Shown here in pieces: positions 1 through 64,000 of a stretch of 64,000 nucleotides of DNA. This stretch comes from an uncultured virus (IMG/VR IMGVR_UViG_3300012259_000001) (taxonomy: Duplodnaviria; Heunggongvirae; Uroviricota; Caudoviricetes): positions 62,001 to 126,000 of IMG/VR virus record IMGVR_UViG_3300012259_000001; one strand, given 5' to 3'. The translations under genes were made by a program, and so were the position numbers. The number at the start of each line of letters is the position of its first letter. Within the stretch, counting starts at the first letter, position 1. The notes beneath the pieces were generated by a model, which did no database searches, had not been told where the DNA came from, and saw only the letters and a program-made list of their open reading frames with translations.

Positions 1-2
1 GA

Positions 3-155
3 CGGGGAGATACCTTAGTGGAAATCCTTCGTGAGCGAGATGCGCCTGTCACCTTCAATATTGAGGAACAAGCACAGGAGTGGTTGGAAGAAGCAGAAGA
101 CAACGGTGACTACGTCCCCGAACGTGTCCGACGTGCCTTGGAAGCAATGCGATGA
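3..155 (+). CDS. 3' end of hypothetical protein (truncated by window start)
   Basis: Frame 3 is open from position 3 to TGA 153-155 (RGDTLVEIL...ALEAMR*), with ATGA overlap onto the next ORF. Confidence 0.6.
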   Translation, partial: RGDTLVEILRERDAPVTFNIEEQAQEWLEEAEDNGDYVPERVRRALEAMR

Positions 156-562
156 GCCAGGTGGTGGTGTTGGCAATCCCGAACTCCGAACTACCACCTG
201 CCCCCCTTAAACTCTTGACGTACTTAAATGAGTCGTCGCAAAGCTTGTGTTGTTTGGCTGTGAAACTCTTAGGTAATAGGAGCGACAGTCAAGTGTTGGC
301 CGATTTATTCTTTGATCGGGTCTTAGGTGATGAAGGGGTGGCGTACTCGGAAACGGTGACCCACCTACACCAACAGTACCAAGATTACATGAATGCGCTG
401 GACCACTTACTCTTCCAATACATGGGAGAGCATATGAGTCAGTGTAACCTTCGCGTCAGCAAACAAACCCAAGCTGTGCTAGTCGTGGAATGTCACTATG
501 ATCCTATCGATCCCCTTGAGTCACCTGATAGCGATGTACGAACACGTGGAGCCACACCTTGA
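152..562 (+). CDS. hypothetical protein
   Basis: 136-aa ORF, translationally coupled (ATGA) within an operon-like run. Confidence 0.65.
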   Translation: MSQVVVLAIPNSELPPAPLKLLTYLNESSQSLCCLAVKLLGNRSDSQVLADLFFDRVLGDEGVAYSETVTHLHQQYQDYMNALDHLLFQYMGEHMSQCNLRVSKQTQAVLVVECHYDPIDPLESPDSDVRTRGATP

Positions 563-953
563 GCAAAATAAGATGTCTCTCAAGGACTTCATGGAAACAT
601 CGGTTACGGTCATGGATAAAGTTGAGATAGCCGACCAACGTAGCTACTGCAGTCACCCTGCGTACTACTTGGACTTCTCAAGTCCCTTCCCCCTCCCCAG
701 TACTCCCCCGAGATCCACCACCATTCTGGCTGAGTTCGAGCAAAAAATACAACACGTGAATCCAACGAATTGTTATGAAGACGTGAACGACGCCGTCGTC
801 CACCATCAACTTACTGCGTTGGCTTTAGAAGTGTATTATGAACTCGTGAACTTCATGGAGGTTTACAAAATCGCAAACCACCCGATGCTGTATCGCAGTG
901 TGGTCGGTTGGCGAGGTCAGAATATGCTAGTCAAAGTCTGCCGCAGATCCTAG
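498..953 (+). CDS. hypothetical protein
   Basis: 151-aa ORF followed by a hairpin at 950-971. Confidence 0.7.
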   Translation: MILSIPLSHLIAMYEHVEPHLEQNKMSLKDFMETSVTVMDKVEIADQRSYCSHPAYYLDFSSPFPLPSTPPRSTTILAEFEQKIQHVNPTNCYEDVNDAVVHHQLTALALEVYYELVNFMEVYKIANHPMLYRSVVGWRGQNMLVKVCRRS

Positions 954-977
954 AGGGCTTAGGCCCTCTAGTATGCC
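950..977 (+). terminator. hairpin + TATGCC
   Basis: CTAGAGGGC-TTAG-GCCCTCTAG followed directly by TATGCC. Confidence 0.55.
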
Positions 978-991
978 GGAGATTTTATAGA

Positions 992-1408
992 ATGAATTTA
1001 GTCATTGACTTGCGCGATGCAGTATCGGATTTCACAGGCGCCACACGAGCCATGACTAACATGGACTACGACATTGCTGAGATCGTAGTCAGTTTGACCG
1101 ACATCATGTTACGCCGCTATGATCCTATGGCGGTAAATGGTTACGTGTTCTCCTATCAGGTGTATGGACATTCTACCCAACACCCCAATAACGACGGGAT
1201 GATCCTTTCAACGGCTATCTCCGTTCTTTCCAATACCTTACAACATCGTCTGTCGGCCATGCAGGTCTACACACCCCAGGGCGAGAGCCTTTTCCAACTC
1301 GATCGTTTCGTCGGGGAACTGTTGGTGTTAAAACCTAAATTGCTGATTACTTCTAACCTCGAGGTTAATCTGCATTATGAAACTCATAAACGTCTCGACC
1401 ACCTCTGA
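992..1408 (+). CDS. hypothetical protein
   Basis: ORF 908..1408; ATG 992 preferred (GGAG upstream, lies after the hairpin). Confidence 0.7.
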   Translation: MNLVIDLRDAVSDFTGATRAMTNMDYDIAEIVVSLTDIMLRRYDPMAVNGYVFSYQVYGHSTQHPNNDGMILSTAISVLSNTLQHRLSAMQVYTPQGESLFQLDRFVGELLVLKPKLLITSNLEVNLHYETHKRLDHL

Positions 1409-1781
1409 GGATATTGAAGAAGCCCTTCAGCTAGTGGGTCGACACCTGAACCAAGATGCGCTTAATGACATCCCAGGGTTGAGTCAGGCGGTTAAGCATC
1501 TGTTGGCCTACATCGTCCAATCGATCTACGAAGCCATTGATCCGTTCGACGAACCGAGCCTGTCGGGGGAGATCGAACAATTCGACAGTCAACTCTTGGA
1601 TAAAGTAATTCACCATGTCCAACAGTTGGCCGAAGATCCGCTACTCAAACCCTTGCTTAAGCAAGGTAAGATTCGCGACATCACTTTTCTTAACGATGAG
1701 GGTTTGATCCTTCTCGAACTGGAGTCCAAACACAATGGCCACGCAAGACCAATTCCCACTTTCAAAGCAAGTCTCTTTTGA
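1377..1781 (+). CDS. hypothetical protein
   Basis: 134-aa ORF with GAGGT upstream. Confidence 0.7.
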   Translation: MKLINVSTTSEDIEEALQLVGRHLNQDALNDIPGLSQAVKHLLAYIVQSIYEAIDPFDEPSLSGEIEQFDSQLLDKVIHHVQQLAEDPLLKPLLKQGKIRDITFLNDEGLILLELESKHNGHARPIPTFKASLF

Positions 1782-2154
1782 AGTCTACCCCAGCCTGATC
1801 CTGGGTAACAACTTCAAAAACGTTAAGGTGATGGGTATCGTTGATGCGGACACCGCACGTATGTTGGGTCTGGATGCACCGGCCATGCATGCCAACGTTT
1901 ACCCCACACTGCCTCAGGGGTCGGTAGATGCGTACGATGAGTACCTCTACGTCCGAGTCAAACACAGCAATGGTCAACAATCCATTCTGGGTTTGCCTTG
2001 GATCAAGACCTCGTCTGTACAAGTGCTGGACTACACCAACGTCATGGTGCGTGTAGGCAATGTCAATCCGGGCGAGGCTGAAAAGATCCTCGAGGCTTTG
2101 GCTGCTAACGGATTCCACCAAGTAGAAATCGTGAAACAGTCGTCCGCTATCTAA
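1735..2154 (+). CDS. conserved phiKZ-like small protein (positional gp49-like)
   Basis: 139 aa, GGAG SD, strong codon bias; position just upstream of the DNA polymerase gene recalled from phiKZ-like phages. Confidence 0.6.
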   Translation: MATQDQFPLSKQVSFEVYPSLILGNNFKNVKVMGIVDADTARMLGLDAPAMHANVYPTLPQGSVDAYDEYLYVRVKHSNGQQSILGLPWIKTSSVQVLDYTNVMVRVGNVNPGEAEKILEALAANGFHQVEIVKQSSAI

Positions 2155-2177
2155 TGACGTTCGACTGATGGGTGGTC

Positions 2178-2218
2178 GCGCTCAAGCTTCGGCTTGGGTG
2201 CCCCGCCTTTATTTTTTC
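2178..2218 (+). terminator. intrinsic terminator
   Basis: GCGCTCAAGC-TTCG-GCTTGGGTGC followed by a T-rich tract. Confidence 0.6.
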
Positions 2219-2240
2219 CGTTTTTTCAAAAGGTGATCCT

Positions 2241-2828
2241 GTGCGACTACGGCGACTAATGATCAGCTTGGAGGAACTCGCAGAAAGCGAAGGTAAAGCC
2301 AAGCAAGAAATCGAGTACACGTTCTTTGCTCGTGTAGAGAACTTTGACTGGATCAATCCTGAACTCCTCAAGGAGCAGCAGGAGCAGGCTGAGATCCATG
2401 TGGACAAGGGCGAGAAAGGCTTTGGTCAAATTCGGGTACGGGCAGTCAATGACCGCGACTACGAACTGTGTCTGAAGTTCAAGACCCCCGGCGAGTTGGG
2501 TAAGAAAGAAGCTGAGAAGCCTGTCACTCAAGACATGTTCGAACTCATGCTGTTGATGGCACCCCATTCGCTGCGCAAGAAGCGTTACTGCTACCCCATT
2601 GAAGGTTCTGACTACCAGTATGAGGTGGACGTCTTTGAAAACATTGACGGCGAACCCTACGACTGGGTGAAAATTGATCTTGAGGTGTTGCTCAAAGACA
2701 AGGACATGGAAATTCCACCCTTGCCGATTCCAACCGTCGAGACCATCATGAGTCAGTCCTCTCAACGTACTCCGGAAGAGTACAAAAAGGTGGGCGAGTT
2801 GTTTGAAACTTGGGCGATTAAACGCTAA
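2241..2828 (+). CDS. CYTH (triphosphate tunnel metalloenzyme) family protein
   Basis: EIEYTF (ExExK-like), IRVR, LCLK, EAE, KKRY, YEVDVF and DLEV in CYTH order; GTG 2241 follows AAGGTGATCC. Confidence 0.75.
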   Translation: MRLRRLMISLEELAESEGKAKQEIEYTFFARVENFDWINPELLKEQQEQAEIHVDKGEKGFGQIRVRAVNDRDYELCLKFKTPGELGKKEAEKPVTQDMFELMLLMAPHSLRKKRYCYPIEGSDYQYEVDVFENIDGEPYDWVKIDLEVLLKDKDMEIPPLPIPTVETIMSQSSQRTPEEYKKVGELFETWAIKR

Positions 2829-2834
2829 AGGTGT

Positions 2835-2862
2835 GTACCCGCCTTCGGGCGGGTGTATGCCC
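2835..2862 (+). terminator. hairpin + TATGCC
   Basis: TACCCGCC-TTCG-GGCGGGTG then TATGCCC. Confidence 0.6.
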
Positions 2863-2922
2863 GCTGTAAATAAATCTTAGTTTGACCTATCTGATAAGAG
2901 TGGTCTCAAACAGGTATCTGTC

Positions 2923-5094
2923 ATGAACAATGCATTCATTAAGCCCGCCAGCCATTACAACCGTGACTTGGATGTGCTGGGAAACTATCGCAGTGACATG
3001 GCTCTTTATCTGTCCAAGCGCACTGGGAAACCCCTTGAGGTTTGTCAGGCATGGGTTAACCAAGTGACGGCACGTGGCGGTCGTTTGGAGATCAAAGATC
3101 CAGAAGTTCTGCACCTGGCCCGTAATAAAAACGGTGACCGTGAACAAAAGGTCCTAACGTACACCGAATACCTTAACAACATCAAAGACCGTAGGTTGTT
3201 GTTCTCGCCTGCCATGACAGTGTACGAGAACCCCAATCGCCGAGAGTCGCTCCTCTCCATTTATGTTACCGGTAACATTGAGGGTCGTGCTAAGGTGAAA
3301 GACGAGGCCTTCGATGCTCAAATGGCGGGTAATATGGTCGTGGCGGACATTAAGGAGAACGAACAGTCCACGTACAAGATCGCCAACAACTCGATCTCTG
3401 GTGGTCAAGCTTCGGCTTCGACAATCTTCTACAATAAGTCGGCTCACTCCAGCCTGACATCCACCTGTCGTGTGGCCACCAGTTACGGTAATGCCAATAA
3501 CGAGAAGTTCTTGGCGGGCAATCGTCACTACTGGGCCCCTGATGTGGTCTTGGCCAACATCACCTCCATCATCGGTCATGTCGACTACAACCTGGTGGGC
3601 AAAGCAGTAGAGACCTACGGGTTGACAATCCCCAGTGTCGACCAAGTTATGGACGTCATCCTCTACAGTACCCGCCATTACTGGCGCAACACTAAGCAGG
3701 AGTTGGAAGTCCGTAAGTTGGTAGAGGGTCTCCAACCCTTAGAACGTGTAGCCTTTGTTTACGTGGGCGACATGTGGCATCTGGCAAAGTACAACCCAAC
3801 CTTCGTACACACCTTCCTCCAAATCATGTCCAGTAAGCCTGCCGGCACTACCCTGGCGTACGCCGATGCCAAGGTTTATGTGAAGGGGATGGACAACGAC
3901 CTTAAAGCCTACGTCAGTTTGATCTGTGCCAAAGAGTTGGACGGGCGCACCCTGAAGAAACTATTGGAGTCGGCTGAACAAGGGAATGCTAACGACATTC
4001 ATGGCATCTGCGTCATGGGTGAATTTGCGAAGAAGGTTATCGAAACCCTTGAGCAATACGCGTTGTTGATCGAGGCGTTCTGGGTAACGGACAACGTCCC
4101 TGCATCCGTCGCACGGATTCGTAACTCCATGCGTCATGTGGCAATCACCTCTGATACGGACTCCACGATCTTTGCGGTAGAGAACTGGGTGGAGTGGTAC
4201 TTGGGCAAGGTGGACTTCAGCGAAGAAGCCTTTAGCATCAACTACACCATGGTGTACTTGGCATCTCAGTCAATTATCCATGTCTTGGCTAAACTGTCGA
4301 CCATCTTGGGTGTTATTCCCGAAAAGCTGAACGTTCTGGCCATGAAGAATGAGTTTGCATTCTCGGTGTTCGGTCTGACTTCTATGGCTAAACACTACTT
4401 CGCCTACAAGGCAGCACGAGAAGGCAACGTCTTCAAACACCTCGAGGAGGAGATCAAAGGGGTTTACCTGAAGGACTCGAACTGTCCGCCACAGATTATG
4501 GCGGTGGTGACGGAGACCATCAAGGAGATCATGGACACGGTTATCGCAGACCAACAAATCTCGATGATTGACCTTTACCGCAAAATTGCCAATATCGAAC
4601 TCGGTATTATCGACTCGGTGGTTAAAGGTAAGTCTGAATACTTGGCCCGTTCATCGGTTAAGACGGCCAACTCCTACACCAACCCGAGCCAGTCCCCGTA
4701 TCAACATTACGTGTATTGGCAGGATATCTTTGCCCCGCACTATGGGGACGCTCCTGAGCTACCCTACCCAGCCATTAAGGTATCGCTAGATCTTTCCAAC
4801 AAGACAGCCATTCAGGAATGGATCGCTTCTATTGAAAACCCGGAGGTTGCTGCTAAAATTGCCAAGCACTTCGCCAACAAACCTGGAATGACTACACTAC
4901 TCCTCCCCAAGGACAATGTGGAGCGTCGAGGATTGCCTAAAGAAGTGGTGCAAGCAATGAACATCCGTAAACTTGTCTACTCAACCGTTCGGCCGTTCTA
5001 CCTCATCCTTGAAGCCCTTGGGATCTTCTTGGTGAATGGAAACAACACCAAGCTGGTGAGTGATTTCGTTCAAGAGTGGGAAACGGCGACATAA
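2923..5094 (+). CDS. family B DNA polymerase, catalytic part (phiKZ gp50-like)
   Basis: 723 aa; motif B-like KIANNSISG, motif C ITSDTDST, KNEF and KGVYLK; no exonuclease motifs. Confidence 0.85.
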   Translation: MNNAFIKPASHYNRDLDVLGNYRSDMALYLSKRTGKPLEVCQAWVNQVTARGGRLEIKDPEVLHLARNKNGDREQKVLTYTEYLNNIKDRRLLFSPAMTVYENPNRRESLLSIYVTGNIEGRAKVKDEAFDAQMAGNMVVADIKENEQSTYKIANNSISGGQASASTIFYNKSAHSSLTSTCRVATSYGNANNEKFLAGNRHYWAPDVVLANITSIIGHVDYNLVGKAVETYGLTIPSVDQVMDVILYSTRHYWRNTKQELEVRKLVEGLQPLERVAFVYVGDMWHLAKYNPTFVHTFLQIMSSKPAGTTLAYADAKVYVKGMDNDLKAYVSLICAKELDGRTLKKLLESAEQGNANDIHGICVMGEFAKKVIETLEQYALLIEAFWVTDNVPASVARIRNSMRHVAITSDTDSTIFAVENWVEWYLGKVDFSEEAFSINYTMVYLASQSIIHVLAKLSTILGVIPEKLNVLAMKNEFAFSVFGLTSMAKHYFAYKAAREGNVFKHLEEEIKGVYLKDSNCPPQIMAVVTETIKEIMDTVIADQQISMIDLYRKIANIELGIIDSVVKGKSEYLARSSVKTANSYTNPSQSPYQHYVYWQDIFAPHYGDAPELPYPAIKVSLDLSNKTAIQEWIASIENPEVAAKIAKHFANKPGMTTLLLPKDNVERRGLPKEVVQAMNIRKLVYSTVRPFYLILEALGIFLVNGNNTKLVSDFVQEWETAT

Positions 5095-5131
5095 AAGCTA
5101 GGGAGGGTCGCCCCTCCCTAGCCACCTATGA
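5088..5131. terminator. bidirectional hairpin between convergent genes
   Basis: GCTAGGGAGGG-TCGC-CCCTCCCTAGC flanked by CATAAAA and TATG. Confidence 0.65.
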
Positions 5132-6217
5132 CGTCAAGTCGATTAGTTCTTTGAAACGTTGCTCCCAATAGGGCACTGCCTTTTTAGGTACAGAACCTCG
5201 AAGGACATTGTCGTTGTGAAACCTGATCAGTTCTTGTCGAACCTTGATCAGTTGTGCTCGATTTTTCTTGTTGCCGGTTTCATTGTTCCAATCCACCAGA
5301 AAACGCACCAAGGGTTCTCGAGCCATCATCAGCGCCCATTTCACTTGCCGGGTAGCCAACAGCTTAGGTAGCGCCACGCGTTCCAACGCAGTCGGGGCAC
5401 CAAGCAGCTGGATACTGTCCAACAACTGCTCCATGGTAAAGGCACGAGTCCGATAGTCATGGACCATCTGATCGACGGCCACTTGGAGTCGATCGGTGTA
5501 ATCGGTTAACTGAAAGGGTTTACGCACCTGACTGTCTGCGCAAGGCAAACCCCGATAGGTGTGTATGATGCGGTTCAGGATCGCCCAATCCACTTGGGAG
5601 TACAGTAGATTGTTCAAAGGGTAGGAGGCAATGAACTGCATCACGGTGCGTTGATTCTCAGGATTGAACGACCATTCCCGTTGACGCCATTGTTGGTATT
5701 GAAACGCCAACATGGGTACGTTGATGCGAATCACCGATAGCCCTGACTCTTCGTTGTTCTGAAGACCCCAAGGCAGATCCATACCCAAATCTGTTTTGGG
5801 GTGGTACAGGAACTCAAGGGGTCGTAGTTCTTCCCACGAATCTTGGTGTTCCCTGACATCAAAGTACGCAGAGTCGGCAATCAGGATTTCCTGAGACCCT
5901 TCACCGTAAAGGACCCCTGGGTGGAAGATCCGCCCTTTGTTCAATGGTGAGGTGATGTTCATTGCCATCCCCACACCTTCTGTCCGTTCAGAGACCACGT
6001 CCACCATGCGTTGGGGGTCCATGGTCATGGGTACATTTAAGGAGTGAATGAGACGTACGAGGAAATGATTAGGTTTGACAGCCCGCGGGTAGATTCGGTT
6101 ATAGTGAACCACGCGCTCCAGGTTGCTCCGCAAACCCTTTAAGGAGTAGCGATAGTTGAGGTAGGTAGGAGCACCACCCCGGTTACCCCACTCCCCCTTG
6201 CTGAATAGGGAATACAT
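5126..6217 (-). CDS. conserved phiKZ-like protein (positional gp52-like)
   Basis: 363-aa ORF on the opposite strand between DNA polymerase and chimallin, as recalled for phiKZ-like phages. Confidence 0.65.
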   Translation of the reverse strand: MYSLFSKGEWGNRGGAPTYLNYRYSLKGLRSNLERVVHYNRIYPRAVKPNHFLVRLIHSLNVPMTMDPQRMVDVVSERTEGVGMAMNITSPLNKGRIFHPGVLYGEGSQEILIADSAYFDVREHQDSWEELRPLEFLYHPKTDLGMDLPWGLQNNEESGLSVIRINVPMLAFQYQQWRQREWSFNPENQRTVMQFIASYPLNNLLYSQVDWAILNRIIHTYRGLPCADSQVRKPFQLTDYTDRLQVAVDQMVHDYRTRAFTMEQLLDSIQLLGAPTALERVALPKLLATRQVKWALMMAREPLVRFLVDWNNETGNKKNRAQLIKVRQELIRFHNDNVLRGSVPKKAVPYWEQRFKELIDLTS

Positions 6218-6308
6218 AAAGCCCCCAGAAAATGCGATTTAAAAGAATTTGGCCTACATACTATCCACGTGAATTGGTACCGCTAACACTTCTCTTTAAG
6301 GAATAATC

Positions 6309-6614
6309 ATGACATCTCAAGCGATGCAGGATCTGGAACGTGCTCTGTCCCTTGCTGTTAAGCGCTTTGGTAACCCTACCGGCCTGGTAAATAAAAACAC
6401 CCATAGCAAAGGGTATGTGAAAGAGCGGCAGTATGTACGACTCAAGGTTCGCCACCTAGATAGTGGGGGCGTTCCCTATGGTAACCCGTTTGACTTCGAG
6501 TACTACAGTAAAGAGATCTCTGAACTGGGTGCCGAATGTGAAGCTAAGAAAGCAGCCCGCAAAGAGGGCTACTGTCATTGGGTTACGGCTGAGAATCGTC
6601 GTGTTGAGCTTTGA
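6309..6614 (+). CDS. hypothetical basic protein
   Basis: 101 aa, TAAGGA SD. Confidence 0.7.
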   Translation: MTSQAMQDLERALSLAVKRFGNPTGLVNKNTHSKGYVKERQYVRLKVRHLDSGGVPYGNPFDFEYYSKEISELGAECEAKKAARKEGYCHWVTAENRRVEL

Positions 6615-6738
6615 GGAAGAATGTGGATTAGATATTTAATTACATTCTCACCTATGGTATAGACGAATACAACTTGGTGGGTTTTCCGCCAAGGGATTTA
6701 GGATGCATGATCGCTATCGGTCACCTGAATCGTATTCG

Positions 6739-6763
6739 AAAAGAAATCGGGTATATATTACCC
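6739..6763 (+). promoter_or_regulatory. phiKZ-type early promoter upstream of chimallin
   Basis: A-rich AAAAGAAAT then TATATTAC at 6754-6761, matching the phiKZ virion-RNAP early consensus. Confidence 0.65.
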
Positions 6764-6823
6764 ATTGGAATACTCACCGATGTGTGGGTTGTTTGCGCAA
6801 ACAAACCTGAAGGAAATAAACTG

Positions 6824-8821
6824 ATGAGTGTCAATCGCGATAGCGGGAAATCCAACGGCAGCCTGGCCGATGCCATGCGTCAAGCTGGCCTGGGCGCTAA
6901 CGAAACCCAGCAGGCTCAACCTGCTCCCCAACCCCAACAGCAGCAGATCCCGGAATCGGGAGGGACCACCATGAACACCAATACCTCCGCCCGTGTGGGC
7001 CAGGCCGGCCGTTCGATCATGAACGTGAACAGCCAGCACCGCGGCCTCGTCAGCCGTAACATGAGCGGTGAAACCGTTCAGAAGATCCACGACGGTCTCC
7101 TGGAACGCGCCAAGCGTGTCATGGACACCAAGACCCTCGAAGCCTTCCGCTTCCTGGTGCTGGACAGCAACCAGCTGCAAGTGAACTACTCCAGCATCCT
7201 CGTGTGCATGAAGGAAGTTCATCAGGGTCAAACCCACATCGGCGTCTACGACCTGATGATCGAAGGTTCTGGCCGTCCGCTGCAGCCGAACATCACCACC
7301 ATCGATGGCCACACCATCGAAACGATCTTCGCACCGAGCGACATCTACAACCACAAGTCCCACTGGGACACCGTGAAGAAGTTCGTGATCGACACCTTCG
7401 GCGTGAATGCCCAAGTGCATGATGCCGGTTGCACCGTGATCCCGACCGAGATCGACAAGGAAATTCCGGTCGAGCGTTTCCAAGACTGGCTGCACAACAG
7501 CGTTCAGGCCGTCTGGGCTGTGCTGGATCTGAAGCTGGGTGCCGAGGCTCCGCCCTTCACCCTGGCCGAGTTCGGCGAGAAGGACATCCTGACCGCTCGC
7601 TCCGAGTACGGTTCGGTTCATGGCACCAACATCGTGGGCCTGCCGGTTCGCGAAGACATCGAGCTGACCGTCAGCGCCAGCAACAACGCCGACACCCAAG
7701 GTCTGGACATGCGTCCTCCGCGTGAACTGACCCGTGTGACCGGCTACGTCGATCTGATGTACAACCCGCAGCAGCCTGCTCAGCAGCAATTCGGCATGTT
7801 CCCGATGATGCAGCAGCAGCAGATGATGCCGGGTGTGATGTACCAGCCTCGCCTCGTACTGACCTCCGTCGAATCGCTGACCGACGTCGTGTCCATGGAA
7901 CTCCAACTCCTGGCGCTGTCGACTGCGGTACAGCTGGGTCGTGGTGGCAACTGGTGGAACGCTTTCCGTCGTCCGCTCAAGGCGTACTCGGAAGGTGCCA
8001 ACGCTCGCAAGGGCATCAACCTCCGCGATATCGGCGCCATCGGCTACGAGATCAAGGACCCGGCCAACCCTGGTCAACCGGGCAACAAGATCGACACTTC
8101 GGCCACCAACTTCGGTGACCAGCAGTTTGCTCAGATGATGAGCATGTTCTTCAACCAGCAGCTGCTGTACACGCTGGACATCGAAGAAGCTGGTGAACTG
8201 AGCTGGCTGCAGCAGACCTTCATCGCTGCGGCGAACAAGAACGAAGACGCGCGTAAGAGCATCCTGATGGCGGCCAACCGCCTGACCCTGGGTCGCTTCG
8301 AGAAGCACTTCCCGTTCGATGCGCCGGTGTGCTTCGACGATGCTGACCGCATCCACCTGGGCTACTACACCAACAGCGACGGTCACCTGCGTGATCTGCG
8401 TGAGCTGGACTACCTCGCCATCCTGAACCTGGCCGGCAAGGACGATCCGACTCTGGTGGAGAAGTGGGAGCGTACTCACCTCGATCGCAACATCCCGCTG
8501 GCTGTGCGTCTGCACGAGCGCAAGACCATCATCGATCGCCTGCTCTCCGGCAGCGTCGTGGTCAAGGGCTTCGCGCGTCGCGTGACCTTCTCCGAGCAGT
8601 TCATCAAGGCTCTGAGCGATTCGATCGAAGAAGCCGGTCTGTCCGTACGTCCGGGCAACATGGTTGATTCGTTCAATCAGGGTGCAACTCGCGGTGGCTA
8701 CACCTTCCAAGGCCAGCTGGTCAACCCGAACCTGGGTAACTGGATGTCCTCGGGCGCGATCCAGCCGAACTACGGTACCCGTTTCGGGAACCAGGCGTTC
8801 AGCGGTGTTTGGGGTCGCTAA
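6824..8821 (+). CDS. chmA: chimallin, major phage-nucleus shell protein (phiKZ gp54-like)
   Basis: ~665 aa, very strong highly-expressed codon bias, lies immediately upstream of the nvRNAP beta' gene; motifs LRDIGAIGYE, HLGYY..DGHLRDLRELDYL, GFARRVTF; low-complexity termini. Confidence 0.85.
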   Translation: MSVNRDSGKSNGSLADAMRQAGLGANETQQAQPAPQPQQQQIPESGGTTMNTNTSARVGQAGRSIMNVNSQHRGLVSRNMSGETVQKIHDGLLERAKRVMDTKTLEAFRFLVLDSNQLQVNYSSILVCMKEVHQGQTHIGVYDLMIEGSGRPLQPNITTIDGHTIETIFAPSDIYNHKSHWDTVKKFVIDTFGVNAQVHDAGCTVIPTEIDKEIPVERFQDWLHNSVQAVWAVLDLKLGAEAPPFTLAEFGEKDILTARSEYGSVHGTNIVGLPVREDIELTVSASNNADTQGLDMRPPRELTRVTGYVDLMYNPQQPAQQQFGMFPMMQQQQMMPGVMYQPRLVLTSVESLTDVVSMELQLLALSTAVQLGRGGNWWNAFRRPLKAYSEGANARKGINLRDIGAIGYEIKDPANPGQPGNKIDTSATNFGDQQFAQMMSMFFNQQLLYTLDIEEAGELSWLQQTFIAAANKNEDARKSILMAANRLTLGRFEKHFPFDAPVCFDDADRIHLGYYTNSDGHLRDLRELDYLAILNLAGKDDPTLVEKWERTHLDRNIPLAVRLHERKTIIDRLLSGSVVVKGFARRVTFSEQFIKALSDSIEEAGLSVRPGNMVDSFNQGATRGGYTFQGQLVNPNLGNWMSSGAIQPNYGTRFGNQAFSGVWGR

Positions 8822-8835
8822 TTTAGCGGCCTAGC

Positions 8836-8876
8836 GAAAAGGGGAGGCATTGCCTCCCCTTTTTATTTTTTATGTC
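8836..8876 (+). terminator. intrinsic terminator
   Basis: AAAAGGGGAGGC-ATT-GCCTCCCCTTTT followed by a T tract and TATGTC. Confidence 0.75.
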
Positions 8877-8896
8877 AGCTATGGGAGTCTCGACAG

Positions 8897-10327
8897 ATGG
8901 GTGTCTGTGCAGAGATCGTGAACCACGATCAGCTATTTGATTCACTGACCAGCGTACCGCTCATCATTAACGATTATCAAATCGACAGCAAAGAGGACCG
9001 AGACGCTCTCCACAACCTCGCAATAACCAAGTACACTGGTGAGTCGCTTGATATCGTACCTTCATGCGATTGCGGCTACCTGAAGTATCAGTACAACGTT
9101 GGCGTACGTTGTCCAATCTGTAACCACTTCTGCCTGCCTTCTACGGAACGGCCGCTGGAGGCGTTGTTGTGGATTGCTGCCCCTCAAGGGGTAGAACGTC
9201 TGATCAACCCCTGGGTCTACGTGATCTTGAAGTCCGAGATGACGATCAAGAGCGTCAGTCTACTGGACTGGTTGATCAATCCGGGATATCGCCCACCGAA
9301 TAAGAAGATGGAGTTCTTCACCCAAAGCCTTTCGGCACAAGGGTATAAGCGGGGGTTGAATTCTTTCTACCACAACTTCGACAGTATCATGCAACTGATG
9401 TGCTCGGAGGAAGGGCCGCTGTACGACAATAAGAAGAAGCGTAAGGTGGAATACCTACGCACTTTCATTGCTTTGTACCGCGATCTGATCTTCAGCCATA
9501 AGGTGCCCATCCCGTCGAAAGCGGCGTTCATCATCGAGAAGGCAGCTACAGGCCTGTACGGTGACCTGACCATGCGCCCTGCCATTGATGCGATTTACAC
9601 CATCAGCGGCATTGTGCACAGTCAAACCAAACTGAGCCAAGAGGAAATCGAGAAACGTACCGTCACGGCCATCGTGATGCTATCTGAGTACTATGCCCCG
9701 TTCATCGGTGCGCAGTTGGGTAGTAAAACAGGTTGGTGGCGTAAACACGTGTTTGGTTCTCGTGACCATTTCAGCTTCCGGGCTGTAATCACCTCGCGTT
9801 CAGACCAACACCATCATGAGGAACTGGAACTCCCGTGGTCCCTGTCCATCATGGTGTTCAAAACTCACCTGACGGCCAAACTGCTCCATCGTGGGTATTC
9901 GCCCAAGCAAATCAACAAGCTGTTGTTCGAACACACCTTGCGGTATCATCCTCTGATCGATGAGATCTTCAAGGAACTGATCGCCGAATCGCCTCGCAAG
10001 GGTATTCCGGTAATCTTCCAACGTAACCCTACGTTGACTCGTCTGTCGGCGCAACGTCTGTATGTCACCCGTATCAAGAGTGAAGACCCGCGGATCAACA
10101 CCGTGAGCCTTTCTGTACTGGTGCTACCGGGCATGAACGCAGACTATGACGGGGACGCCTTGAACGGCATCATTATTCTGGACCACCAGATGTTGGAGGC
10201 TCTGGATGAACTGGCACCCCGCAACGGTGTTTACGACACCCGCAAACCCCGCAGTATCTCTAGCCACATCGCAATCCCTGCGCCTGTGGTGACTACGATC
10301 TCGAACTACATCCACCGGGGTCGCTAA
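8897..10327 (+). CDS. non-virion RNA polymerase beta' N-terminal subunit (gp55/56.1-like)
   Basis: Zn-binding CDC...CPIC, RAVITS, FQRNPTL and catalytic NADYDGD. Confidence 0.92.
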   Translation: MGVCAEIVNHDQLFDSLTSVPLIINDYQIDSKEDRDALHNLAITKYTGESLDIVPSCDCGYLKYQYNVGVRCPICNHFCLPSTERPLEALLWIAAPQGVERLINPWVYVILKSEMTIKSVSLLDWLINPGYRPPNKKMEFFTQSLSAQGYKRGLNSFYHNFDSIMQLMCSEEGPLYDNKKKRKVEYLRTFIALYRDLIFSHKVPIPSKAAFIIEKAATGLYGDLTMRPAIDAIYTISGIVHSQTKLSQEEIEKRTVTAIVMLSEYYAPFIGAQLGSKTGWWRKHVFGSRDHFSFRAVITSRSDQHHHEELELPWSLSIMVFKTHLTAKLLHRGYSPKQINKLLFEHTLRYHPLIDEIFKELIAESPRKGIPVIFQRNPTLTRLSAQRLYVTRIKSEDPRINTVSLSVLVLPGMNADYDGDALNGIIILDHQMLEALDELAPRNGVYDTRKPRSISSHIAIPAPVVTTISNYIHRGR

Positions 10328-10374
10328 ATAAACTTGAGGGGGCTTTCAGTCCCCTCTCACCGAGGACACCTCGA

Positions 10375-10686
10375 ATGAACAAGGCACAAGAGCTGCTCCA
10401 ACTGGCGCAGAACAATCAACTGAATACGTCGCGGACCTACCTGCTGGTGGTTAAGTCCACCCCACAGGAGTTCAAGGAGATGCGTGAGGAGCTGGCCAAG
10501 CACGGCTATACCTTCTCGCTGGTTCCTGATGAACAAACCGAAACGAAGAAAGTGGCCAACGGGGGTAGTGTCCCTGCACCCGCCACCACCTACTCGCTCT
10601 ACCTCACCAACCCACAAGGCCTCTACCTGGTGGCAAAGCGCGGTACCGAGAAGTGGTTCGCGGAGCGTGGCATCTACGCGATCTAA
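10375..10686 (+). CDS. hypothetical protein
   Basis: 103 aa, GAGGA SD, biased codons. Confidence 0.7.
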   Translation: MNKAQELLQLAQNNQLNTSRTYLLVVKSTPQEFKEMREELAKHGYTFSLVPDEQTETKKVANGGSVPAPATTYSLYLTNPQGLYLVAKRGTEKWFAERGIYAI

Positions 10687-10726
10687 AATTACCATTAGCC
10701 ACTACTTTATGTAGAAGGAGTAATTC

Positions 10727-11350
10727 ATGGCCCAAATGGTAATTGGCGGTACCAATACGTTTGACCAATTGTTGTATGGTGCACCCCACCCCGAAGTGCA
10801 GCAGTTTGTCAACACCCTGCATCAGCAGATTACCCCCATGCTAACTCAAGAAGGACTTAACTTCGTTCAGAATACCCGGAACGAGTGGAGTCGGTTCTTC
10901 GGTGAGGACGCAGCCCGCCTGGCCCGAGCCGGCGCGCGACGGGTGGTCAGTCTGTGGGATGATGACAGCATTCGTCAACTGGTGGGTATTGCAGCCTTGC
11001 AACATGCCCCGGTGGTGATGCAGCCGTTCCTGATGGCCCAGCCCGAGATCCGCCAAGCGTATCTGGACCAGAAGATCGACGGTTATAGTGAAACCTATGT
11101 GAACGAACATGGCGATGCAGTGGGTGAGGAACATTATCACTACCAGTGCGTCATGTCCGGGATTGTAGAGGACACTGAAGAAGGCGAGGAATGGCGTGCA
11201 GTCACCTACTTCTTGGAACATGAGAAAGCGGAAGACCAACTGAACTTCGATCAGAAGGTTGACGTGCTCTGTACTTGGAGTGAACTGCTGATGCGCTACC
11301 GTACTGGCCGGGACGATCCGACCAGTAAATTCAATTCCTCACTTTGGTGA
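10727..11350 (+). CDS. conserved chimallivirus protein (positional gp59/Imp3-like)
   Basis: 207 aa, AAGGAG SD; ortholog assignment from synteny only. Confidence 0.5.
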   Translation: MAQMVIGGTNTFDQLLYGAPHPEVQQFVNTLHQQITPMLTQEGLNFVQNTRNEWSRFFGEDAARLARAGARRVVSLWDDDSIRQLVGIAALQHAPVVMQPFLMAQPEIRQAYLDQKIDGYSETYVNEHGDAVGEEHYHYQCVMSGIVEDTEEGEEWRAVTYFLEHEKAEDQLNFDQKVDVLCTWSELLMRYRTGRDDPTSKFNSSLW

Positions 11351-11428
11351 TTGGTGAGGGGACTTTGTCCCCTCACTCATCCCCTTTATATGAAGCCTTA
11401 TTTTTTGCCCTGTCTCGTTGAGGTGTAT

Positions 11429-11830
11429 ATGAATGTTGAGATCCCCTCCCTCAGTGCCTCTGGTTGGGTTGGTGATGTTCCCGAGAAGCTCGATAAGTTG
11501 TTGGGGTATTTCTTGGTGAGCGAGAAATCTCAATCCTTCATCTTCGACGGATCAGTGGCATCCTTCCCCGCCATTATCCAGAACAACACCGAACAACCCA
11601 TGCGCTTGGCCGACGAAACTCGCAGTACGTTGGTGACGTTGCTCTCCCGGTACTTTGACGGTGCTGAGGTGGATGCTGAAGCTACCACCCCTGACCCTGA
11701 CAGACCCGACCTGATCGACCTTTCGCTGGATATCCGAGTGCTGGTAAATGGTCAACAGTATTACGCCGGTCGTGAGTTGTCCTTGATCAACTCCAAAGTG
11801 GCGAAAATTGCTGAAATCAACAACGGTTAA
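11429..11830 (+). CDS. conserved phiKZ-like hypothetical protein
   Basis: ATG 11429 with GAGGTG SD; IPSLSASGWV N-terminus. Confidence 0.65.
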   Translation: MNVEIPSLSASGWVGDVPEKLDKLLGYFLVSEKSQSFIFDGSVASFPAIIQNNTEQPMRLADETRSTLVTLLSRYFDGAEVDAEATTPDPDRPDLIDLSLDIRVLVNGQQYYAGRELSLINSKVAKIAEINNG

Positions 11831-11846
11831 AAAAAGGAAACCCCCT

Positions 11847-12530
11847 GTGACCACTCCCGATTATTCTTTGACGACTACCCCTACTTCCCAAGAAACCACA
11901 ACCGCTGCTCCAGTAACGGTGGAGGGGAACGGTGTTGCTGCTCGTATGAGACAGTCCACATTCCCACAACAAGGTCCGAAAGTGGACCAAGTTTTCATCC
12001 GACTGAATCAGTTGATCTCGGTACTGGATGAAGTGGTGACCGAACAAAATGTCAAGATCATCCGTCTGGCAGAAATTTGCGCAGACAAGGCCAGTCTCAA
12101 AATGGTGGAAGAAATCGGTACCAAGTTTGATGACCTGATCGTTGAGCTGCGTCAACGCTTGACACAAACCCAACACAGTCACGACCACCACGCCCACACC
12201 CCGGAACCTAAAACGATCCAACAACTGGTGGAGGAGGGTCGGGCTACTATCGACTCCTCACTGGAATGTACGGACCATGCTCTGGTTATGTGTGTACTGC
12301 GTGACGGCGGGTTGTTTCTCTACGATATCACTCGTGATGAGAATGGCCTGCCCCAGTACAAACCCTTCGACGCCGAATCCGACGCAACTCAACTTGGAAC
12401 CGCCGTGCTCGAAGAACACCGCTCCAAACAGTACAAACCCGGTCAGCTGGTTTACATCACTGTTAACCTGATCACTGACAAGCCCCTGGATGAAACTTCT
12501 GTCCAGGTGCCGGTTAAAACACAATCGTAA
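11847..12530 (+). CDS. hypothetical protein
   Basis: GTG 11847 after AAGGA; His-rich QHSHDHHAH patch. Confidence 0.65.
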   Translation: MTTPDYSLTTTPTSQETTTAAPVTVEGNGVAARMRQSTFPQQGPKVDQVFIRLNQLISVLDEVVTEQNVKIIRLAEICADKASLKMVEEIGTKFDDLIVELRQRLTQTQHSHDHHAHTPEPKTIQQLVEEGRATIDSSLECTDHALVMCVLRDGGLFLYDITRDENGLPQYKPFDAESDATQLGTAVLEEHRSKQYKPGQLVYITVNLITDKPLDETSVQVPVKTQS

Positions 12531-12601
12531 AGCGCACTAAGTAACTCTTTATACACAACGGCTAGGGTATGACCCTAGTCGTTTGTGTTGAGGACCAGAC
12601 C

Positions 12602-13150
12602 ATGACGAAGAAAGAACCGATTGTAAAAAACACCGAACGCGTTAAAGAAGCCATCTCAGACCTTAACCAATTGTTCCAAAGTGATGTGCCGCGTTGCAGC
12701 GAAGAGTACTTTCGCGAAGCCATCCTACCCATGTTGCTGAGCACTGAAGAACGCCCGAGCCTTCAGCCTTGGCTTCAAGTGTCGGACAACGTCAAACGGC
12801 CGTTGGATGTCTATCGTGGTAGCGAACTGCTTTTCCGTTGCCCCCCGATCTCTCGTCGGTTTACCTTCAAGCCGGCTCGCCATCGGGGCGACACGATGTT
12901 CGAACACGTAGCCAAGTCCCTACAAAAAGACGACGTGGTACCCACCCTTGGTCAACGCTACATCGGTAATGCGGTGAAGGCCAAGACCCAAGTAGTGGCC
13001 CTGTCTGAAGCGGAGAAAGAGGAATGGCGTGTTGTGTTGCGACATTTTGGGGTGATCAAAGACCCTAACGCAACCAAAGTTGCCGAACCACAAACCACTG
13101 CCTCACCATCCAGTGATGGGGACTTCATCGATGACTACGAGCTTGCGTGA
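12602..13150 (+). CDS. conserved phiKZ-like hypothetical protein
   Basis: GAGGA SD; LLFRCPP motif; overlaps the nuclease start. Confidence 0.65.
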   Translation: MTKKEPIVKNTERVKEAISDLNQLFQSDVPRCSEEYFREAILPMLLSTEERPSLQPWLQVSDNVKRPLDVYRGSELLFRCPPISRRFTFKPARHRGDTMFEHVAKSLQKDDVVPTLGQRYIGNAVKAKTQVVALSEAEKEEWRVVLRHFGVIKDPNATKVAEPQTTASPSSDGDFIDDYELA

Positions 13151-14270
13151 GCTAACGATCGCCGAAATAGGTGATGTGCACTTAGGTCACCACAACACCG
13201 AAACAGCCCACATCATCGAGAACCTTCGTCGGGAGTTTCCGGACACTGATGCCTTTGGTGAACTGGATCTGTTCATCATTGCAGGGGACCTGTTTGATCG
13301 ACTGTTGGATTACTCCGATCCTAATCTGGAGTTGATCGACCGTTGGATGAACGACTTCCTCGCTCAGTGTAAACGACGCAATGTCATTGTTCGGTGTCTG
13401 TACGGAACACCTTCGCATGATTGGCAACAAAGTGCGAACATGGTGTACGCCAACAACACGATAGGGGCCAACTTTAAATACGTTGACACCCTGTCGATTG
13501 AGTACATTGCCGAATTGGGGATTCACGTCCTGTACGTTCCGGATGAGTGGAAACACGATCCCAACGATGTGTGGTTGGATGTTCAAAAAGCGTTGGCTGA
13601 ACACGGCTTGGAAAAAGTGGACTTCACTGTCCTCCACGGGGCTTTCGAGCACCAGCTACCTGAACACGTCCCAGCCCCAAAGCACCAATGTGACCGTTAC
13701 CAGAACATCACCCGGTACTTTGTATTCGGGGGACACATCCACAAACGCTCGCAGAACGGCAACATTCTGGCAGCAGGTTCTTTTGATCGACTCTGTCACG
13801 GTGAGGAAGAAGCCAAAGGACATCTCTGGGTTAAAACCAAAGCCGATGGTCGGCATGAAATTCGCTTTATAGAAAACCGTAACGCTAAGATGTATGTCTC
13901 GGTAGACTGTAGTGGCGATAGCCTGGATTTGGCCACCGATAAGGTAGAGCAGCAAGTATTGGCGCTACCGCCAGGCTCACATGTACGCATCTTAGCAAAT
14001 AAGACGGACCCCATCATCCTCAGTTTGAATGAACTGAAGACGAAGTACACCGAGCACTTCCTAACCACCAAGGTCATGGACCAAGAGAAAGGTAAACGTG
14101 AGGCGGTTAACCGCATCATCACACCCTTTACCCCTGCTGCCATTACCCCCGACAACATCTTCGGTTTGATAATGGCGCGCTTCAAGGAAGAAGTTCACGA
14201 TCCTCTCTACCACCAACTTGCGGAGAATCTGTTAAATGACCAGAAGATATTCTCCTCTGGCCGAACGTGA
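13131..14270 (+). CDS. sbcD: SbcD/Mre11-like metallophosphoesterase nuclease
   Basis: GDVHLGH, AGDLFD, GTPSHD, LHG and GGHIH calcineurin-like motifs. Confidence 0.88.
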   Translation: MTTSLRELTIAEIGDVHLGHHNTETAHIIENLRREFPDTDAFGELDLFIIAGDLFDRLLDYSDPNLELIDRWMNDFLAQCKRRNVIVRCLYGTPSHDWQQSANMVYANNTIGANFKYVDTLSIEYIAELGIHVLYVPDEWKHDPNDVWLDVQKALAEHGLEKVDFTVLHGAFEHQLPEHVPAPKHQCDRYQNITRYFVFGGHIHKRSQNGNILAAGSFDRLCHGEEEAKGHLWVKTKADGRHEIRFIENRNAKMYVSVDCSGDSLDLATDKVEQQVLALPPGSHVRILANKTDPIILSLNELKTKYTEHFLTTKVMDQEKGKREAVNRIITPFTPAAITPDNIFGLIMARFKEEVHDPLYHQLAENLLNDQKIFSSGRT

Positions 14271-15090
14271 ACTGGGTAATTACGCCCCGATCTCCATTGC
14301 CACAGCGTTAGCACTGGAGAGTGCGTTCGGGGTGTCGGAGGATCACCCGGAACACAAGGCAAAACCACCGATCAACAACTATCGTGCCATCTGGTTCAAC
14401 GTACGCACCCTGCTACGGAACCTGATCGGCGCGGTAGCGCGCGATCGAAAGGATGCAATAAAGGACGATGACTTGTTTGATGCGTTAACCGCTGAGATTC
14501 AGGTCATCATGGGGTCGCTAGATTCCGTCACGCGAGGTTTGTGTACCCCGTATTTCTACATCCAGACCTACGCCGGGTTGGAGAAGAAATACCAACATTG
14601 TTTTCTCAAGACCCCCAAAACGGATTTGCAGAAAGCAATGGTGTCGCAAGAGGATTTTGTCCTAGGGGCATTGACCAAAAGTGGCGTGATCGATTTACAA
14701 CACAGCGACTTGACCCTTAAGGGTTGTCCTCAAGACAGTTTGATTGTGACGCATATGCCAATCGATCTACTGTCTCGCTACGAATTCCAAAGACTGGATC
14801 TATTGGAGTCTCACACCGGTAAGATCAAACCACACACCCAGTGGTCGTCAAAACTCACAGGGGGTGCTGGGTTGGATTTGACCCGGATGCCTTTTAACCA
14901 CGTAACCCTTCAACTCTTCGGTGATGGTGTTCACTTTCAAACCTTCCCTATCAAAGAGAAGCGTCAGTTTGTGGACATGGCGTCTAAGTACCTTTGGACA
15001 CCAACCACCACATTGGGTCGGATGAAACAGTGTATCAACAGCTACCCGTTTCACCCTGAATTCAAAATGATTTTGTTGAAGATGTTCTAA
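14236..15090 (+). CDS. conserved phiKZ-like protein (positional gp66-like)
   Basis: 284 aa; WFNVRTLLRN and LLESHTG; follows sbcD. Confidence 0.65.
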   Translation: MTRRYSPLAERELGNYAPISIATALALESAFGVSEDHPEHKAKPPINNYRAIWFNVRTLLRNLIGAVARDRKDAIKDDDLFDALTAEIQVIMGSLDSVTRGLCTPYFYIQTYAGLEKKYQHCFLKTPKTDLQKAMVSQEDFVLGALTKSGVIDLQHSDLTLKGCPQDSLIVTHMPIDLLSRYEFQRLDLLESHTGKIKPHTQWSSKLTGGAGLDLTRMPFNHVTLQLFGDGVHFQTFPIKEKRQFVDMASKYLWTPTTTLGRMKQCINSYPFHPEFKMILLKMF

Positions 15091-15154
15091 CGCAAAAAGG
15101 TAAAAAACTACCTTTTTGCCCCATAATGTGTAAAACCGAGGAGTGACAAAAATC

Positions 15155-15904
15155 ATGGCTGGCAACAACAATTTCCGTCCGGCACCGCGTAAGAAAAACG
15201 CCCTGGACGAGTACAAACTTCGCCTTTCGGGTCCAACCCTGACCGACCAAGGTGCGAAGTTCCCCGGCGCGCTGGCTGTTAGCGTGGTCAAAAACCAAAT
15301 CCACCTGGACGTCTACACCAACGTTCCGAACGACAAGAACAATGGCAACATCCGTGCTGCCATGGATCATCTGACTTTCGGGGCATTCCTCGAACTGTTC
15401 GATGCGGTCCTGAAGTCGGGTCCCGACACGGCTTACAAGATCGTCAACAAGAACCATACCTTCTTCGAAGGCAAGCGTTCTGAAGAACCTCGTGTGGTGT
15501 CCACCACCATTCTGGGTCGCGACAAAGAAGGCGTGATGTTCATTGCGCTGGTCGCCAAGGATCGTCCGTACCTGAAGTTCGATTTCCTGGGCACCAACTA
15601 CCATGCGATCATGGGTCCGGATGGTCAACCGCTCTCGAAAGCTGAAGCGTCGAACTTCTTCGCTCGTGGCTGGCGTCGTACGATCAACAACCTGACCGGC
15701 GGTGTGGCTGTTGCTGAGTACGTGGCTCCGGAACCGAAGAACAAAGACGGTGGTTCTGGTGGTGGTTACAACGGTGGCGGCAACCGTAATGGTGGCGGCA
15801 ACGGCGGTGGCTACAACGGCGGTGGTAATCGCAACGGCGGTAACGGCGGCGCACCGGCAAGTAGTGGTAACGACTGGGGCAGCGACGACGATTACAACAT
15901 GTAA
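15155..15904 (+). CDS. chmC: ChmC-like nucleus-associated RNA-binding protein (gp67-like)
   Basis: GAGGAG SD; globular N-domain plus Gly/Asn-rich disordered tail ending in acidic residues; directly upstream of the gp68-like gene. Confidence 0.65.
   Translation: MAGNNNFRPAPRKKNALDEYKLRLSGPTLTDQGAKFPGALAVSVVKNQIHLDVYTNVPNDKNNGNIRAAMDHLTFGAFLELFDAVLKSGPDTAYKIVNKNHTFFEGKRSEEPRVVSTTILGRDKEGVMFIALVAKDRPYLKFDFLGTNYHAIMGPDGQPLSKAEASNFFARGWRRTINNLTGGVAVAEYVAPEPKNKDGGSGGGYNGGGNRNGGGNGGGYNGGGNRNGGNGGAPASSGNDWGSDDDYNM
15758..15850 (+). repeat. imperfect in-frame tandem repeat (GGGYNGGGNRNGG x2)
   Basis: Duplicated peptide with synonymous differences at DNA level. Confidence 0.7.
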
Positions 15905-16038
15905 CACCCCACGAGTCCTGCTGTCGGCCTGTCCGGCAGCAGGCACACCAACCCACGTCCCTCCATGCGACCACGGGATTGAAAGCTTTTATAAGTGTAT
16001 AATATCCTCTGGCAACCAGTACTAAGGAGTACCTGTTT

Positions 16039-17601
16039 ATGAAGATTGCCGGCATTCGTTCGAAAGAGAACCAATCGGCCCAGATGATCGGTTCTTTTCT
16101 GACGAGCCATCAGGGACAGGAGTTGGAGTGGAGTGGGTCGATGCTCAATCGCACCAGCTTCAAGAATCTCGACAATCTGTTTAACCCGATCAATGGGTTC
16201 ATCGCCTCATGGCCTGCGGATAAGCAACAAGCTTTATGGGAGTGTTACGTTGAAGCTTACGAGCTGATGCGGACACAGGGGGAGCTTCGACTGCTGTTCG
16301 GTAAGTTGAAGAAAGTTGTAAAGCGGATGTACGATCTCTTTACCTACGACCAACTGCGTTATTGGGTCTTGGGGTACGGAAGCATCTATATCCCGGAGAA
16401 CATCTACGACCAGTATGACGGTAATCCCGAGGACCGGACATACCTGATCAACGACTATAAAGAGCTGGCCGTCTTGGCAGTGTCGTTGGAGCTGATGGTT
16501 CCGGTGTTCTACCAGTTCATCTTCATCAACAAGAACGTGGGTAACAACCATAAGGAGCAATACGCCTACGGTCTTCTTGGGGACACTTGGATCGAAACCA
16601 CACCAGGTGCTCAACGTCTGCGGGCTTATGTGGAAGCCAACATTGCACGAGAAGCGATTTCGGTGGCTTCGGTGTGTTTTGGTCTGAGTTCTACTGAATT
16701 GCCAGACCACCTGTACTGTCGCGCCATCGTCAAGAAAGTGGCGTTGTCGGAAGTGACGGTGGTGGATGTCAACAGTAGCATCATCAGCAACGTGTACCAC
16801 TACCTGCGCAATACCTACAAGTCTTTGGATCGCAGCTTTACAGCCGGTGACGGCAAGCTGAATCCCAAGCATAACCCGACCGATCGTGGTGGCGATGAAG
16901 ACAACATGTCGATCGCTGAAACCTACAAGGTCAAGCAAGAAATCTCGGATGGTGATCTGATCCCCCAATCGATCTACACCGAGAACTACATGCAGATGAC
17001 GCATGCTATCGATCCGACGGTACCGCCGGAGTTGGTGGAGATGTGCATCCGCAATGCATGGAAGCTGGAGCTGGACCCGATCGCCCCACACCAGATGACT
17101 TTGGTTCAGTGGGTCATGTCGAAAGTCCTGTCTCCACGGGCGATCCCCAACTTGGACAAACCTTCTCTCCTTCGCACCATCGGCGCCACCCAAGCCTTGA
17201 TGTTCCATTGGGGCTTCAAAGAGCTGGCGGTGTTGTTGACTGCAACGGCTTATAACTGGGAAGAAGAGTCGGCGATGTTCACGGTGGAAAGCCGTAGCCG
17301 CATCAGTTCAGATGCGGTACAAAAGCTGGTGGGTCTGTACCCCTACAGCACAAGACAGAGCGGTAAGACTTCAGACCGACAGACCAATGCGGCTTGTCGG
17401 GCCATTGACGCCCTTGCATTGGAAATGTCGACCAATTACTGGGCCGTTTATGTACCAGTCGAGAAAGTCAGTGAGTTTCGCTTTGAGTTCGACAACGTGA
17501 TCACAGTACCGGCTGATGTGAAAAGTCAATTGGTTCGCCTCTTGATGGATTACATTCTGACCCCCGTCGATCATCAGTTGGCGGCCGCTCGCATAATCTA
17601 A
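16039..17601 (+). CDS. non-virion RNAP promoter-specificity subunit (gp68-like)
   Basis: 520 aa, TAAGGAG SD; size and synteny in the chimallivirus core block. Confidence 0.7.
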   Translation: MKIAGIRSKENQSAQMIGSFLTSHQGQELEWSGSMLNRTSFKNLDNLFNPINGFIASWPADKQQALWECYVEAYELMRTQGELRLLFGKLKKVVKRMYDLFTYDQLRYWVLGYGSIYIPENIYDQYDGNPEDRTYLINDYKELAVLAVSLELMVPVFYQFIFINKNVGNNHKEQYAYGLLGDTWIETTPGAQRLRAYVEANIAREAISVASVCFGLSSTELPDHLYCRAIVKKVALSEVTVVDVNSSIISNVYHYLRNTYKSLDRSFTAGDGKLNPKHNPTDRGGDEDNMSIAETYKVKQEISDGDLIPQSIYTENYMQMTHAIDPTVPPELVEMCIRNAWKLELDPIAPHQMTLVQWVMSKVLSPRAIPNLDKPSLLRTIGATQALMFHWGFKELAVLLTATAYNWEEESAMFTVESRSRISSDAVQKLVGLYPYSTRQSGKTSDRQTNAACRAIDALALEMSTNYWAVYVPVEKVSEFRFEFDNVITVPADVKSQLVRLLMDYILTPVDHQLAAARII

Positions 17602-17629
17602 ACCCCTTGTTAGTAAGGAACGTTCCCCT

Positions 17630-19108
17630 ATGTTGCCCAGTTATGTAAAGATCGTTCGAGTTCTGTTCACCCCGACCGGATCTCACAACCCGCAGTTCCA
17701 ACGTCCTTATCACCTGACCAACAACGTGGACAACAACATGGTTGACACGCTGCGTCAGGTCACTCAGGAGGGTCAACACATCACCCCCGGTGCACTGGCC
17801 CCTTACGCAGGCAGCATCCTGCGTCCTTCGGCCGACGTTTATTGGGATAGCAACATTATCAGTGGTTGGGATACCCCACGCCTGCGTTTCATGATGGAGG
17901 TGGAGATCCAGAATCAAACCGGCCTGGTCAAGCAGTACATGTCGGGTTACACCAACTACCAAGGCTACCACCGCAATCTGAGCCAAGTGACTTTCGACCC
18001 GGACATGCAGTTGGTCGTCAACCGCGTTCTCAGCTTGAACCTCGGCGCACAGGGTGGCATCCGCCTGGCTGGTTCTGACCGAGTCCTCTCGGGAGAGTAC
18101 AACCCAACCTTCGGTATGGGCGGTGGCGAAACAGTTACGTTGGGTCTGCGTCCAGAAGACGTGTTCAGCATCATGCAGATTGCAGGGCCGGGCAACTACT
18201 CTGAACCTGTGATTGATGGTCGTACGGCTTTTGCTGGGAACACACCCAAGTTCTCCACGATTGCCAATGACCTGCCCAACCAGTACCTCTCTCGAGTGCT
18301 CAAGGGCTCGCTGCCGATCCACAACATCTCAGCGTCCGATGGCATGGCCACTCCGTACGGCGACACCCTCGATCGTGCGATCGGTCATTACGCCGAGATG
18401 AGCATCAACCAAAACCGGATCTTGCACCAGATCATCCAGAACGGTGGTTTCCAAGAAGGGTGTTCATTCACCTACAAGTGTCTCATGGAAATCGGGTCGA
18501 ACCATGGCAACCTCGACGATCGCGTCAGTCTGATCGAACCTTCTACCACTGGTGGATTCGAGATGCCGCTTCACCAAGCAGGTGCCTCGGCCAAGTGGAA
18601 TGCGTCGAACACCGAAGGTATCATTGCACAGGTGATCAGTTCGCAAGTCCCGGCGTTGATGTCGGACCACTTCCTGACCAAGGTGGCGTTCTCGGCTACC
18701 AACCGTACGGTAACCCGTGAGTTCGTTGTGGATGTTCAAGGGACCCCGTCTTCTTGGCTACCGACACCGGAGATGGTCAAGTTCTCCATCAACAGCTTTA
18801 TCAACCGCCTGACCCACGAGATCCTCACCGGTCTTTCGATCAACAACGCAGTGGACTTCAACATCCGTGTCATGATTGACATGTATGGCGAAACCCACAT
18901 CTTCGCTTCTGTAATGGGAGGTCCTGAGCAGTATTTCTGTGCCCCGTCCTTTGCAGATTCGCTGACCACCCCGCTGCTCTCGCAAAACGTCAACTACGCC
19001 ATGCAGTACGTCAGCGACATCGAAAGCTTGGCAAACAAAACTGTGACCCAGGTCGCAAACAATCAAAACCCACTCGGAGGCATGAACTATGCTCATTCCA
19101 CTATATGA
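17630..19108 (+). CDS. picA: nuclear protein-import factor PicA/Imp1 (gp69-like)
   Basis: 492 aa directly after the gp68-like gene; QFQRPY, SGWDTPRLRFMMEV, SGYT, PSFADSL. Confidence 0.65.
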   Translation: MLPSYVKIVRVLFTPTGSHNPQFQRPYHLTNNVDNNMVDTLRQVTQEGQHITPGALAPYAGSILRPSADVYWDSNIISGWDTPRLRFMMEVEIQNQTGLVKQYMSGYTNYQGYHRNLSQVTFDPDMQLVVNRVLSLNLGAQGGIRLAGSDRVLSGEYNPTFGMGGGETVTLGLRPEDVFSIMQIAGPGNYSEPVIDGRTAFAGNTPKFSTIANDLPNQYLSRVLKGSLPIHNISASDGMATPYGDTLDRAIGHYAEMSINQNRILHQIIQNGGFQEGCSFTYKCLMEIGSNHGNLDDRVSLIEPSTTGGFEMPLHQAGASAKWNASNTEGIIAQVISSQVPALMSDHFLTKVAFSATNRTVTREFVVDVQGTPSSWLPTPEMVKFSINSFINRLTHEILTGLSINNAVDFNIRVMIDMYGETHIFASVMGGPEQYFCAPSFADSLTTPLLSQNVNYAMQYVSDIESLANKTVTQVANNQNPLGGMNYAHSTI

Positions 19109-20447
19109 GTCCGTGCTGGCAGCTGCCGGCCTCGTTGTCAACAAGGAAGGTCTGATCAGCATGGACCTGGACGGTATCCACACGCCGTGTACGGTAGGTA
19201 AGGAACCTGCCAAGCGTCTGGTGATGCCGACCTCCGAAGTGTTGGCCAACCCCAACTGGAACACCACCATCGCCTTCCATCCGCTGTCGGAAAGCCTGTT
19301 GCGTGGTGAGTCCGAAGTACTGCGCAAACTCAAGGCGCTGTTGATGGTGCGGATACTCGGTGTCACAACCGAGCTGGCCACCCAGCTGATGGCGATTGCC
19401 GTCAATGTGGATGCTCAGAAGAAGCTCACGCCTGACCAGCACGAGTTCCTCTCGTTGGTCGGTCCGGTCACCGAGAATACGTTCAAGGACCTGACCAAAA
19501 CCATCGAGCAGCTGGGTATCGACAAGAACCAGCTGATCAACATGTACCTCAAGCGTGCCGGTCAATGGAAAGGTAAAGGTTACTCCCGCGTAGCCGTTAC
19601 CACCTTCCCGCTGATCGAACAACTCGGTACGCCGGGGAAGGAAGTCTTCACGGTTACACTGGGAAGTCAGAAGAACAAGAAAGCCATCAAGGCCTTGTTC
19701 GACTACATCCTGCCGCAAGCCGAGGACGTGGACAAGTACAGCTTCGGTACCAACAGCGACGTTGCACCGTACTTCCATGCGATGATGTCGTCGTTTGCTA
19801 AGGTGGCCAAACAGCTCAATAGCGTCGTGCGCAAGTTCAAGAAACATTTGGACGATGCGGACAAGCTGCTGATCAACGTGGACTTCGACAAGGAACTCAA
19901 CGACCTTGGCAAGTACCGCGATCTGATCCCGAGCCTGTCGGGTAACGAAGGCGTGGTGCTGGATAAGACCGGTGCCGAAGTCAAGCCTGCTGCATCGAAC
20001 AAGGTGGTGGTGCTCGACACCAGCGCCCCGAAACACGCCGCGCATCACGCGTTGGCCAGCATCGAGAACGCAGAAGTGTCGCTTCAGCCTCAGGCTACCA
20101 ACACCCCAGCTCCAACAACCCCCGCTGTCATGCCGTGGGAAACTCAAACCCAACAGCCGCCACAACCGCAGTACCAACCGCAAGCTCATCAGGCTACGAA
20201 GGAATCCGATACGGTCTCCTTCAGTGATCTGTTGGCTAAGCGTATGGGCGCAGCGGCTCAACCTCAACCGATGATGATGCAACCTCAGTATCAGCAGCCG
20301 GTTCAGCAGCCGATGATGACTCCGCAGCAGATGTTCGCACAACAGTACGCACAGCCGCAGCAGACCATGATGGGCTTCCCTGGTCAATACCAACAACCCA
20401 TGCAACAACCCTTTATGCAACAGCCGATGTTCCCCACCGGGATCTAA
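19089..20447 (+). CDS. conserved chimallivirus protein (gp70-like) with Q/P/M-rich tail
   Basis: 452 aa; KRLVMPT, FHPLSE; last ~110 aa low complexity. Confidence 0.65.
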   Translation: MLIPLYESVLAAAGLVVNKEGLISMDLDGIHTPCTVGKEPAKRLVMPTSEVLANPNWNTTIAFHPLSESLLRGESEVLRKLKALLMVRILGVTTELATQLMAIAVNVDAQKKLTPDQHEFLSLVGPVTENTFKDLTKTIEQLGIDKNQLINMYLKRAGQWKGKGYSRVAVTTFPLIEQLGTPGKEVFTVTLGSQKNKKAIKALFDYILPQAEDVDKYSFGTNSDVAPYFHAMMSSFAKVAKQLNSVVRKFKKHLDDADKLLINVDFDKELNDLGKYRDLIPSLSGNEGVVLDKTGAEVKPAASNKVVVLDTSAPKHAAHHALASIENAEVSLQPQATNTPAPTTPAVMPWETQTQQPPQPQYQPQAHQATKESDTVSFSDLLAKRMGAAAQPQPMMMQPQYQQPVQQPMMTPQQMFAQQYAQPQQTMMGFPGQYQQPMQQPFMQQPMFPTGI

Positions 20448-20449
20448 GG

Positions 20450-20494
20450 CGGCATAAAAAAGCAACAGGGGACTTCGGTCCCCTGTTTTTTTTT
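20450..20494. terminator. bidirectional terminator
   Basis: GGCATAAAAAAGC-AACAGGGGAC-TTCG-GTCCCCTGTT-T tract. Confidence 0.8.
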
Positions 20495-20839
20495 TCAAAG
20501 TATGCCCTTTCGTGTCTTGTACATCCGACGCACATACGTCAGGTCGTCTTCGCTTGGGATGACCAGTTCGACATGGGTGTGTACGTAGTCCCGTGGGTCT
20601 CGATAACCGTTTACCCGCAGGGTTAACCAGTGCATGCTCGTAGGAATTTTGAGGTGTGACAACAACCCGTAGAAGTCAAACTCATATTTGTAGGCGATGC
20701 CGGGCTCGATACCGATGGTGCGATTGTTAGGATTGACTTTGATGATGTTCAAGACTGACTCGACCGTATCGCGAAACGCTTGGTCGCAATAAACTTGAGC
20801 CACCGTGTTGGTCATCAACTCTTGGATAGGCATGGTCAT
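20495..20839 (-). CDS. small conserved protein, possibly LysM/baseplate-wedge-like
   Basis: 114 aa; the YKYEFDFYGLL...HWLTLRVNG..DP pattern resembles LysM-like wedge proteins. Confidence 0.5.
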   Translation of the reverse strand: MTMPIQELMTNTVAQVYCDQAFRDTVESVLNIIKVNPNNRTIGIEPGIAYKYEFDFYGLLSHLKIPTSMHWLTLRVNGYRDPRDYVHTHVELVIPSEDDLTYVRRMYKTRKGIL

Positions 20840-20857
20840 GTCTGTGTCCGTCCGCAG

Positions 20858-20894
20858 TAAAGAAAAAACAAACCTATATTATTAAGGTGAATAC
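20858..20894 (+). promoter_or_regulatory. early-type promoter
   Basis: A-tract then TATATTAT (20875-20882) and TAAGGTGAAT, upstream of the nvRNAP beta gene. Confidence 0.55.
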
Positions 20895-20950
20895 CCTTGG
20901 TGAGTGATCACCACTGCCCCTTAAACTCGTAGAAGACTAAGGAGTCTATC

Positions 20951-23215
20951 GTGTCGGATGAAGTCAAAGAGGTCTTCAAGCACACTCAGGTACCTCACTA
21001 CAATGAGGTTGACCCGATGGAAGCCGAATGCCAACTGTTCCCCGAACTGATTGGTGTCAGTAACCTGAACTCCCACCTGCGCGGCGACAGTTCCCCGCGG
21101 GTCCAGATGGCAAACTCGGCATTGGGTTCGAGCCTTGTGATTAAAGGCAGCACCCTGCGCCGTCAACAAACCGGTACCGAACGAGAGTTTGCTAAGTACA
21201 CGTTCTCCAAGCGCTTTGAGAACAATGTGGTGATTTTGGCCGTAGTGCATCGCTACGACCAAACTGCCGGTATCGACAGCATTGCTTTCTCCCCCGAAAC
21301 GGCGTACATCTACGAAGATGCGAAAACCGGTCACGTCGATGTAATGATCCTTCCGATGTATAACTGTAACCACCAGCACTTCGGATTCGAATATCAGAAG
21401 GACCAGAACGTCGTCCGTCAGATGACTGCCGAAGCCCGCATCCGAGCGGGTACCAAAGTGGCTGATTCTCCAAGCGTCACACCAGAAGGAGACTACAAAT
21501 ACGGCCTTGAGTTGAACATGTGTCTGATGTCCGTCGAAGGCGTGATTGAGGACGGTGCGATCTTTGCCGATGATGTTCTTCCGAAACTCACAGCCCAAGG
21601 GTTTGAGAAGCGGGTAGAGAGCTGTGGTCAGCACTACTACATGATCAATCTCTACGGTAATCCTGAACGTCCGGATGAATACAAGCCTGTACCGGACATT
21701 GGTGAAAAGATCCGTGATGACGGTCTTCTGTTTGCTCTGCGCAAATACGATCCGCTGCTGGCTCCGATCGAGATGTCGCCGACCGCTTTGCGGGAACCTG
21801 ACTACATCTACGACCGACTGGTCTATGCAACCCCTGGCGCTACTGTGATCGATATCATGGTTCAGCACAATCACCTGCTGCGTAATTGCAATACCCCGGC
21901 AGGTATGGATCGGCAGCTGCGCAAGTACCATACAGCCGCCACTAACTACTACCGTCGTATCTGGCAGGAGTATGAGAAAGTCTGTCGTCGTCCGGAAGGT
22001 CGTCCAACCCTTGGGTATGAGTTTAACCGGTTGTTGGTGGAAGCCCGTACCTACCTGAACGAACGTCATCGCGATAGTCGTCAAGGCAGTATGGATGTCA
22101 ATAAAACCTACCGTCGTAACGAGTTGGATGAGTGGCGGATTGAGGTGACCTACCAATACGACATGGTACCTACGATCGGCAACAAGATCACCGGGACCCA
22201 TGGCGATAAGGCGGTTATCTGCGGTATCTGGCCACGGGCTAACATGCCGGTGGATGCAGAAGGCAATTCAGCTGACTACATCATGGATGCCGACTCCAAC
22301 ATCAAACGGATGAACTTGGGTCGTTTGTACGAGCAGTACTTCAATGCTGCATCGCGCGACGTCACTAAGAAGATTCGTCAAATGTTTGGCTTCAGTCCTT
22401 GGGGTGATGACGTCCCACCGAAACCCAAACCCACCTTCAACCTACAGAACGCATTGTTCGGCAGTCGAGAAAGCAACATCGTACCGGGACAAGACATTCA
22501 GTTGGACCCGGCCATTGTGGCACAGGCGTGGCAATACCTTTTTGGTTACTACGACATCGTGTCTCCGTGGATGGCTCAGATGTTTGCTCGTGGGGAGTAC
22601 AAACAACCCATCGAGGAGCACCTGTTGTCGGTGATGCGTGATGGTATCTACCTGTGGATGCCAACACACAACCCGATCGATTATGTCGAGACGGTCCAGC
22701 AAGTCCAAGCGAAGTACCCACCTTGCTATGGTCCTGTGAGCTTCATTGCCCAAAATGGTAAGCGGGTCGTGACGGATGCCCCGATCATGATCGGTAGCGT
22801 TTACGTGATCGAGTTGGAGAAAACCGGTAGTGAGTGGTCAGGCGTTGCTTCTGCCAAGCTGCAGCACCACGGCATCCCAGCGAAGATCACCAAGATGGAT
22901 AAGTACGCCTACCCAGGTCGTGCTTCACCCATTCGACTGACCGGGGAAGGTGAAGTCCGTCTACTTGCCAGTACAGCCGGTGGCTACGTAGCAGCCGATC
23001 TGGTGGATCAGTCCAACAACCCAACGGTACACAAGGAGATCACGGCTAACATCCTGCGTGCACCACAACCGACCAACATCCCCAAGGTTATTGACCGGGA
23101 CAAATACCCACTCGGACAGGGTCGCAATATCCTGTTCGTCACCCACGTGCTGGAGTGTGCGGGCATTCGTTTCGTGTACAAACCTGAAAGGCCTCAGACG
23201 CCACCTAGCATCTGA
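20951..23215 (+). CDS. non-virion RNAP beta subunit, C-terminal part (gp71-73-like)
   Basis: DSSPRVQM, EDG, GNKITGTHGDKAVI, KRMNLGRLYEQ, RLTGEGEVR. Confidence 0.92.
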   Translation: MSDEVKEVFKHTQVPHYNEVDPMEAECQLFPELIGVSNLNSHLRGDSSPRVQMANSALGSSLVIKGSTLRRQQTGTEREFAKYTFSKRFENNVVILAVVHRYDQTAGIDSIAFSPETAYIYEDAKTGHVDVMILPMYNCNHQHFGFEYQKDQNVVRQMTAEARIRAGTKVADSPSVTPEGDYKYGLELNMCLMSVEGVIEDGAIFADDVLPKLTAQGFEKRVESCGQHYYMINLYGNPERPDEYKPVPDIGEKIRDDGLLFALRKYDPLLAPIEMSPTALREPDYIYDRLVYATPGATVIDIMVQHNHLLRNCNTPAGMDRQLRKYHTAATNYYRRIWQEYEKVCRRPEGRPTLGYEFNRLLVEARTYLNERHRDSRQGSMDVNKTYRRNELDEWRIEVTYQYDMVPTIGNKITGTHGDKAVICGIWPRANMPVDAEGNSADYIMDADSNIKRMNLGRLYEQYFNAASRDVTKKIRQMFGFSPWGDDVPPKPKPTFNLQNALFGSRESNIVPGQDIQLDPAIVAQAWQYLFGYYDIVSPWMAQMFARGEYKQPIEEHLLSVMRDGIYLWMPTHNPIDYVETVQQVQAKYPPCYGPVSFIAQNGKRVVTDAPIMIGSVYVIELEKTGSEWSGVASAKLQHHGIPAKITKMDKYAYPGRASPIRLTGEGEVRLLASTAGGYVAADLVDQSNNPTVHKEITANILRAPQPTNIPKVIDRDKYPLGQGRNILFVTHVLECAGIRFVYKPERPQTPPSI

Positions 23216-23280
23216 GGATGTTCTTATAAACTTCGCTGTGGGGGTAACCCCACAGCCGTCTAACTTCGAGGAGGTTCCTA

Positions 23281-25257
23281 GTGGAACGTATTCCCGTGCG
23301 CCAGATTCTGGCTATGTCTACTGCTCAACTGTGGGCCATGCCAGATCGTCCCTTTATTCTGGAGTTCGATGATGGGGACCTTGAAACTGATACCCGGTTG
23401 ACGCAGTACAGTTGGTACACCATGGTGTTCAACCGACTCTACCCGCAAGCCCCCGTATACAAACGCTATCACATCGGTAAAGCTCGCATCGGTATGCGCA
23501 CCACCGCCGAGCTGATTGAAACCTCCCTGTTTGAAACCAAAGACTGGTTCGATGAACGCGGCGAAGGCCATCTGTTGGATCTGGATGCTGCCCGACAAGT
23601 GGTGTACGACACCTTCCAGGACATCTACAACGATTTCACCTGGAACGTACCGCAATCGGTGAGCAGTATCTGCATCCTTGACTTCATCGACATCGTCACC
23701 CACCCCAAGATCAAGGAAATCAACGACAACACCAAACCCTCCCCGAATTCCATCGAACATACCTACAGTGCGGTGAAGAGCGTCTTGCTCGATGAGAACG
23801 AACTGGTGGGTAACCCTGTGGCCAAGGTGGCTAAGTCAGGTCTGGTGAGCATGGGTCAGATTCTCCAGTGTGTCTCGGTACGAGGCTATCTGACAGACAT
23901 CAACTCACGCATCTTCCACACCCCGGTTCTGAAAGGCTACACCCACGGGATCACCAAGCTGTACGAATCGATGATCGAGTCTCGCTCGGCATCTAAGGCC
24001 CTGTGGTTCGCCAAAGACCCGGTGGCTGATTCAGAGTACTTCAACCGTCGGATGCAGCTGGTGTGTGAGACGCTGAAGCACATCCACCCAGGCGACTGCG
24101 GTAGCCAACATTACATCGAGTGGAAGATCACCTCCTCCAACTTCGAGAACCTGTTGGGTAAGTTCTATCTGGATGATGATGGAAAACTCAAACCCATCAT
24201 CAAGCGTGATCGTAACACGTTGATCGGCCGTACTCTGAAAACCCGCAGCATCCTTAAATGTCAACACCTTGATCCATACGGTGTTTGTGCCACCTGCTTC
24301 GGCGAACTGGCCAACGCCATTCCGGCCAAGACGGTACTGGGTCACGTCAGTGCCACCACGCTCTGTGAGATTCTGTCGCAGCGCGTATTGTCGACCAAAC
24401 ACCTGGATGGCAGTACCAGCGTGGAATCGTTCAAGATCTCGGAACACGATCAATACTACATACGGGAGGGTAGTGACGAATCGAAACTGCGCCTAATGGC
24501 AGAATTGAAAATTGCCGATGAAGTGCGGTTGATTGTCCCACATCAGTATGCCCCACGCCTGACTGACCTACATCGGGTACGTCATGTCCGTGAGTTGCCG
24601 ATGGAACGTCTGGCTGAGTTGGTTGAAGTTCAGCTGGAGATTATTAATGACGGGGCGATCAATACTGTGACGGTCTCTGTCTCGATGGGTTCTCGACGTG
24701 CTTACTTCGGTGAGCTGTTCTTGAGCTTCCTCAAGGAAGTCGGTTGGACCACCACCTCCCGTGGTGATTTCCTGATCGATCTGTCGGACTGGGACTTCGA
24801 GGACGATATCTTTGAACTGCCGCAGCGTCACCTGAACACTGTGGAATACATGACCATGATTGAGAACTTCATCAAGGCCTCGCCTAGTGCGAACAAGGCT
24901 CGCGATAAGTCCTCCAAGCGCATGAACTCAGGCTCCTACAGCACCACCGAGGAAGCCCTGTTTGCGTTTGACGACCTGATCAACTCCAAGCTCAGTGTGA
25001 ACATTGCGCACCTGGAAGCGATCTTGTTGGCCACCATGGCAATTGACCCCGAGAACCATGACCACCGTATGCCGGTTGACCGGCTGAATGGTGTAGTGGG
25101 GTATTACGAGGACAACATGTGGTTCCGCAGCTTGTCGGCCACCATGGCCTATGAGAAGCAGGGGGCGGTACTCAGCGATATCCGAACCTTCATCTTGGAC
25201 AACCGTCCTGACCATCCCCTCGACTATCTGGTCGTGGGCAAATCCGGCGTACGTTAA
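23281..25257 (+). CDS. non-virion RNAP beta' C-terminal subunit (gp74-like)
   Basis: ESRSASKAL, SEYFNRR, GDCGS, RSILKC...GVCATCFG, LSTKH. Confidence 0.9.
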   Translation: MERIPVRQILAMSTAQLWAMPDRPFILEFDDGDLETDTRLTQYSWYTMVFNRLYPQAPVYKRYHIGKARIGMRTTAELIETSLFETKDWFDERGEGHLLDLDAARQVVYDTFQDIYNDFTWNVPQSVSSICILDFIDIVTHPKIKEINDNTKPSPNSIEHTYSAVKSVLLDENELVGNPVAKVAKSGLVSMGQILQCVSVRGYLTDINSRIFHTPVLKGYTHGITKLYESMIESRSASKALWFAKDPVADSEYFNRRMQLVCETLKHIHPGDCGSQHYIEWKITSSNFENLLGKFYLDDDGKLKPIIKRDRNTLIGRTLKTRSILKCQHLDPYGVCATCFGELANAIPAKTVLGHVSATTLCEILSQRVLSTKHLDGSTSVESFKISEHDQYYIREGSDESKLRLMAELKIADEVRLIVPHQYAPRLTDLHRVRHVRELPMERLAELVEVQLEIINDGAINTVTVSVSMGSRRAYFGELFLSFLKEVGWTTTSRGDFLIDLSDWDFEDDIFELPQRHLNTVEYMTMIENFIKASPSANKARDKSSKRMNSGSYSTTEEALFAFDDLINSKLSVNIAHLEAILLATMAIDPENHDHRMPVDRLNGVVGYYEDNMWFRSLSATMAYEKQGAVLSDIRTFILDNRPDHPLDYLVVGKSGVR

Positions 25258-25271
25258 CTAGGAGCAACATT

Positions 25272-27086
25272 GTGCCTACGAGACCTACCCCGGTTCCACC
25301 CAAAGTAGGCACAGAGTTGACCTTAGAGCTTGGAAGCCATTTCGTACGGGTGTCGAACTTCGGACCTCGTGTCCGTCCGGCCCTGTTCGAAATGTGCGAC
25401 CGGCTCGCGCAGTTTGGGTTCACCCGAAGTCCAAATGGGCGATTCGTACGAACCATGCTGCGCGTGTTTGTGGGTGTAACACGGGATCGAACTGTTTTTA
25501 ATTTCCACCGTAACCTGTTGCCTGAACTCTTCGTGGTTCTGGAACGCCACGGTTATGGAAAGGGTAAAATCAACGTAGTCGAATTGCCAAAGAACTATGG
25601 CGACGACATTGAACTGGAGCTGATTGATCTTCGGGAGCCGCGCGACTACCAAATCGAGTTGGTTGACTACATCACCGACGAAGGGGTGACCAAGGTTGCC
25701 ACCATTGACCCTGGTCGTGGTAAAACGTTCACCGCGTTGCTTGCAATCAGCAAGATTAAGAAAAGAACCTTTGTGTGCATCAAAGCGATGTACGTAGAGA
25801 AATGGATCAGTGACATTGAGAAAGCCTTTAAGATCAAAAAGGGCGATATCATTGTCATCAAGGGATCAGCCTCCCTTAAGGCAGTCACTCAGATGGCTGT
25901 GGACGGTACGCTGGATGCCAAGTTCGTCATCTGTTCGAACATGACGTTCTACAATTACCTGAAAGAATACGAAATCCACAAAGAAGGCATATTGGAGATG
26001 GGCTACGCCTGTCTACCCCATGAGTTCTATGACGTCTGTGGGTTTGGTATTCGCCTGATCGATGAGGTGCACCAAGACTTCCACTTGAACTATCGCCAAG
26101 ACCTGTACACCAACGTTGAGAAAACCATCTCACTGTCGGGTACCTTGGAAGGTGACGACCCGTTTGTGAATTCCCGTGTGGCGGAGATGTTCCCACCCCA
26201 TTGGCGCATCAAACCCAAAGGGCGTGTGGTTTACGCCGAAGCGGTGGGATTGGAGTATCGATTGCGTGTGGGTCATCGCTTGCGTTGGTTAAACCACAGT
26301 CGTAAGTCCTATTCGCATGTGTTGTTTGAACAGTCCATTATGAAGCAGAAGGATATCCTGAAAGCCTACATGGACATGGTAGGGATGGTCATTACCGAGA
26401 CTTACCTACAAGAGTTCAAACGTGGTCAGAAATGTTTGGTGTACGCCGCCACTGTCGAGATGTGCACTAAGCTTCATCGCCACTTCGAACAGATGTTCCC
26501 CGAACACAAGGTGGTGCTACACGTTCAAGGGACGAGCATTGAAGACACCTACAAAGGTGAAATCATTGTCTCAACCCTGAAGTCGTTAGGCACAGCACAA
26601 GACATCCCGGATCTGCTCACCGTCATCATGACCGATGCGTTGGGTTCGTCGACTGCTAACCTGCAAGCCTTCGGGCGCCTGCGGGAGTTGTTGCAGTGGG
26701 AAGGGTCGGTGCCGAAGTTCTACTACCTCGTGTGTGCGGACATCGATAAACACATCGAATACCACCATCGCAAAAAGGAGGCCTTCACCGGGCGCGTCCT
26801 TAGTCACAAATACGTACCCACCGGCGTCACCATCGCCGATTGGGGCGATCACCTCGAGTGGGAGCTTTATATACCTTCTATCGAAATGGGAGAACCGTGT
26901 AGCGAGGAGCTTCACGATTTTGAACTATGGAACCACAACCAATCCCTCAACGGGTCATGCAATACCTCGTTCCCAATCAACAAGGACAAGCCGTACGTCT
27001 TCGAATGGCCGGTGTCCTTGACGTCCCAGAACTGTTACTCAAGTACCCCCTCGCCTTCCACGATGCCCGAATCCTGTATCCGGTAA
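25272..27086 (+). CDS. SF2 (DExH) helicase (gp75-like)
   Basis: PRDYQ, PGRGKT, DEVH, SGT, QAFGRLR. Confidence 0.9.
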   Translation: MPTRPTPVPPKVGTELTLELGSHFVRVSNFGPRVRPALFEMCDRLAQFGFTRSPNGRFVRTMLRVFVGVTRDRTVFNFHRNLLPELFVVLERHGYGKGKINVVELPKNYGDDIELELIDLREPRDYQIELVDYITDEGVTKVATIDPGRGKTFTALLAISKIKKRTFVCIKAMYVEKWISDIEKAFKIKKGDIIVIKGSASLKAVTQMAVDGTLDAKFVICSNMTFYNYLKEYEIHKEGILEMGYACLPHEFYDVCGFGIRLIDEVHQDFHLNYRQDLYTNVEKTISLSGTLEGDDPFVNSRVAEMFPPHWRIKPKGRVVYAEAVGLEYRLRVGHRLRWLNHSRKSYSHVLFEQSIMKQKDILKAYMDMVGMVITETYLQEFKRGQKCLVYAATVEMCTKLHRHFEQMFPEHKVVLHVQGTSIEDTYKGEIIVSTLKSLGTAQDIPDLLTVIMTDALGSSTANLQAFGRLRELLQWEGSVPKFYYLVCADIDKHIEYHHRKKEAFTGRVLSHKYVPTGVTIADWGDHLEWELYIPSIEMGEPCSEELHDFELWNHNQSLNGSCNTSFPINKDKPYVFEWPVSLTSQNCYSSTPSPSTMPESCIR

Positions 27087-27469
27087 TCGAGGAGTGTGAC
27101 ATGGAGTGGCTCTGCGGGGCTATGGGGTTGGCTGTGGAATTGATGGGGTCTTTGGATGCCAAGATGTTTTTGGAAGAACATCCCGAGATCTTCCTCTTTT
27201 CCTCCCTGTGTTGCTGGGCGTATTGTAAGCAATTGCAAAAGTCCAAGCAGGTCGATCCCTACTACGAGCAGCGACAGTACAGCACGATGATCAACACATT
27301 AGCTTCGGTGGGTTACCCGCAAGCGGTGTGTGAAGACTTGATTGCTCGAACGAACCTACTTCCCCATGCCAAAGCTGTTCTGACCCAACAGTATCGAAAC
27401 AGTTTGGTAGAAGAAACTCTGGTGGTGTATCCGTTTAACGCCGAAGCTCAACAAGCGACGGTTCACTGA
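26927..27469 (+). CDS. hypothetical protein
   Basis: 180-aa ORF ending at a terminator; start uncertain (160-nt overlap with the helicase). Confidence 0.55.
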   Translation: MEPQPIPQRVMQYLVPNQQGQAVRLRMAGVLDVPELLLKYPLAFHDARILYPVIEECDMEWLCGAMGLAVELMGSLDAKMFLEEHPEIFLFSSLCCWAYCKQLQKSKQVDPYYEQRQYSTMINTLASVGYPQAVCEDLIARTNLLPHAKAVLTQQYRNSLVEETLVVYPFNAEAQQATVH

Positions 27470-27523
27470 CGGCATAAAGGCTCTAGGACTCCTACGGGAG
27501 TCCTAGAGTACCTTTTTTTTTTT
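27470..27523. terminator. bidirectional terminator
   Basis: GGCATAAAGG-CTCTAGGACTCC-TACG-GGAGTCCTAGAG then a T11 tract. Confidence 0.8.
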
Positions 27524-27528
27524 GCCGC

Positions 27529-28392
27529 TTAAATCGAGTAGAACTCGATCACGCGCTGTTGAGCACCAGCATCCAGACCTTCGACGGTGCGAGTCAGGTC
27601 AACCTGCTTCAGCGCCAGCGCACGGGTTTCACGTACGGCGGTGCCGATAAACAGGTTGAGCAGTCGCTCGAAGTTCTTGCGCTCGTTGGCCGGCAGACGC
27701 ACGATGTCCATGCTGCGGAACGCACGAATCTCAGCGAACAGGGTCTGACGATGCGCGGCGATGAAGTCCAGCAGCAGGTTCAGGTTCTGCGTGAAGTCGC
27801 CACCGGTGCTGCGCAGCACGATCTGAATGGTGCGGTAGAGCATCAGCTGTTTGGTGGCTGCGGTTTCGGCCGAAGTCGGAACGTTCGGAGCCATGGTTTT
27901 GGCGTAGTCCGCCAGGTTGTTTTCGATGATTTCGCGAGACATGTTGGCCTGATTGAAAGTGACAGGGGTGGGTTTGACCAGAACGTTTTCTTCTGGCATT
28001 TCGGGTTCACCGCTTTCTTCATCGGCGGCGGGCGCTTCAGGTGCTGCAGTCGCCGGAGCAACAGGAGTTGGAGCAGCTTCAACCACAGGAGTTGTGGTCT
28101 CTGAAGTTTCGGTGGTGTCACCGGCTTCGTCGCTACCTTCACCACCTTCGTTGAGCTGCGGTTCCAGGGACGGCTCTTCGTCAGTCGTTTCGTCACCCTC
28201 GACCACGAACTTGGCAATCACGAAAGCCTTAACGCTGTCGATGTCATCGGTGTTTTCGAAACCAAAGCGCGCGATGCACTCGCGGGAGACGGTGCGATTG
28301 CTGGCTTGGCCGCTCGGACTGGCTTCGCCACGGGCCCACGCCAACAGTTCTTCGTCGGTCCATTGTGCAGCCGGTTTGTTGATACTGGTCAT
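27529..28392 (-). CDS. conserved phiKZ-like protein with acidic/Pro-Ala linker
   Basis: 287 aa, GGAG SD, strongly biased codons. Confidence 0.75.
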   Translation of the reverse strand: MTSINKPAAQWTDEELLAWARGEASPSGQASNRTVSRECIARFGFENTDDIDSVKAFVIAKFVVEGDETTDEEPSLEPQLNEGGEGSDEAGDTTETSETTTPVVEAAPTPVAPATAAPEAPAADEESGEPEMPEENVLVKPTPVTFNQANMSREIIENNLADYAKTMAPNVPTSAETAATKQLMLYRTIQIVLRSTGGDFTQNLNLLLDFIAAHRQTLFAEIRAFRSMDIVRLPANERKNFERLLNLFIGTAVRETRALALKQVDLTRTVEGLDAGAQQRVIEFYSI

Positions 28393-28407
28393 CGAGGAAT
28401 CTCCAGA

Positions 28408-29703
28408 TTACGTGATGGAATGCTTGAAGTTGTATTTGGATACGCTCAACACTTTACCGTGCATGGCACCCATGAAAATGTACATCATCTGACTACCCAA
28501 GTCAGCCGCCAGCAAACCCAACGCCGTCGGGTTGATCGCATTGGGATTGCCCATGCAACGCTGGCAGAAACCCGTCTTAGGCGTCTTGCACAACATTGGT
28601 GAGCGCACTGTGACTTTTTTACCAATCTGAGATTTGGCGTAGTCTTCAGTGATCTCCTCAGAACCTTGCGGCGTTACCCGATAAAAGCCCACAAACTTTT
28701 TGAAGTTGTGCTCGGTGAATTCTTTCTCCCAACCCAACTTGCTACCACAGTCCTGTTCAGTGATTGTAGTGTTCTGGAAGACTCGTCCCAAGAACTTCAC
28801 TGCCTCGCCGCCCAAGGCGGTATCACGACCGCGGTTGTAAGAACCCTCCCGGAGCGAGTTGATCATGTCAGGCATCTTGTCGATATCCCAACCTTCATTC
28901 AGGCTGTTGACCACCAGCGTGGCCTTGGTGCCGTCTTGGAAGCCCATCTCGGCGCCGTGCATCAGGTGCATGCGTTTACGAACCACACCGTAGGATTTAT
29001 TCTCCTTCACGAAGAACCCATCACCCCCGTCGGGATCAGATTTCATCCACTCCTTATCCAGAGCAATGAGTTCAGCCTCCATCTTAGCAATGACGGCCGG
29101 GTCCCAGAGACGATCTTTGTTCTTCTCAAGAAGTTCTGCTCGCAACTTACGAGCATCTGGGTGAGTGGTCAACATGCGCTTGGTCGCCGAAGGCACACAC
29201 AATTGAGTGAACCCCGAAATACCAAAGATGGCCTTGTTGAACTTGCGGTAATCATCCGGATAAATCAGCTTAGGATCACGCTCCCCGTTTTCCGGATAGT
29301 CGGCCATCAAAGGACGAATCTTGTTCTGTACAGCGCCAGGCGTGAGCTTACCTGTCATGAACTCGATGCGATCGCCCAAGGCGTAGACCAACACATAGAA
29401 GTTGAAAAAGACGTTTCCAACCGGTACGTTCATTGCCTTTTTGCAATTGGGTACCAAGGCGGGAGTGATGTCCACTCGATCCGTGAACCGGAATAAGGGT
29501 TCTTGGGGTTGGGCATCATCAATAGTGATCAGGTTCTCAGGGTTCTCCGGATCAACAAAGACGGTGTTCTTTTCCGTACGCAGAAGAGCATAGGGGTAAC
29601 GTTCTTCCGGACCCTGCGTCACACTGAAGACAGACAGAGCCCACGATTTCTTGCGATATGCGCCTGCGTTAAGCGCTGCAAAAAGGTAATCAAGCTTGTT
29701 CAT
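28408..29703 (-). CDS. virion RNAP beta' C-terminal subunit (gp80-like)
   Basis: RGRDTALGG, EQDCGS, RSPMLCKT...FCQRCMG, MHG. Confidence 0.88.
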   Translation of the reverse strand: MNKLDYLFAALNAGAYRKKSWALSVFSVTQGPEERYPYALLRTEKNTVFVDPENPENLITIDDAQPQEPLFRFTDRVDITPALVPNCKKAMNVPVGNVFFNFYVLVYALGDRIEFMTGKLTPGAVQNKIRPLMADYPENGERDPKLIYPDDYRKFNKAIFGISGFTQLCVPSATKRMLTTHPDARKLRAELLEKNKDRLWDPAVIAKMEAELIALDKEWMKSDPDGGDGFFVKENKSYGVVRKRMHLMHGAEMGFQDGTKATLVVNSLNEGWDIDKMPDMINSLREGSYNRGRDTALGGEAVKFLGRVFQNTTITEQDCGSKLGWEKEFTEHNFKKFVGFYRVTPQGSEEITEDYAKSQIGKKVTVRSPMLCKTPKTGFCQRCMGNPNAINPTALGLLAADLGSQMMYIFMGAMHGKVLSVSKYNFKHSIT

Positions 29704-30544
29704 GAGTTACCGCCGAGAGGATTTCGCGCACCTGTTCCATTACTCGAATGATCAGGGGCAACTTAAGGAAGGTGTCTTCAACCACTTCTTCACTGACACG
29801 AAGTAGGTCGGCATCGGCCGCATCAGAAGCCAAGATAAAGGCCATGAGTTGCAAAGCCAGTTCGGAGACGTTGCGATCCAACATCGGATCGGCGACACGT
29901 TTTTCTTCGTAGTACGTCCGAAACGCTTCGGCCATGCTGGCAACCGGCAGATTGATCTTACCCCCAGCATCCACATAGGCCAACAACCAGGGATCTTTCA
30001 ACTGACTGGTACAGCTTTTAATACGCACCACTTTTCCAGTGCGTTGAACGGTGGGGGTATCAAACCCATCGTCTACCTTATGTACGGTGGTCAGCAAACG
30101 CTTCAGGAGCGCCGGGTTGACGTTATCAAGGTGAAGCAGTAGATCTTCCACAGTAAACTCGGAAGTCAGCTCTACGAGCGCTGCGAGCCGCTCCTCGGGC
30201 GATTCTTCGGACAGACAGATGGCCTCAATAGTCTCAACGTCGTCAAAGTCATCCAAGGTGTTGATACTGCGAATAATGGCGGTGGCATGTTTAAGACCAA
30301 AGGTCTCATTTAAGAACACACCAAATTGGTTGAGGGTCGATTCCAACAAGTTTTTAAGGTAGGCGTCGATCTCACTGACCACTTGGTCGCGACCAATTTC
30401 GCCCTCTTGACTGATCAGACCTTCGAGTTGAACAATGTGCATACTGATCCCGGAGTCCAGAATAACCTGGACGGCATCCACATACACTGCAGTCAATTCA
30501 GGTGTGATCACCGTACCCAGGAATTCTTCAATTTCTTCTACCAC
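29690..30544 (-). CDS. conserved hypothetical protein
   Basis: 284 aa, GGAGG SD, overlaps the gp80-like gene. Confidence 0.7.
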   Translation of the reverse strand: MVEEIEEFLGTVITPELTAVYVDAVQVILDSGISMHIVQLEGLISQEGEIGRDQVVSEIDAYLKNLLESTLNQFGVFLNETFGLKHATAIIRSINTLDDFDDVETIEAICLSEESPEERLAALVELTSEFTVEDLLLHLDNVNPALLKRLLTTVHKVDDGFDTPTVQRTGKVVRIKSCTSQLKDPWLLAYVDAGGKINLPVASMAEAFRTYYEEKRVADPMLDRNVSELALQLMAFILASDAADADLLRVSEEVVEDTFLKLPLIIRVMEQVREILSAVTHEQA

Positions 30545-30648
30545 AATGAACCTCCGGTTAAATAATACGACCTTCCCAAATTATACGAGACCATGCTCGA
30601 AAATTGTTCCCGAGCCCACGAATCAATTTACAAAAGGCAGAAAACGTT

Positions 30649-31098
30649 ATGTCCCGTAAGCACAACCCTTCCTACGTCAAGCGTGGGCCGAACAGTCTTA
30701 AAGAGCTGATTCAGGAGCGCAAAGACTTCGAAAACATCTGGAATGATCTGAGCCATTTGCAAGCTCAGTGCTTCCAGCTGAACCAGTCGCCCACCCAAGT
30801 GGTTGCTCTTCTGCGCAATCAGGAACTGGTGGCACGCGTTGCGGATAAAGCTTCGCTGATGCAACTGGCCAATACACTGAATCGCGACGTTCAGGATTTC
30901 AGTACACGACTGAATCAACTGAACGCTGCAGTCGATCAACACCGTGGTGGCGTAGTCGACCTGCCTAAGCTGGCCCTCCTGATGGATGTGGCACAGGCCT
31001 ACGATCAGTGGATCACGTCATATCAATTGGTCGTGGTGCCGACTGCTATGCAGATCACCGACCTCTTCAACCAACTCAATCAGAACCCGCAGGTGTAA
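30649..31098 (+). CDS. hypothetical coiled-coil protein
   Basis: 149 aa from ATG 30649; helical, Gln/Leu-rich. Confidence 0.7.
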   Translation: MSRKHNPSYVKRGPNSLKELIQERKDFENIWNDLSHLQAQCFQLNQSPTQVVALLRNQELVARVADKASLMQLANTLNRDVQDFSTRLNQLNAAVDQHRGGVVDLPKLALLMDVAQAYDQWITSYQLVVVPTAMQITDLFNQLNQNPQV

Positions 31099-31100
31099 CA

Positions 31101-32618
31101 ATGTCTGAGAACGAACTGCCAACACCCGAGAACGCATCCGAAGAAGGTGCCGAGAACACCCTGAACTCGAAGTCGACCAGTAGCTACGCCCCGAAAGCGG
31201 TTAACCTCAATGTTCGTCTTCAGTACCCCATCGACAAACCGTACTCCGGTGCCGATGCCAAAGCGATCTTCGCCGATCCCAACCTACACCTGACGTTCAT
31301 CAACGGGACACTGGGCGATCTCAAAGAGACCGGTGATAACCACCCGAACATCGAGGTCGAAGGTGATGCTGGTACTCGCCGTTGGGTTGAATCGCTCGAA
31401 CGTGGTTCTGCCAACCTGCTGCGCAACGAACCCTTCCAAGCAGCGCTGGACCAAGAAGGCGGTGACTGGCAACAGACCGTTGAGTCGGCTGGCCAACCCA
31501 TGGGCATCTCCCGTCCGCGCTTTGCAGAGTCCGGTACTGTCCTGACTGGCGAGCGTGCTGTCATGCGCATGACGGCTGCGCTGGGTTTGGGTACCATCCA
31601 CCAAGTACCGCTGTGGCATACTGGTATCTGGGTCAGTTTCAAAGCGCCGTCTGAAGCGTCGATCCTCGAACTGGAGCGTCGTGTCGGTTCGGCTAAAGTG
31701 ACGCTGGGTCGTATGACCAACGGTCTGGTGTTTTCGAACACCGCGGTTCACCTGATCAACGATCTGCTGGATTTTGCACTCCAGCACGTCTACGACACCA
31801 ACGCTAAAGAAATGTCGCCCAAGTACTTGGAAAGCATTGTGTTGGTGACCGATATCCCGTTGATCCTTTGGGGTCTGGCATCGGCCATCTACCCGAACGG
31901 TTACCCGTATTCGCGTGGCTGTATCAACACCGAGAAGGTGTGCAACCATGTGTTCGAAGCCCTGCTGAATCTCAGCAAGCTGATGTGGACCAACCGTGCG
32001 GCGCTGTCGGAATGGCAAACCAAGCGCATGTCTCAGCGCAAGACGCGGATGTCCGACGAAGACCTCAAGCGCTACGCCGAAGAGCACAAGTACAACCAAG
32101 AACGTCGGGTGTCCATCACCGACCAAATCGCCATCACTCTGGCGGTCCCAACCATCGAACAGTACTACAATTCGGGCAACGCCTGGATTGCCAACATCAT
32201 CAAGGTGATGGAAGGTGCGTTCGGTGAAAACATCCGTGGCGATGAGCGCGATGCCTACATCACCAACCAGGGTCGTTTGACCAACCTGCGTCAGTACGGC
32301 CACTGGGTGAAGGAAGTGCATATCGAAGAGGCAGAAATCGGCACTGACCGTGACACGATCGAAAACCTCATGGGTGTGTTGACCGCCGATGAAGAGACCC
32401 GCACCACTACCTTGGCAGCAGTGAGCGAGTACATCAACTCGGTGACTGTTTCGGTGATCGGTCTGCCCAAGCATGAGTGTCCGGTGTGTAAGGCCAACCA
32501 GGTTAAGGAAGAGGAAGCCCAGTTCAGTCCGTACGTCGTACCGATTGATGTGGCGCAAGTTTTTTTTACCCTACTCAACCAACGCATCTACAAGGTACTC
32601 ATAAAGTCCTCCCTTTAA
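31101..32618 (+). CDS. putative tail/baseplate-hub assembly chaperone (0-frame product)
   Basis: 505 aa; YPNGYPY, C..VC and HECPVC Zn-like motifs; ends just after a T8 slippery run. Confidence 0.6.
   Translation: MSENELPTPENASEEGAENTLNSKSTSSYAPKAVNLNVRLQYPIDKPYSGADAKAIFADPNLHLTFINGTLGDLKETGDNHPNIEVEGDAGTRRWVESLERGSANLLRNEPFQAALDQEGGDWQQTVESAGQPMGISRPRFAESGTVLTGERAVMRMTAALGLGTIHQVPLWHTGIWVSFKAPSEASILELERRVGSAKVTLGRMTNGLVFSNTAVHLINDLLDFALQHVYDTNAKEMSPKYLESIVLVTDIPLILWGLASAIYPNGYPYSRGCINTEKVCNHVFEALLNLSKLMWTNRAALSEWQTKRMSQRKTRMSDEDLKRYAEEHKYNQERRVSITDQIAITLAVPTIEQYYNSGNAWIANIIKVMEGAFGENIRGDERDAYITNQGRLTNLRQYGHWVKEVHIEEAEIGTDRDTIENLMGVLTADEETRTTTLAAVSEYINSVTVSVIGLPKHECPVCKANQVKEEEAQFSPYVVPIDVAQVFFTLLNQRIYKVLIKSSL
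32559..32567 (+). promoter_or_regulatory. putative -1 ribosomal frameshift site T_TTT_TTT
   Basis: GTT TTT TTT in frame 0; the -1 frame is open from 32549 continuously to stop 33088. Confidence 0.65.
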
Positions 32619-33088
32619 CCGTTAACCCCGAAGACCAAGACAGCCATGTGTTGTTGCCGGGCTTCGGGGCACGGTTTTATAACAAGCCGACCTTGTTGGA
32701 TAAAATCCTTGAGCAAGGAAAGCAGTTGGACAATATAGCGGCGCAGGTGGTGATGCGCGATGCCTACGAAACCCAGTACGGGATTTGTGATCACGGCAGC
32801 CCATCTGCTAACCCCTTGGCGTTGGTTGAGTATCAGCCAAAAGAAGATGTGTCAGAATACGGGACGCTTTACCGAACCTTTTATCAGTACCATCTGTACG
32901 AGGTTCATAAAGAGTGGGGGGTGTCTATTGTGGACTTCCTCAACATGCCCCGCGAGTACTGTGCTTTGATGTTACGAATCTCTTCTGAGAAAGCGGCTCG
33001 CATGACGGCTGAAACTCAAAAGCAAATTCGGGCAGCCCAGCAAGCACAGGCCGCCGCTGGTGTGGGTTTAGGAGGCGCGAAGCGATGA
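32567..33088 (+). CDS. -1 frame extension (gpT/E'-like chaperone half)
   Basis: Track ORF 32648..33088 has a GTG start without an SD; WGVSIVDFLNMP resembles tail-chaperone C-terminal modules. Confidence 0.6.
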   Translation, partial: YPTQPTHLQGTHKVLPLTVNPEDQDSHVLLPGFGARFYNKPTLLDKILEQGKQLDNIAAQVVMRDAYETQYGICDHGSPSANPLALVEYQPKEDVSEYGTLYRTFYQYHLYEVHKEWGVSIVDFLNMPREYCALMLRISSEKAARMTAETQKQIRAAQQAQAAAGVGLGGAKR

Positions 33089-33543
33089 TCGTGTATGAAG
33101 GCGAAGGGTCCTTGTTTGATACCCGGTTGCAAACTATCACAGCCCCGGTTAACACGGTAGGGGTGATGGGGAATGGGTTGGCATTGGCCATGAAACAACG
33201 GGTGCGGGGACTCTTCGACTTCTACAAAGATCTGTGTGACAAGGGTGAATTGAAGGTGGGGCAACCCCAACTGTATAAGATCCCAAAGTCACGTCATCAG
33301 GTCCTATTGTTTCCCACCAAAGCACACTGGAAAAATCCGTCTAAACCAGAGTACGTCATCGAGGGGCTGGATTACCTTGTGGCGAACTATAAAGAGATGG
33401 GGATCACAGAACTGGGGCTTCCGCCTCTGGGTTGTGGTTATGGGGGACTTGATTACATTAAGTTCCTTCGCCCCCTCCTCCATGAGAAATTGACGGACAT
33501 TGACCTTCCCGTCCACATCTACCTGTACAACCGCATCCTTTAA
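33085..33543 (+). CDS. macrodomain protein (DarG/TARG1-like ADP-ribose hydrolase)
   Basis: PVNTVGVMGNGLA, FPTKAHW, PPLGCGYGGL; AGGAGG SD. Confidence 0.88.
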   Translation: MIVYEGEGSLFDTRLQTITAPVNTVGVMGNGLALAMKQRVRGLFDFYKDLCDKGELKVGQPQLYKIPKSRHQVLLFPTKAHWKNPSKPEYVIEGLDYLVANYKEMGITELGLPPLGCGYGGLDYIKFLRPLLHEKLTDIDLPVHIYLYNRIL

Positions 33544-33546
33544 GAC

Positions 33547-33582
33547 TCAGGTGGGGTAACTCACCTGATGTTTTTTATGCCC
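33547..33582 (+). terminator. intrinsic terminator + TATGCC
   Basis: TCAGGTGGG-GTAA-CTCACCTGA-TGTTTTTTATGCC. Confidence 0.7.
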
Positions 33583-33590
33583 CTTCCAGT

Positions 33591-33622
33591 AAAAAGTATT
33601 TGAAACCTATATTACCCATAGG
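33591..33622 (+). promoter_or_regulatory. early promoter
   Basis: AAAAA tract then TATATTAC 33608-33615. Confidence 0.7.
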
Positions 33623-33664
33623 CAAGTGATATACTTGTTTAAACGCAACGAGGATTAAGCATCC

Positions 33665-34132
33665 ATGTACGTGTTAGTACGTTGTAAAGTAGACTTTCTA
33701 CAACCCACACCAGAACCCGTTTTACTGAACGCCCCACCCCCATTCCCTTATGCGTTGGCTCGTTCTCAGTTGGGTAACATTGAGTTTATGTGCGAAGTTC
33801 CCGAAGGCTTCAATTCACCCGACTATTTTGTTCACCCAATCGCCACCTCTGGCATCACACCTGAGATGTATCAGGCGATGATGACTCGCTACGTGGGCTG
33901 GGGTTTAAAGCCCCCTCAGCAGTGGTTGGAGAGTCCGTTGCTCAGTCAGGACATCGTCTTCTTTGTAGCCAGCGAAGACTGTCGACCGATTGCAGTGGAG
34001 GTCAGTACCCCCCGTTACGAGAAACTCTTCTTCCCGCATTTCGAAGGGGTCTCGTTAGTCAAAGCCAAGTCCACCACCATGGATGCAGTCCTGCACTATT
34101 GGCCCGATTCGTTCTGTCACCAAAAGCCCTAA
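33665..34132 (+). CDS. hypothetical early protein
   Basis: 155 aa, GAGGA SD, own promoter and terminator. Confidence 0.7.
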   Translation: MYVLVRCKVDFLQPTPEPVLLNAPPPFPYALARSQLGNIEFMCEVPEGFNSPDYFVHPIATSGITPEMYQAMMTRYVGWGLKPPQQWLESPLLSQDIVFFVASEDCRPIAVEVSTPRYEKLFFPHFEGVSLVKAKSTTMDAVLHYWPDSFCHQKP

Positions 34133-34134
34133 GC

Positions 34135-34167
34135 AGCATAAAGCCCTCACCTTCGGGTGAGGGCTTT
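34135..34167. terminator. bidirectional terminator
   Basis: GCATA-AAGCCCTCACC-TTCG-GGTGAGGGCTTT. Confidence 0.75.
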
Positions 34168-34306
34168 AGAGGCTGAAGTCATGGCTGTTTCTCAACAGTC
34201 ACTATACAGGCGCTGGTACTAGGCTGGATGGTGCCTTCTCGGCAGGACCAGACCCCTCAGTGGATCACCTCCTCGTGAGCAATGAATGTTCATTGCCTGT
34301 AGTCAT
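34168..34306 (-). ncRNA. candidate structured small RNA (or minigene) with a 13-nt Shine-Dalgarno mimic
   Basis: Early-type promoter (AAAAAA..GATATTAC, minus 34325-34308), nested stems with GAGA loops, AGGAGGTGATCCA (34273-34261), terminator downstream, no ORF over 24 aa starting at ATG. Confidence 0.5.
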
Positions 34307-34363
34307 AGTAATATCGTACTTTTTTGAACTATACCTTGAATAAACTTAAACTAAGGATGTCAC

Positions 34364-34792
34364 ATGGAGTTTCCCGCTTCTTTGTTGTCGGCATTAGGTT
34401 TCACTGAACCCAAACCTGAACAGCCAGTGGTCTTTATGCGGGCGGGTTGTACGAAAGATTCTCGCGTGCGTCGTGTCAAACCCGAAGGCAGTAACGCCTA
34501 CTTGATCCGGTCGTATCTTGAGAATCCTAAAGACGCATCCCCAACGGCTCGTCGTACCTTTCGCCAAGCGATTGTGTTACGTGATGTGGGAGGCAAACTA
34601 AGACACTACCCTTTGTGGTTGCTGTTCTCAAATTCGCCCACCCGTGAGGTATCGGCTAACAAGCACAACCAACTCCCGCCAGACATACATTGGGTCCGGC
34701 GCAAACGCAAGCAAGTCTGCCTGTACCTTAAAGCGCGTGCCCAAGTGGCTCTCTTAGAACAGATCGACAGTTGTGCAAAACCAAAAACGTAG
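34364..34792 (+). CDS. hypothetical basic protein
   Basis: 142 aa, TAAGGA SD. Confidence 0.65.
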   Translation: MEFPASLLSALGFTEPKPEQPVVFMRAGCTKDSRVRRVKPEGSNAYLIRSYLENPKDASPTARRTFRQAIVLRDVGGKLRHYPLWLLFSNSPTREVSANKHNQLPPDIHWVRRKRKQVCLYLKARAQVALLEQIDSCAKPKT

Positions 34793-34801
34793 GAGTGCTC
34801 C

Positions 34802-35257
34802 ATGGCGAGTGTAATCAGGTATTTGGTGCTTGAAGTTGATAATCGTGAGATTACCGACTTTGATCGGTTTGTTACCCAGATTGTACCGCGCACCCCACAC
34901 CTCAACCTGACAAAAGATTCCCTCTACAACTACTATGGCCACATCCTCCCGATTGAGGCCCAAGTGGACATAGGGGCTCGGTTGTATTTAGCCGAGGTGG
35001 TTGTCAGTGAGCTTAGTGTGCACCAAGACCATCCGTATTTGGTGGTCTATCGTGAAACTGTACAAACCCAAGTGGAGGAAGTTCCTTTCCTCATGCGGAG
35101 AATCGAGAGGATCTTGGGTCAGTTACAACGAGTTTCCCGACTGGACTTTAATCGACTTCAAGCCACCCCTTACTGGAACGTGATGTACGTGCAGGATTGG
35201 ATGGATGAGTTCGTCTTGGAGTTCGCCGAATGCTTCGATTTGAGCCTGCCGAAATAA
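34802..35257 (+). CDS. hypothetical protein
   Basis: 151 aa, AGGAG SD. Confidence 0.7.
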   Translation: MASVIRYLVLEVDNREITDFDRFVTQIVPRTPHLNLTKDSLYNYYGHILPIEAQVDIGARLYLAEVVVSELSVHQDHPYLVVYRETVQTQVEEVPFLMRRIERILGQLQRVSRLDFNRLQATPYWNVMYVQDWMDEFVLEFAECFDLSLPK

Positions 35258-35289
35258 AAAAATCTCAGATCTATATTACCTAGGTGAGT
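35256..35289 (+). promoter_or_regulatory. early promoter
   Basis: AAAAAAATCTCAGATC-TATATTAC(35272-35279)-CTAGGTGAG. Confidence 0.75.
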
Positions 35290-35336
35290 GGATTAACCAA
35301 ACCACTTATTCCCCCCCTCGTTCTAAGGAGAACATT

Positions 35337-35795
35337 ATGTTCGGTAATCTTCCAGGTCGTGTCACCACCGTTCGTGAACCCACCGTCTGTGAGTTCGAGC
35401 AGTGGAGTTACTTCGAAACCATGAAGGAGATCATCGATGCCAACAAAGCATCTGATGCTCTGAAGCTTCAGTACGCCAAGGGTGAAGAGTGGCAGTGTGA
35501 GAACGACGCTACGGTGCGTATACAAGGCGAAACCGATTCGTTCGGCGCCGAGTATCACCATTACTGCGAAGCGTGTTATACGCTCGAGCAGGAGCTTCAG
35601 CAGTACTTCACCGAGAGGCATGCCGAAGACGAAGCTCAATGTGAGTGGTGTAAGAAAGTCACCACCCAGAAAGACCTTCGTCACACCCGTGACATCGATG
35701 AAGGGTCAAACGGTCCGGTCTATGAAGTCTGTGGTAGCTGTCGTGCCCGACAGGCAGAGCAGATTGCAGAGGAACTCGCTTCCTACGACGACTGA
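35337..35795 (+). CDS. Zn-finger-like hypothetical protein
   Basis: CEAC, CEWC and CGSC pairs; TAAGGAG SD. Confidence 0.7.
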   Translation: MFGNLPGRVTTVREPTVCEFEQWSYFETMKEIIDANKASDALKLQYAKGEEWQCENDATVRIQGETDSFGAEYHHYCEACYTLEQELQQYFTERHAEDEAQCEWCKKVTTQKDLRHTRDIDEGSNGPVYEVCGSCRARQAEQIAEELASYDD

Positions 35796-35922
35796 GTAAT
35801 AACGCCCCTCTTCGGGGGGGGCGTCCACAGTTCTTAGGAGATTGGTACTTCTAAACCTTGAATAACACAAATCCCTTCTTATGAGGGGTCTTGTGCCCTG
35901 TAATCCTTAGGAGGATACGTAA

Positions 35923-36129
35923 ATGTGTCGTAAACAGTATTTGATTCGATTGTCATCTCTCGTTGCCAATGAGCGGCATCTGGAAGAAGATCTCAAGATA
36001 GCCAGCGACAGCGCTCAACGCCGCTTCGTGGAACTTAACCTACATCGCACGCGTAAAGCGATTGATGAACTGCACCACACCTACACCCTGCACAATCAAC
36101 GGGTGTACCCCGTAAGAGGTCGCGTATGA
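35923..36129 (+). CDS. small hypothetical protein
   Basis: 68 aa, AGGAGG SD. Confidence 0.65.
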   Translation: MCRKQYLIRLSSLVANERHLEEDLKIASDSAQRRFVELNLHRTRKAIDELHHTYTLHNQRVYPVRGRV

Positions 36130-36518
36130 ACGCTCACAAACCCCAGCACGAAGAACCTACCAGCTACCTGTTCCATAACAACGAACCGCTGAATGAACAA
36201 GAGCGTGAGCAGATCCGTCAATACCACCTTGGGAACATCACCCCCGAAAACGAGAAGCTGTTTCAAAGCATCCACGTTCGTCGGGGTAGCGGACCTGTGT
36301 ACTGGTACATTCCGTACCACTACCTGTTCATGGCGCGTAACTTGCAGTATACGCACAAGCGGTTGAATGGAGGTAAGGTTCCTTCTGCCTATTGGGTTAG
36401 ACGGAAAATCAAGCACGCCTTTCAGGAATTAGGACTCGGAGAAGAAGATGCACAAAAACATTTCCAGTACGATTCTCGCCACCTCGAACGTACATCATCG
36501 ACCACTCACACCCAGTGA
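36126..36518 (+). CDS. hypothetical protein
   Basis: 130 aa, ATGA coupling. Confidence 0.6.
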   Translation: MNAHKPQHEEPTSYLFHNNEPLNEQEREQIRQYHLGNITPENEKLFQSIHVRRGSGPVYWYIPYHYLFMARNLQYTHKRLNGGKVPSAYWVRRKIKHAFQELGLGEEDAQKHFQYDSRHLERTSSTTHTQ

Positions 36519-36705
36519 GCAGATCCAACTGCGTCGCCAAGGTCGATGGATTATCTACCTGTCGGTCCTGTTTGTGGTAGGCTTCTTGTTTACCTGGGCC
36601 ACTGAATCGTACTTTGATGTAGATGTAGCGGCCATCGAAGAACCCAAGTGTATCACTGTGGGTGTCGATGCTAGCTCCACACGTCCGCTGTGTCGGATCT
36701 ACTGA
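36448..36705 (+). CDS. small membrane protein
   Basis: 85 aa with one hydrophobic segment WIIYLSVLFVVGFLFTW. Confidence 0.55.
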   Translation: MHKNISSTILATSNVHHRPLTPSEQIQLRRQGRWIIYLSVLFVVGFLFTWATESYFDVDVAAIEEPKCITVGVDASSTRPLCRIY

Positions 36706-36741
36706 ACGACTGCTCATTCAAGTTCTAGGGAGAACACGTAA

Positions 36742-37059
36742 ATGAATGGCACCAAGGCCTTGCATACCTTGCAGGACGTTACGTCTGCAAGGCTTGAAGA
36801 AGTGAGTGTGATCAGTGCTTACATTGTACGTTCGGTAGATGGCGAATACCACGTGGTGGTGGTAGATCCCATGGAAGACCTACAAGGAGAAGTTGGGTTT
36901 TATACAGTGGACGATTCGACCGGGACCTATAAACTCCTTAACTTTATCGGGTTGTGTAAAGAGCAAGGGTCTGAGGTGGACTACTCTTCGTACTTAGAAG
37001 AGCGAGGCCTCAAGGTCATGGCTCATTATCACCCACGTACCTCAGCGGTCGCCGTTTGA
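36742..37059 (+). CDS. hypothetical protein
   Basis: 105 aa, GGGAG SD. Confidence 0.65.
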   Translation: MNGTKALHTLQDVTSARLEEVSVISAYIVRSVDGEYHVVVVDPMEDLQGEVGFYTVDDSTGTYKLLNFIGLCKEQGSEVDYSSYLEERGLKVMAHYHPRTSAVAV

Positions 37060-37091
37060 ATTAATGGGGTCTTCGGACCCCCTTTCATTTT

Positions 37092-38120
37092 ATGCTGATT
37101 TTAGAAGGGCTTAAACTCATGATGGTTTCTCCACACCTTGAAGCAATGTCAACCTGGATCAAGACTCAACAAATGACAGTTCCAGAGTTGAGTGATCTGG
37201 ACGTAAGACCCTGTCGTGTCAGTGCGTTTCGTCAGGCCCAAGAAGTCGTTCTCTCTAGCGGACCCCGGATCGGTGCACCACTGATTATCTCCTGCTTTGG
37301 ATCGAAGGTTGGGGCGTTCAGTACACCTGTCCTGTACGACCTCGATGACCCCTTGCGCAAGCTCGCAGTCGACCACGCCAACGACACCATACACCTGTTT
37401 AAAGAGCTGGTGGATAAAGAGGTCCAACTCTCCACTCACCATGCCACGTTCTTCAAACAACACCTTAACGTGGTAGCCAAAGCTTCTGTTGAAATCACGG
37501 TGCTCAGTGTCGATCGCAATCACCTGACGGTGTTGGCTTGGCATCAGGGAGAACGTGAATTGGTCTCTACGGTCCACACGTACGATCTCAAGCAATTGAT
37601 CCTTCGGGAACATTATGAAAAGATCAAAGTGGAACCAACCCCCTATGCGGAACTGAAAGCATCAAATGAGTTTATCACAGACGCTTTTGTGAATCTGTTG
37701 AAAACCAAACGACCCAATCGTCGAACGTTGCCGCACGCTTCGATACTGGCTTACTGTGCTCGCATCCTAAGAAACTCGGGTCCTGGTCTTAAAGGTTTTT
37801 TATCAACCACCTTTGAGGAAGATATCCTTAAAGTCAATTATGAAGCTGAAAGCATTTCCATTCACTTCAGATTGCTTGATGAGTTACCCACCGGTCTTAC
37901 GGGCAACTATGAACCGATTGCGACTTTCCATGAATTGGATAATCTGCTTGAGCAACAAGGCAAGCAAGACCATGATCTCGTCTGGCATTTCTCACGTCTT
38001 CCCACCCGCTTTAATAACAAACCGTCAAAGCGTGCGATCGCTTATACGAAAGAGCAAAACAGCTTAACCTTCTACCATCCCTTTGAAAAGCTTTACCTGC
38101 AAATCAGCGTTCACTGCTAA
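37092..38120 (+). CDS. hypothetical protein
   Basis: 342-aa ORF; start may be at 37119. Confidence 0.7.
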   Translation: MLILEGLKLMMVSPHLEAMSTWIKTQQMTVPELSDLDVRPCRVSAFRQAQEVVLSSGPRIGAPLIISCFGSKVGAFSTPVLYDLDDPLRKLAVDHANDTIHLFKELVDKEVQLSTHHATFFKQHLNVVAKASVEITVLSVDRNHLTVLAWHQGERELVSTVHTYDLKQLILREHYEKIKVEPTPYAELKASNEFITDAFVNLLKTKRPNRRTLPHASILAYCARILRNSGPGLKGFLSTTFEEDILKVNYEAESISIHFRLLDELPTGLTGNYEPIATFHELDNLLEQQGKQDHDLVWHFSRLPTRFNNKPSKRAIAYTKEQNSLTFYHPFEKLYLQISVHC

Positions 38121-38147
38121 CTCACCGAGAAATGGTATGACCCAAGG

Positions 38148-38203
38148 CGCCCAGTCACTTCGGTGGCTGGGTGTCGAAGGCTTAACTGTTTCTTTTTTTT
38201 TTT
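38148..38203 (+). terminator. intrinsic terminator
   Basis: CCCAGTCAC-TTCG-GTGGCTGGG and a downstream T11 tract. Confidence 0.55.
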
Positions 38204-38216
38204 GGTGAGGTGGGGT

Positions 38217-38672
38217 ATGCGTTCTCTTTTAATCCGAGTAGTTTTCTTGTGTGCGCTATTGCTCCCGAGTCCGCTGTGGGCCACTGACATGATCCGCATG
38301 CCTTCGGCTAATGTAGTCGAAGTCTATGATGGCGATACCTTTAAGGTACAACTGCCTGGGATGTTGGAGGTCTTTGGTCATGAGTTGCCTGTCAGGATCA
38401 ACGGGATAGACACCCCGGAGATTCGCAGCAGTTGCAGTACCGACGTCCTGCGAGCGGCGGAGCGTCACAAAGCAGGCTTGGCTAAAGATTTTCTATTAGG
38501 GGCATTGAGAGGCGGTCAGAAGATCGAACTCCATAACCTTGCCCGAGATAAGTATTTCCGTCTTTTGGCTGATGTCTACATAGACGACATCAATGTAGGA
38601 ACCGCCATGGTTGAACGTGGGCATGCTGTCGCCTATGACGGCGGTACCAAATACGACTGGTGTGGGAAGTAG
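38217..38672 (+). CDS. thermonuclease (SNase) family protein with signal peptide
   Basis: VYDGDTF, VRINGIDTPE, DKYFRLLA, MVERGHAVAY; N-terminal MRSLLIRVVFLCALLLPSPLWA. Confidence 0.88.
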   Translation: MRSLLIRVVFLCALLLPSPLWATDMIRMPSANVVEVYDGDTFKVQLPGMLEVFGHELPVRINGIDTPEIRSSCSTDVLRAAERHKAGLAKDFLLGALRGGQKIELHNLARDKYFRLLADVYIDDINVGTAMVERGHAVAYDGGTKYDWCGK

Positions 38673-38725
38673 CGGCATAAAAGCACTAGGCTCCCTAGGG
38701 AGCCTAGCGTACAACCCTTTTATGC
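38673..38725. terminator. bidirectional terminator
   Basis: GGCATAAAA...CTAGGCTCC-CTAG-GGAGCCTAG...TTTTATGC. Confidence 0.7.
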
Positions 38726-40414
38726 TGCGTCTGGATGGTCCACAAGGAACTCTGCCAGCATCCGATCAAAGCTCGGGGCTTTCATGATGTCGACTGCAAT
38801 CTCTACCGCATTGACGTGACCGCCTGTCAGGTTAATACCCGCCATGCGTGTCTGGTACTCATTACACCCTTTGATCTTGTACAGTTCGTAAAGCGTGGTC
38901 TCACGCGAGATATTCAGGATCACCTGAACGTTCGGGTACGTCGATACGATGTCCAAGTCGGCTACGTGACGACGAATGTAGGTCCTTACATCAGGCAGTT
39001 CTTTAATGGCGCGGACGCCGTTATCCACTGTCTGGTGAGAGGGTAGGGTCACGATCCACTGATTCATGCCAACAACGTAAGCATCCAATTCATGGACCAT
39101 TTCGTTGCTACACGAACCTAGGATATAGCCCCGGTCACGACAGAAGAAATAGAAGTCATCCACCAAACGACGAGGTTGCGAATTGTAGATGGTGTATTCC
39201 GAAGCCCGCGACTGGGTACTGATAACCAGCTGCAAGTCTTTGGTCTTCTCATCCAACAGTTCTACACCGATACAGTCGAAGATGTTGTAGACCGCATATT
39301 CGACTTTGTAATAGGTCTGCATGAACACGTGCCATGCCAACCCTGCATATTCGTCGGCCTCTTCAAACTTAAGCTTACCAAGCCCCGACAACTCCTCCTT
39401 CATTACGTAGTCCAAGCTGTACGAAGGCAGGTTTTGCTTAGCCATTCGAATACGCTTGTACACACACATGCTGTCGATCAGAAAGAACGTCGCTGGACAT
39501 TCGGCTACGTGCCACCGTTCGGCTGGGTGAATCGAATCGATTCGACCCGAAGCGGTTTTCTTAGTAGCGTTACCCTGCTTGTAGCGGAAGAACTTGTAGC
39601 GCTCGGGAACCGACGGATCGCTGAAAACTTGGGCCGGATCAATTCCTTCAGCTTCCAATTGCTTGACGCATTTGGGGATATCGAAGTCGATGTTCCAGAT
39701 GGTGACGAATTCAGGTTTCCATTGGTGGGCTTTGGCAAAGCAACGCCGAATGCCTTCACCGGGTGTCTCAACGATCTCCAGTTCGTAGGTAATGTTGCGC
39801 TCTTTGGTGTACTTCTCCAAGTACTTTTCAATGGCTTTGTTAAGCTTTTCCAAGAAGCGAACGTCTTGACCTACAAAGAACTTGGTCGCAGCTAGGTAGA
39901 CTTTGTCCTTAAACGTCAAGGCCATTAGGATGGGTTGTTCAGTACCGTGGACAACATCCGTCTCGATGTCGAATACCGCTACGCCATTGGGGGACAAGCA
40001 ATCTGGCGAACGCAGTTGGTATTCACGTTTAAGGAGCGTGGGTGTGGTGATGTCACATCCGTACAAATAAGGATCACGTGCAATCTGACGCAAGCCCCCA
40101 CGCAAAGTACCCACCCCTTTAGCCCGCGCAATCTGTCTGAGCAGGTTACGTTGGGTGCAGGTGTAACGTTGCAGGTTATTAATTTTTTCTTGGGTTTTCT
40201 TTTCTGTATAGTTACGTTGACCTTCACGCGCATAGAAAAAATCGCGCTTGTAGTTTTCGATGATCTTGAGGTTCGGGATCAATTGACCGTCTTTGGTGTG
40301 AATGACTTCTTTGACGATCAGGGCATCCCCATCACCATCGTCATTCGGCAGTGTGTAAACCGCGTGTTTACATTCAATGCCTTTAATATTCTCGCTAGGT
40401 ACGGGCAGCGACAT
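38720..40414 (-). CDS. family B DNA polymerase, exonuclease + motif A part (gp82-like)
   Basis: ExoI FDIETD, ExoII WNIDFD, SYSLD, ExoIII YNIFD, motif A DLDIVSTYP. Confidence 0.88.
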   Translation of the reverse strand: MSLPVPSENIKGIECKHAVYTLPNDDGDGDALIVKEVIHTKDGQLIPNLKIIENYKRDFFYAREGQRNYTEKKTQEKINNLQRYTCTQRNLLRQIARAKGVGTLRGGLRQIARDPYLYGCDITTPTLLKREYQLRSPDCLSPNGVAVFDIETDVVHGTEQPILMALTFKDKVYLAATKFFVGQDVRFLEKLNKAIEKYLEKYTKERNITYELEIVETPGEGIRRCFAKAHQWKPEFVTIWNIDFDIPKCVKQLEAEGIDPAQVFSDPSVPERYKFFRYKQGNATKKTASGRIDSIHPAERWHVAECPATFFLIDSMCVYKRIRMAKQNLPSYSLDYVMKEELSGLGKLKFEEADEYAGLAWHVFMQTYYKVEYAVYNIFDCIGVELLDEKTKDLQLVISTQSRASEYTIYNSQPRRLVDDFYFFCRDRGYILGSCSNEMVHELDAYVVGMNQWIVTLPSHQTVDNGVRAIKELPDVRTYIRRHVADLDIVSTYPNVQVILNISRETTLYELYKIKGCNEYQTRMAGINLTGGHVNAVEIAVDIMKAPSFDRMLAEFLVDHPDAA

Positions 40415-40506
40415 CGTTGGTACTCCAATCAGGCCCTTAAGACATATTATCAGGACAGGTGGTGTTTTTTAACAGGGCCAGTAATTAACTACTTTTCTAA
40501 CCTTAG

Positions 40507-40665
40507 TATGAGAGGTGTTTGGCCCAACATCGCTCTGGGGAAGTTGATCCAGCAATCCCTTGGCACCTACGGACTCCCCCAGCCTATGGCTCTCAGGGGA
40601 TTGGTTGTCGGATGGCTTTCCCGTTTCCTCCTGCCCACTCCGGCCCTTAGGGGCTGGGGTTGGGT
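40507..40665 (+). ncRNA. candidate structured small RNA
   Basis: TATG start motif, 5' hairpin, long rod stem 40537-40622, terminal hairpin + TTATGCC in a 320-bp intergenic gap. Confidence 0.35.
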
Positions 40666-40737
40666 TCTTATGCCCCCCTCTCCGTTATCAGTATGAGTGA
40701 TCTTTTCTTTAGGCCCTCTTCTGGTTTCGGAGCTGAC

Positions 40738-42000
40738 ATGCTTACCCCACGAAAACTCAATCTCGGACTGGAGGCCATCCAGGTCCAATCCGATCTGCTC
40801 TTTAAAGAGCTGACACTGGCTTTCCAACGCATCCGCGAAGAGAAGGCCTACAAAGGCAAGGCCCTCAAAGCCATTGACATACCTGCGATCATCTTCAATC
40901 GCACCGGAGTAAAGGTGAGCTTCGAAGTTGAAGACTCATCGGATCTCAATGCCTACGTTCACATCCCAACTGTGGATAAAAACAATCCGCTGGTGTACAA
41001 CTACTTCAAGCCGTACTTGGGTTCAGACGACTTCGATGGCCTGATCAAGAATAAGAAGCTGGATCAGGTGGTTGGTTGGGTTGACCTGGCTCATGGTTGC
41101 TTGGGCGGCGCATTCTCCCAAGTGCAACACAAAGCTGTTGTTCTGCGTGGAATGTTTGAAAGCAAGCTCGTAAGTTGCGAAGAAATCGCAGCGGTGATGT
41201 TGCACGAACTGGGTCACCTCTTCACCTACTACGAGTTCCTGGGTCACGTGTTGACCACGAACATCGTACTGCACGCCGCTACCCAACAGTTCTTCAAGGC
41301 CGACGACAAGGTTCGCAAAGTGCGCCTGGTCCACGAAACCTGTAAAGCACTGGATGTGGAAATCGATGACGTTGAGTCGTTGGTGGAATGTACGGACAAA
41401 GAAGTCTTCCAGACAGTGTTCGTCCGCAAGAAGATCCTGAATACGCGCAGCTCGCTCGGCACGCCGATTTATGACCTCACCGCTACCGAGGCCTTGGCTG
41501 ACCAGTTTGCTGTCCGTATGGGCGCAGGACGGGCTCTGGCAACCGGTTTGGACAAGATCATGCGCTCCTATGGTGGCGGTAGTTCGTATCGCACCACCGC
41601 CGGACATGTGATTGCTACGGTGTTCAACGTGGCACTGTTCTTTTTCTTCACGGCGATGACCTTCGGTTTGTTCCTCCTGATCCTGTTCATCAACCCGGCT
41701 GAGAAAACCTACGATCCGCCTGAGGCGCGTCTGCGCCGCATCCGTAACGAGATGATGACAGCCATCAAATCGGAAAAGATGTCGGCTGAGCGTAAGGCTG
41801 AAACACTGCTGGACATCAAAGCGGTGGATCAACTGCTCAAACAAGTGGATGACAAACGTGGATTGATCGAGATGTTCTACACCTCGGTTCTGCCATCGGG
41901 TCGTCAACAGTACCAACAGCTCAAGTTCCAAGTGGAGTTGGAGAAACTGGTCAATAACGACCTGTTCCTAGCCCACGAGCGCCTCAAACAACTTTCTTAA
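40738..42000 (+). CDS. virion protein with HExxH metallopeptidase motif and membrane segment (gp83/84-like)
   Basis: LHELGH, EALADQFA..G, hydrophobic VFNVALFFFFTAMTFGLFLLILF; N-terminal GLE site. Confidence 0.7.
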   Translation: MLTPRKLNLGLEAIQVQSDLLFKELTLAFQRIREEKAYKGKALKAIDIPAIIFNRTGVKVSFEVEDSSDLNAYVHIPTVDKNNPLVYNYFKPYLGSDDFDGLIKNKKLDQVVGWVDLAHGCLGGAFSQVQHKAVVLRGMFESKLVSCEEIAAVMLHELGHLFTYYEFLGHVLTTNIVLHAATQQFFKADDKVRKVRLVHETCKALDVEIDDVESLVECTDKEVFQTVFVRKKILNTRSSLGTPIYDLTATEALADQFAVRMGAGRALATGLDKIMRSYGGGSSYRTTAGHVIATVFNVALFFFFTAMTFGLFLLILFINPAEKTYDPPEARLRRIRNEMMTAIKSEKMSAERKAETLLDIKAVDQLLKQVDDKRGLIEMFYTSVLPSGRQQYQQLKFQVELEKLVNNDLFLAHERLKQLS

Positions 42001-42013
42001 AGCGAGACTCCCC

Positions 42014-42448
42014 ATGGATAACCTGCGCCAACTCACCCAAGAAATCACCAACCACCTGAACAGCTGCAACGTCGGTCTGTATGATCGTCCGCGTGCTACC
42101 GCCATTCTCGCCGCCAGCGTAGTCGGTCGTGATCTGGTTCTGCCGTCGGCTCGTGTTGACAACGCTCGCAGCTACTACCGCACCTCCGTCAAGACGGCTG
42201 TGTACGACAAGCTCAACGAACTGAACGAAGCGCTGCCGCTGGACATCGACACGGCAGAAGACCTGATCTTCCGGGTCTGGTACACCCGCTACCTGCTGGT
42301 TCATGAACCGACTCACCCGCTGGGTCAGAAGCTTCTGAGCCTCGCCATCTGTGGTGGTATCAGCGAAGTCGACAACAAGACGGTGGAGTTCCTCAAGGCC
42401 TGTCCGGCTTTGCTTGACGGTGCACATTTCATCGTCGCAGCGGAGTAA
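42014..42448 (+). CDS. putative virion protein
   Basis: 144 aa, strongly biased codons, in the structural block. Confidence 0.65.
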   Translation: MDNLRQLTQEITNHLNSCNVGLYDRPRATAILAASVVGRDLVLPSARVDNARSYYRTSVKTAVYDKLNELNEALPLDIDTAEDLIFRVWYTRYLLVHEPTHPLGQKLLSLAICGGISEVDNKTVEFLKACPALLDGAHFIVAAE

Positions 42449-42454
42449 TCGGTC

Positions 42455-43627
42455 ATGAATGAAGAACTGGAAATTCCAGATCTCGGGACTGAAGAAGAAC
42501 AGCTCGCCGCCCTTGAAGCCATCACCTTGGACATCGATGGCTTTTTGAACGGGGTTCAGGAAGCTGGCGGTGTATCGCGTGCGATGGCCGAGAAAGCTTC
42601 TCACCTGTTGCCGGAAGATACCAACTACGCTTACTACAGCCAAACTCCCACCCAGACTAACCTTAAGGTGACGCTGGAATCTATTGATCTCAAGACCGCT
42701 CTTGTGATTGCAGGTGCTGTGGCCGCTGTGGCTGTATTGGCCCTCAAGATCTTCCAATACATCAAGAAGTCGCGTGAGAAGATCGAATTCACCATCAAGA
42801 AACTCGATGGTCATGTCGAATCCGCCGAACGCTGCCTCAAGGTCTGTGACCGGATCGTGGCTAACATGAACAGTGAGGCCAAGGCCGAGGTTGATGAAAT
42901 CACCAAGCAGCTGAACGAACAGTATCAGCAGCAGATCAGTGGTTACTTCAACCCCTTCCTTAAGGAGATCATCACCAACGGTAAAGTGGCTCACGTCATC
43001 GCCGATGGTCACAAGGTGGCCAGTGGTCTCTTCGAGAAAGTCAAGTCCTCGGTCGACCTACTGGAAAAGTTGGTGGATGCCAAAGATGTTTCGGTGGAAC
43101 AGAGCCAACTGGTTGACCCCAAGGACCTGAGCTTGCCTCAAGCATTGAGTCACATCGCTAAGTTCTCCTCGGAAACAGCCAGTAGTGCCATGTCTGAAAT
43201 CATGGAAGGTCTCACCTCGATGCGCGACATCAAGGTCGAGTTCCGTTACGATTTGGAAGAAGTGTTCCATCGTAACAAAGGGCACACCGGTAGCGACTCG
43301 AAAGTCTACGGACGCGGTTTCCATGAAACAGCGGCTCTTGAAAAACGGGTCGAGAAGATCGAGCAGAAAGTCTCAAAGAACAAAGACCTTGATGCTGATC
43401 ACCGTGCAGCGATCAACAAAGTGTCTTATTCGTTGCGCAGCGGTCTGCAACAATTGATGGCTTTCACCCGGATGTGCAGTATGGCTTCGTCTGGTTCGCG
43501 CCAGTTCTGGATGAGTATGGAAAAGTACGCTGCTACTAAACTTAAGCGGGTAGCCGCCTTGGCAGTCCAAGACGACGACGCAGAAGTGAAGAAAGCGCTG
43601 GAACATGCCTCCAAGATCAAGCTGTAA
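42455..43627 (+). CDS. putative internal head protein
   Basis: 390 aa; acidic propeptide with ALE/TLE sites, then a hydrophobic segment. Confidence 0.6.
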   Translation: MNEELEIPDLGTEEEQLAALEAITLDIDGFLNGVQEAGGVSRAMAEKASHLLPEDTNYAYYSQTPTQTNLKVTLESIDLKTALVIAGAVAAVAVLALKIFQYIKKSREKIEFTIKKLDGHVESAERCLKVCDRIVANMNSEAKAEVDEITKQLNEQYQQQISGYFNPFLKEIITNGKVAHVIADGHKVASGLFEKVKSSVDLLEKLVDAKDVSVEQSQLVDPKDLSLPQALSHIAKFSSETASSAMSEIMEGLTSMRDIKVEFRYDLEEVFHRNKGHTGSDSKVYGRGFHETAALEKRVEKIEQKVSKNKDLDADHRAAINKVSYSLRSGLQQLMAFTRMCSMASSGSRQFWMSMEKYAATKLKRVAALAVQDDDAEVKKALEHASKIKL

Positions 43628-43632
43628 TCACG

Positions 43633-43684
43633 CGGCATAAAAGTACAGGGAGGCCGAAGCCTCCCTGTATGCCGCCTTTTATGC
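43633..43684. terminator. bidirectional terminator
   Basis: GGCATAAAAG-TACAGGGAGGC-CGAA-GCCTCCCTGTA-TGCCG. Confidence 0.75.
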
Positions 43685-46588
43685 GTTGGTGTGTCGCAGG
43701 AAGCTGATGGTGACATCGTCCACCACTGAGTAGGTACCATCGGCCAAGGCCTGTAGCTTTTTGCGAATGCCAAAGCGTGCAGACTGATCGACCAGCGTTA
43801 CCACTCGGTAGTTACTGGAACCGCCCAACCCCGACACCATCGCCGTAATCACTTGGTCCTTAGCAGACGCAATGATTCGGTTTTCGATGTCGATGCAACG
43901 AACCGTATCCCGTTTGAACTCATCGGCCAGAATCTCCAAGATACTGGTTTCGATAGAGGCTCGCAACGGAAGATCTTCATACCCACTCTTGGTCATGTAC
44001 AGCTCAATGTGAAGCGCCTGCTCAACCTCCAAGCGAATCTCAAAGCCTTCCAAGACCAGCGCATCCACATAACCTGTGGTTCGTTGTGGATAGAAGTACA
44101 GGTCGGTCAGTTCCAGCATCTTCTTCGATGCCATGGCGATGTCGTTTTCCAACCACCCAACCACCGTATTCGGAATGGAGCGGGTATAGGTCAACGTGGT
44201 TTCATCGTCGGCAAAATAGTAAAGACCATCCACCAGGAACAGATCCACCTGACGCACCACTTTACGCGGACTGGCTACAATGGGTTGCCCATTGCTGTCC
44301 AACACCAAATCACCTTTACGGTGTGCGTACTGAGGCTCGCCATTGACCAACACCGGGTCTCCGATATTGTGGAGGATCTCGAAATCCGGTTGACCATCTA
44401 CCATGCGAATGACGTAACTGCCGGTGACAGGATCGCGGCGGTATTGCGTGGCTTCGTACAAGGCCGGTACATCCGTCTCGTATGTCAGATAGCCTTCACT
44501 ACCTACCACACTACGACCATTGGTCCACAAACGGTCCAGCGAATAACCCAAAACAAAATTGAGTTCTTCTTGGATAATCGCATAGTGACTGGCCGGTACC
44601 AAGGTGGTGTCCGTCAACTTATCCATGTCAGTGAACTGCATGTCTTGCGTTTGGTAGTTACTCACCCCATAGACCAGCGTAAACTTGTCCTTGAGACGAA
44701 TACCGCAAGGCTGAACTTGTCCGAAGATGGTGAAGTTCGTTACGATCAGGTGATGCTCTTCATCCAGATCGTACTGCGTTTCCACCAAGAACTCATACGC
44801 AGCTTCACCGGTTTCCTCGTTTACGTACAACAGCGACCCGGCCAACGATGCTCGACCGTTTTCATTCGGTGCCTCAAAACTCAAGACCACGTGACGCTGT
44901 TCCAGATCCAGCTCTTTATAAACAGGACCTGAACGAGTTGTCACCACCACACGGTAGCCCGCAGCCACTTTTTCAATGGCGTACGAGTCGGTTGCAACCA
45001 CCAACCCAAGCGTCGGATTCTCCTCCACAAACGCTTTGGAGGTGATGTCTGGACTATCCAAGTGATAAGCCCGTACATCAAAGTAATCACCGACCAAACC
45101 CCAGACGTAGTAGAACGGTGACCAGAGGTAGTTCTTTCCACTGACTTCTTGGGTGAACAGATCAGTAACACGCAGCGCTTCGAGTCCTTGGATGGTCGCT
45201 TCCGGCATGATGGTCAACAACGAATCGGTGTTACGGTACAACACCTTAGGTGTCAGGGTCAGCCGTTTGTTGTTGTCATACACACCGTGGAGATTACGAA
45301 TCTCATCGGCCGTACACTGGAGCATCCCCATAGTGGAAGCCATTCCTGTATAGACACTGAGGTCCTCAGGGGTGGGGAGTGTACGTGTAGCCAAGATCTG
45401 GCGTTGAGTGACGTAGTCGGTATTGACCACGGCGCTGAAACCAGCGTTTTCCAAGGTCGCGCCCAACTGAACACTGGTGATTGGCAGTTGTTGTTCACGC
45501 AAAGCCGTACTGATCAGACGTTCCCGCACCTGATCAAAGGACATGCTGTTGGTACCGCCCGCTACTGTCGCTTCCGAATACACCGAGATGGCGTTGAAAG
45601 TCTTCAGCGGCGCCACGTAACGACCATCGTCGTCATTGTCGTAGTCCAACCACATCGCGTTGTAGGCATTCGGTGGGTAGTTGTTGAGGATCAGGTTGAT
45701 CTCGCCATTGGTACTGTAGATCTCAACCCGTAGCTCACGAGTGACCATCCCGTTGGCTTGGTACACCAGTGGGATGCTCACACGAACCGATTGCTCGTAC
45801 ACCTTCAGAACAGCCGTGGGGGTGTTGACATCAAAGACCTGGGCACTGTGGGTGGTTTGCATCTCCTCCCACTCACCGTTCTCCAACGACCGGTAAACCC
45901 GAGCAAAATGGAACTGGCCGGAGAAGGTATACGTGGCTTCCGTCAAAGTACCCATGGACACTTTGGGGTAGTAGATATCAGAACTCAGTTGCAACACCGG
46001 GATCTGAATGCAAATGAACACAGTGCCGTCGATGTTGACGATCTCATGTTCCACCACATTTGTTTCCAGACTCATGAACGGTGACTTGCGGCTGACATCA
46101 TGCAACACGTTCAAGCCACCGTGGCTCATCACCCGTAGCTCGATCGGGTATTGCATCATGAAGCTGTAACCGGCGACCGTGAACGTGGTGTGGCGAGGAA
46201 TCACCAACTTCCGGGTGTTGGTCAATTCGGTCTGAATAGCCTTGGCTTTTACTTCTTCAAGGCTCAGCAGCATCACCATGGTGGTGGACGACGGATTACC
46301 AAAACGACCCAAGAAATCCTTGTCCGACATGTGCATGTAGATTTCGTCTTCATCTTGTGCCATCACCCCGTATTGTTTACGGCTGTAATCGGCAAAGCAA
46401 GACATCGCAGCTGATGCGTTGACCGCACTGGCTTCCAAGAGGAACATGAACGGGTTGGTGGGATCAACAATCAGGCGAGTGCCCGTATTGACTTCTTCCA
46501 ACACATCCAGTGCCACTTGGCAGATGGCTGAAGGATTGAATCGAACCAAGTCGATCTGGGCCTTCATCTCTTCAATGGACAGTGGCAT
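43679..46588 (-). CDS. large virion structural protein (gp87-like, probable baseplate)
   Basis: ~969 aa; DPTNPF..LLEA, HMSDKD; synteny. Confidence 0.7.
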   Translation of the reverse strand: MPLSIEEMKAQIDLVRFNPSAICQVALDVLEEVNTGTRLIVDPTNPFMFLLEASAVNASAAMSCFADYSRKQYGVMAQDEDEIYMHMSDKDFLGRFGNPSSTTMVMLLSLEEVKAKAIQTELTNTRKLVIPRHTTFTVAGYSFMMQYPIELRVMSHGGLNVLHDVSRKSPFMSLETNVVEHEIVNIDGTVFICIQIPVLQLSSDIYYPKVSMGTLTEATYTFSGQFHFARVYRSLENGEWEEMQTTHSAQVFDVNTPTAVLKVYEQSVRVSIPLVYQANGMVTRELRVEIYSTNGEINLILNNYPPNAYNAMWLDYDNDDDGRYVAPLKTFNAISVYSEATVAGGTNSMSFDQVRERLISTALREQQLPITSVQLGATLENAGFSAVVNTDYVTQRQILATRTLPTPEDLSVYTGMASTMGMLQCTADEIRNLHGVYDNNKRLTLTPKVLYRNTDSLLTIMPEATIQGLEALRVTDLFTQEVSGKNYLWSPFYYVWGLVGDYFDVRAYHLDSPDITSKAFVEENPTLGLVVATDSYAIEKVAAGYRVVVTTRSGPVYKELDLEQRHVVLSFEAPNENGRASLAGSLLYVNEETGEAAYEFLVETQYDLDEEHHLIVTNFTIFGQVQPCGIRLKDKFTLVYGVSNYQTQDMQFTDMDKLTDTTLVPASHYAIIQEELNFVLGYSLDRLWTNGRSVVGSEGYLTYETDVPALYEATQYRRDPVTGSYVIRMVDGQPDFEILHNIGDPVLVNGEPQYAHRKGDLVLDSNGQPIVASPRKVVRQVDLFLVDGLYYFADDETTLTYTRSIPNTVVGWLENDIAMASKKMLELTDLYFYPQRTTGYVDALVLEGFEIRLEVEQALHIELYMTKSGYEDLPLRASIETSILEILADEFKRDTVRCIDIENRIIASAKDQVITAMVSGLGGSSNYRVVTLVDQSARFGIRKKLQALADGTYSVVDDVTISFLRHTNA

Positions 46589-46602
46589 TGTAGCCCCCTT
46601 AA

Positions 46603-47004
46603 TCAATTAATGTGTTCAGGCAACTCGACGTATAGACCAAACTTACACGCCACCAACAGCTGAGCTACCGCAGTTCCTAAATTTTCCCTGGTGTGGGCAA
46701 ACCCACTTTTACTGACCCGCGCAGAACCACACTCCCATTTCACACCCACCCGATGCTCAATCATCAGTTGGAGGATGATGGACTTAAGACGTTGTGGCGC
46801 CCACTGAACATAATGGTTGAAGTGATGGGGTTCGGTGCACTCGTCCTCATCCGGATCGGGTTCGTCCATCGTCATGTAGTTATCATCTTCGTGATAACGA
46901 ATCTTTCCAACACCATACATCGGTTCGGTCCAATCCAACGCCATGGCAAGCGCATAATCGAGTTTCAGCCCGGTGAGGTCCAGGGAACGGTGCTTACGGG
47001 TCAT
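46603..47004 (-). CDS. NinX/DUF2591-like protein
   Basis: LTGLKLDYALAMA N-terminus; C-terminal AVAQLLVACKFG..VELP. Confidence 0.6.
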   Translation of the reverse strand: MTRKHRSLDLTGLKLDYALAMALDWTEPMYGVGKIRYHEDDNYMTMDEPDPDEDECTEPHHFNHYVQWAPQRLKSIILQLMIEHRVGVKWECGSARVSKSGFAHTRENLGTAVAQLLVACKFGLYVELPEHIN

Positions 47005-47022
47005 AACGGTAACTCCAAAACG

Positions 47023-48147
47023 TTACATCTTTAAGGGGTCGATCTCAGAGTATTTGTCTGAGTTCAATGATTCAACACCAAAACTGAATCGGTTTTCATA
47101 TTCGGTGTACAACTCTTTCGGCACCCACCATTCCAACTCGTGGGTTTCTGGGTCAATGTAGGGATAACCCCGGTAGTTGAAATAGTCCAACTCGTCGGCA
47201 GAGACTTTGCGATAGTACCGTTCACGATCACTCGCTTTGCCTTTCATCTTACCGTTGAAGATAGCCACCACCGCATTGAACTCGGAGATGATAATGGGGT
47301 CGTTGTAATCAGCCCCCATGGCTTTGAATCGAATGTTGAGCTGATCGTTGTCGCCGATGTACACCCCTTCGTTAGTGAAGTTAAAGGCATTACCCAATGG
47401 GCTGTTCAACGGAAACGCAGCGCCACAACACGCAATCTTTTGAACGTACTGTCGTTTGTAATCCAGAATCAAACGGTAAATCCGAGTCTGGTAATCAACG
47501 CGACGCTCCACAATGTTCTCAGGGTATGGAACCATTACGCCTTGGTAAACCGAGGACATATAGTGGAGCCATACGAAAAACAGCAATGATATAGGGTCGC
47601 CTTCAATATTCTTGAAGGTCGCGTTGAGTTCATACGTCTCAAAGAAACGCGAGTGGCCATCAACTATACTCCAAGCTTCTTGGAATAGACCCGGTGTAGA
47701 GGTGAAAGTCTCGACACCTACATCTGGCCAACCACTGAGGGAGATCAGATTGTTGCTAAGTAGCGGTATGAAAGCGCTGTCCTGATCAATCAGCGGACAT
47801 GCCAACGGGACACCACTGCCACCTAGGGTGGGGTCATCGAACTTAGCCGGACTCCCAAGGTAAGGGTCTAGTATCATGCGAATGGCTCGCTGTAACGTAT
47901 TCACACCACCACCATTACCATCGAGTAGTGGGGTCAGGACACGGATCGGCGAGATGTTATCGTATGTTAGGTTGAGATTAGGCCGCGTAAAAAAGGTCAG
48001 GCCTACATTGTCTTTGTTGTTCGGAACAGGGTTACCATACCCACGGTGGTTAATCCCATAAAGCGTGTTCAACGCCGCTTGGGAGATATCGCCTCGACCA
48101 ACCGACCGTGAGATCTGTCCTAAGACATCCTTAATCGTTTTGCTCAT
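47023..48147 (-). CDS. virion structural protein (gp88-like)
   Basis: GLTFFTRPNLNL, SLSGWPD, DYQTRIYRL. Confidence 0.7.
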   Translation of the reverse strand: MSKTIKDVLGQISRSVGRGDISQAALNTLYGINHRGYGNPVPNNKDNVGLTFFTRPNLNLTYDNISPIRVLTPLLDGNGGGVNTLQRAIRMILDPYLGSPAKFDDPTLGGSGVPLACPLIDQDSAFIPLLSNNLISLSGWPDVGVETFTSTPGLFQEAWSIVDGHSRFFETYELNATFKNIEGDPISLLFFVWLHYMSSVYQGVMVPYPENIVERRVDYQTRIYRLILDYKRQYVQKIACCGAAFPLNSPLGNAFNFTNEGVYIGDNDQLNIRFKAMGADYNDPIIISEFNAVVAIFNGKMKGKASDRERYYRKVSADELDYFNYRGYPYIDPETHELEWWVPKELYTEYENRFSFGVESLNSDKYSEIDPLKM

Positions 48148-48173
48148 GAAACACCTTCGAAGGATTTTCAACT

Positions 48174-49331
48174 ATGATGAATGACGTCGTCACCGGTCTT
48201 GCGCTGGCCGGTAAACTGACGGAGGTTATGCGTAACAGCACCTCCGATTCGCTGATCGAGTACACCAAGCCCACCCGCGTTGAACCGCTGGTGCTGATGG
48301 ATGCTCGGGTTACCAAACTGGATGTCGCCCCAGATATCATGCAATCGCTGACGTCACTGTTCAGTGGTTATTACCTGCAGGCTGTGGCCCTGTCGGTGAA
48401 CGTGGGTCGGGTAGATGTCGTCAAACTGCTCGACAAGCTGAACCCTCAACGCAGCGTCAAAGACAACGTAGCCAACGGCATCAGTGACGGTGTGTCCCTC
48501 GTCCTGGAAGACGCCCGTTCCTACAGCTTCCGTCTCCCGGTTCCGGGCAAGCCTACTGGGCTGGAAAAGCTCGGCATTTCCATGGAAGCGGCTTCGGTGC
48601 GTGACATGGTGCGAAGTGCTGGTGCCGGTGAAGAAGTACCTGGTGGTGAAGAAACCATGGGTCTTGGTCGCGATACAGTTGCCTCGCTCCAAGACCTCAC
48701 CAACCTGTCGGTCGGTAAGATGCTCGAAGTCCACATCGAGTCCGATGGCCAAAGAGCCACCTTCCCGATCAACGTCCGCCTGATTTGCACCGGCATTGGT
48801 TCCAGTGAACTGGTTCATATCTTATCGGTCGGCAGCAAGAAAATCAGTGTCAAAGAGCGCTTCCATGCGTGGCGTGCAGGCCAACTCGAGTTCATTCGTG
48901 ACCTCGTGATGTGTCAAGACCTGATCGATGCTCACAAGAAGACCCTGGTCAAAGACAACTCGGGTCTGTACGAGGAGATCCGCAAGCGTCGCCGTGGCAA
49001 CAGCATTTCGGCAATCTTCTCGGGTCAGCCGTCGGTGGCCACTGCCTCGAACCTGATCGTGATCAGTGCACCTACCGCTACTGAACTACAACGACGTATC
49101 GGTGGTCGTCTGAGAGACGTTAAGACTCGCGACAAAATCTTCCGTGAAACCTACTGTATGATCCTCTGTGTGGTGGACCCGGATTATGAGATGGTCACGT
49201 TCTTCCATCGTGGTATCGCCATTCCTACCGAACTGTCGTTTAAGGAGCTGAAAATCTCCAACGGTAAGAAAGGTCCTGATGTGGCCGAGATCATGAAGGC
49301 CTACCAGATGGGCGCCAACCCCACGATTTGA
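48174..49331 (+). CDS. inner body/head protein (gp89-like)
   Basis: 385 aa; internal GLE and ISME protease-type sites; NLSVGKMLEV. Confidence 0.65.
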   Translation: MMNDVVTGLALAGKLTEVMRNSTSDSLIEYTKPTRVEPLVLMDARVTKLDVAPDIMQSLTSLFSGYYLQAVALSVNVGRVDVVKLLDKLNPQRSVKDNVANGISDGVSLVLEDARSYSFRLPVPGKPTGLEKLGISMEAASVRDMVRSAGAGEEVPGGEETMGLGRDTVASLQDLTNLSVGKMLEVHIESDGQRATFPINVRLICTGIGSSELVHILSVGSKKISVKERFHAWRAGQLEFIRDLVMCQDLIDAHKKTLVKDNSGLYEEIRKRRRGNSISAIFSGQPSVATASNLIVISAPTATELQRRIGGRLRDVKTRDKIFRETYCMILCVVDPDYEMVTFFHRGIAIPTELSFKELKISNGKKGPDVAEIMKAYQMGANPTI

Positions 49332-49343
49332 CCGGAGTCAACC

Positions 49344-50243
49344 ATGAAGATCCAAAAGTTCCTTTCTCTGATGCTCCCGACGTTCGAGCGCAGCCGTTTG
49401 ACCGAGGAACTCTCGGTTCTGCGCGCAGAGGTCGACGAGATCACCCTGCCTCCGTATCTCTCGGTTAAAGAGCATTACGGTCGCAGTAAGCTCCATGCCA
49501 AGCAGTGCCAGAACTACGATCGTGAGTTCGCCAAAAAGATCTCCCCCAAGCTGGCCAACGTCAACTACCTGTATGCGGTGTGCACGGTGTTGGAAGGTCT
49601 GGGTGAGCGTCTGGACACTATCGAGAAGATGGTGAACAAGGCTTTCGCACAAGACGTAGGCTCCAGCGCCATCAGCTTCACGCGTGCCAACCTGATTCAG
49701 TACCTCGAGGTGGCTTCCTTTGCTTCGCGTTACGCTCGCCGTCTGCTCCTCTGGTCGTTGAGCGAAGAACAGGCTGAAGGCAAAACTGGCTTCACGTTGC
49801 CGAAGGCTATGTCCAAAGCCGAAGAGCGTTGGGTGTGGGATAACCGCGACAACTTCGCTCAAGCTTGCCGCATCCTCTACATCCCGGCGCGTCAGTTGGA
49901 ATCGAGCTTTGCTGCGATCCCGGACATGACCGTCACTGCTGACGAAGTCCCCATGGTTGAACAAACCCTGGGTGCGACCAAGACCGACCCGCTCGGCTTT
50001 GGCTTGATCCCGGTTCGTCTGAACCCGATCTACTACGTCCGCATGGCTGTGGCTGAGTGGCAAGTCAATCGCTACAAGGCGGCGTTGGAAGAGAAACGTG
50101 CACTCGAATACCGACTGCTCGCTCTCAAAGAAGAACGTGAACCGGATGCTCGGCTCCAGCAGGAAATTGCCTACACCGAAGGGCGTCTGCAAAAGCTGAA
50201 CAAGAAGGTGATGGACATGGAGAGCGACTACTATGACAATTAA
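49344..50243 (+). CDS. inner body/head protein (gp90-like)
   Basis: 299 aa; NPIYYVRM and C-terminal coiled coil. Confidence 0.65.
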   Translation: MKIQKFLSLMLPTFERSRLTEELSVLRAEVDEITLPPYLSVKEHYGRSKLHAKQCQNYDREFAKKISPKLANVNYLYAVCTVLEGLGERLDTIEKMVNKAFAQDVGSSAISFTRANLIQYLEVASFASRYARRLLLWSLSEEQAEGKTGFTLPKAMSKAEERWVWDNRDNFAQACRILYIPARQLESSFAAIPDMTVTADEVPMVEQTLGATKTDPLGFGLIPVRLNPIYYVRMAVAEWQVNRYKAALEEKRALEYRLLALKEEREPDARLQQEIAYTEGRLQKLNKKVMDMESDYYDN

Positions 50244-50805
50244 GTTGTCGGGCGCTCTTTACCCACGTGGCTTTCTCGTGGCTAATGGTGCAGGTGGTGT
50301 TGTCACCACACCCGGCAGCCGTGACGTAGATCGCGTGATGGACCTCACCCTCACCGGGCGTGCCAACACCCAAGGGTTTTCCTTCTATCGGGAAGTCTTC
50401 CCAATAGCTATGGAGTTCTTTGGTAATTTCTCCCAGTTCCTCCACACTCAGAAAAATAACCCGTTCCTCTACGGTTATAACTATGAGTTTCTGCTGGATA
50501 CGCTGAAGTTCATCCAGACTGGATGCCGCAAGGTCTCCATTCACAACTGGAAGCCTTTGCTGGCTGAATGGGCCGAACCCCGTTCTGAGCACAAGCAGCG
50601 CGCTAGTAGTGGCCAGCTGGGTGATGTCTTTAAACCATTCATGGGTCGCCCAGGAGCCGAGGTCGTTGCCCTCTGGTGTTCCCACCCGAATGGTTTTGAA
50701 GATATGGTTATGACGATCTGGTTGATGTTTGGCTCTTCTTTTGAGCAAGACACCACGGAATCGACAGCCAATCGGATCAAAAAGCTCAACCAGCTTTTCG
50801 CTTAA
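50233..50805 (+). CDS. putative virion protein (gp91-like)
   Basis: 190 aa; LYPRGF; overlaps the upstream gene. Confidence 0.6.
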   Translation: MTIKLSGALYPRGFLVANGAGGVVTTPGSRDVDRVMDLTLTGRANTQGFSFYREVFPIAMEFFGNFSQFLHTQKNNPFLYGYNYEFLLDTLKFIQTGCRKVSIHNWKPLLAEWAEPRSEHKQRASSGQLGDVFKPFMGRPGAEVVALWCSHPNGFEDMVMTIWLMFGSSFEQDTTESTANRIKKLNQLFA

Positions 50806-50891
50806 ACATTTTTCGCACAATCAGTGTATTGTATGCACAAGTGCGCAAAACCTAGTCGCATGACTATCCTTAACGTTACGGAGTTTTACTC

Positions 50892-52181
50892 ATGAGTCTG
50901 AAGCAACTGTTCATCTCCATGGAAGATGAAGCCACCAACGAAACCGAGCTGGTCGTTTCTGCCGACGATACCCTCGAAATCGAAATCGCTGACGCTGCCG
51001 AAGCTGAAGGCGAAGTCGAAGAGCAAGGCGACAACGTCGAAGAGCTGGGCGAAATCTCTGAAGGTCTGGAAAGCATCCTGATCTCCATGGAAAGCGCCAT
51101 GCAAGACGGCGGCCTGAACCCGCAAGCAGCCCTGTTCATGCAGCACGCTGTTCAAGCTCACGTTGGTCGTCTGGGCCTCGAAGCCTCCGACGTTACCCCG
51201 TCGATGGAATCCTTCGGCGGTGCCTCCGGTCAAGCTGCTGCCACCACCATCTCCATGGAAGGCATCGGCGAAACCCTGAAGAAAATCTGGCTGGCCATCA
51301 AGAACGCCGTCTCCAAGGCAATCCAGGCCATCAAGAACTTCTTCGCCAAGATCTTCGGTGGCGTCTCCAAGCTGAAGACTCGCTCCGACGCTCTGAAGAA
51401 GGCCGTCAGCGATCTGACCGAAGAGAAAGGCGACAAGATCAAGGTCCCGAACGCCAACACCCTGCGCTACAAGGGCAAAGCTGACATCAGTTCCGTGATC
51501 GCCGGTCTGGAAGCCACTCACAAAATCGCCGGCGAGCACATGGAGAACCTCTCCAAGTCCGCTGCTGAGTTCTACGCCGTCCGCGTACCGCGTCTGCTTG
51601 AGCGTGCCGAGACCAACGATTTCGCCAAGGCCGCTCTGGAAAACGAATTGCTGGACGCCAGCAAGCAGTTCACCGACGTTGCTCAGAAGACCGTCAGCGT
51701 AACTTCTCCGATGTCCGGCGACGCCGTAATGCGCATGGAAGAATCTTCCAGCGTTGAAAAAGGCACCGACGGCAACCTGAAGGCTCCGAAGCTGGTCAAA
51801 GGCTACGCGTTCAAGGCCCTGGACGATTCGGGTACCGAAGTAGCTGCTCCTTCGAAGGCTGAAATGCAGAAGATTCTTGGCGCTTGCGACAAGATGATCG
51901 CTCAGCTGGAAGAGAAGAAGAAGTCCCTCGAGAAGCTGACCGAAGCTCGCGAAAAAGCGATGAAGGAAAGCGAGAAGAAGGTCGAAGGCTGGACCAAGAA
52001 GATCAAGGAAAGCGCCAAGCAAGCCGGTGCCTCCATGATCATGCGTAAGGCCAACCTCGACCTCGGTCGTGGCGTCAACGCGATCTACTCCCACGAGTTC
52101 AACGTCGTTCGCGCGGCTCTGGCTCTGGTTGATCGCGGCGTTGCAGCTCACAAGGCTGGCCCGGCTAAAGAGAAGAAGTAA
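50892..52181 (+). CDS. abundant internal head protein (gp93-family)
   Basis: Very strong codon bias; acidic propeptide with repeated SME/GLE sites; TATG late-type motif upstream (50832). Confidence 0.75.
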   Translation: MSLKQLFISMEDEATNETELVVSADDTLEIEIADAAEAEGEVEEQGDNVEELGEISEGLESILISMESAMQDGGLNPQAALFMQHAVQAHVGRLGLEASDVTPSMESFGGASGQAAATTISMEGIGETLKKIWLAIKNAVSKAIQAIKNFFAKIFGGVSKLKTRSDALKKAVSDLTEEKGDKIKVPNANTLRYKGKADISSVIAGLEATHKIAGEHMENLSKSAAEFYAVRVPRLLERAETNDFAKAALENELLDASKQFTDVAQKTVSVTSPMSGDAVMRMEESSSVEKGTDGNLKAPKLVKGYAFKALDDSGTEVAAPSKAEMQKILGACDKMIAQLEEKKKSLEKLTEAREKAMKESEKKVEGWTKKIKESAKQAGASMIMRKANLDLGRGVNAIYSHEFNVVRAALALVDRGVAAHKAGPAKEKK

Positions 52182-52204
52182 TTCTCTCTGAAACCTGGTG
52201 TCTG

Positions 52205-52240
52205 TAAAAGCCCATCCTTCGGGATGGGCTTTTATGCCGC
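52205..52240 (+). terminator. intrinsic terminator + TATGCCG
   Basis: AAAAGCCCATCC-TTCG-GGATGGGCTTTT-ATGCCG. Confidence 0.8.
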
Positions 52241-52259
52241 CTATACCCAAAGACGAAAT

Positions 52260-52295
52260 AAAAAAATCTCAAGTCTATATTACTCAGGTGAATAG
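52260..52295 (+). promoter_or_regulatory. early promoter
   Basis: AAAAAAATCTCAAGTC-TATATTAC(52276-52283)-TCAGGTGAAT; near copy of 35256-35289. Confidence 0.75.
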
Positions 52296-52341
52296 GATAC
52301 AATAACGTATCCACTATCCCCGTAATCTCAGGAGATTCACC

Positions 52342-53244
52342 ATGAAAGTTAACAACATCAATGTGATCAAAGCCGTCGTTCAACTGATGGACAAAGGCGG
52401 TCGCCTCGCTGACGAACTCTACGCCGGCATGGCCACTGACAAGGAAGAGCGTATCTTCCTGATAAGCGATTACAACTACCCGGTCAACATCACAGTGGAC
52501 GATAAAGGCGAAATCACTTTCACCAGTGAACGCTTGAAGGGGGCTGTGAAATTCGAGCCGGGTCACGACCTTCCGGTCAAGGACGCATTCGCCATCTACT
52601 GCGAGAAGATGGGTCTGATCAATCCACTGTTCTTCCATTGCAGCATGATGGAAAAGGCGATCGTCATGGCCAGCTTCAACAACATGATCCGTCAGTACGA
52701 CGCCAAAGGCGGTAACGTCTCTGGTGAAGAACTGATCAGCAGTGCTCTGGCTGCCACTATGTCCAACTTCGATCAGGCCATCAAGCAGGTTGATCCTGAC
52801 ATGGTGTCTGATGAAGACAGTTTGGTTCAGGCTATGATCGCCGCCGGGATGACTCCGGTTCGTGAGCAACAGGCCCCAATCCCAACCGAAACCGTTACAG
52901 CTCAGCCAACAGATTTGGAGAACACCGTGAAAAAGATCGAAGCACTTCCCGTTAAACAAACCCAACCAGTTCAAGCAGAAAACCACTACGACCTCTTGGT
53001 AGGTGCTGCTGATACTGATCGCGCTGAAAAGCTGATCGACATTCTGAAAAACGGCGGCCAACTCAACAACCAAGAGCAAGAGCTTCTGGTCCAGTTGGAA
53101 AGCATCGTTGGTAAAACCAAAGCGCGCAAAGAGCGCTTGACTGAAACCCTGAATGACAAATCCACTATTGTGGCAAACAGTGTGGGTCGGTTGTTGAAGA
53201 GCCACCTGGTTCCTTACGGGTTGCACAAGCGTCACCTGGCCTAA
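52342..53244 (+). CDS. hypothetical early protein
   Basis: 300 aa, AGGAG SD, own promoter and terminator. Confidence 0.75.
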   Translation: MKVNNINVIKAVVQLMDKGGRLADELYAGMATDKEERIFLISDYNYPVNITVDDKGEITFTSERLKGAVKFEPGHDLPVKDAFAIYCEKMGLINPLFFHCSMMEKAIVMASFNNMIRQYDAKGGNVSGEELISSALAATMSNFDQAIKQVDPDMVSDEDSLVQAMIAAGMTPVREQQAPIPTETVTAQPTDLENTVKKIEALPVKQTQPVQAENHYDLLVGAADTDRAEKLIDILKNGGQLNNQEQELLVQLESIVGKTKARKERLTETLNDKSTIVANSVGRLLKSHLVPYGLHKRHLA

Positions 53245-53287
53245 CGGCATAAAGTGAAAGAGGGGCCTTCGGGCCTCTTTTTTTTTT
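53245..53287 (+). terminator. intrinsic terminator
   Basis: GGCATAAAG..AAAGAGGGGCC-TTCG-GGCCTCTTT followed by a T tract. Confidence 0.7.
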
Positions 53288-53338
53288 ACATTGTTTAGTG
53301 ATACTATAGACAACCCACCACTAATGGAAGTAGTCGAT

Positions 53339-53755
53339 ATGAGTAATAAAACCCTTCACCGCCATCTGGTTATCTTTGGTGACCATAAAGAGTCCCTAGT
53401 AGTTGAAGCCGTAGATCAACCAGGACCAGGTAATGCTAACCATCACTACACCATCACTGGTTTTGATACTAAATCCAATCCCAGTAATAGTAACGCTGAA
53501 GGCTATGTTTCCAGTTTCAGTAGACTGCCAGTAATTTTCCAACACGGTACTGTACCAGAATGCGGTGAGAACGGCATCACCATAGAAGCACTGTTGGCAA
53601 TCTGCGAACACCGTTTGTCTGGTTTCCAGTCAGGACCATACTCCAACAACTATAATGCAGAAGCACTGCTACACGTGGGCAAAGCTTTGGATGCCCTTAA
53701 ACAAAGGACCCTGGACCGACTGGTTCGACAAGTCGAAGGTCTCGAGAAAGCATAA
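53339..53755 (+). CDS. tad1: Tad1-like cyclic-nucleotide sponge (anti-Thoeris/anti-CBASS)
   Basis: GPGNANHHY, IFQHG, NGIT.EALLAI..HRLSGFQSGPY...NAEALLH..AL...RTLDR..R.VEG follows the Tad1 pattern as recalled. Confidence 0.8.
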   Translation: MSNKTLHRHLVIFGDHKESLVVEAVDQPGPGNANHHYTITGFDTKSNPSNSNAEGYVSSFSRLPVIFQHGTVPECGENGITIEALLAICEHRLSGFQSGPYSNNYNAEALLHVGKALDALKQRTLDRLVRQVEGLEKA

Positions 53756-53849
53756 GTAAGGAGGGGGGGTTAGCCCCTCCTCCTATGCCGCGTATGGTAT
53801 GGCTTAGACTAAACGTGTGGTTGACACTACACAACCCAAGGAGTTAACC

Positions 53850-55370
53850 ATGCCCAACATTGTTTCTGAGATCCCCGAGACGTATAACTCGGTGACTCGT
53901 CCGGTATGTGTTCAAATGATCAAAGACCTGGTGGCTTATATGGGGTTGCCGAAAGACACCGGGATCGATTATTACGGCGTTACTGAAGCACAATACCAAT
54001 CGGCCAGCCCCATGGACCCCACTGCTGAAAACAAGTACGGTTTCACTGGACGGGTTTATGTAGAAGTGGAGGAGGAGTATATTGAAGAACGTACCCTCAC
54101 CACCGCGGTTCGTAAACCGAACGAGCAGTTCATTTTCTCAGACCCGGCACTGGGCATTCACATCAAACCCGTCTATGTACGGACAGAAGTCGCGATCAGT
54201 TTCCGCTACCGAGCACCAGATCGCACCAGTGCCCTGCGGTGGCGAGATCGCATGCGTCTGAAGGTCTCTGAAGGCCAACAGGAACTCTTACACGAGTTCG
54301 ACTACCACTACCCCCTCCCTAAGGCCGAACTACTCATCTTGCGCGAACTGTGGCGAATGAGAGAAGCCGAGCACGGTTATGGAGAAGATCTGAAATCGTA
54401 CCTACGAGCACACTTCAGTCCTCGGGTAGTTTCGGTTACTAACCAAGCGGGGCGCGGTGCACTGTTGTCCATGGCTGAACGTCAGGTAGGGGTCATCGGC
54501 TGGTTTGACTTTATGGCACAACCCGACAAAGGCGGTGCTGCGAGTGAAGGGGCTCCTTGGGAGATCGGATTCGAATACCGATTCCAGTACGACAAGCCCG
54601 TGGCCTGTGCGATGCGGTATCCGATTGTTGTCCACAATCAGGTGGTGGATCAGAAGTACCGTCAAGAGAAATTGACCTACGAACTGGTCAACGTCGCCCG
54701 CCGACCAAACGATGAACGTCGTCACTTGGACAAGTTCACACGTCTGTACACCGATGTACTCTATCCCTTCAAAGGGGTACGCATTCCGGAGTACGATGAC
54801 TGGGTTGCTACTACCCAGTTTAAGAACATGTACCCGGTGCTGACTTTGTTGATGGGCGTCAATCCTGAAGACCCTCGTGAATTGTTCAGTCTTAAGGAGT
54901 TGGGTACACACGAGTTCACACCACAAGTTCTGGCGTTTCTGTCAGACGAGTGTCGATACCTACACCTGCCTGCACAGACTGTTTTCAACCTCCATTTGTT
55001 CCATGGTGACACCCGAATGGAGGAGACGGTTTTGACAGTGGATGCCGATCTGAATGTGCGAACCACAGTTGACCTCGATCCTCGTAAAATGTACCACGTG
55101 GTGATGACTATCTGTGATCTTAAGATCCTGAGTCCTCAGACGTTGGAACGTTTGCGTCAACATGGTCAAGTGGCGCTGGATTTGGTCAAGGTACTTTACC
55201 CTCAAAAGCCCATCGACCCCAAAGACACTAAACTGCTCGGCGATAAATTACTACCCCGTAAGACGCTTCAACAACTCCTTGATCGCACCAGTCGACAAGC
55301 AACGATGCGGACTGTGGGTAGTTACAGCATCATCGTCCGACCGAAGGAAGATCTCCATGCCGATTCTTAA
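53850..55370 (+). CDS. virion structural protein
   Basis: ~506 aa, AAGGAG SD, TATGGTATG upstream; positional gp98-like. Confidence 0.65.
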   Translation: MPNIVSEIPETYNSVTRPVCVQMIKDLVAYMGLPKDTGIDYYGVTEAQYQSASPMDPTAENKYGFTGRVYVEVEEEYIEERTLTTAVRKPNEQFIFSDPALGIHIKPVYVRTEVAISFRYRAPDRTSALRWRDRMRLKVSEGQQELLHEFDYHYPLPKAELLILRELWRMREAEHGYGEDLKSYLRAHFSPRVVSVTNQAGRGALLSMAERQVGVIGWFDFMAQPDKGGAASEGAPWEIGFEYRFQYDKPVACAMRYPIVVHNQVVDQKYRQEKLTYELVNVARRPNDERRHLDKFTRLYTDVLYPFKGVRIPEYDDWVATTQFKNMYPVLTLLMGVNPEDPRELFSLKELGTHEFTPQVLAFLSDECRYLHLPAQTVFNLHLFHGDTRMEETVLTVDADLNVRTTVDLDPRKMYHVVMTICDLKILSPQTLERLRQHGQVALDLVKVLYPQKPIDPKDTKLLGDKLLPRKTLQQLLDRTSRQATMRTVGSYSIIVRPKEDLHADS

Positions 55371-56766
55371 TCCCAAAGCGCCAGCACCCGCTCCAGAGAA
55401 AAACCTGGGCCATGCCGTTGCGCCTGAAATTCAAAGTAACGTGGTCGATACCCGGTACCAACCCCATAAGTCGCTGTTGGCGTACGTGGAAGGGGCTAGC
55501 TGGATTGTCAACTACTATAGTCAAATCTTAGGTAAAGACGATGAGGTCTCTGATCTCCAAGTCAACCAAGAGGCGGCCTATCAACAATACCGTTTGGTAA
55601 AGCTTCTGGAACTCAAGGTTACCGGCGAGCTTTCCCAAAGCCAAGATGCCAATACCCGCACGTGGGAAGTGACTGGTGAAGCCACTGTCTACGCAGGAGT
55701 GATTCCTAACGTAGGTGACGCATTCATTGCAGACATCGGCGACGGTAAAGAAGGCCTCTTTACCGTTACGGCTTCTGAGAAGAAGTCTCGTCTTCATGAT
55801 GCGGTGTACACCATCTCGTACAAAATGCGTTCTGAGATGGATGACTTGCATCGACGTGACCTCGACAGTAAGGTTGTGGTGGAACAGGTGTTTGTTAGAA
55901 ACACCCTCCAAACCAATCGTAATGCCACCCTGGTCACTACCGAGTTCGAACAACTGGCCAAAATCGAGGCAGGTTACAAACACTTGGTGATGCATTACTT
56001 CCGAGACTTCTTCAACATCGAACACCAAACGTTATTGGTGCCCGATCAACCCGAGAAGCTGTACGACCCCTTCTTGGTCAGTGGGGTGTTGTCCACGGTT
56101 GAGCAGAGTGAACACCCGCTGATCTACCGGATCAAGGTGTTGAACGTTGAACGCGATCCGGCTTTTAAGGAAGTTAACCTGTGGCAGTGTTTGGCGCAGA
56201 ACAACGTGGATCTGTTGACCATGGCTTTTTATCAAGCCGGGGTGGCACCACGCGAACGCTTCAACGAACACCCCCAGTTCAATGGGTTCTATTACAGCGG
56301 TATTGAATCGATTGTCTACCCCACCGACAAAGCCAATCTTAAGGTGGTAGATTCGACACGCAGTGATCGGACTGATTACCAAGGATTGAACTACGGGTGT
56401 GAATACGTAGACCCACTGATACCTGAACGTATTGTGGGAGGTTCTCGTCGCAGCAACGACCTGAACAAGATCCTTCAAGCCAGCGCCAACCTTGCAGGCT
56501 TTGAAAAGGGATCGGGTAGTGAGCCGGTGTTGATTCATCCGGTGACCATTGATGACTTCTACGTCCTCAGTCGGGCATTCTACTACCAAGAACAAGGTCA
56601 ATCCGTGTTGGAGTTGGTGACGCGCAATACCTTGGAAGGCAAGCCTGTGGATAAAGCCGATCTGTTACGATTGGTAGAGTCTGCTAAGACTTGGCCCAAC
56701 CTTGAGCGCTTCTACTACATCCCACTGGTGTTGATCCTCATCAAGTACGCCATGGCAGATTACTAA
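55357..56766 (+). CDS. virion structural protein
   Basis: ~469 aa; YVEGASWIVNYY, PNVGDAFIADIGDG, ERFYYIP; positional gp99-like. Confidence 0.65.
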   Translation: MPILNPKAPAPAPEKNLGHAVAPEIQSNVVDTRYQPHKSLLAYVEGASWIVNYYSQILGKDDEVSDLQVNQEAAYQQYRLVKLLELKVTGELSQSQDANTRTWEVTGEATVYAGVIPNVGDAFIADIGDGKEGLFTVTASEKKSRLHDAVYTISYKMRSEMDDLHRRDLDSKVVVEQVFVRNTLQTNRNATLVTTEFEQLAKIEAGYKHLVMHYFRDFFNIEHQTLLVPDQPEKLYDPFLVSGVLSTVEQSEHPLIYRIKVLNVERDPAFKEVNLWQCLAQNNVDLLTMAFYQAGVAPRERFNEHPQFNGFYYSGIESIVYPTDKANLKVVDSTRSDRTDYQGLNYGCEYVDPLIPERIVGGSRRSNDLNKILQASANLAGFEKGSGSEPVLIHPVTIDDFYVLSRAFYYQEQGQSVLELVTRNTLEGKPVDKADLLRLVESAKTWPNLERFYYIPLVLILIKYAMADY

Positions 56767-57354
56767 ATGATCATCGAAAAACCTGGGCACACCCCCGCCG
56801 AAAAGATCTTCAAATACTACGTCGATTGCATGATCCCACAGCTGTATCTGATCGACCAATCGTTTGCCGAACACTTCGGCCTGCACACCTCGATGGATGA
56901 TGCTGTGGACAACGGACGTATGAACGCTCCTGTTCCTGCGCGTCTGACGGTTGCGCAGATGGCGGATAAAGCCCGCCAGGGTGCCCAGATTGCACTGATC
57001 AACCCCGATGATTCCAAACAGATCTATGAATGGATTCGGGACCACATCAGTGACTGGCACGATGCTCTGTTGTTAGACCCCAACCGTCGCGATGCACCGG
57101 TAGAGGATCTGGCCACCTTGGAAGAGTTCGCCGAACAGCTCTTCCCCATGGCTCGGATGTACATGGAAACCCAACCGACCAATTCCAAGCTGTTCAATGC
57201 TCTGGATCGACTCAACAGTCGTCGTGGTGTTCGTCGACGTGCGTCCCAAGAGCAGGCCGAGATGCCAAAAGTGGATTATACCCACAATGCGCTGGCGCAC
57301 GCTATTACGGACATGGTCGATAAACGCGGAGGTAAGGACAGTGCTGGAGAATAG
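56767..57354 (+). CDS. conserved hypothetical protein
   Basis: 195 aa, abuts the upstream stop. Confidence 0.65.
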   Translation: MIIEKPGHTPAEKIFKYYVDCMIPQLYLIDQSFAEHFGLHTSMDDAVDNGRMNAPVPARLTVAQMADKARQGAQIALINPDDSKQIYEWIRDHISDWHDALLLDPNRRDAPVEDLATLEEFAEQLFPMARMYMETQPTNSKLFNALDRLNSRRGVRRRASQEQAEMPKVDYTHNALAHAITDMVDKRGGKDSAGE

Positions 57355-58681
57355 TTCCTTAATCAACGCTGTGCGGGAGGTGACGGACAGCCGTACGCCA
57401 CTTCCCCAGTATCGCTACAGTTGTAGTGTGCGCTTACCGGACGGTCGTGAATTGGTGCCGTTGCGGGTGGTGTCTACTGACATTGCTCGCGACTACCTTA
57501 AGACCTTTGCCGATGAGTCGTATATCACAATCGTCTTTGGGGTGGGGACGTACAGCAAATACATCTATCCCAATAAAGAGCGGTTGTCGGTTCAGCTCAC
57601 TCGTGAAGTCATTGGGGATCACAGTACAGCTGATGATGAACCGATCATCACCCGAGAGTACAAAGCCGTCCTCTGCGAAACCAAGGACATTGCGGCCGCT
57701 TCAGGTTCGGGCATTCTGGATAACGTTGAGGTCGCTGACTCAGCCAACGTTGCCAATGTACGCCTACAGTTGATCGATCGATCGGTTGAGTGGTTGCGGT
57801 CTGTTTCAGTAGGCGGGAGTTTCCGTAAACGTACGGCAGCAGATCTTCTATTGACACTACTGACGGTCAAGACCCAAGAGATTCCCCGTGAAGTGGTGGG
57901 TACTCAAGGACGTGTGGACATGGTGCCACCAGACAACCTTGAGCCTCGTGACCACATTGTAGTGCCTCACGGTAAGCCGTTGGTGGAATTGGCTGATTTC
58001 CTTCAAGAAGAGTGTGGGGGGATTTATAACACCGGGTTGGGTATTTACTTACTGGCAGGTGACTGGTATGTATGGCCAGCACTTAACACCAAGCGTTTTG
58101 ACCAAAGTCCTCGTGGACTCACGGTCATTAACGTACCAGAAGAGAAGATGCCGAGTATCGAACGGACGTGGCTGACTAAAGGGAATCAATTGATTGTCTT
58201 GTCGACGGGTCGCACGGACATTACCGATACTTCAGATAAAGCAAAGCTGGACAAGGGGATTGGTATTCGGTTCAACGACGCCAAAGGTCTCTTAGACAGT
58301 TTTGTACACACTGTCGGTAACGTAGCTAAAGCCTCTCGAGGCAAGAACGTTACGGAGGTGTTGATTGATCAAGCAGTGGAGGGATTGGCACACGTCACAC
58401 GTGGGGCCAAAGCAACCAGTAACTTGTTTGCTGAGTTGTCTAAGACGGTCTTTCGCAAGGGCAACAATGTAACTGCCACGTGGGAGAACTCTGATCACAC
58501 CCTGCTTTACCCTGGCATGCCTGTACGTTTCATGTACGAGCATGAAAACCAAGTCCGCATTCGTTATGGTGTTTTGGTGGGAGATCAACACTTTATCTCG
58601 ATGGAAGGTAAAGGTGGCACGAGCCAGCGGTTTAAATCCAACACGGCGCTGTATTTATTCCTGGATAAGGAAGAGGAGTAA
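57341..58681 (+). CDS. virion structural protein (positional gp101-like, tail/baseplate)
   Basis: GTG 57341 with GGAGG SD; GGIYNTGLGIY, LYPGMPV. Confidence 0.65.
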   Translation: MLENSSLINAVREVTDSRTPLPQYRYSCSVRLPDGRELVPLRVVSTDIARDYLKTFADESYITIVFGVGTYSKYIYPNKERLSVQLTREVIGDHSTADDEPIITREYKAVLCETKDIAAASGSGILDNVEVADSANVANVRLQLIDRSVEWLRSVSVGGSFRKRTAADLLLTLLTVKTQEIPREVVGTQGRVDMVPPDNLEPRDHIVVPHGKPLVELADFLQEECGGIYNTGLGIYLLAGDWYVWPALNTKRFDQSPRGLTVINVPEEKMPSIERTWLTKGNQLIVLSTGRTDITDTSDKAKLDKGIGIRFNDAKGLLDSFVHTVGNVAKASRGKNVTEVLIDQAVEGLAHVTRGAKATSNLFAELSKTVFRKGNNVTATWENSDHTLLYPGMPVRFMYEHENQVRIRYGVLVGDQHFISMEGKGGTSQRFKSNTALYLFLDKEEE

Positions 58682-58683
58682 CG

Positions 58684-59286
58684 ATGTTCATTGTGTTTGA
58701 AGGCGGGGAAGGATGTGGCAAGACCACACTGCGGCGGGCCGTAGGGGAGCGTCTGGAAGCAATGGGGTACAAAGTCACGTACACACGTGAGCCTGGTGGG
58801 ACGCCGTTGGCCGAAGAGATTCGAGCGCTGGTGCTGGCTCACCGTGAAGAACGCGTGGACGTCATGACGGAAGCACTACTGTTCTTTGCAGCCCGTCGTC
58901 AACACGTTGAACGAGTCATTAAGCCTCGCTTGGGTGAAGGTCACATCGTTCTGTGCGACCGTTTCATCGATTCGACCTATGCACTCCAGTGTCGTGGTGG
59001 TGAGCTTTCTCGTCACACGTTCAACGCGTTGGTCAAGACTACGCTCGATAACTTTCGTCCAGACCTGACCGTAGTGATCGATATTGATCCCGAAGTCTCC
59101 TTCAAAGGGGTGCGGGAACGTGGGGCACTGGACCGGATGGAAGCCAAAGGGTTGGAATACCACCAACGGGTGCGTGAAGGCTTCTTGGATCAGATCGCCG
59201 CAGATCCTAGTCGGTACTACCTGATGTCGGGTCATCGCGACTTGAACAAGATGGTTGATGAAGTCATCAACCGTTCTGGCTTGTGA
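58684..59286 (+). CDS. tmk: thymidylate kinase
   Basis: FIVFEGGEGCGKTT, TREPGGT, LLFFAARRQH, CDRFIDST, PDL, DRME. Confidence 0.93.
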   Translation: MFIVFEGGEGCGKTTLRRAVGERLEAMGYKVTYTREPGGTPLAEEIRALVLAHREERVDVMTEALLFFAARRQHVERVIKPRLGEGHIVLCDRFIDSTYALQCRGGELSRHTFNALVKTTLDNFRPDLTVVIDIDPEVSFKGVRERGALDRMEAKGLEYHQRVREGFLDQIAADPSRYYLMSGHRDLNKMVDEVINRSGL

Positions 59287-59288
59287 CT

Positions 59289-59330
59289 GCATAAAAGCCT
59301 ACAGGGAGGCTCACGCCTCCCTGTATGCCG
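59289..59330. terminator. bidirectional terminator
   Basis: GCATAAAAGCC-TACAGGGAGGC-TCAC-GCCTCCCTGTA-TGCCG. Confidence 0.75.
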
Positions 59331-59338
59331 TTTGCTAC

Positions 59339-59857
59339 TTAGTACTCAAAACCATTCAGGTCTTGGTTCGGCAGTACGCTGCTCAGCTCAACCGGCGGAG
59401 CCTCGTAAGCCAGGACGGTGATCTCTACGGAACCGATATAGCCGTAGCTACCGTCGATAGCCTGAAGAGTCAGGACCTGAGAGGTTACGCCTTCTTCGAA
59501 AGCAGGGATCTCGGCGACGGTGAATTCGACTTCACTGTCAGAGACCAGCAGCTGACCAACAACGTCGGCTTTGACGTCAGCCAGAGTGGTGGTCTCACCC
59601 AGTTGAATTTCGATCGGAGCTACCGGAAGACCAGCCAGATCCAGACGGGTGTAACGATGAGTCTGAGAACCCACCATACCACTGCCCGGTTGAGCACTGA
59701 CCACGATCTGGGTGTTGCGTGGATTGACCCCCGTCTCATCCACGAATACCGCAGGTGCACCGATCGAGATCTGCTCAAGAGTGAACGCTTGGGCGTTGTC
59801 CGCATTGACCAGAGCCAGAATGTTTTCAATACCGCTTTTCAGGATATCGTATTTCAT
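59339..59857 (-). CDS. putative virion structural (beta-rich) protein
   Basis: 172 aa; RNTQI..YTRLDL, S.GYIG; TATGGTATG motif upstream on the minus strand. Confidence 0.6.
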   Translation of the reverse strand: MKYDILKSGIENILALVNADNAQAFTLEQISIGAPAVFVDETGVNPRNTQIVVSAQPGSGMVGSQTHRYTRLDLAGLPVAPIEIQLGETTTLADVKADVVGQLLVSDSEVEFTVAEIPAFEEGVTSQVLTLQAIDGSYGYIGSVEITVLAYEAPPVELSSVLPNQDLNGFEY

Positions 59858-60002
59858 GGTTTGTTTCCCCTTTGGTTTCCTACTGCCCATTTAAAGTGAG
59901 AGTACGTGTCCCCTCTCATACCATACCTGAAACCCGCAGTCGGTAATTAAACACATTTGAGACATACATTATAAAAGTGACTCTGCTACTGGGTGTTGTA
60001 TC

Positions 60003-60494
60003 ATGTTGGTGACTGTTGATGTATCGGACCTACATTTGGGATCTAATCATCTGTTTCGTCTACTAGAACCTTACCTGCTTGATTGTGCCCTGAACTACTG
60101 CGCCAGCTACCGTTATATGGAGTATGAGAAATTCCATACCGAGATGATTGAATACCTCTTTGACGGTACGCTTTGGGATGAGGACTACAATGACGACATC
60201 GTGGTGATGGATCGTATTAACGACCTTGAAGAACACGAGTTCAATTCGTTGGTGATGTTGAGCTATTCGGTGTACTTAAGGGTCATTCAGTACTTCTCTC
60301 ACATTTGGAAGATTCAGCCATTAAAGGAGTCGGTCTTGGTCATGTACCAAGGGCAACTCAAAGACTACCGTTTGATTCAGGTGGAGATCGAACTCGATGT
60401 CCCTGATCACCTGATCAGTGCGGTGCACAATCAACAACAACTTCGTCGTAAACGTAAAACCCCAAACTTAACCTACATTCCTCAAGGAATCTGA
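60003..60494 (+). CDS. hypothetical protein
   Basis: 163 aa, preceded by early-like TACATTAT..AGTGA (59965-59980). Confidence 0.65.
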   Translation: MLVTVDVSDLHLGSNHLFRLLEPYLLDCALNYCASYRYMEYEKFHTEMIEYLFDGTLWDEDYNDDIVVMDRINDLEEHEFNSLVMLSYSVYLRVIQYFSHIWKIQPLKESVLVMYQGQLKDYRLIQVEIELDVPDHLISAVHNQQQLRRKRKTPNLTYIPQGI

Positions 60495-60495
60495 G

Positions 60496-61107
60496 ATGTT
60501 TAAACTGATCGAAGACCGCATCAATGGTGAAAGCCGTTTCTCCCAAATCCGTGGGAGTTACCTTGGTAATGGCGAACTCGACGCCGAAGTTTTAGCCGAG
60601 GTAGGTGACCTTATCAACAATGGGGCGACTGGCTTTGTATTGGCTTGGCATCCTGTCAACGATAACAGTGAGGATGTGATTCAGTATGCTCGCATTCTCC
60701 AAATCCCTCAACCCCGAGTCATGCGCACTGTGGTTATCGAAGGGGTAGATGGTGTCCCGGTGACCGTCTCACCAAACCTGTCCCCTGATGTCCGCTATGT
60801 AGTCATCGGGGATTTGTCTTTTTATGACGTTGCCGAATACACGGTGATGCGTAAGGAAGTCGAAGACATCTGTGTGAAGAACGCTCGCCCTCGTGCGTAC
60901 TTCTTGGACGGCGGTGAACTCTGTGACTACTTCACCCTGAATTACGCTGCTTTCGATGACAACAGTGTGTTGTACCCGACTGTCCCTAGCATCTGGATTG
61001 TCGACAGTGCAGGGCGCCATACCTGCCGTGCGTTTACACCAAACTTCCGTCCCGCAACTTTGGAAGACCTGGAGGACCTTGACGATGACGACAGTCACAC
61101 TGACTAA
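60496..61107 (+). CDS. hypothetical protein
   Basis: 203 aa, AAGGA SD. Confidence 0.7.
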   Translation: MFKLIEDRINGESRFSQIRGSYLGNGELDAEVLAEVGDLINNGATGFVLAWHPVNDNSEDVIQYARILQIPQPRVMRTVVIEGVDGVPVTVSPNLSPDVRYVVIGDLSFYDVAEYTVMRKEVEDICVKNARPRAYFLDGGELCDYFTLNYAAFDDNSVLYPTVPSIWIVDSAGRHTCRAFTPNFRPATLEDLEDLDDDDSHTD

Positions 61108-61351
61108 GTGCGGTTACCAAGACGCACCCATGGTGGTACTCACCTACCAGTTCGAGGAAGAGTTGTTCATCAAAGGGGTGTTGGAGCACCCTGACTTCCA
61201 CGTCCCTGAACAATACAACATTGACTTGGTCTTCTTTGAACGAGAAACCTACGGTTGGCCTGTTGAGATCGTGCGTCAGCGTGAAGACGGTCATGTCTAC
61301 AATGTGCGGATCGGTTATCTCGACCAAGACCCCGCCAATTTGAATTTGTAA
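61085..61351 (+). CDS. small hypothetical protein
   Basis: ATG 61085 with GGAGGA SD, inside track ORF 60956..61351. Confidence 0.6.
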   Translation: MTTVTLTKCGYQDAPMVVLTYQFEEELFIKGVLEHPDFHVPEQYNIDLVFFERETYGWPVEIVRQREDGHVYNVRIGYLDQDPANLNL

Positions 61352-61362
61352 GGAAGTAAACC

Positions 61363-61641
61363 ATGCGTGGTACCCAATGGAAAGCCTTTATCGACAAAGC
61401 CATCAACACGATGGAAAACCACCCGAAGGATGCAACCCTGTTGCAAAATTTGGGTGTGGACCGACTTGCGTCGCTGGCCTTGCGTGTAGTTGAAGTGTTT
61501 CCTCACTACCGTGACTCTCACCCGGAAACCACGCAACGGTTTTTGTCTCTGGTAAAAGAATGGCCGTTCCGCAGCCATATCGAATTCTTACCCCCCGAAA
61601 CCGTTCAGGCTTTGGTCGAAGAGTACAACTTGCAGTTATAA
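61363..61641 (+). CDS. small hypothetical protein
   Basis: 92 aa, AAGGA SD. Confidence 0.65.
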   Translation: MRGTQWKAFIDKAINTMENHPKDATLLQNLGVDRLASLALRVVEVFPHYRDSHPETTQRFLSLVKEWPFRSHIEFLPPETVQALVEEYNLQL

Positions 61642-61707
61642 AAAACTAGCAAGTCCCATACTGTGAGCAAAAGCCTTTAACCTTAACCTCCTCGAAGTAG
61701 TCAGACT

Positions 61708-61908
61708 ATGGCCGCTATTAAGACCATCGCATGTAAGCAACTGTACACCAAACTAGCCTGTAAGGGCTATCACGTTCAAGCCATCCTGCGATGTGTGGAG
61801 GAACTCACCCCCGTTGAAACTGAGCCGGTTGTGTTATTTAAACTGGATGACGTGGACAACTGGATTGTTGCTAACGCAAAAACCCCTACCCAACCCACAA
61901 GGAAATAA
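61708..61908 (+). CDS. small hypothetical protein
   Basis: 66 aa filling the gap; weak SD. Confidence 0.45.
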   Translation: MAAIKTIACKQLYTKLACKGYHVQAILRCVEELTPVETEPVVLFKLDDVDNWIVANAKTPTQPTRK

Positions 61909-61914
61909 CGACCT

Positions 61915-62796
61915 ATGTCGAAGAAAGAACTGATCCTCGTTCATCCCACCGCTCAGATCAATGACCTGTTCCCGAAAGAAGGCTTTGCTACCGGCACGGA
62001 CATGGCCCCGAACTTCGCCAACATCCAGCAACTGGAAGCCGCTCTCAATGAAGGGCTGGCCATCAAGCGCCGTGAGGCGGTCGAAGAAAACTCGGCCTAT
62101 CGTCACCTGCTCCCCTACGTCCAGATCTTCCGCGTGAACCCCGAAGGTGAACTCGAGGTCTTCGTCTACCAGCGTGTGAAAGGTAGCGGCGAAGAACGCC
62201 TGCTGGGCCGTCACTCCATCGGTCTGGGCGGTCACATCAACGTCAGCCATGCTCAGTTCTACGATGCCCACAGCAGCCTGAACCTCGGCATGACCATCAT
62301 GTACAACGTGATGGAAGAGCTGTGTGAAGAACTGACCCTCAACGGTCAGCCGATCATCCAAGCCCTGCTCGACGAAAACATCCGTGCTCAACCGAGCATC
62401 TACGGCTACCTGAACGACAACAGCGACCCGGTCGGTCAGCGTCATCTCGGCGTGACCATGCTGATGATGATCCCTTACGGTCTCGAGCCGGTTATGGGCG
62501 AATCCTCGGCTGTCGGCTTGGGCTTCATTGCACTGAGCAAGCTGCGCCAAACCCTGGATCAGTACAACTTCGAAAACTGGTCGAAGCTGTTGATCGAAGG
62601 TTTCGAAGACGGCTTCATCGAAGACCTGACTCAAGCCGGCATGGCGGCAGCTGTCCAGCTCGCCGAGTTCAAAGCCCAACAGGAAGAGGCCCTCAAAGCG
62701 CTGGTTGCTGTGGGTGGTGTTGAAGGCGTGCAAGAAACCCAAGAAACTGTTTCAGAAGAAGGCTGTTCGGCCGAGTGTCAAGCTGAACGTCTGTAA
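61915..62796 (+). CDS. Nudix-family phosphoesterase-like protein
   Basis: RR...EEN..YRHLLPYV, YQR..GEERL...SIGLGGHIN, EELCEEL, PVGQRHLG. Confidence 0.75.
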   Translation: MSKKELILVHPTAQINDLFPKEGFATGTDMAPNFANIQQLEAALNEGLAIKRREAVEENSAYRHLLPYVQIFRVNPEGELEVFVYQRVKGSGEERLLGRHSIGLGGHINVSHAQFYDAHSSLNLGMTIMYNVMEELCEELTLNGQPIIQALLDENIRAQPSIYGYLNDNSDPVGQRHLGVTMLMMIPYGLEPVMGESSAVGLGFIALSKLRQTLDQYNFENWSKLLIEGFEDGFIEDLTQAGMAAAVQLAEFKAQQEEALKALVAVGGVEGVQETQETVSEEGCSAECQAERL

Positions 62797-62810
62797 CCCG
62801 TAAACGTATC

Positions 62811-62842
62811 AGAGTGGGTCGAAAGGCTCACTCTGCTATGCC
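62811..62842 (+). terminator. hairpin + TATGCC
   Basis: AGAGTGGGTC-GAAA-GGCTCACTCT-GCTATGCC. Confidence 0.6.
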
Positions 62843-62850
62843 ATCAAGGA

Positions 62851-63825
62851 ATGAACATGAGCACCCCAAGCCTGATTCAACGCGCATTTAATGCGCTCTA
62901 CAATCTTAACAAACCCCATCGTAATAGCGTGTTGTTTATCAAAGTGAAAGCTGCGATTAAAGCTGATGGGTGTGCCTACGTTCGCCACAACGATCTAGGA
63001 GGTCGTCAACTCGGCCTTAGTTCGCAAATTCGCATGATTACAAGTGCGGACTACGATCGCAGTAAACGCGAAGAATCCTACGCAATATTCAACCCCTACA
63101 CTCACGAACGCAGTACCTTTACCTACACCGTGGAAGAGGTTCCCAAAGCCGCACTGTTGCACGCTGGTAACTTCAGGTATGTAGCCCTCACCCAAGGTGT
63201 GGACGAACGTCTGGCGGCATCCTACGCTGCCAAGGCGATGTCGTTACACCGAGTGGTTGAGTGGGTGGTAGGTACCAATGCCGATGGTGACCTTCTGACG
63301 CTTTATTCAGGTTCTCGTCCTTGTAACAGCGCCAGTCTTTCCCAAGGCAATATCATCAACTTCAATGTTTTGGATGCTGCAACCCTGAAGTTTAAACAGA
63401 TCATCCATTGGGACTACACCAAAGGTCATCTGTGGAATGCGGTGTTGAATCCTATCCCAATGGGGCGACCTTTACTCAGCCATTGGATCTTGACCAGTGA
63501 GCCTGAGAACAGTCTGTTTAACTGGACGTTCAAAACCCAACGTTACGTTGAACAAGACCATCTGAACCTGCGTAACCAGTGGGGCGAGCCTTGTATCGAA
63601 GGTTACAAATACGGTGATCTCGTAGCTACCCCTACTTGGGTGGGTATGGTTGTTGGTGAATGTACCTCTGAAAAAGAAGTCTGTTCACTTGTGATTGTTG
63701 ATTACCCAGGTCGTCGAGATGATGACGCTATTCGTTATTCCGTCCAACCGATCGAGAAAGTCTTTAGCCTAACCGATCTGGTAGAAGCTTCCGCCCAACC
63801 TACGCTTGCTGAAATAGCTACCTAA
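62851..63825 (+). CDS. hypothetical protein
   Basis: 324-aa ORF. Confidence 0.7.
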   Translation: MNMSTPSLIQRAFNALYNLNKPHRNSVLFIKVKAAIKADGCAYVRHNDLGGRQLGLSSQIRMITSADYDRSKREESYAIFNPYTHERSTFTYTVEEVPKAALLHAGNFRYVALTQGVDERLAASYAAKAMSLHRVVEWVVGTNADGDLLTLYSGSRPCNSASLSQGNIINFNVLDAATLKFKQIIHWDYTKGHLWNAVLNPIPMGRPLLSHWILTSEPENSLFNWTFKTQRYVEQDHLNLRNQWGEPCIEGYKYGDLVATPTWVGMVVGECTSEKEVCSLVIVDYPGRRDDDAIRYSVQPIEKVFSLTDLVEASAQPTLAEIAT

Positions 63826-63843
63826 CTTTGTAAGGATGACGTT

Positions 63844-64000
63844 ATGTCAGAACAAAAATACGATCAGTTCCGCACCTTCCTGACCACCGAAGCCCGTGAG
63901 ATCCTGTTTGTTAAACAAGAACCTGAAATCTGGGATCACTACTTTGGTGAACTCGGACCTTGTCCTGAAGGACACGTCCGTGTGTTTCACCTGACAGGCT
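63844..64000 (+). CDS. 5' part of hypothetical protein (truncated by window end)
   Basis: TAAGGA SD, ATG 63844, frame open to the end. Confidence 0.6.
   Translation, partial: MSEQKYDQFRTFLTTEAREILFVKQEPEIWDHYFGELGPCPEGHVRVFHLTG

Follow-up and report, generated by a model that had tools for sequence, protein, structure and literature searches.

The DNA analyzed here, a 64,000-nucleotide stretch of an uncultured virus record that we call the window, belongs to a chimallin-encoding jumbo phage, and we found that it carries a gene for a noncoding RNA on its minus strand. The gene, its strand, the structure of the RNA, its conservation, and its complementarity to the 3' tail of 16S rRNA are established by the observations described below. 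The best explanation of these observations as a whole is, on balance, that the RNA acts in trans by pairing with the anti-Shine-Dalgarno (anti-SD) tail of the host 30S subunit.

Organization of the RNA Gene

The predicted noncoding transcript occupies 34137–34306 on the minus strand and is approximately 165–170 nt long. It was delimited by homology to the 201phi2-1 sRNA006 transcript (229019–229201), which sets the 5' end at 34302–34306; the 3' end lies in the U-tract past the terminator. A first-pass annotation of the sequence had proposed a stand-alone, minus-strand structured RNA of ~140 nt, and the element does have its own promoter region and terminator, but it is longer than was claimed. 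The promoter region (34305–34330, minus strand), which comprises an A-run, GTAC, GATATTA, and TATG, is kept in 7/7 sequences of the window's clade. The 3' boundary (34134–34167, minus strand) is formed by a GC-rich terminator hairpin (34167–34140) followed by UUUAUGCUG. The standard terminator module of this phage (a hairpin, a T-run, and ATGC/T) occurs 15 times in the contig, 11 times at a distance of 3–15 nt past a co-oriented gene, and the module at the RNA is oriented for the minus strand. Downstream of the RNA lies the antisense strand of gene 33665–34132, and nothing co-oriented follows in the window's clade. No tRNA or tmRNA genes were found.

The RNA (fold z-score −3.7) is predicted to close on itself through a stem, P1, in which UACAGGC (DNA TACAGGC, 34295–34301) pairs with GCCUGUA (DNA GCCTGTA, 34205–34211). 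Within it are the P2 hairpin GCAAUGA-ACAU-UCAUUGC (DNA GCAATGAA/TTCATTGC, 34279–34296), which is found in all clades, the complement of the 16S rRNA tail (34261–34274), and the P4 domain (34221–34255), which consists of an outer helix (GGG/CCU and CUGG/CCAG) and the inner hairpin UGCC-GAGAA-GGCA (34244–34232). The P5 hairpin, CUGUU-GAGA-AACAG (34185–34198), is specific to the window's clade. All of these features are on the minus strand. The closing stem and the GCAATGAA/TTCATTGC hairpin are located where the first-pass annotation had placed them, and both GAGA-loop hairpins and the terminator hairpin that it described are present.

Distribution among Nucleus-Forming Jumbo Phages

The family includes seven sequences in the window's clade, with one full copy per genome in 6/6 records; a second genomic copy was rejected, as the extra R1 matches were other terminators. 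A homologue is present in 7/8 contigs of a sister clade whose chimallin is 48% identical to that of the window. Covariance model R2 also matched phiKZ (30.0 bits), 201phi2-1 (23.7), PhiPA3 (22.9), and Viktualia (22.5). By blastn, the phiKZ element was found in the deposited genomes of at least 57 Pseudomonas phages, where it is intergenic and unannotated in nearly all of the records listed. According to R2 and inspection of the alignment, family members share P1, P2, an invariant AGGRGGUGAUCC between P2 and the hairpin domain, and a terminator, and those bearing the motif span phages with chimallins below 30–50% identical. Under stricter filters, which could have hidden a homologue, R2 found no match in six cultured chimalliviruses (FLC9, LucasX, Xoo-sp14, RTH11, Goslar, and RAY). 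The motif at 66126 of FLC9 lies within an annotated CDS (gp64) and scored 9.4 bits, and it was not counted; an intergenic motif in Goslar (87361–87372) is similar by eye and has no R2 match.

The RNA is under constraint: its identity to that of the relative L009 is 94%, versus 71% at third codon positions of chimallin. The genes that neighbor it differ between clades, and those at the sister-clade loci are unrelated to those of the window. A basic 142-amino-acid protein of no known family is the constant divergent neighbor in the window's clade. Searches with it returned no Pfam or PHROG family, no homologue in phage records, and no usable Atlas match, and its AlphaFold model (pLDDT 57) was too poor for a structure search.

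Covariation and Strand

Of the 15 core pairs, nine had both partners changed, in 25 cells. Overall, 96.3% of cells were paired, versus 83.3% in shuffles, and the covariation score was reached by 0/500 shuffles; the alignment behind these counts (A8) was fitted to the model, which favors the counted structure. P1 is invariant within the window's clade, and four of its seven pairs are changed on both sides between clades (for example, GCAAGGC/GCCUUGC in phiKZ and GUCAAGGC/GCCUUGAC in PS119XW). In P2, an A:U pair is replaced by G:C in Pseudomonas phages (GCAG...CUGC, four cells). P4 shows a C:G to U:A change in L009 and alternation of G.U with G:C at two pairs, and its loop-closing pair is C:G in the window and U:A in the sister clade. 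In P5, U:A is replaced by C:G in three sequences, with one C.A mismatch (L018), and two pairs of the terminator hairpin change on both sides in three sequences. The Rfam and covariation checks suggested with the first-pass annotation gave two results: the stems covary across related phages, and no Rfam family reached its gathering score in the window or in six homologous loci.

The same variation identifies the strand. Among 413 cells, 14 pair on the minus strand only and 3 on the plus strand only. The loop of P5 is GAGA in four sequences and GUGA, GGGA, or GAAA in the others, so that it is a GNRA loop in 7/7, and on the minus strand only, as had been pointed out for the window sequence. P5 is absent from the sister clade, in which the loop of the central hairpin is GUGA, GGGA, GAGA, or GCGA (GNRA in 7/7); the central loops of the window's clade are GAGA or GUGA in two sequences and GAGA with one extra base in five. 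We rejected a reading of the plus strand, whether as the leader of gene 34364 or as a mimic of the 16S tail, as it is a worse fit to the wobble pairs, the GNRA loops, and the orientation of the terminator.

Complementarity to the 16S rRNA Tail

The 13-nt stretch that the first-pass annotation noted as perfectly complementary to the 3' end of 16S rRNA, AGGAGGTGATCCA, is located at 34273–34261 (minus strand) and occurs nowhere else in the 128-kb contig. It pairs with nt 1528–1540 of E. coli rrsH, the tail of which served as a stand-in target for our complementarity counts. Inclusion of one G.U pair at 34274 gives 14 pairs (34261–34274 with rrsH 1528–1541) and −25.0 kcal/mol. The motif duplex was put at −23.7 kcal/mol, and the cost of opening the site at 5.9 kcal/mol. 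Exposure of the motif is predicted to be partial (mean unpaired probability 0.38–0.56), as some of its bases pair inside the RNA. When shuffled RNAs were compared with the whole of 16S rRNA, 0/30 reached −25.0 kcal/mol (the best reached −24.8). The second-best helix between the RNA and 16S rRNA (−17.3 kcal/mol) fell inside the shuffle range, and no other part of the RNA matched 16S rRNA better than the shuffles did.

AGGRGGUGAUCC is invariant in 18/18 model-aligned family members and in PS119XW, and both of its flanks vary: the 5' linker is GCUCACG, GYYCGCA, CACUUUA, or CAUACG depending on the clade, and the 3' flank differs too. The sole internal change, A to G, still allows pairing with U as a wobble. 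In the sister clade, phiKZ, 201phi2-1, PhiPA3, and PS119XW, the complement extends to 17–18 contiguous pairs with the rrsH tail, including one or two wobbles, at −27 to −33.8 kcal/mol; the extensions run in both directions and are always in register with the 16S tail. A point against such pairing, from the established structure of the ribosome, is that the last pairs of the extended versions would form only if the 16S terminal hairpin opened at its base. No element of the family, which spans very distant jumbo phages, is better conserved than the complement.

These data bear on two other readings. The first is that the 13-mer arose by chance in an intergenic region with ordinary hairpins. IMG/VR contains the 14-mer AGGAGGTGATCCAC at least 120 times, and among the 120 occurrences listed, a start codon and an open reading frame (ORF) of at least 50 codons follow in just 11 (109 are without), so at database scale the motif by itself is not rare; in addition, one shuffle in 30 came within 0.2 kcal/mol of the RNA with the whole of 16S rRNA as target. 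But the motif is invariant in every member across the range of chimallin divergence given above, and the stems around it are supported by covariation. Its invariance in a covarying RNA across distant phages exceeds chance, and the conservation data already contradict this reading, which we consider extremely improbable.

The second is that the conserved stretch binds some other partner, a phage or host protein or RNA, and that the 16S match is a by-product. The sequences of P1 and P2 are highly conserved as well, which would allow the entire 5' domain to serve as a platform for protein binding, and a scan of the size of ours should by chance turn up a few matches within conserved RNAs. We nevertheless regard such a partner as unlikely: the complement is extended both ways in register with the 16S tail to 17–18 pairs, its sole internal change is compatible with a wobble, and the rest of the RNA matches 16S rRNA no better than shuffles. 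A Csr/Rsm-type decoy is unlikely, as the RNA has just one site and most clades have GGGGG in place of the GGA core. The 142-amino-acid protein, always the divergent neighbor in the window's clade, would be a candidate partner; it was rejected, as it is missing beside the sister-clade RNAs.

Coding Potential and Comparison with rre RNAs

The proposal that no ATG follows the SD-like motif at SD spacing holds, and it extends to GTG and TTG; just a CTG is present, 7 nt after GGAGG. Across the family, neither a start codon nor a reading frame is conserved, and no reading frame follows the motif. The 13-codon minigene that the first-pass annotation described, MTTGNEHSLLTRR, exists in the window's clade but is not conserved in other clades: the corresponding sequences are ATG TTG TGA or ATG TAG in the sister clade and ATG ATA TAG in phiKZ, and 201phi2-1 has another frame. 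With stops one to three codons after the ATG, or a different frame, a ribosome-stalling minigene is not supported, and we rejected it.

The RNA resembles rreB and rreR of Alphaproteobacteria (Hahn et al. 2016, PMC5711450) in being a stand-alone RNA of ~165 nt with a terminator and a long complement of the 16S tail. According to that report, rreB is 165 nt long, has 17 nt complementary to the 3' end of 16S rRNA, and co-sediments with 30S subunits, and its co-sedimentation depends on the 5' extension of the SD sequence. The complements of rre RNAs are 16–17 nt and run past the canonical SD on both sides (PMC5711450). Against the threshold of at least 16 nt used for rre RNAs, and with the E. coli tail as stand-in, the window has 13 Watson-Crick pairs and one G.U, and the other clades have 17–18 pairs including one or two wobbles. 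The rre RNAs carry a conserved 14- or 18-codon ORF with GTG or ATG at the last complementary base, as far as that text goes (PMC5711450), whereas no ORF is conserved in the phage RNAs, in which CUG, GCC, or GUC occupies this position and the frames are broken by indels. The phage RNAs further differ from the rre RNAs in having their own fold (the P1/P2 junction and the GNRA hairpin), in the one or two wobbles in the complement, and in being encoded by jumbo phages.

In the Rfam searches, the consensus of RF01867 (Caulobacter sRNA CC2171) begins with the AGGAGGUGAUCCA that the window RNA also contains and ends in a terminator, but the match (19.2 bits, with gathering set at 75; E 0.048 over 401 nt searched) aligns the motif and terminator alone. 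RF01867 probably belongs to the rre-like RNAs that PMC5711450 mentions for Caulobacterales. A match to a Thr leader was rejected as weak and confined to motif and terminator parts.

These comparisons raise the alternative of a tiny mRNA of the rreB/rreR type, in which the long SD loads ribosomes and a short peptide is made from a noncanonical start, the CUG at 34260–34258 in the window, so that the act of translation or the peptide matters. The size, long complement, and terminator are those of rreB, the window CUG lies exactly at the rre start-codon position and opens a 13-codon frame, and in the weakly matching CC2171 the motif is followed by GUG. Outside the window's clade, however, the codon is GCC (sister clade, 201phi2-1, PhiPA3, and PS119XW) or GUC (phiKZ). 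The CUG frame is broken by indels (+1 in L008 and −1 in L009, with stops after 7 to 37 codons), 3/6 representatives have no ATG, GTG, TTG, or CTG 3–15 nt after GGRGG, and the variable region changes like paired RNA and unlike codons. We therefore consider a tiny mRNA quite unlikely.

Promoter, Timing, and Transcripts

The first-pass annotation had described an early RNA whose promoter had the same layout as the early promoters of the window. The early-promoter consensus of this phage is AAATAAAAAAATCTCAGATCTATATTAC followed by YCANGTGAATAGGAT, and at the RNA the ATATTAC core alone matches it; the 21 nt upstream agree at 5/21 positions, and the A-run is 6 nt closer. The core is CAATTAC in L009 and in G002, while the eight early promoters of G002 itself keep CTATATTAC, and the sister clade lacks the ATATTAC core. 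The window promoter and promoter P047 of 201phi2-1 have GATATTA and TA(T)G in common, and TATG is kept in 14/14 sequences of the two uncultured clades. P047 was mapped by ONT-cappable-seq (TSS 229019) and classed as middle by its authors (De Smet lab and co-workers 2024, PMC11512511). Among the entries searched, dRNA-seq of early phiKZ infection gave no TSS at the 5' end of the RNA. The shared layout comes down to the core, and an early assignment is not supported, given the poor match, the loss of the core in a relative with intact early promoters, the middle class of the homologous promoter, and the phiKZ entries searched.

Transcripts have been mapped at homologous loci. In 201phi2-1, sRNA006 (TU063) has a TSS at 229019, a TTS at 229201, and a length of 182 nt; it is labeled "5'UTR derived" in the supplement, and its name is missing from the main text as available (PMC11512511). 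It is homologous to the window RNA (R2, 23.7 bits), with P1, P2, and the motif in common, and in the available parts of that report its entry gives no function, structure, conservation, or 16S complementarity. A TTS of phiKZ, T095 at 213001, lies just past the element (PMC10914365, as available); among the phiKZ data searched, no TSS or noncoding RNA is given at the element. In the window, contigs from the public metatranscriptome runs X15, X17, and X19 cover parts of 34136–34665 at a depth of 3–6, with strand and ends not shown; they cross the predicted 5' end into the neighboring gene, and DNA may be present. Those from X18 cover 33622–33838 only. Contigs that cross the 5' end at such low depth fit DNA carry-over or plus-strand read-through and not a discrete RNA.

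These transcripts are relevant to a further alternative, a cis-acting leader or attenuator, in which the element and its terminator govern read-through and the SD-like stretch is a standby site or an arm of a switch. In 201phi2-1, the terminated TU063 is accompanied by TU064, which reads through into gp305, and the authors regard the RNA as derived from a 5'UTR (PMC11512511, as available). The PhiPA3 element is directly upstream of a co-oriented DarB-like gene. A cis role is possible in some phages because of these two cases, and the library contigs that cross between the element and gene 34364 could be read similarly. As a general explanation it is fairly unlikely. Unlike sRNA006, the window RNA has no co-oriented gene after it, and this is true of the window's clade, in which the antisense of gene 33665–34132 follows. 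In phiKZ, the element is followed by two hairpins and then by a separate early promoter with a mapped TSS (213078); the neighboring genes vary between clades; and 14 structure cells become mismatches on the plus strand of the window.

Discussion

The reading that we favor, an RNA acting in trans on the 30S subunit, can be put as follows. The gene for a noncoding RNA of ~165–170 nt, conserved in nucleus-forming jumbo phages, lies on the minus strand; a phage RNA polymerase would transcribe it, probably at the middle stage of infection, and the transcript would end at a standard phage terminator. The RNA would fold as a junction of the P1 closure, the P2 hairpin, and the GNRA-loop hairpin, and would display the invariant purine-rich AGGRGGUGAUCC(A) between P2 and the GNRA domain. 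This stretch may pair with the last 13–18 nt of host 16S rRNA on free 30S subunits and compete with mRNA SD sites, which would damp or redirect initiation from the onset of middle transcription; candidate effects are those of a decoy, a shut-off, recruitment, a tether, or protection. We infer binding to 30S subunits because rreB, with its 17-nt complement, co-sediments with them (PMC5711450, as available). The genes of the phage itself use ordinary SD sites (a 4-nt core precedes 74/157 crude ORFs, and all of the upstream regions read have AGGAG-like sites), and therefore the phage would itself suffer if the anti-SD were blocked globally. To act as a titrating decoy, the RNA would have to be very abundant.

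Two known systems act on ribosomes in related ways. Val-tRF of Haloferax volcanii is likewise small and noncoding, binds to the small subunit, and is a competitor of mRNA, but it is a cellular tRNA fragment that, according to its authors, acts without an SD/anti-SD interaction (PMC5711459). The ribosome-associated early factors of phiKZ, such as PHIKZ014, also represent targeting of host ribosomes by a jumbo phage, but they are proteins, mostly on the 50S subunit, and "non-coding," "ncRNA," and "sRNA" are absent from the main text of that report as available (PMC10914614).

Our literature searches found no described phage RNA that pairs with the 16S tail; a text search for the motif was swamped by a 16S primer. 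A wider proposal, which we advance tentatively and hold to be somewhat doubtful, is that phages from phiKZ to uncultured wastewater lineages encode a dedicated ribosome-targeting RNA that seizes or reprograms 30S subunits from mid-infection, which would make it the first virus-encoded RNA known to work by annealing to the anti-SD tail.

Phage takeover of translation is known through proteins. If the proposal is correct, the RNA would represent a new route of host takeover, in which an RNA pairs with the most highly conserved of the ribosome's functional sequences; it would be an RNA counterpart of the ribosome-binding proteins of these phages and a natural template for RNA tools aimed at the 30S subunit. 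The idea is directly testable because the family includes cultured model phages (phiKZ, PhiPA3, and 201phi2-1, with genetic and antisense-oligomer tools), one of which has mapped transcript ends. The analysis also connects a phage element with the rre RNAs of Alphaproteobacteria, which are poorly understood, and it offers a function-level lead for an unannotated intergenic element of Pseudomonas phages.

A conserved minus-strand RNA in a nucleus-forming jumbo phage

The 64 kb window is part of a 128,176 bp viral contig with genes for a chimallin-type nuclear shell protein and for split forms of both the multisubunit RNA polymerases and the DNA polymerases. These genes assign it to a nucleus-forming jumbo phage, whose chimallin shares less than 30% identity with the chimallin of every cultured phage in the collection searched. 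Most genes in the window lie on the plus strand. The predicted RNA (34137-34306, minus strand) occupies a 231 nt gap between two plus-strand genes (33665-34132 and 34364-34792), and every element that the first-pass annotation had listed for it was found in place when we inspected the sequence. The gene at 34364-34792 (+) encodes a 142 aa basic protein of no known family, which is the divergent neighbor of the RNA in 7/7 sequences of the window's clade and is not beside the RNAs of a sister clade. Genes near the RNA also encode a macro-domain protein (33085-33543, +) and a staphylococcal-nuclease-like protein (38163-38672, +).

Exact 19-mer and protein-anchored searches recovered relatives on six contigs, five from IMG/VR and one from a metagenome. 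In this clade, the sequence is nearly invariant all the way from the stop codon of the upstream gene to the downstream start codon; the gene upstream is an unrelated one from contig to contig, and identity of the downstream protein falls to 51-68%. Compared with L009 (a sequence of the clade), the RNA is 94% identical, whereas the chimallin gene DNA of the same genomes is 85.5% identical and its third codon positions 71%. A covariance model (R1) found one full copy per record in 6/6 records. Extra R1 matches were ordinary terminators, which rules them out as further copies.

RNAalifold analysis of seven sequences from the clade predicted a closing stem (P1), a hairpin before the 16S-complementary motif (P2), a weak hairpin around the motif, a GNRA-type domain (P4), a clade-specific hairpin (P5), and a terminator, with both sides altered in four pairs. 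Among 413 cells, standard pairs formed only on the minus strand in 14 and only on the plus strand in three, two of which derive from an indel in one sequence (L008). On the minus strand, the P5 loop is GAGA in four sequences and GUGA, GGGA, and GAAA in the others; it matches the GNRA pattern because the first G and last A never vary, and read on the plus strand it fits no known loop family. These observations and the minus-oriented terminator bear out the proposal of a structured minus-strand RNA.

The terminator (hairpin 34167-34140, minus strand, then TTTATGCTG) is this phage's standard module. Eleven of the 15 such modules in the contig sit 3-15 nt past a co-oriented gene in a crude gene set; that of the RNA points in the minus-strand direction, with no minus-strand protein gene ahead of it. 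The 4 nt loop of this hairpin (34140-34167 and homologues) reads CGAA in three sequences and UUCG in four on the minus strand, on a stem that is unchanged or covarying; such a flip between relatives is a signature of small hairpin-loop inversions. An imperfect direct repeat (10/12 identical) places ATGACTACAGGC at the 5' end of the RNA (34306-34295, -) and ATGACTTCAGCC ahead of its terminator (34181-34170, -). Contig-wide, terminators comprise a GC-rich hairpin with a 4 nt loop and then (T)TTATGCC/TG (for example, 5097-5122 and 43644-43669 on the minus strand and 52206-52233 on the plus strand), and their TATG may also act as a late-type promoter for restarting transcription. If it restarts transcription after the RNA's terminator, an antisense transcript of the early gene 33665-34132 would begin there.

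Complementarity to the 16S rRNA tail

The 13-mer AGGAGGTGATCCA (34273-34261, minus strand) occurs once in the contig and is complementary to nt 1528-1540 of E. coli rrsH; an extra G.U pair extends the duplex to 14 pairs (-25.0 kcal/mol). The duplex of the 13-mer alone has an energy of -23.7 kcal/mol, and the predicted cost of freeing it from the RNA's own fold is 5.9 kcal/mol. By comparison, the 20 nt upstream of contig ORFs gave a median of -6.0 and a best value of -16.1 kcal/mol with the same tail. The bare motif is weak evidence, because one of 30 shuffled RNAs attained -24.8 kcal/mol against the whole 16S rRNA, and because IMG/VR contains at least 120 copies of the 14-mer (the 13-mer extended by one base), only 11 of 120 with a plausible gene after them. 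Elsewhere in the RNA, no second match to 16S rRNA exceeded the shuffles.

The RNA family extends to cultured chimalliviruses

A chimallin alignment led us to a sister clade of eight contigs (chimallin 48% identical), seven of which carry a diverged homologue of the RNA; the remaining contig is a 47 kb fragment. The homologue has P1 and P2 as in the window, a hairpin GCU-GNRA-AGC (loops GUGA, GGGA in four, GAGA, and GCGA), a terminator, and AAGGGGGUGAUCCAGCC. None of the window's neighboring proteins is encoded at these loci. Among nine records searched, R2, a core model that combines the two clades, matched phiKZ (212845-212971, 30.0 bits) and 201phi2-1 (229017-229147, 23.7 bits); in a later search it also matched PhiPA3 (22.9 bits) and Viktualia (22.5 bits). 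PS119XW fell short of E 0.01 and was aligned through blastn and by eye. The phiKZ element is present in 57 phage records and is unannotated in nearly all matches listed.

In the R2-fitted alignment, 25 cells, spread over 9 of the 15 core pairs, were altered on both sides, the paired fraction of cells was 96.3% versus 83.3% after shuffling and 23-49% in slid controls, and 0 of 500 shuffles attained the observed covariation score; these figures are an upper view, since fitting an alignment to the model favors structure. Read directly, P1 is UACAGGC/GCCUGUA in the window, GCAAGGC/GCCUUGC in phiKZ, and GUCAAGGC/GCCUUGAC in PS119XW, and P2 is closed by GCAA..UUGC in the window versus GCAG..CUGC in the Pseudomonas phages. 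The first-pass annotation had named conservation and covariation as a check on its proposal; motif and stems are kept in relatives, and the stems covary.

AGGRGGUGAUCC is identical in 18/18 model-aligned sequences and in PS119XW, and its flanks (the 5' linker and the 3' sequence) vary from clade to clade. Its only internal change, A/G, lies opposite a uridine in the 16S tail and thus retains pairing as a wobble. In the sister clade, phiKZ, 201phi2-1, PhiPA3, and PS119XW, the complement to the final 18 nt of rrsH grows to 17-18 contiguous pairs (-28 to -34 kcal/mol), and the extensions are in register with the 16S tail. The motif is partly open in predicted folds (mean unpaired probability 0.38-0.56).

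The RNA adjoins a gp203-type gene in three genera of Pseudomonas phages (phiKZ 212768-213117, PS119XW 211930-212197, PhiPA3 216186-216446). This gene, whose annotation is DarB-like antirestriction or DEAD/DEAH helicase, is divergent from the RNA in phiKZ and PS119XW, and in PhiPA3 it is co-oriented, with the RNA upstream. An intergenic element of Escherichia phage Goslar (NC_048170.1, 87200-87412, minus strand; L257/L268) carries AGGAGGTGATCC between a hairpin and a hairpin with an TTTATGCC terminator; by eye it looks like the RNA family, and R2 found no match in it.

The RNA is predicted to be non-coding

Past the motif, the CUG frame is broken by +1 nt in L008 and -1 nt in L009, the codon at the equivalent site is GCC or GUC in other clades, and ATG, GTG, TTG, and CTG are absent 3-15 nt past GGRGG in three of six representatives. 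A 13-codon minigene proposed earlier is not conserved outside the window's clade: its ATG precedes TTG TGA or TAG in the sister clade and ATA TAG in phiKZ, and in 201phi2-1 the closest ATG starts another frame. Judged from these alignments, the RNA gene is non-coding. A 29-codon CDS annotated inside the Viktualia RNA (PV037725.1, 5522-5611) and the predicted phiKZ sORF26 (212866-212889) are probably spurious, because their frame is not conserved.

Promoter and transcripts

The contig's nine canonical early promoters all lie on the plus strand and share a long consensus, AAATAAAAAAATCTCAGATCTATATTAC then YCANGTGAATAGGAT; in the window, their ATATTAC starts at 6755, 33609, 35273, and 52277, and the other five are upstream of it. 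Apart from these promoters, the two strands together (256 kb) contain ATATTAC just twice, a scarcity suggestive of avoidance. The RNA had been called early on the strength of a shared promoter layout, but only ATATTAC is common to it and the early promoters, with mismatches at 16 of 21 preceding positions. A relative (G002) has CAATTAC at this site, yet keeps CTATATTAC intact at 8/8 of its own early promoters.

TATG is kept in 14/14 sequences of the two uncultured clades, and GATATTA-TA(T)G is common to the window's RNA promoter region and 201phi2-1. In phiKZ, late promoters are described as T(-3)ATG(+1) (PMC7598289) and middle promoters as an A-rich run followed by a TACT motif (PMC8244752). 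ONT-cappable-seq of 201phi2-1 placed a TSS at 229019 (promoter P047, class "middle") and a 182 nt unit ending at 229201 (TU063 = sRNA006, "5'UTR derived"), with a second, read-through unit into gp305 (PMC11512511, supplement); the main text mentions neither sRNA006 nor gp305, Shine-Dalgarno (SD) sequences, or ribosomes. By homology, we place the 5' end of the window's RNA at 34302-34306 and infer that it is a middle-phase rather than an early transcript.

In phiKZ, the termination site T095 (213001, +) lies directly past the element, and the searched parts of the supplement that lists T095 give no TSS or ncRNA candidate there (PMC10914365). In early-infection dRNA-seq, PHIKZ204 has its early TSS at 213078, past the two hairpins of the element, and the rows searched list no TSS at the element's 5' end (PMC8244752). 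Public runs containing the window's stretch include metatranscriptomes. Contigs of three RNA libraries cover 34136-34403, 34216-34457, and 34203-34665 at depths of 3-6, lack strand and transcript ends, and may include DNA; they continue past the predicted 5' end into the neighboring gene and fit plus-strand read-through as well as they fit the discrete RNA.

Relation to known RNAs and proposed action

One family member is already on record as an uncharacterised transcript, and an RNA that sticks to 30S subunits through an over-long SD is already known in kind from Alphaproteobacteria. Full-text literature searches found no account of the RNA family or its spread across chimalliviruses, nor of its structure, ORF-less nature, or invariant 16S-tail complement. 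The nearest characterised relative in kind is Bradyrhizobium rreB. As described in PMC5711450, rreB is a 165 nt RNA that is perfectly complementary to the 16S 3' end over 17 nt, co-sediments with 30S subunits, has a long SD that impedes rather than aids translation of its own 14-codon ORF, and has analogues (rreR and others) in several alpha-proteobacterial orders. A weak Rfam match of the phage RNA to Caulobacter sRNA CC2171 probably reflects this group. An 80 nt "5'UTR-derived" RNA of the unrelated, non-jumbo Pseudomonas phage PAK_P3 (85937-86017, +; PMC10914365, Table S7), upstream of a tRNA region, carries GAGGAGGTGATCCAGC, complementary to the 16S tail over 15 nt, a hint that further small RNAs of phages may use this device.

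The RNA could act as a cis-acting leader in 201phi2-1 and PhiPA3, but this cannot be its general role, because nothing co-oriented lies downstream in the window's clade and because terminators and a promoter of its own separate the next gene from the element in phiKZ. Each possible effect of anti-SD binding meets a difficulty: the phage's own genes have ordinary SD sites in every class read; a decoy acting by titration needs high abundance, and for the outermost pairs of the extended complements the last 16S hairpin would be invaded. The phage RNAs share the size and terminator of rreB and also have a long 16S complement, which is shorter in the window than in rreB, but they lack its ORF; from this likeness we favor the reading that the RNA would act in trans, by annealing to the 16S anti-SD tail on 30S subunits.
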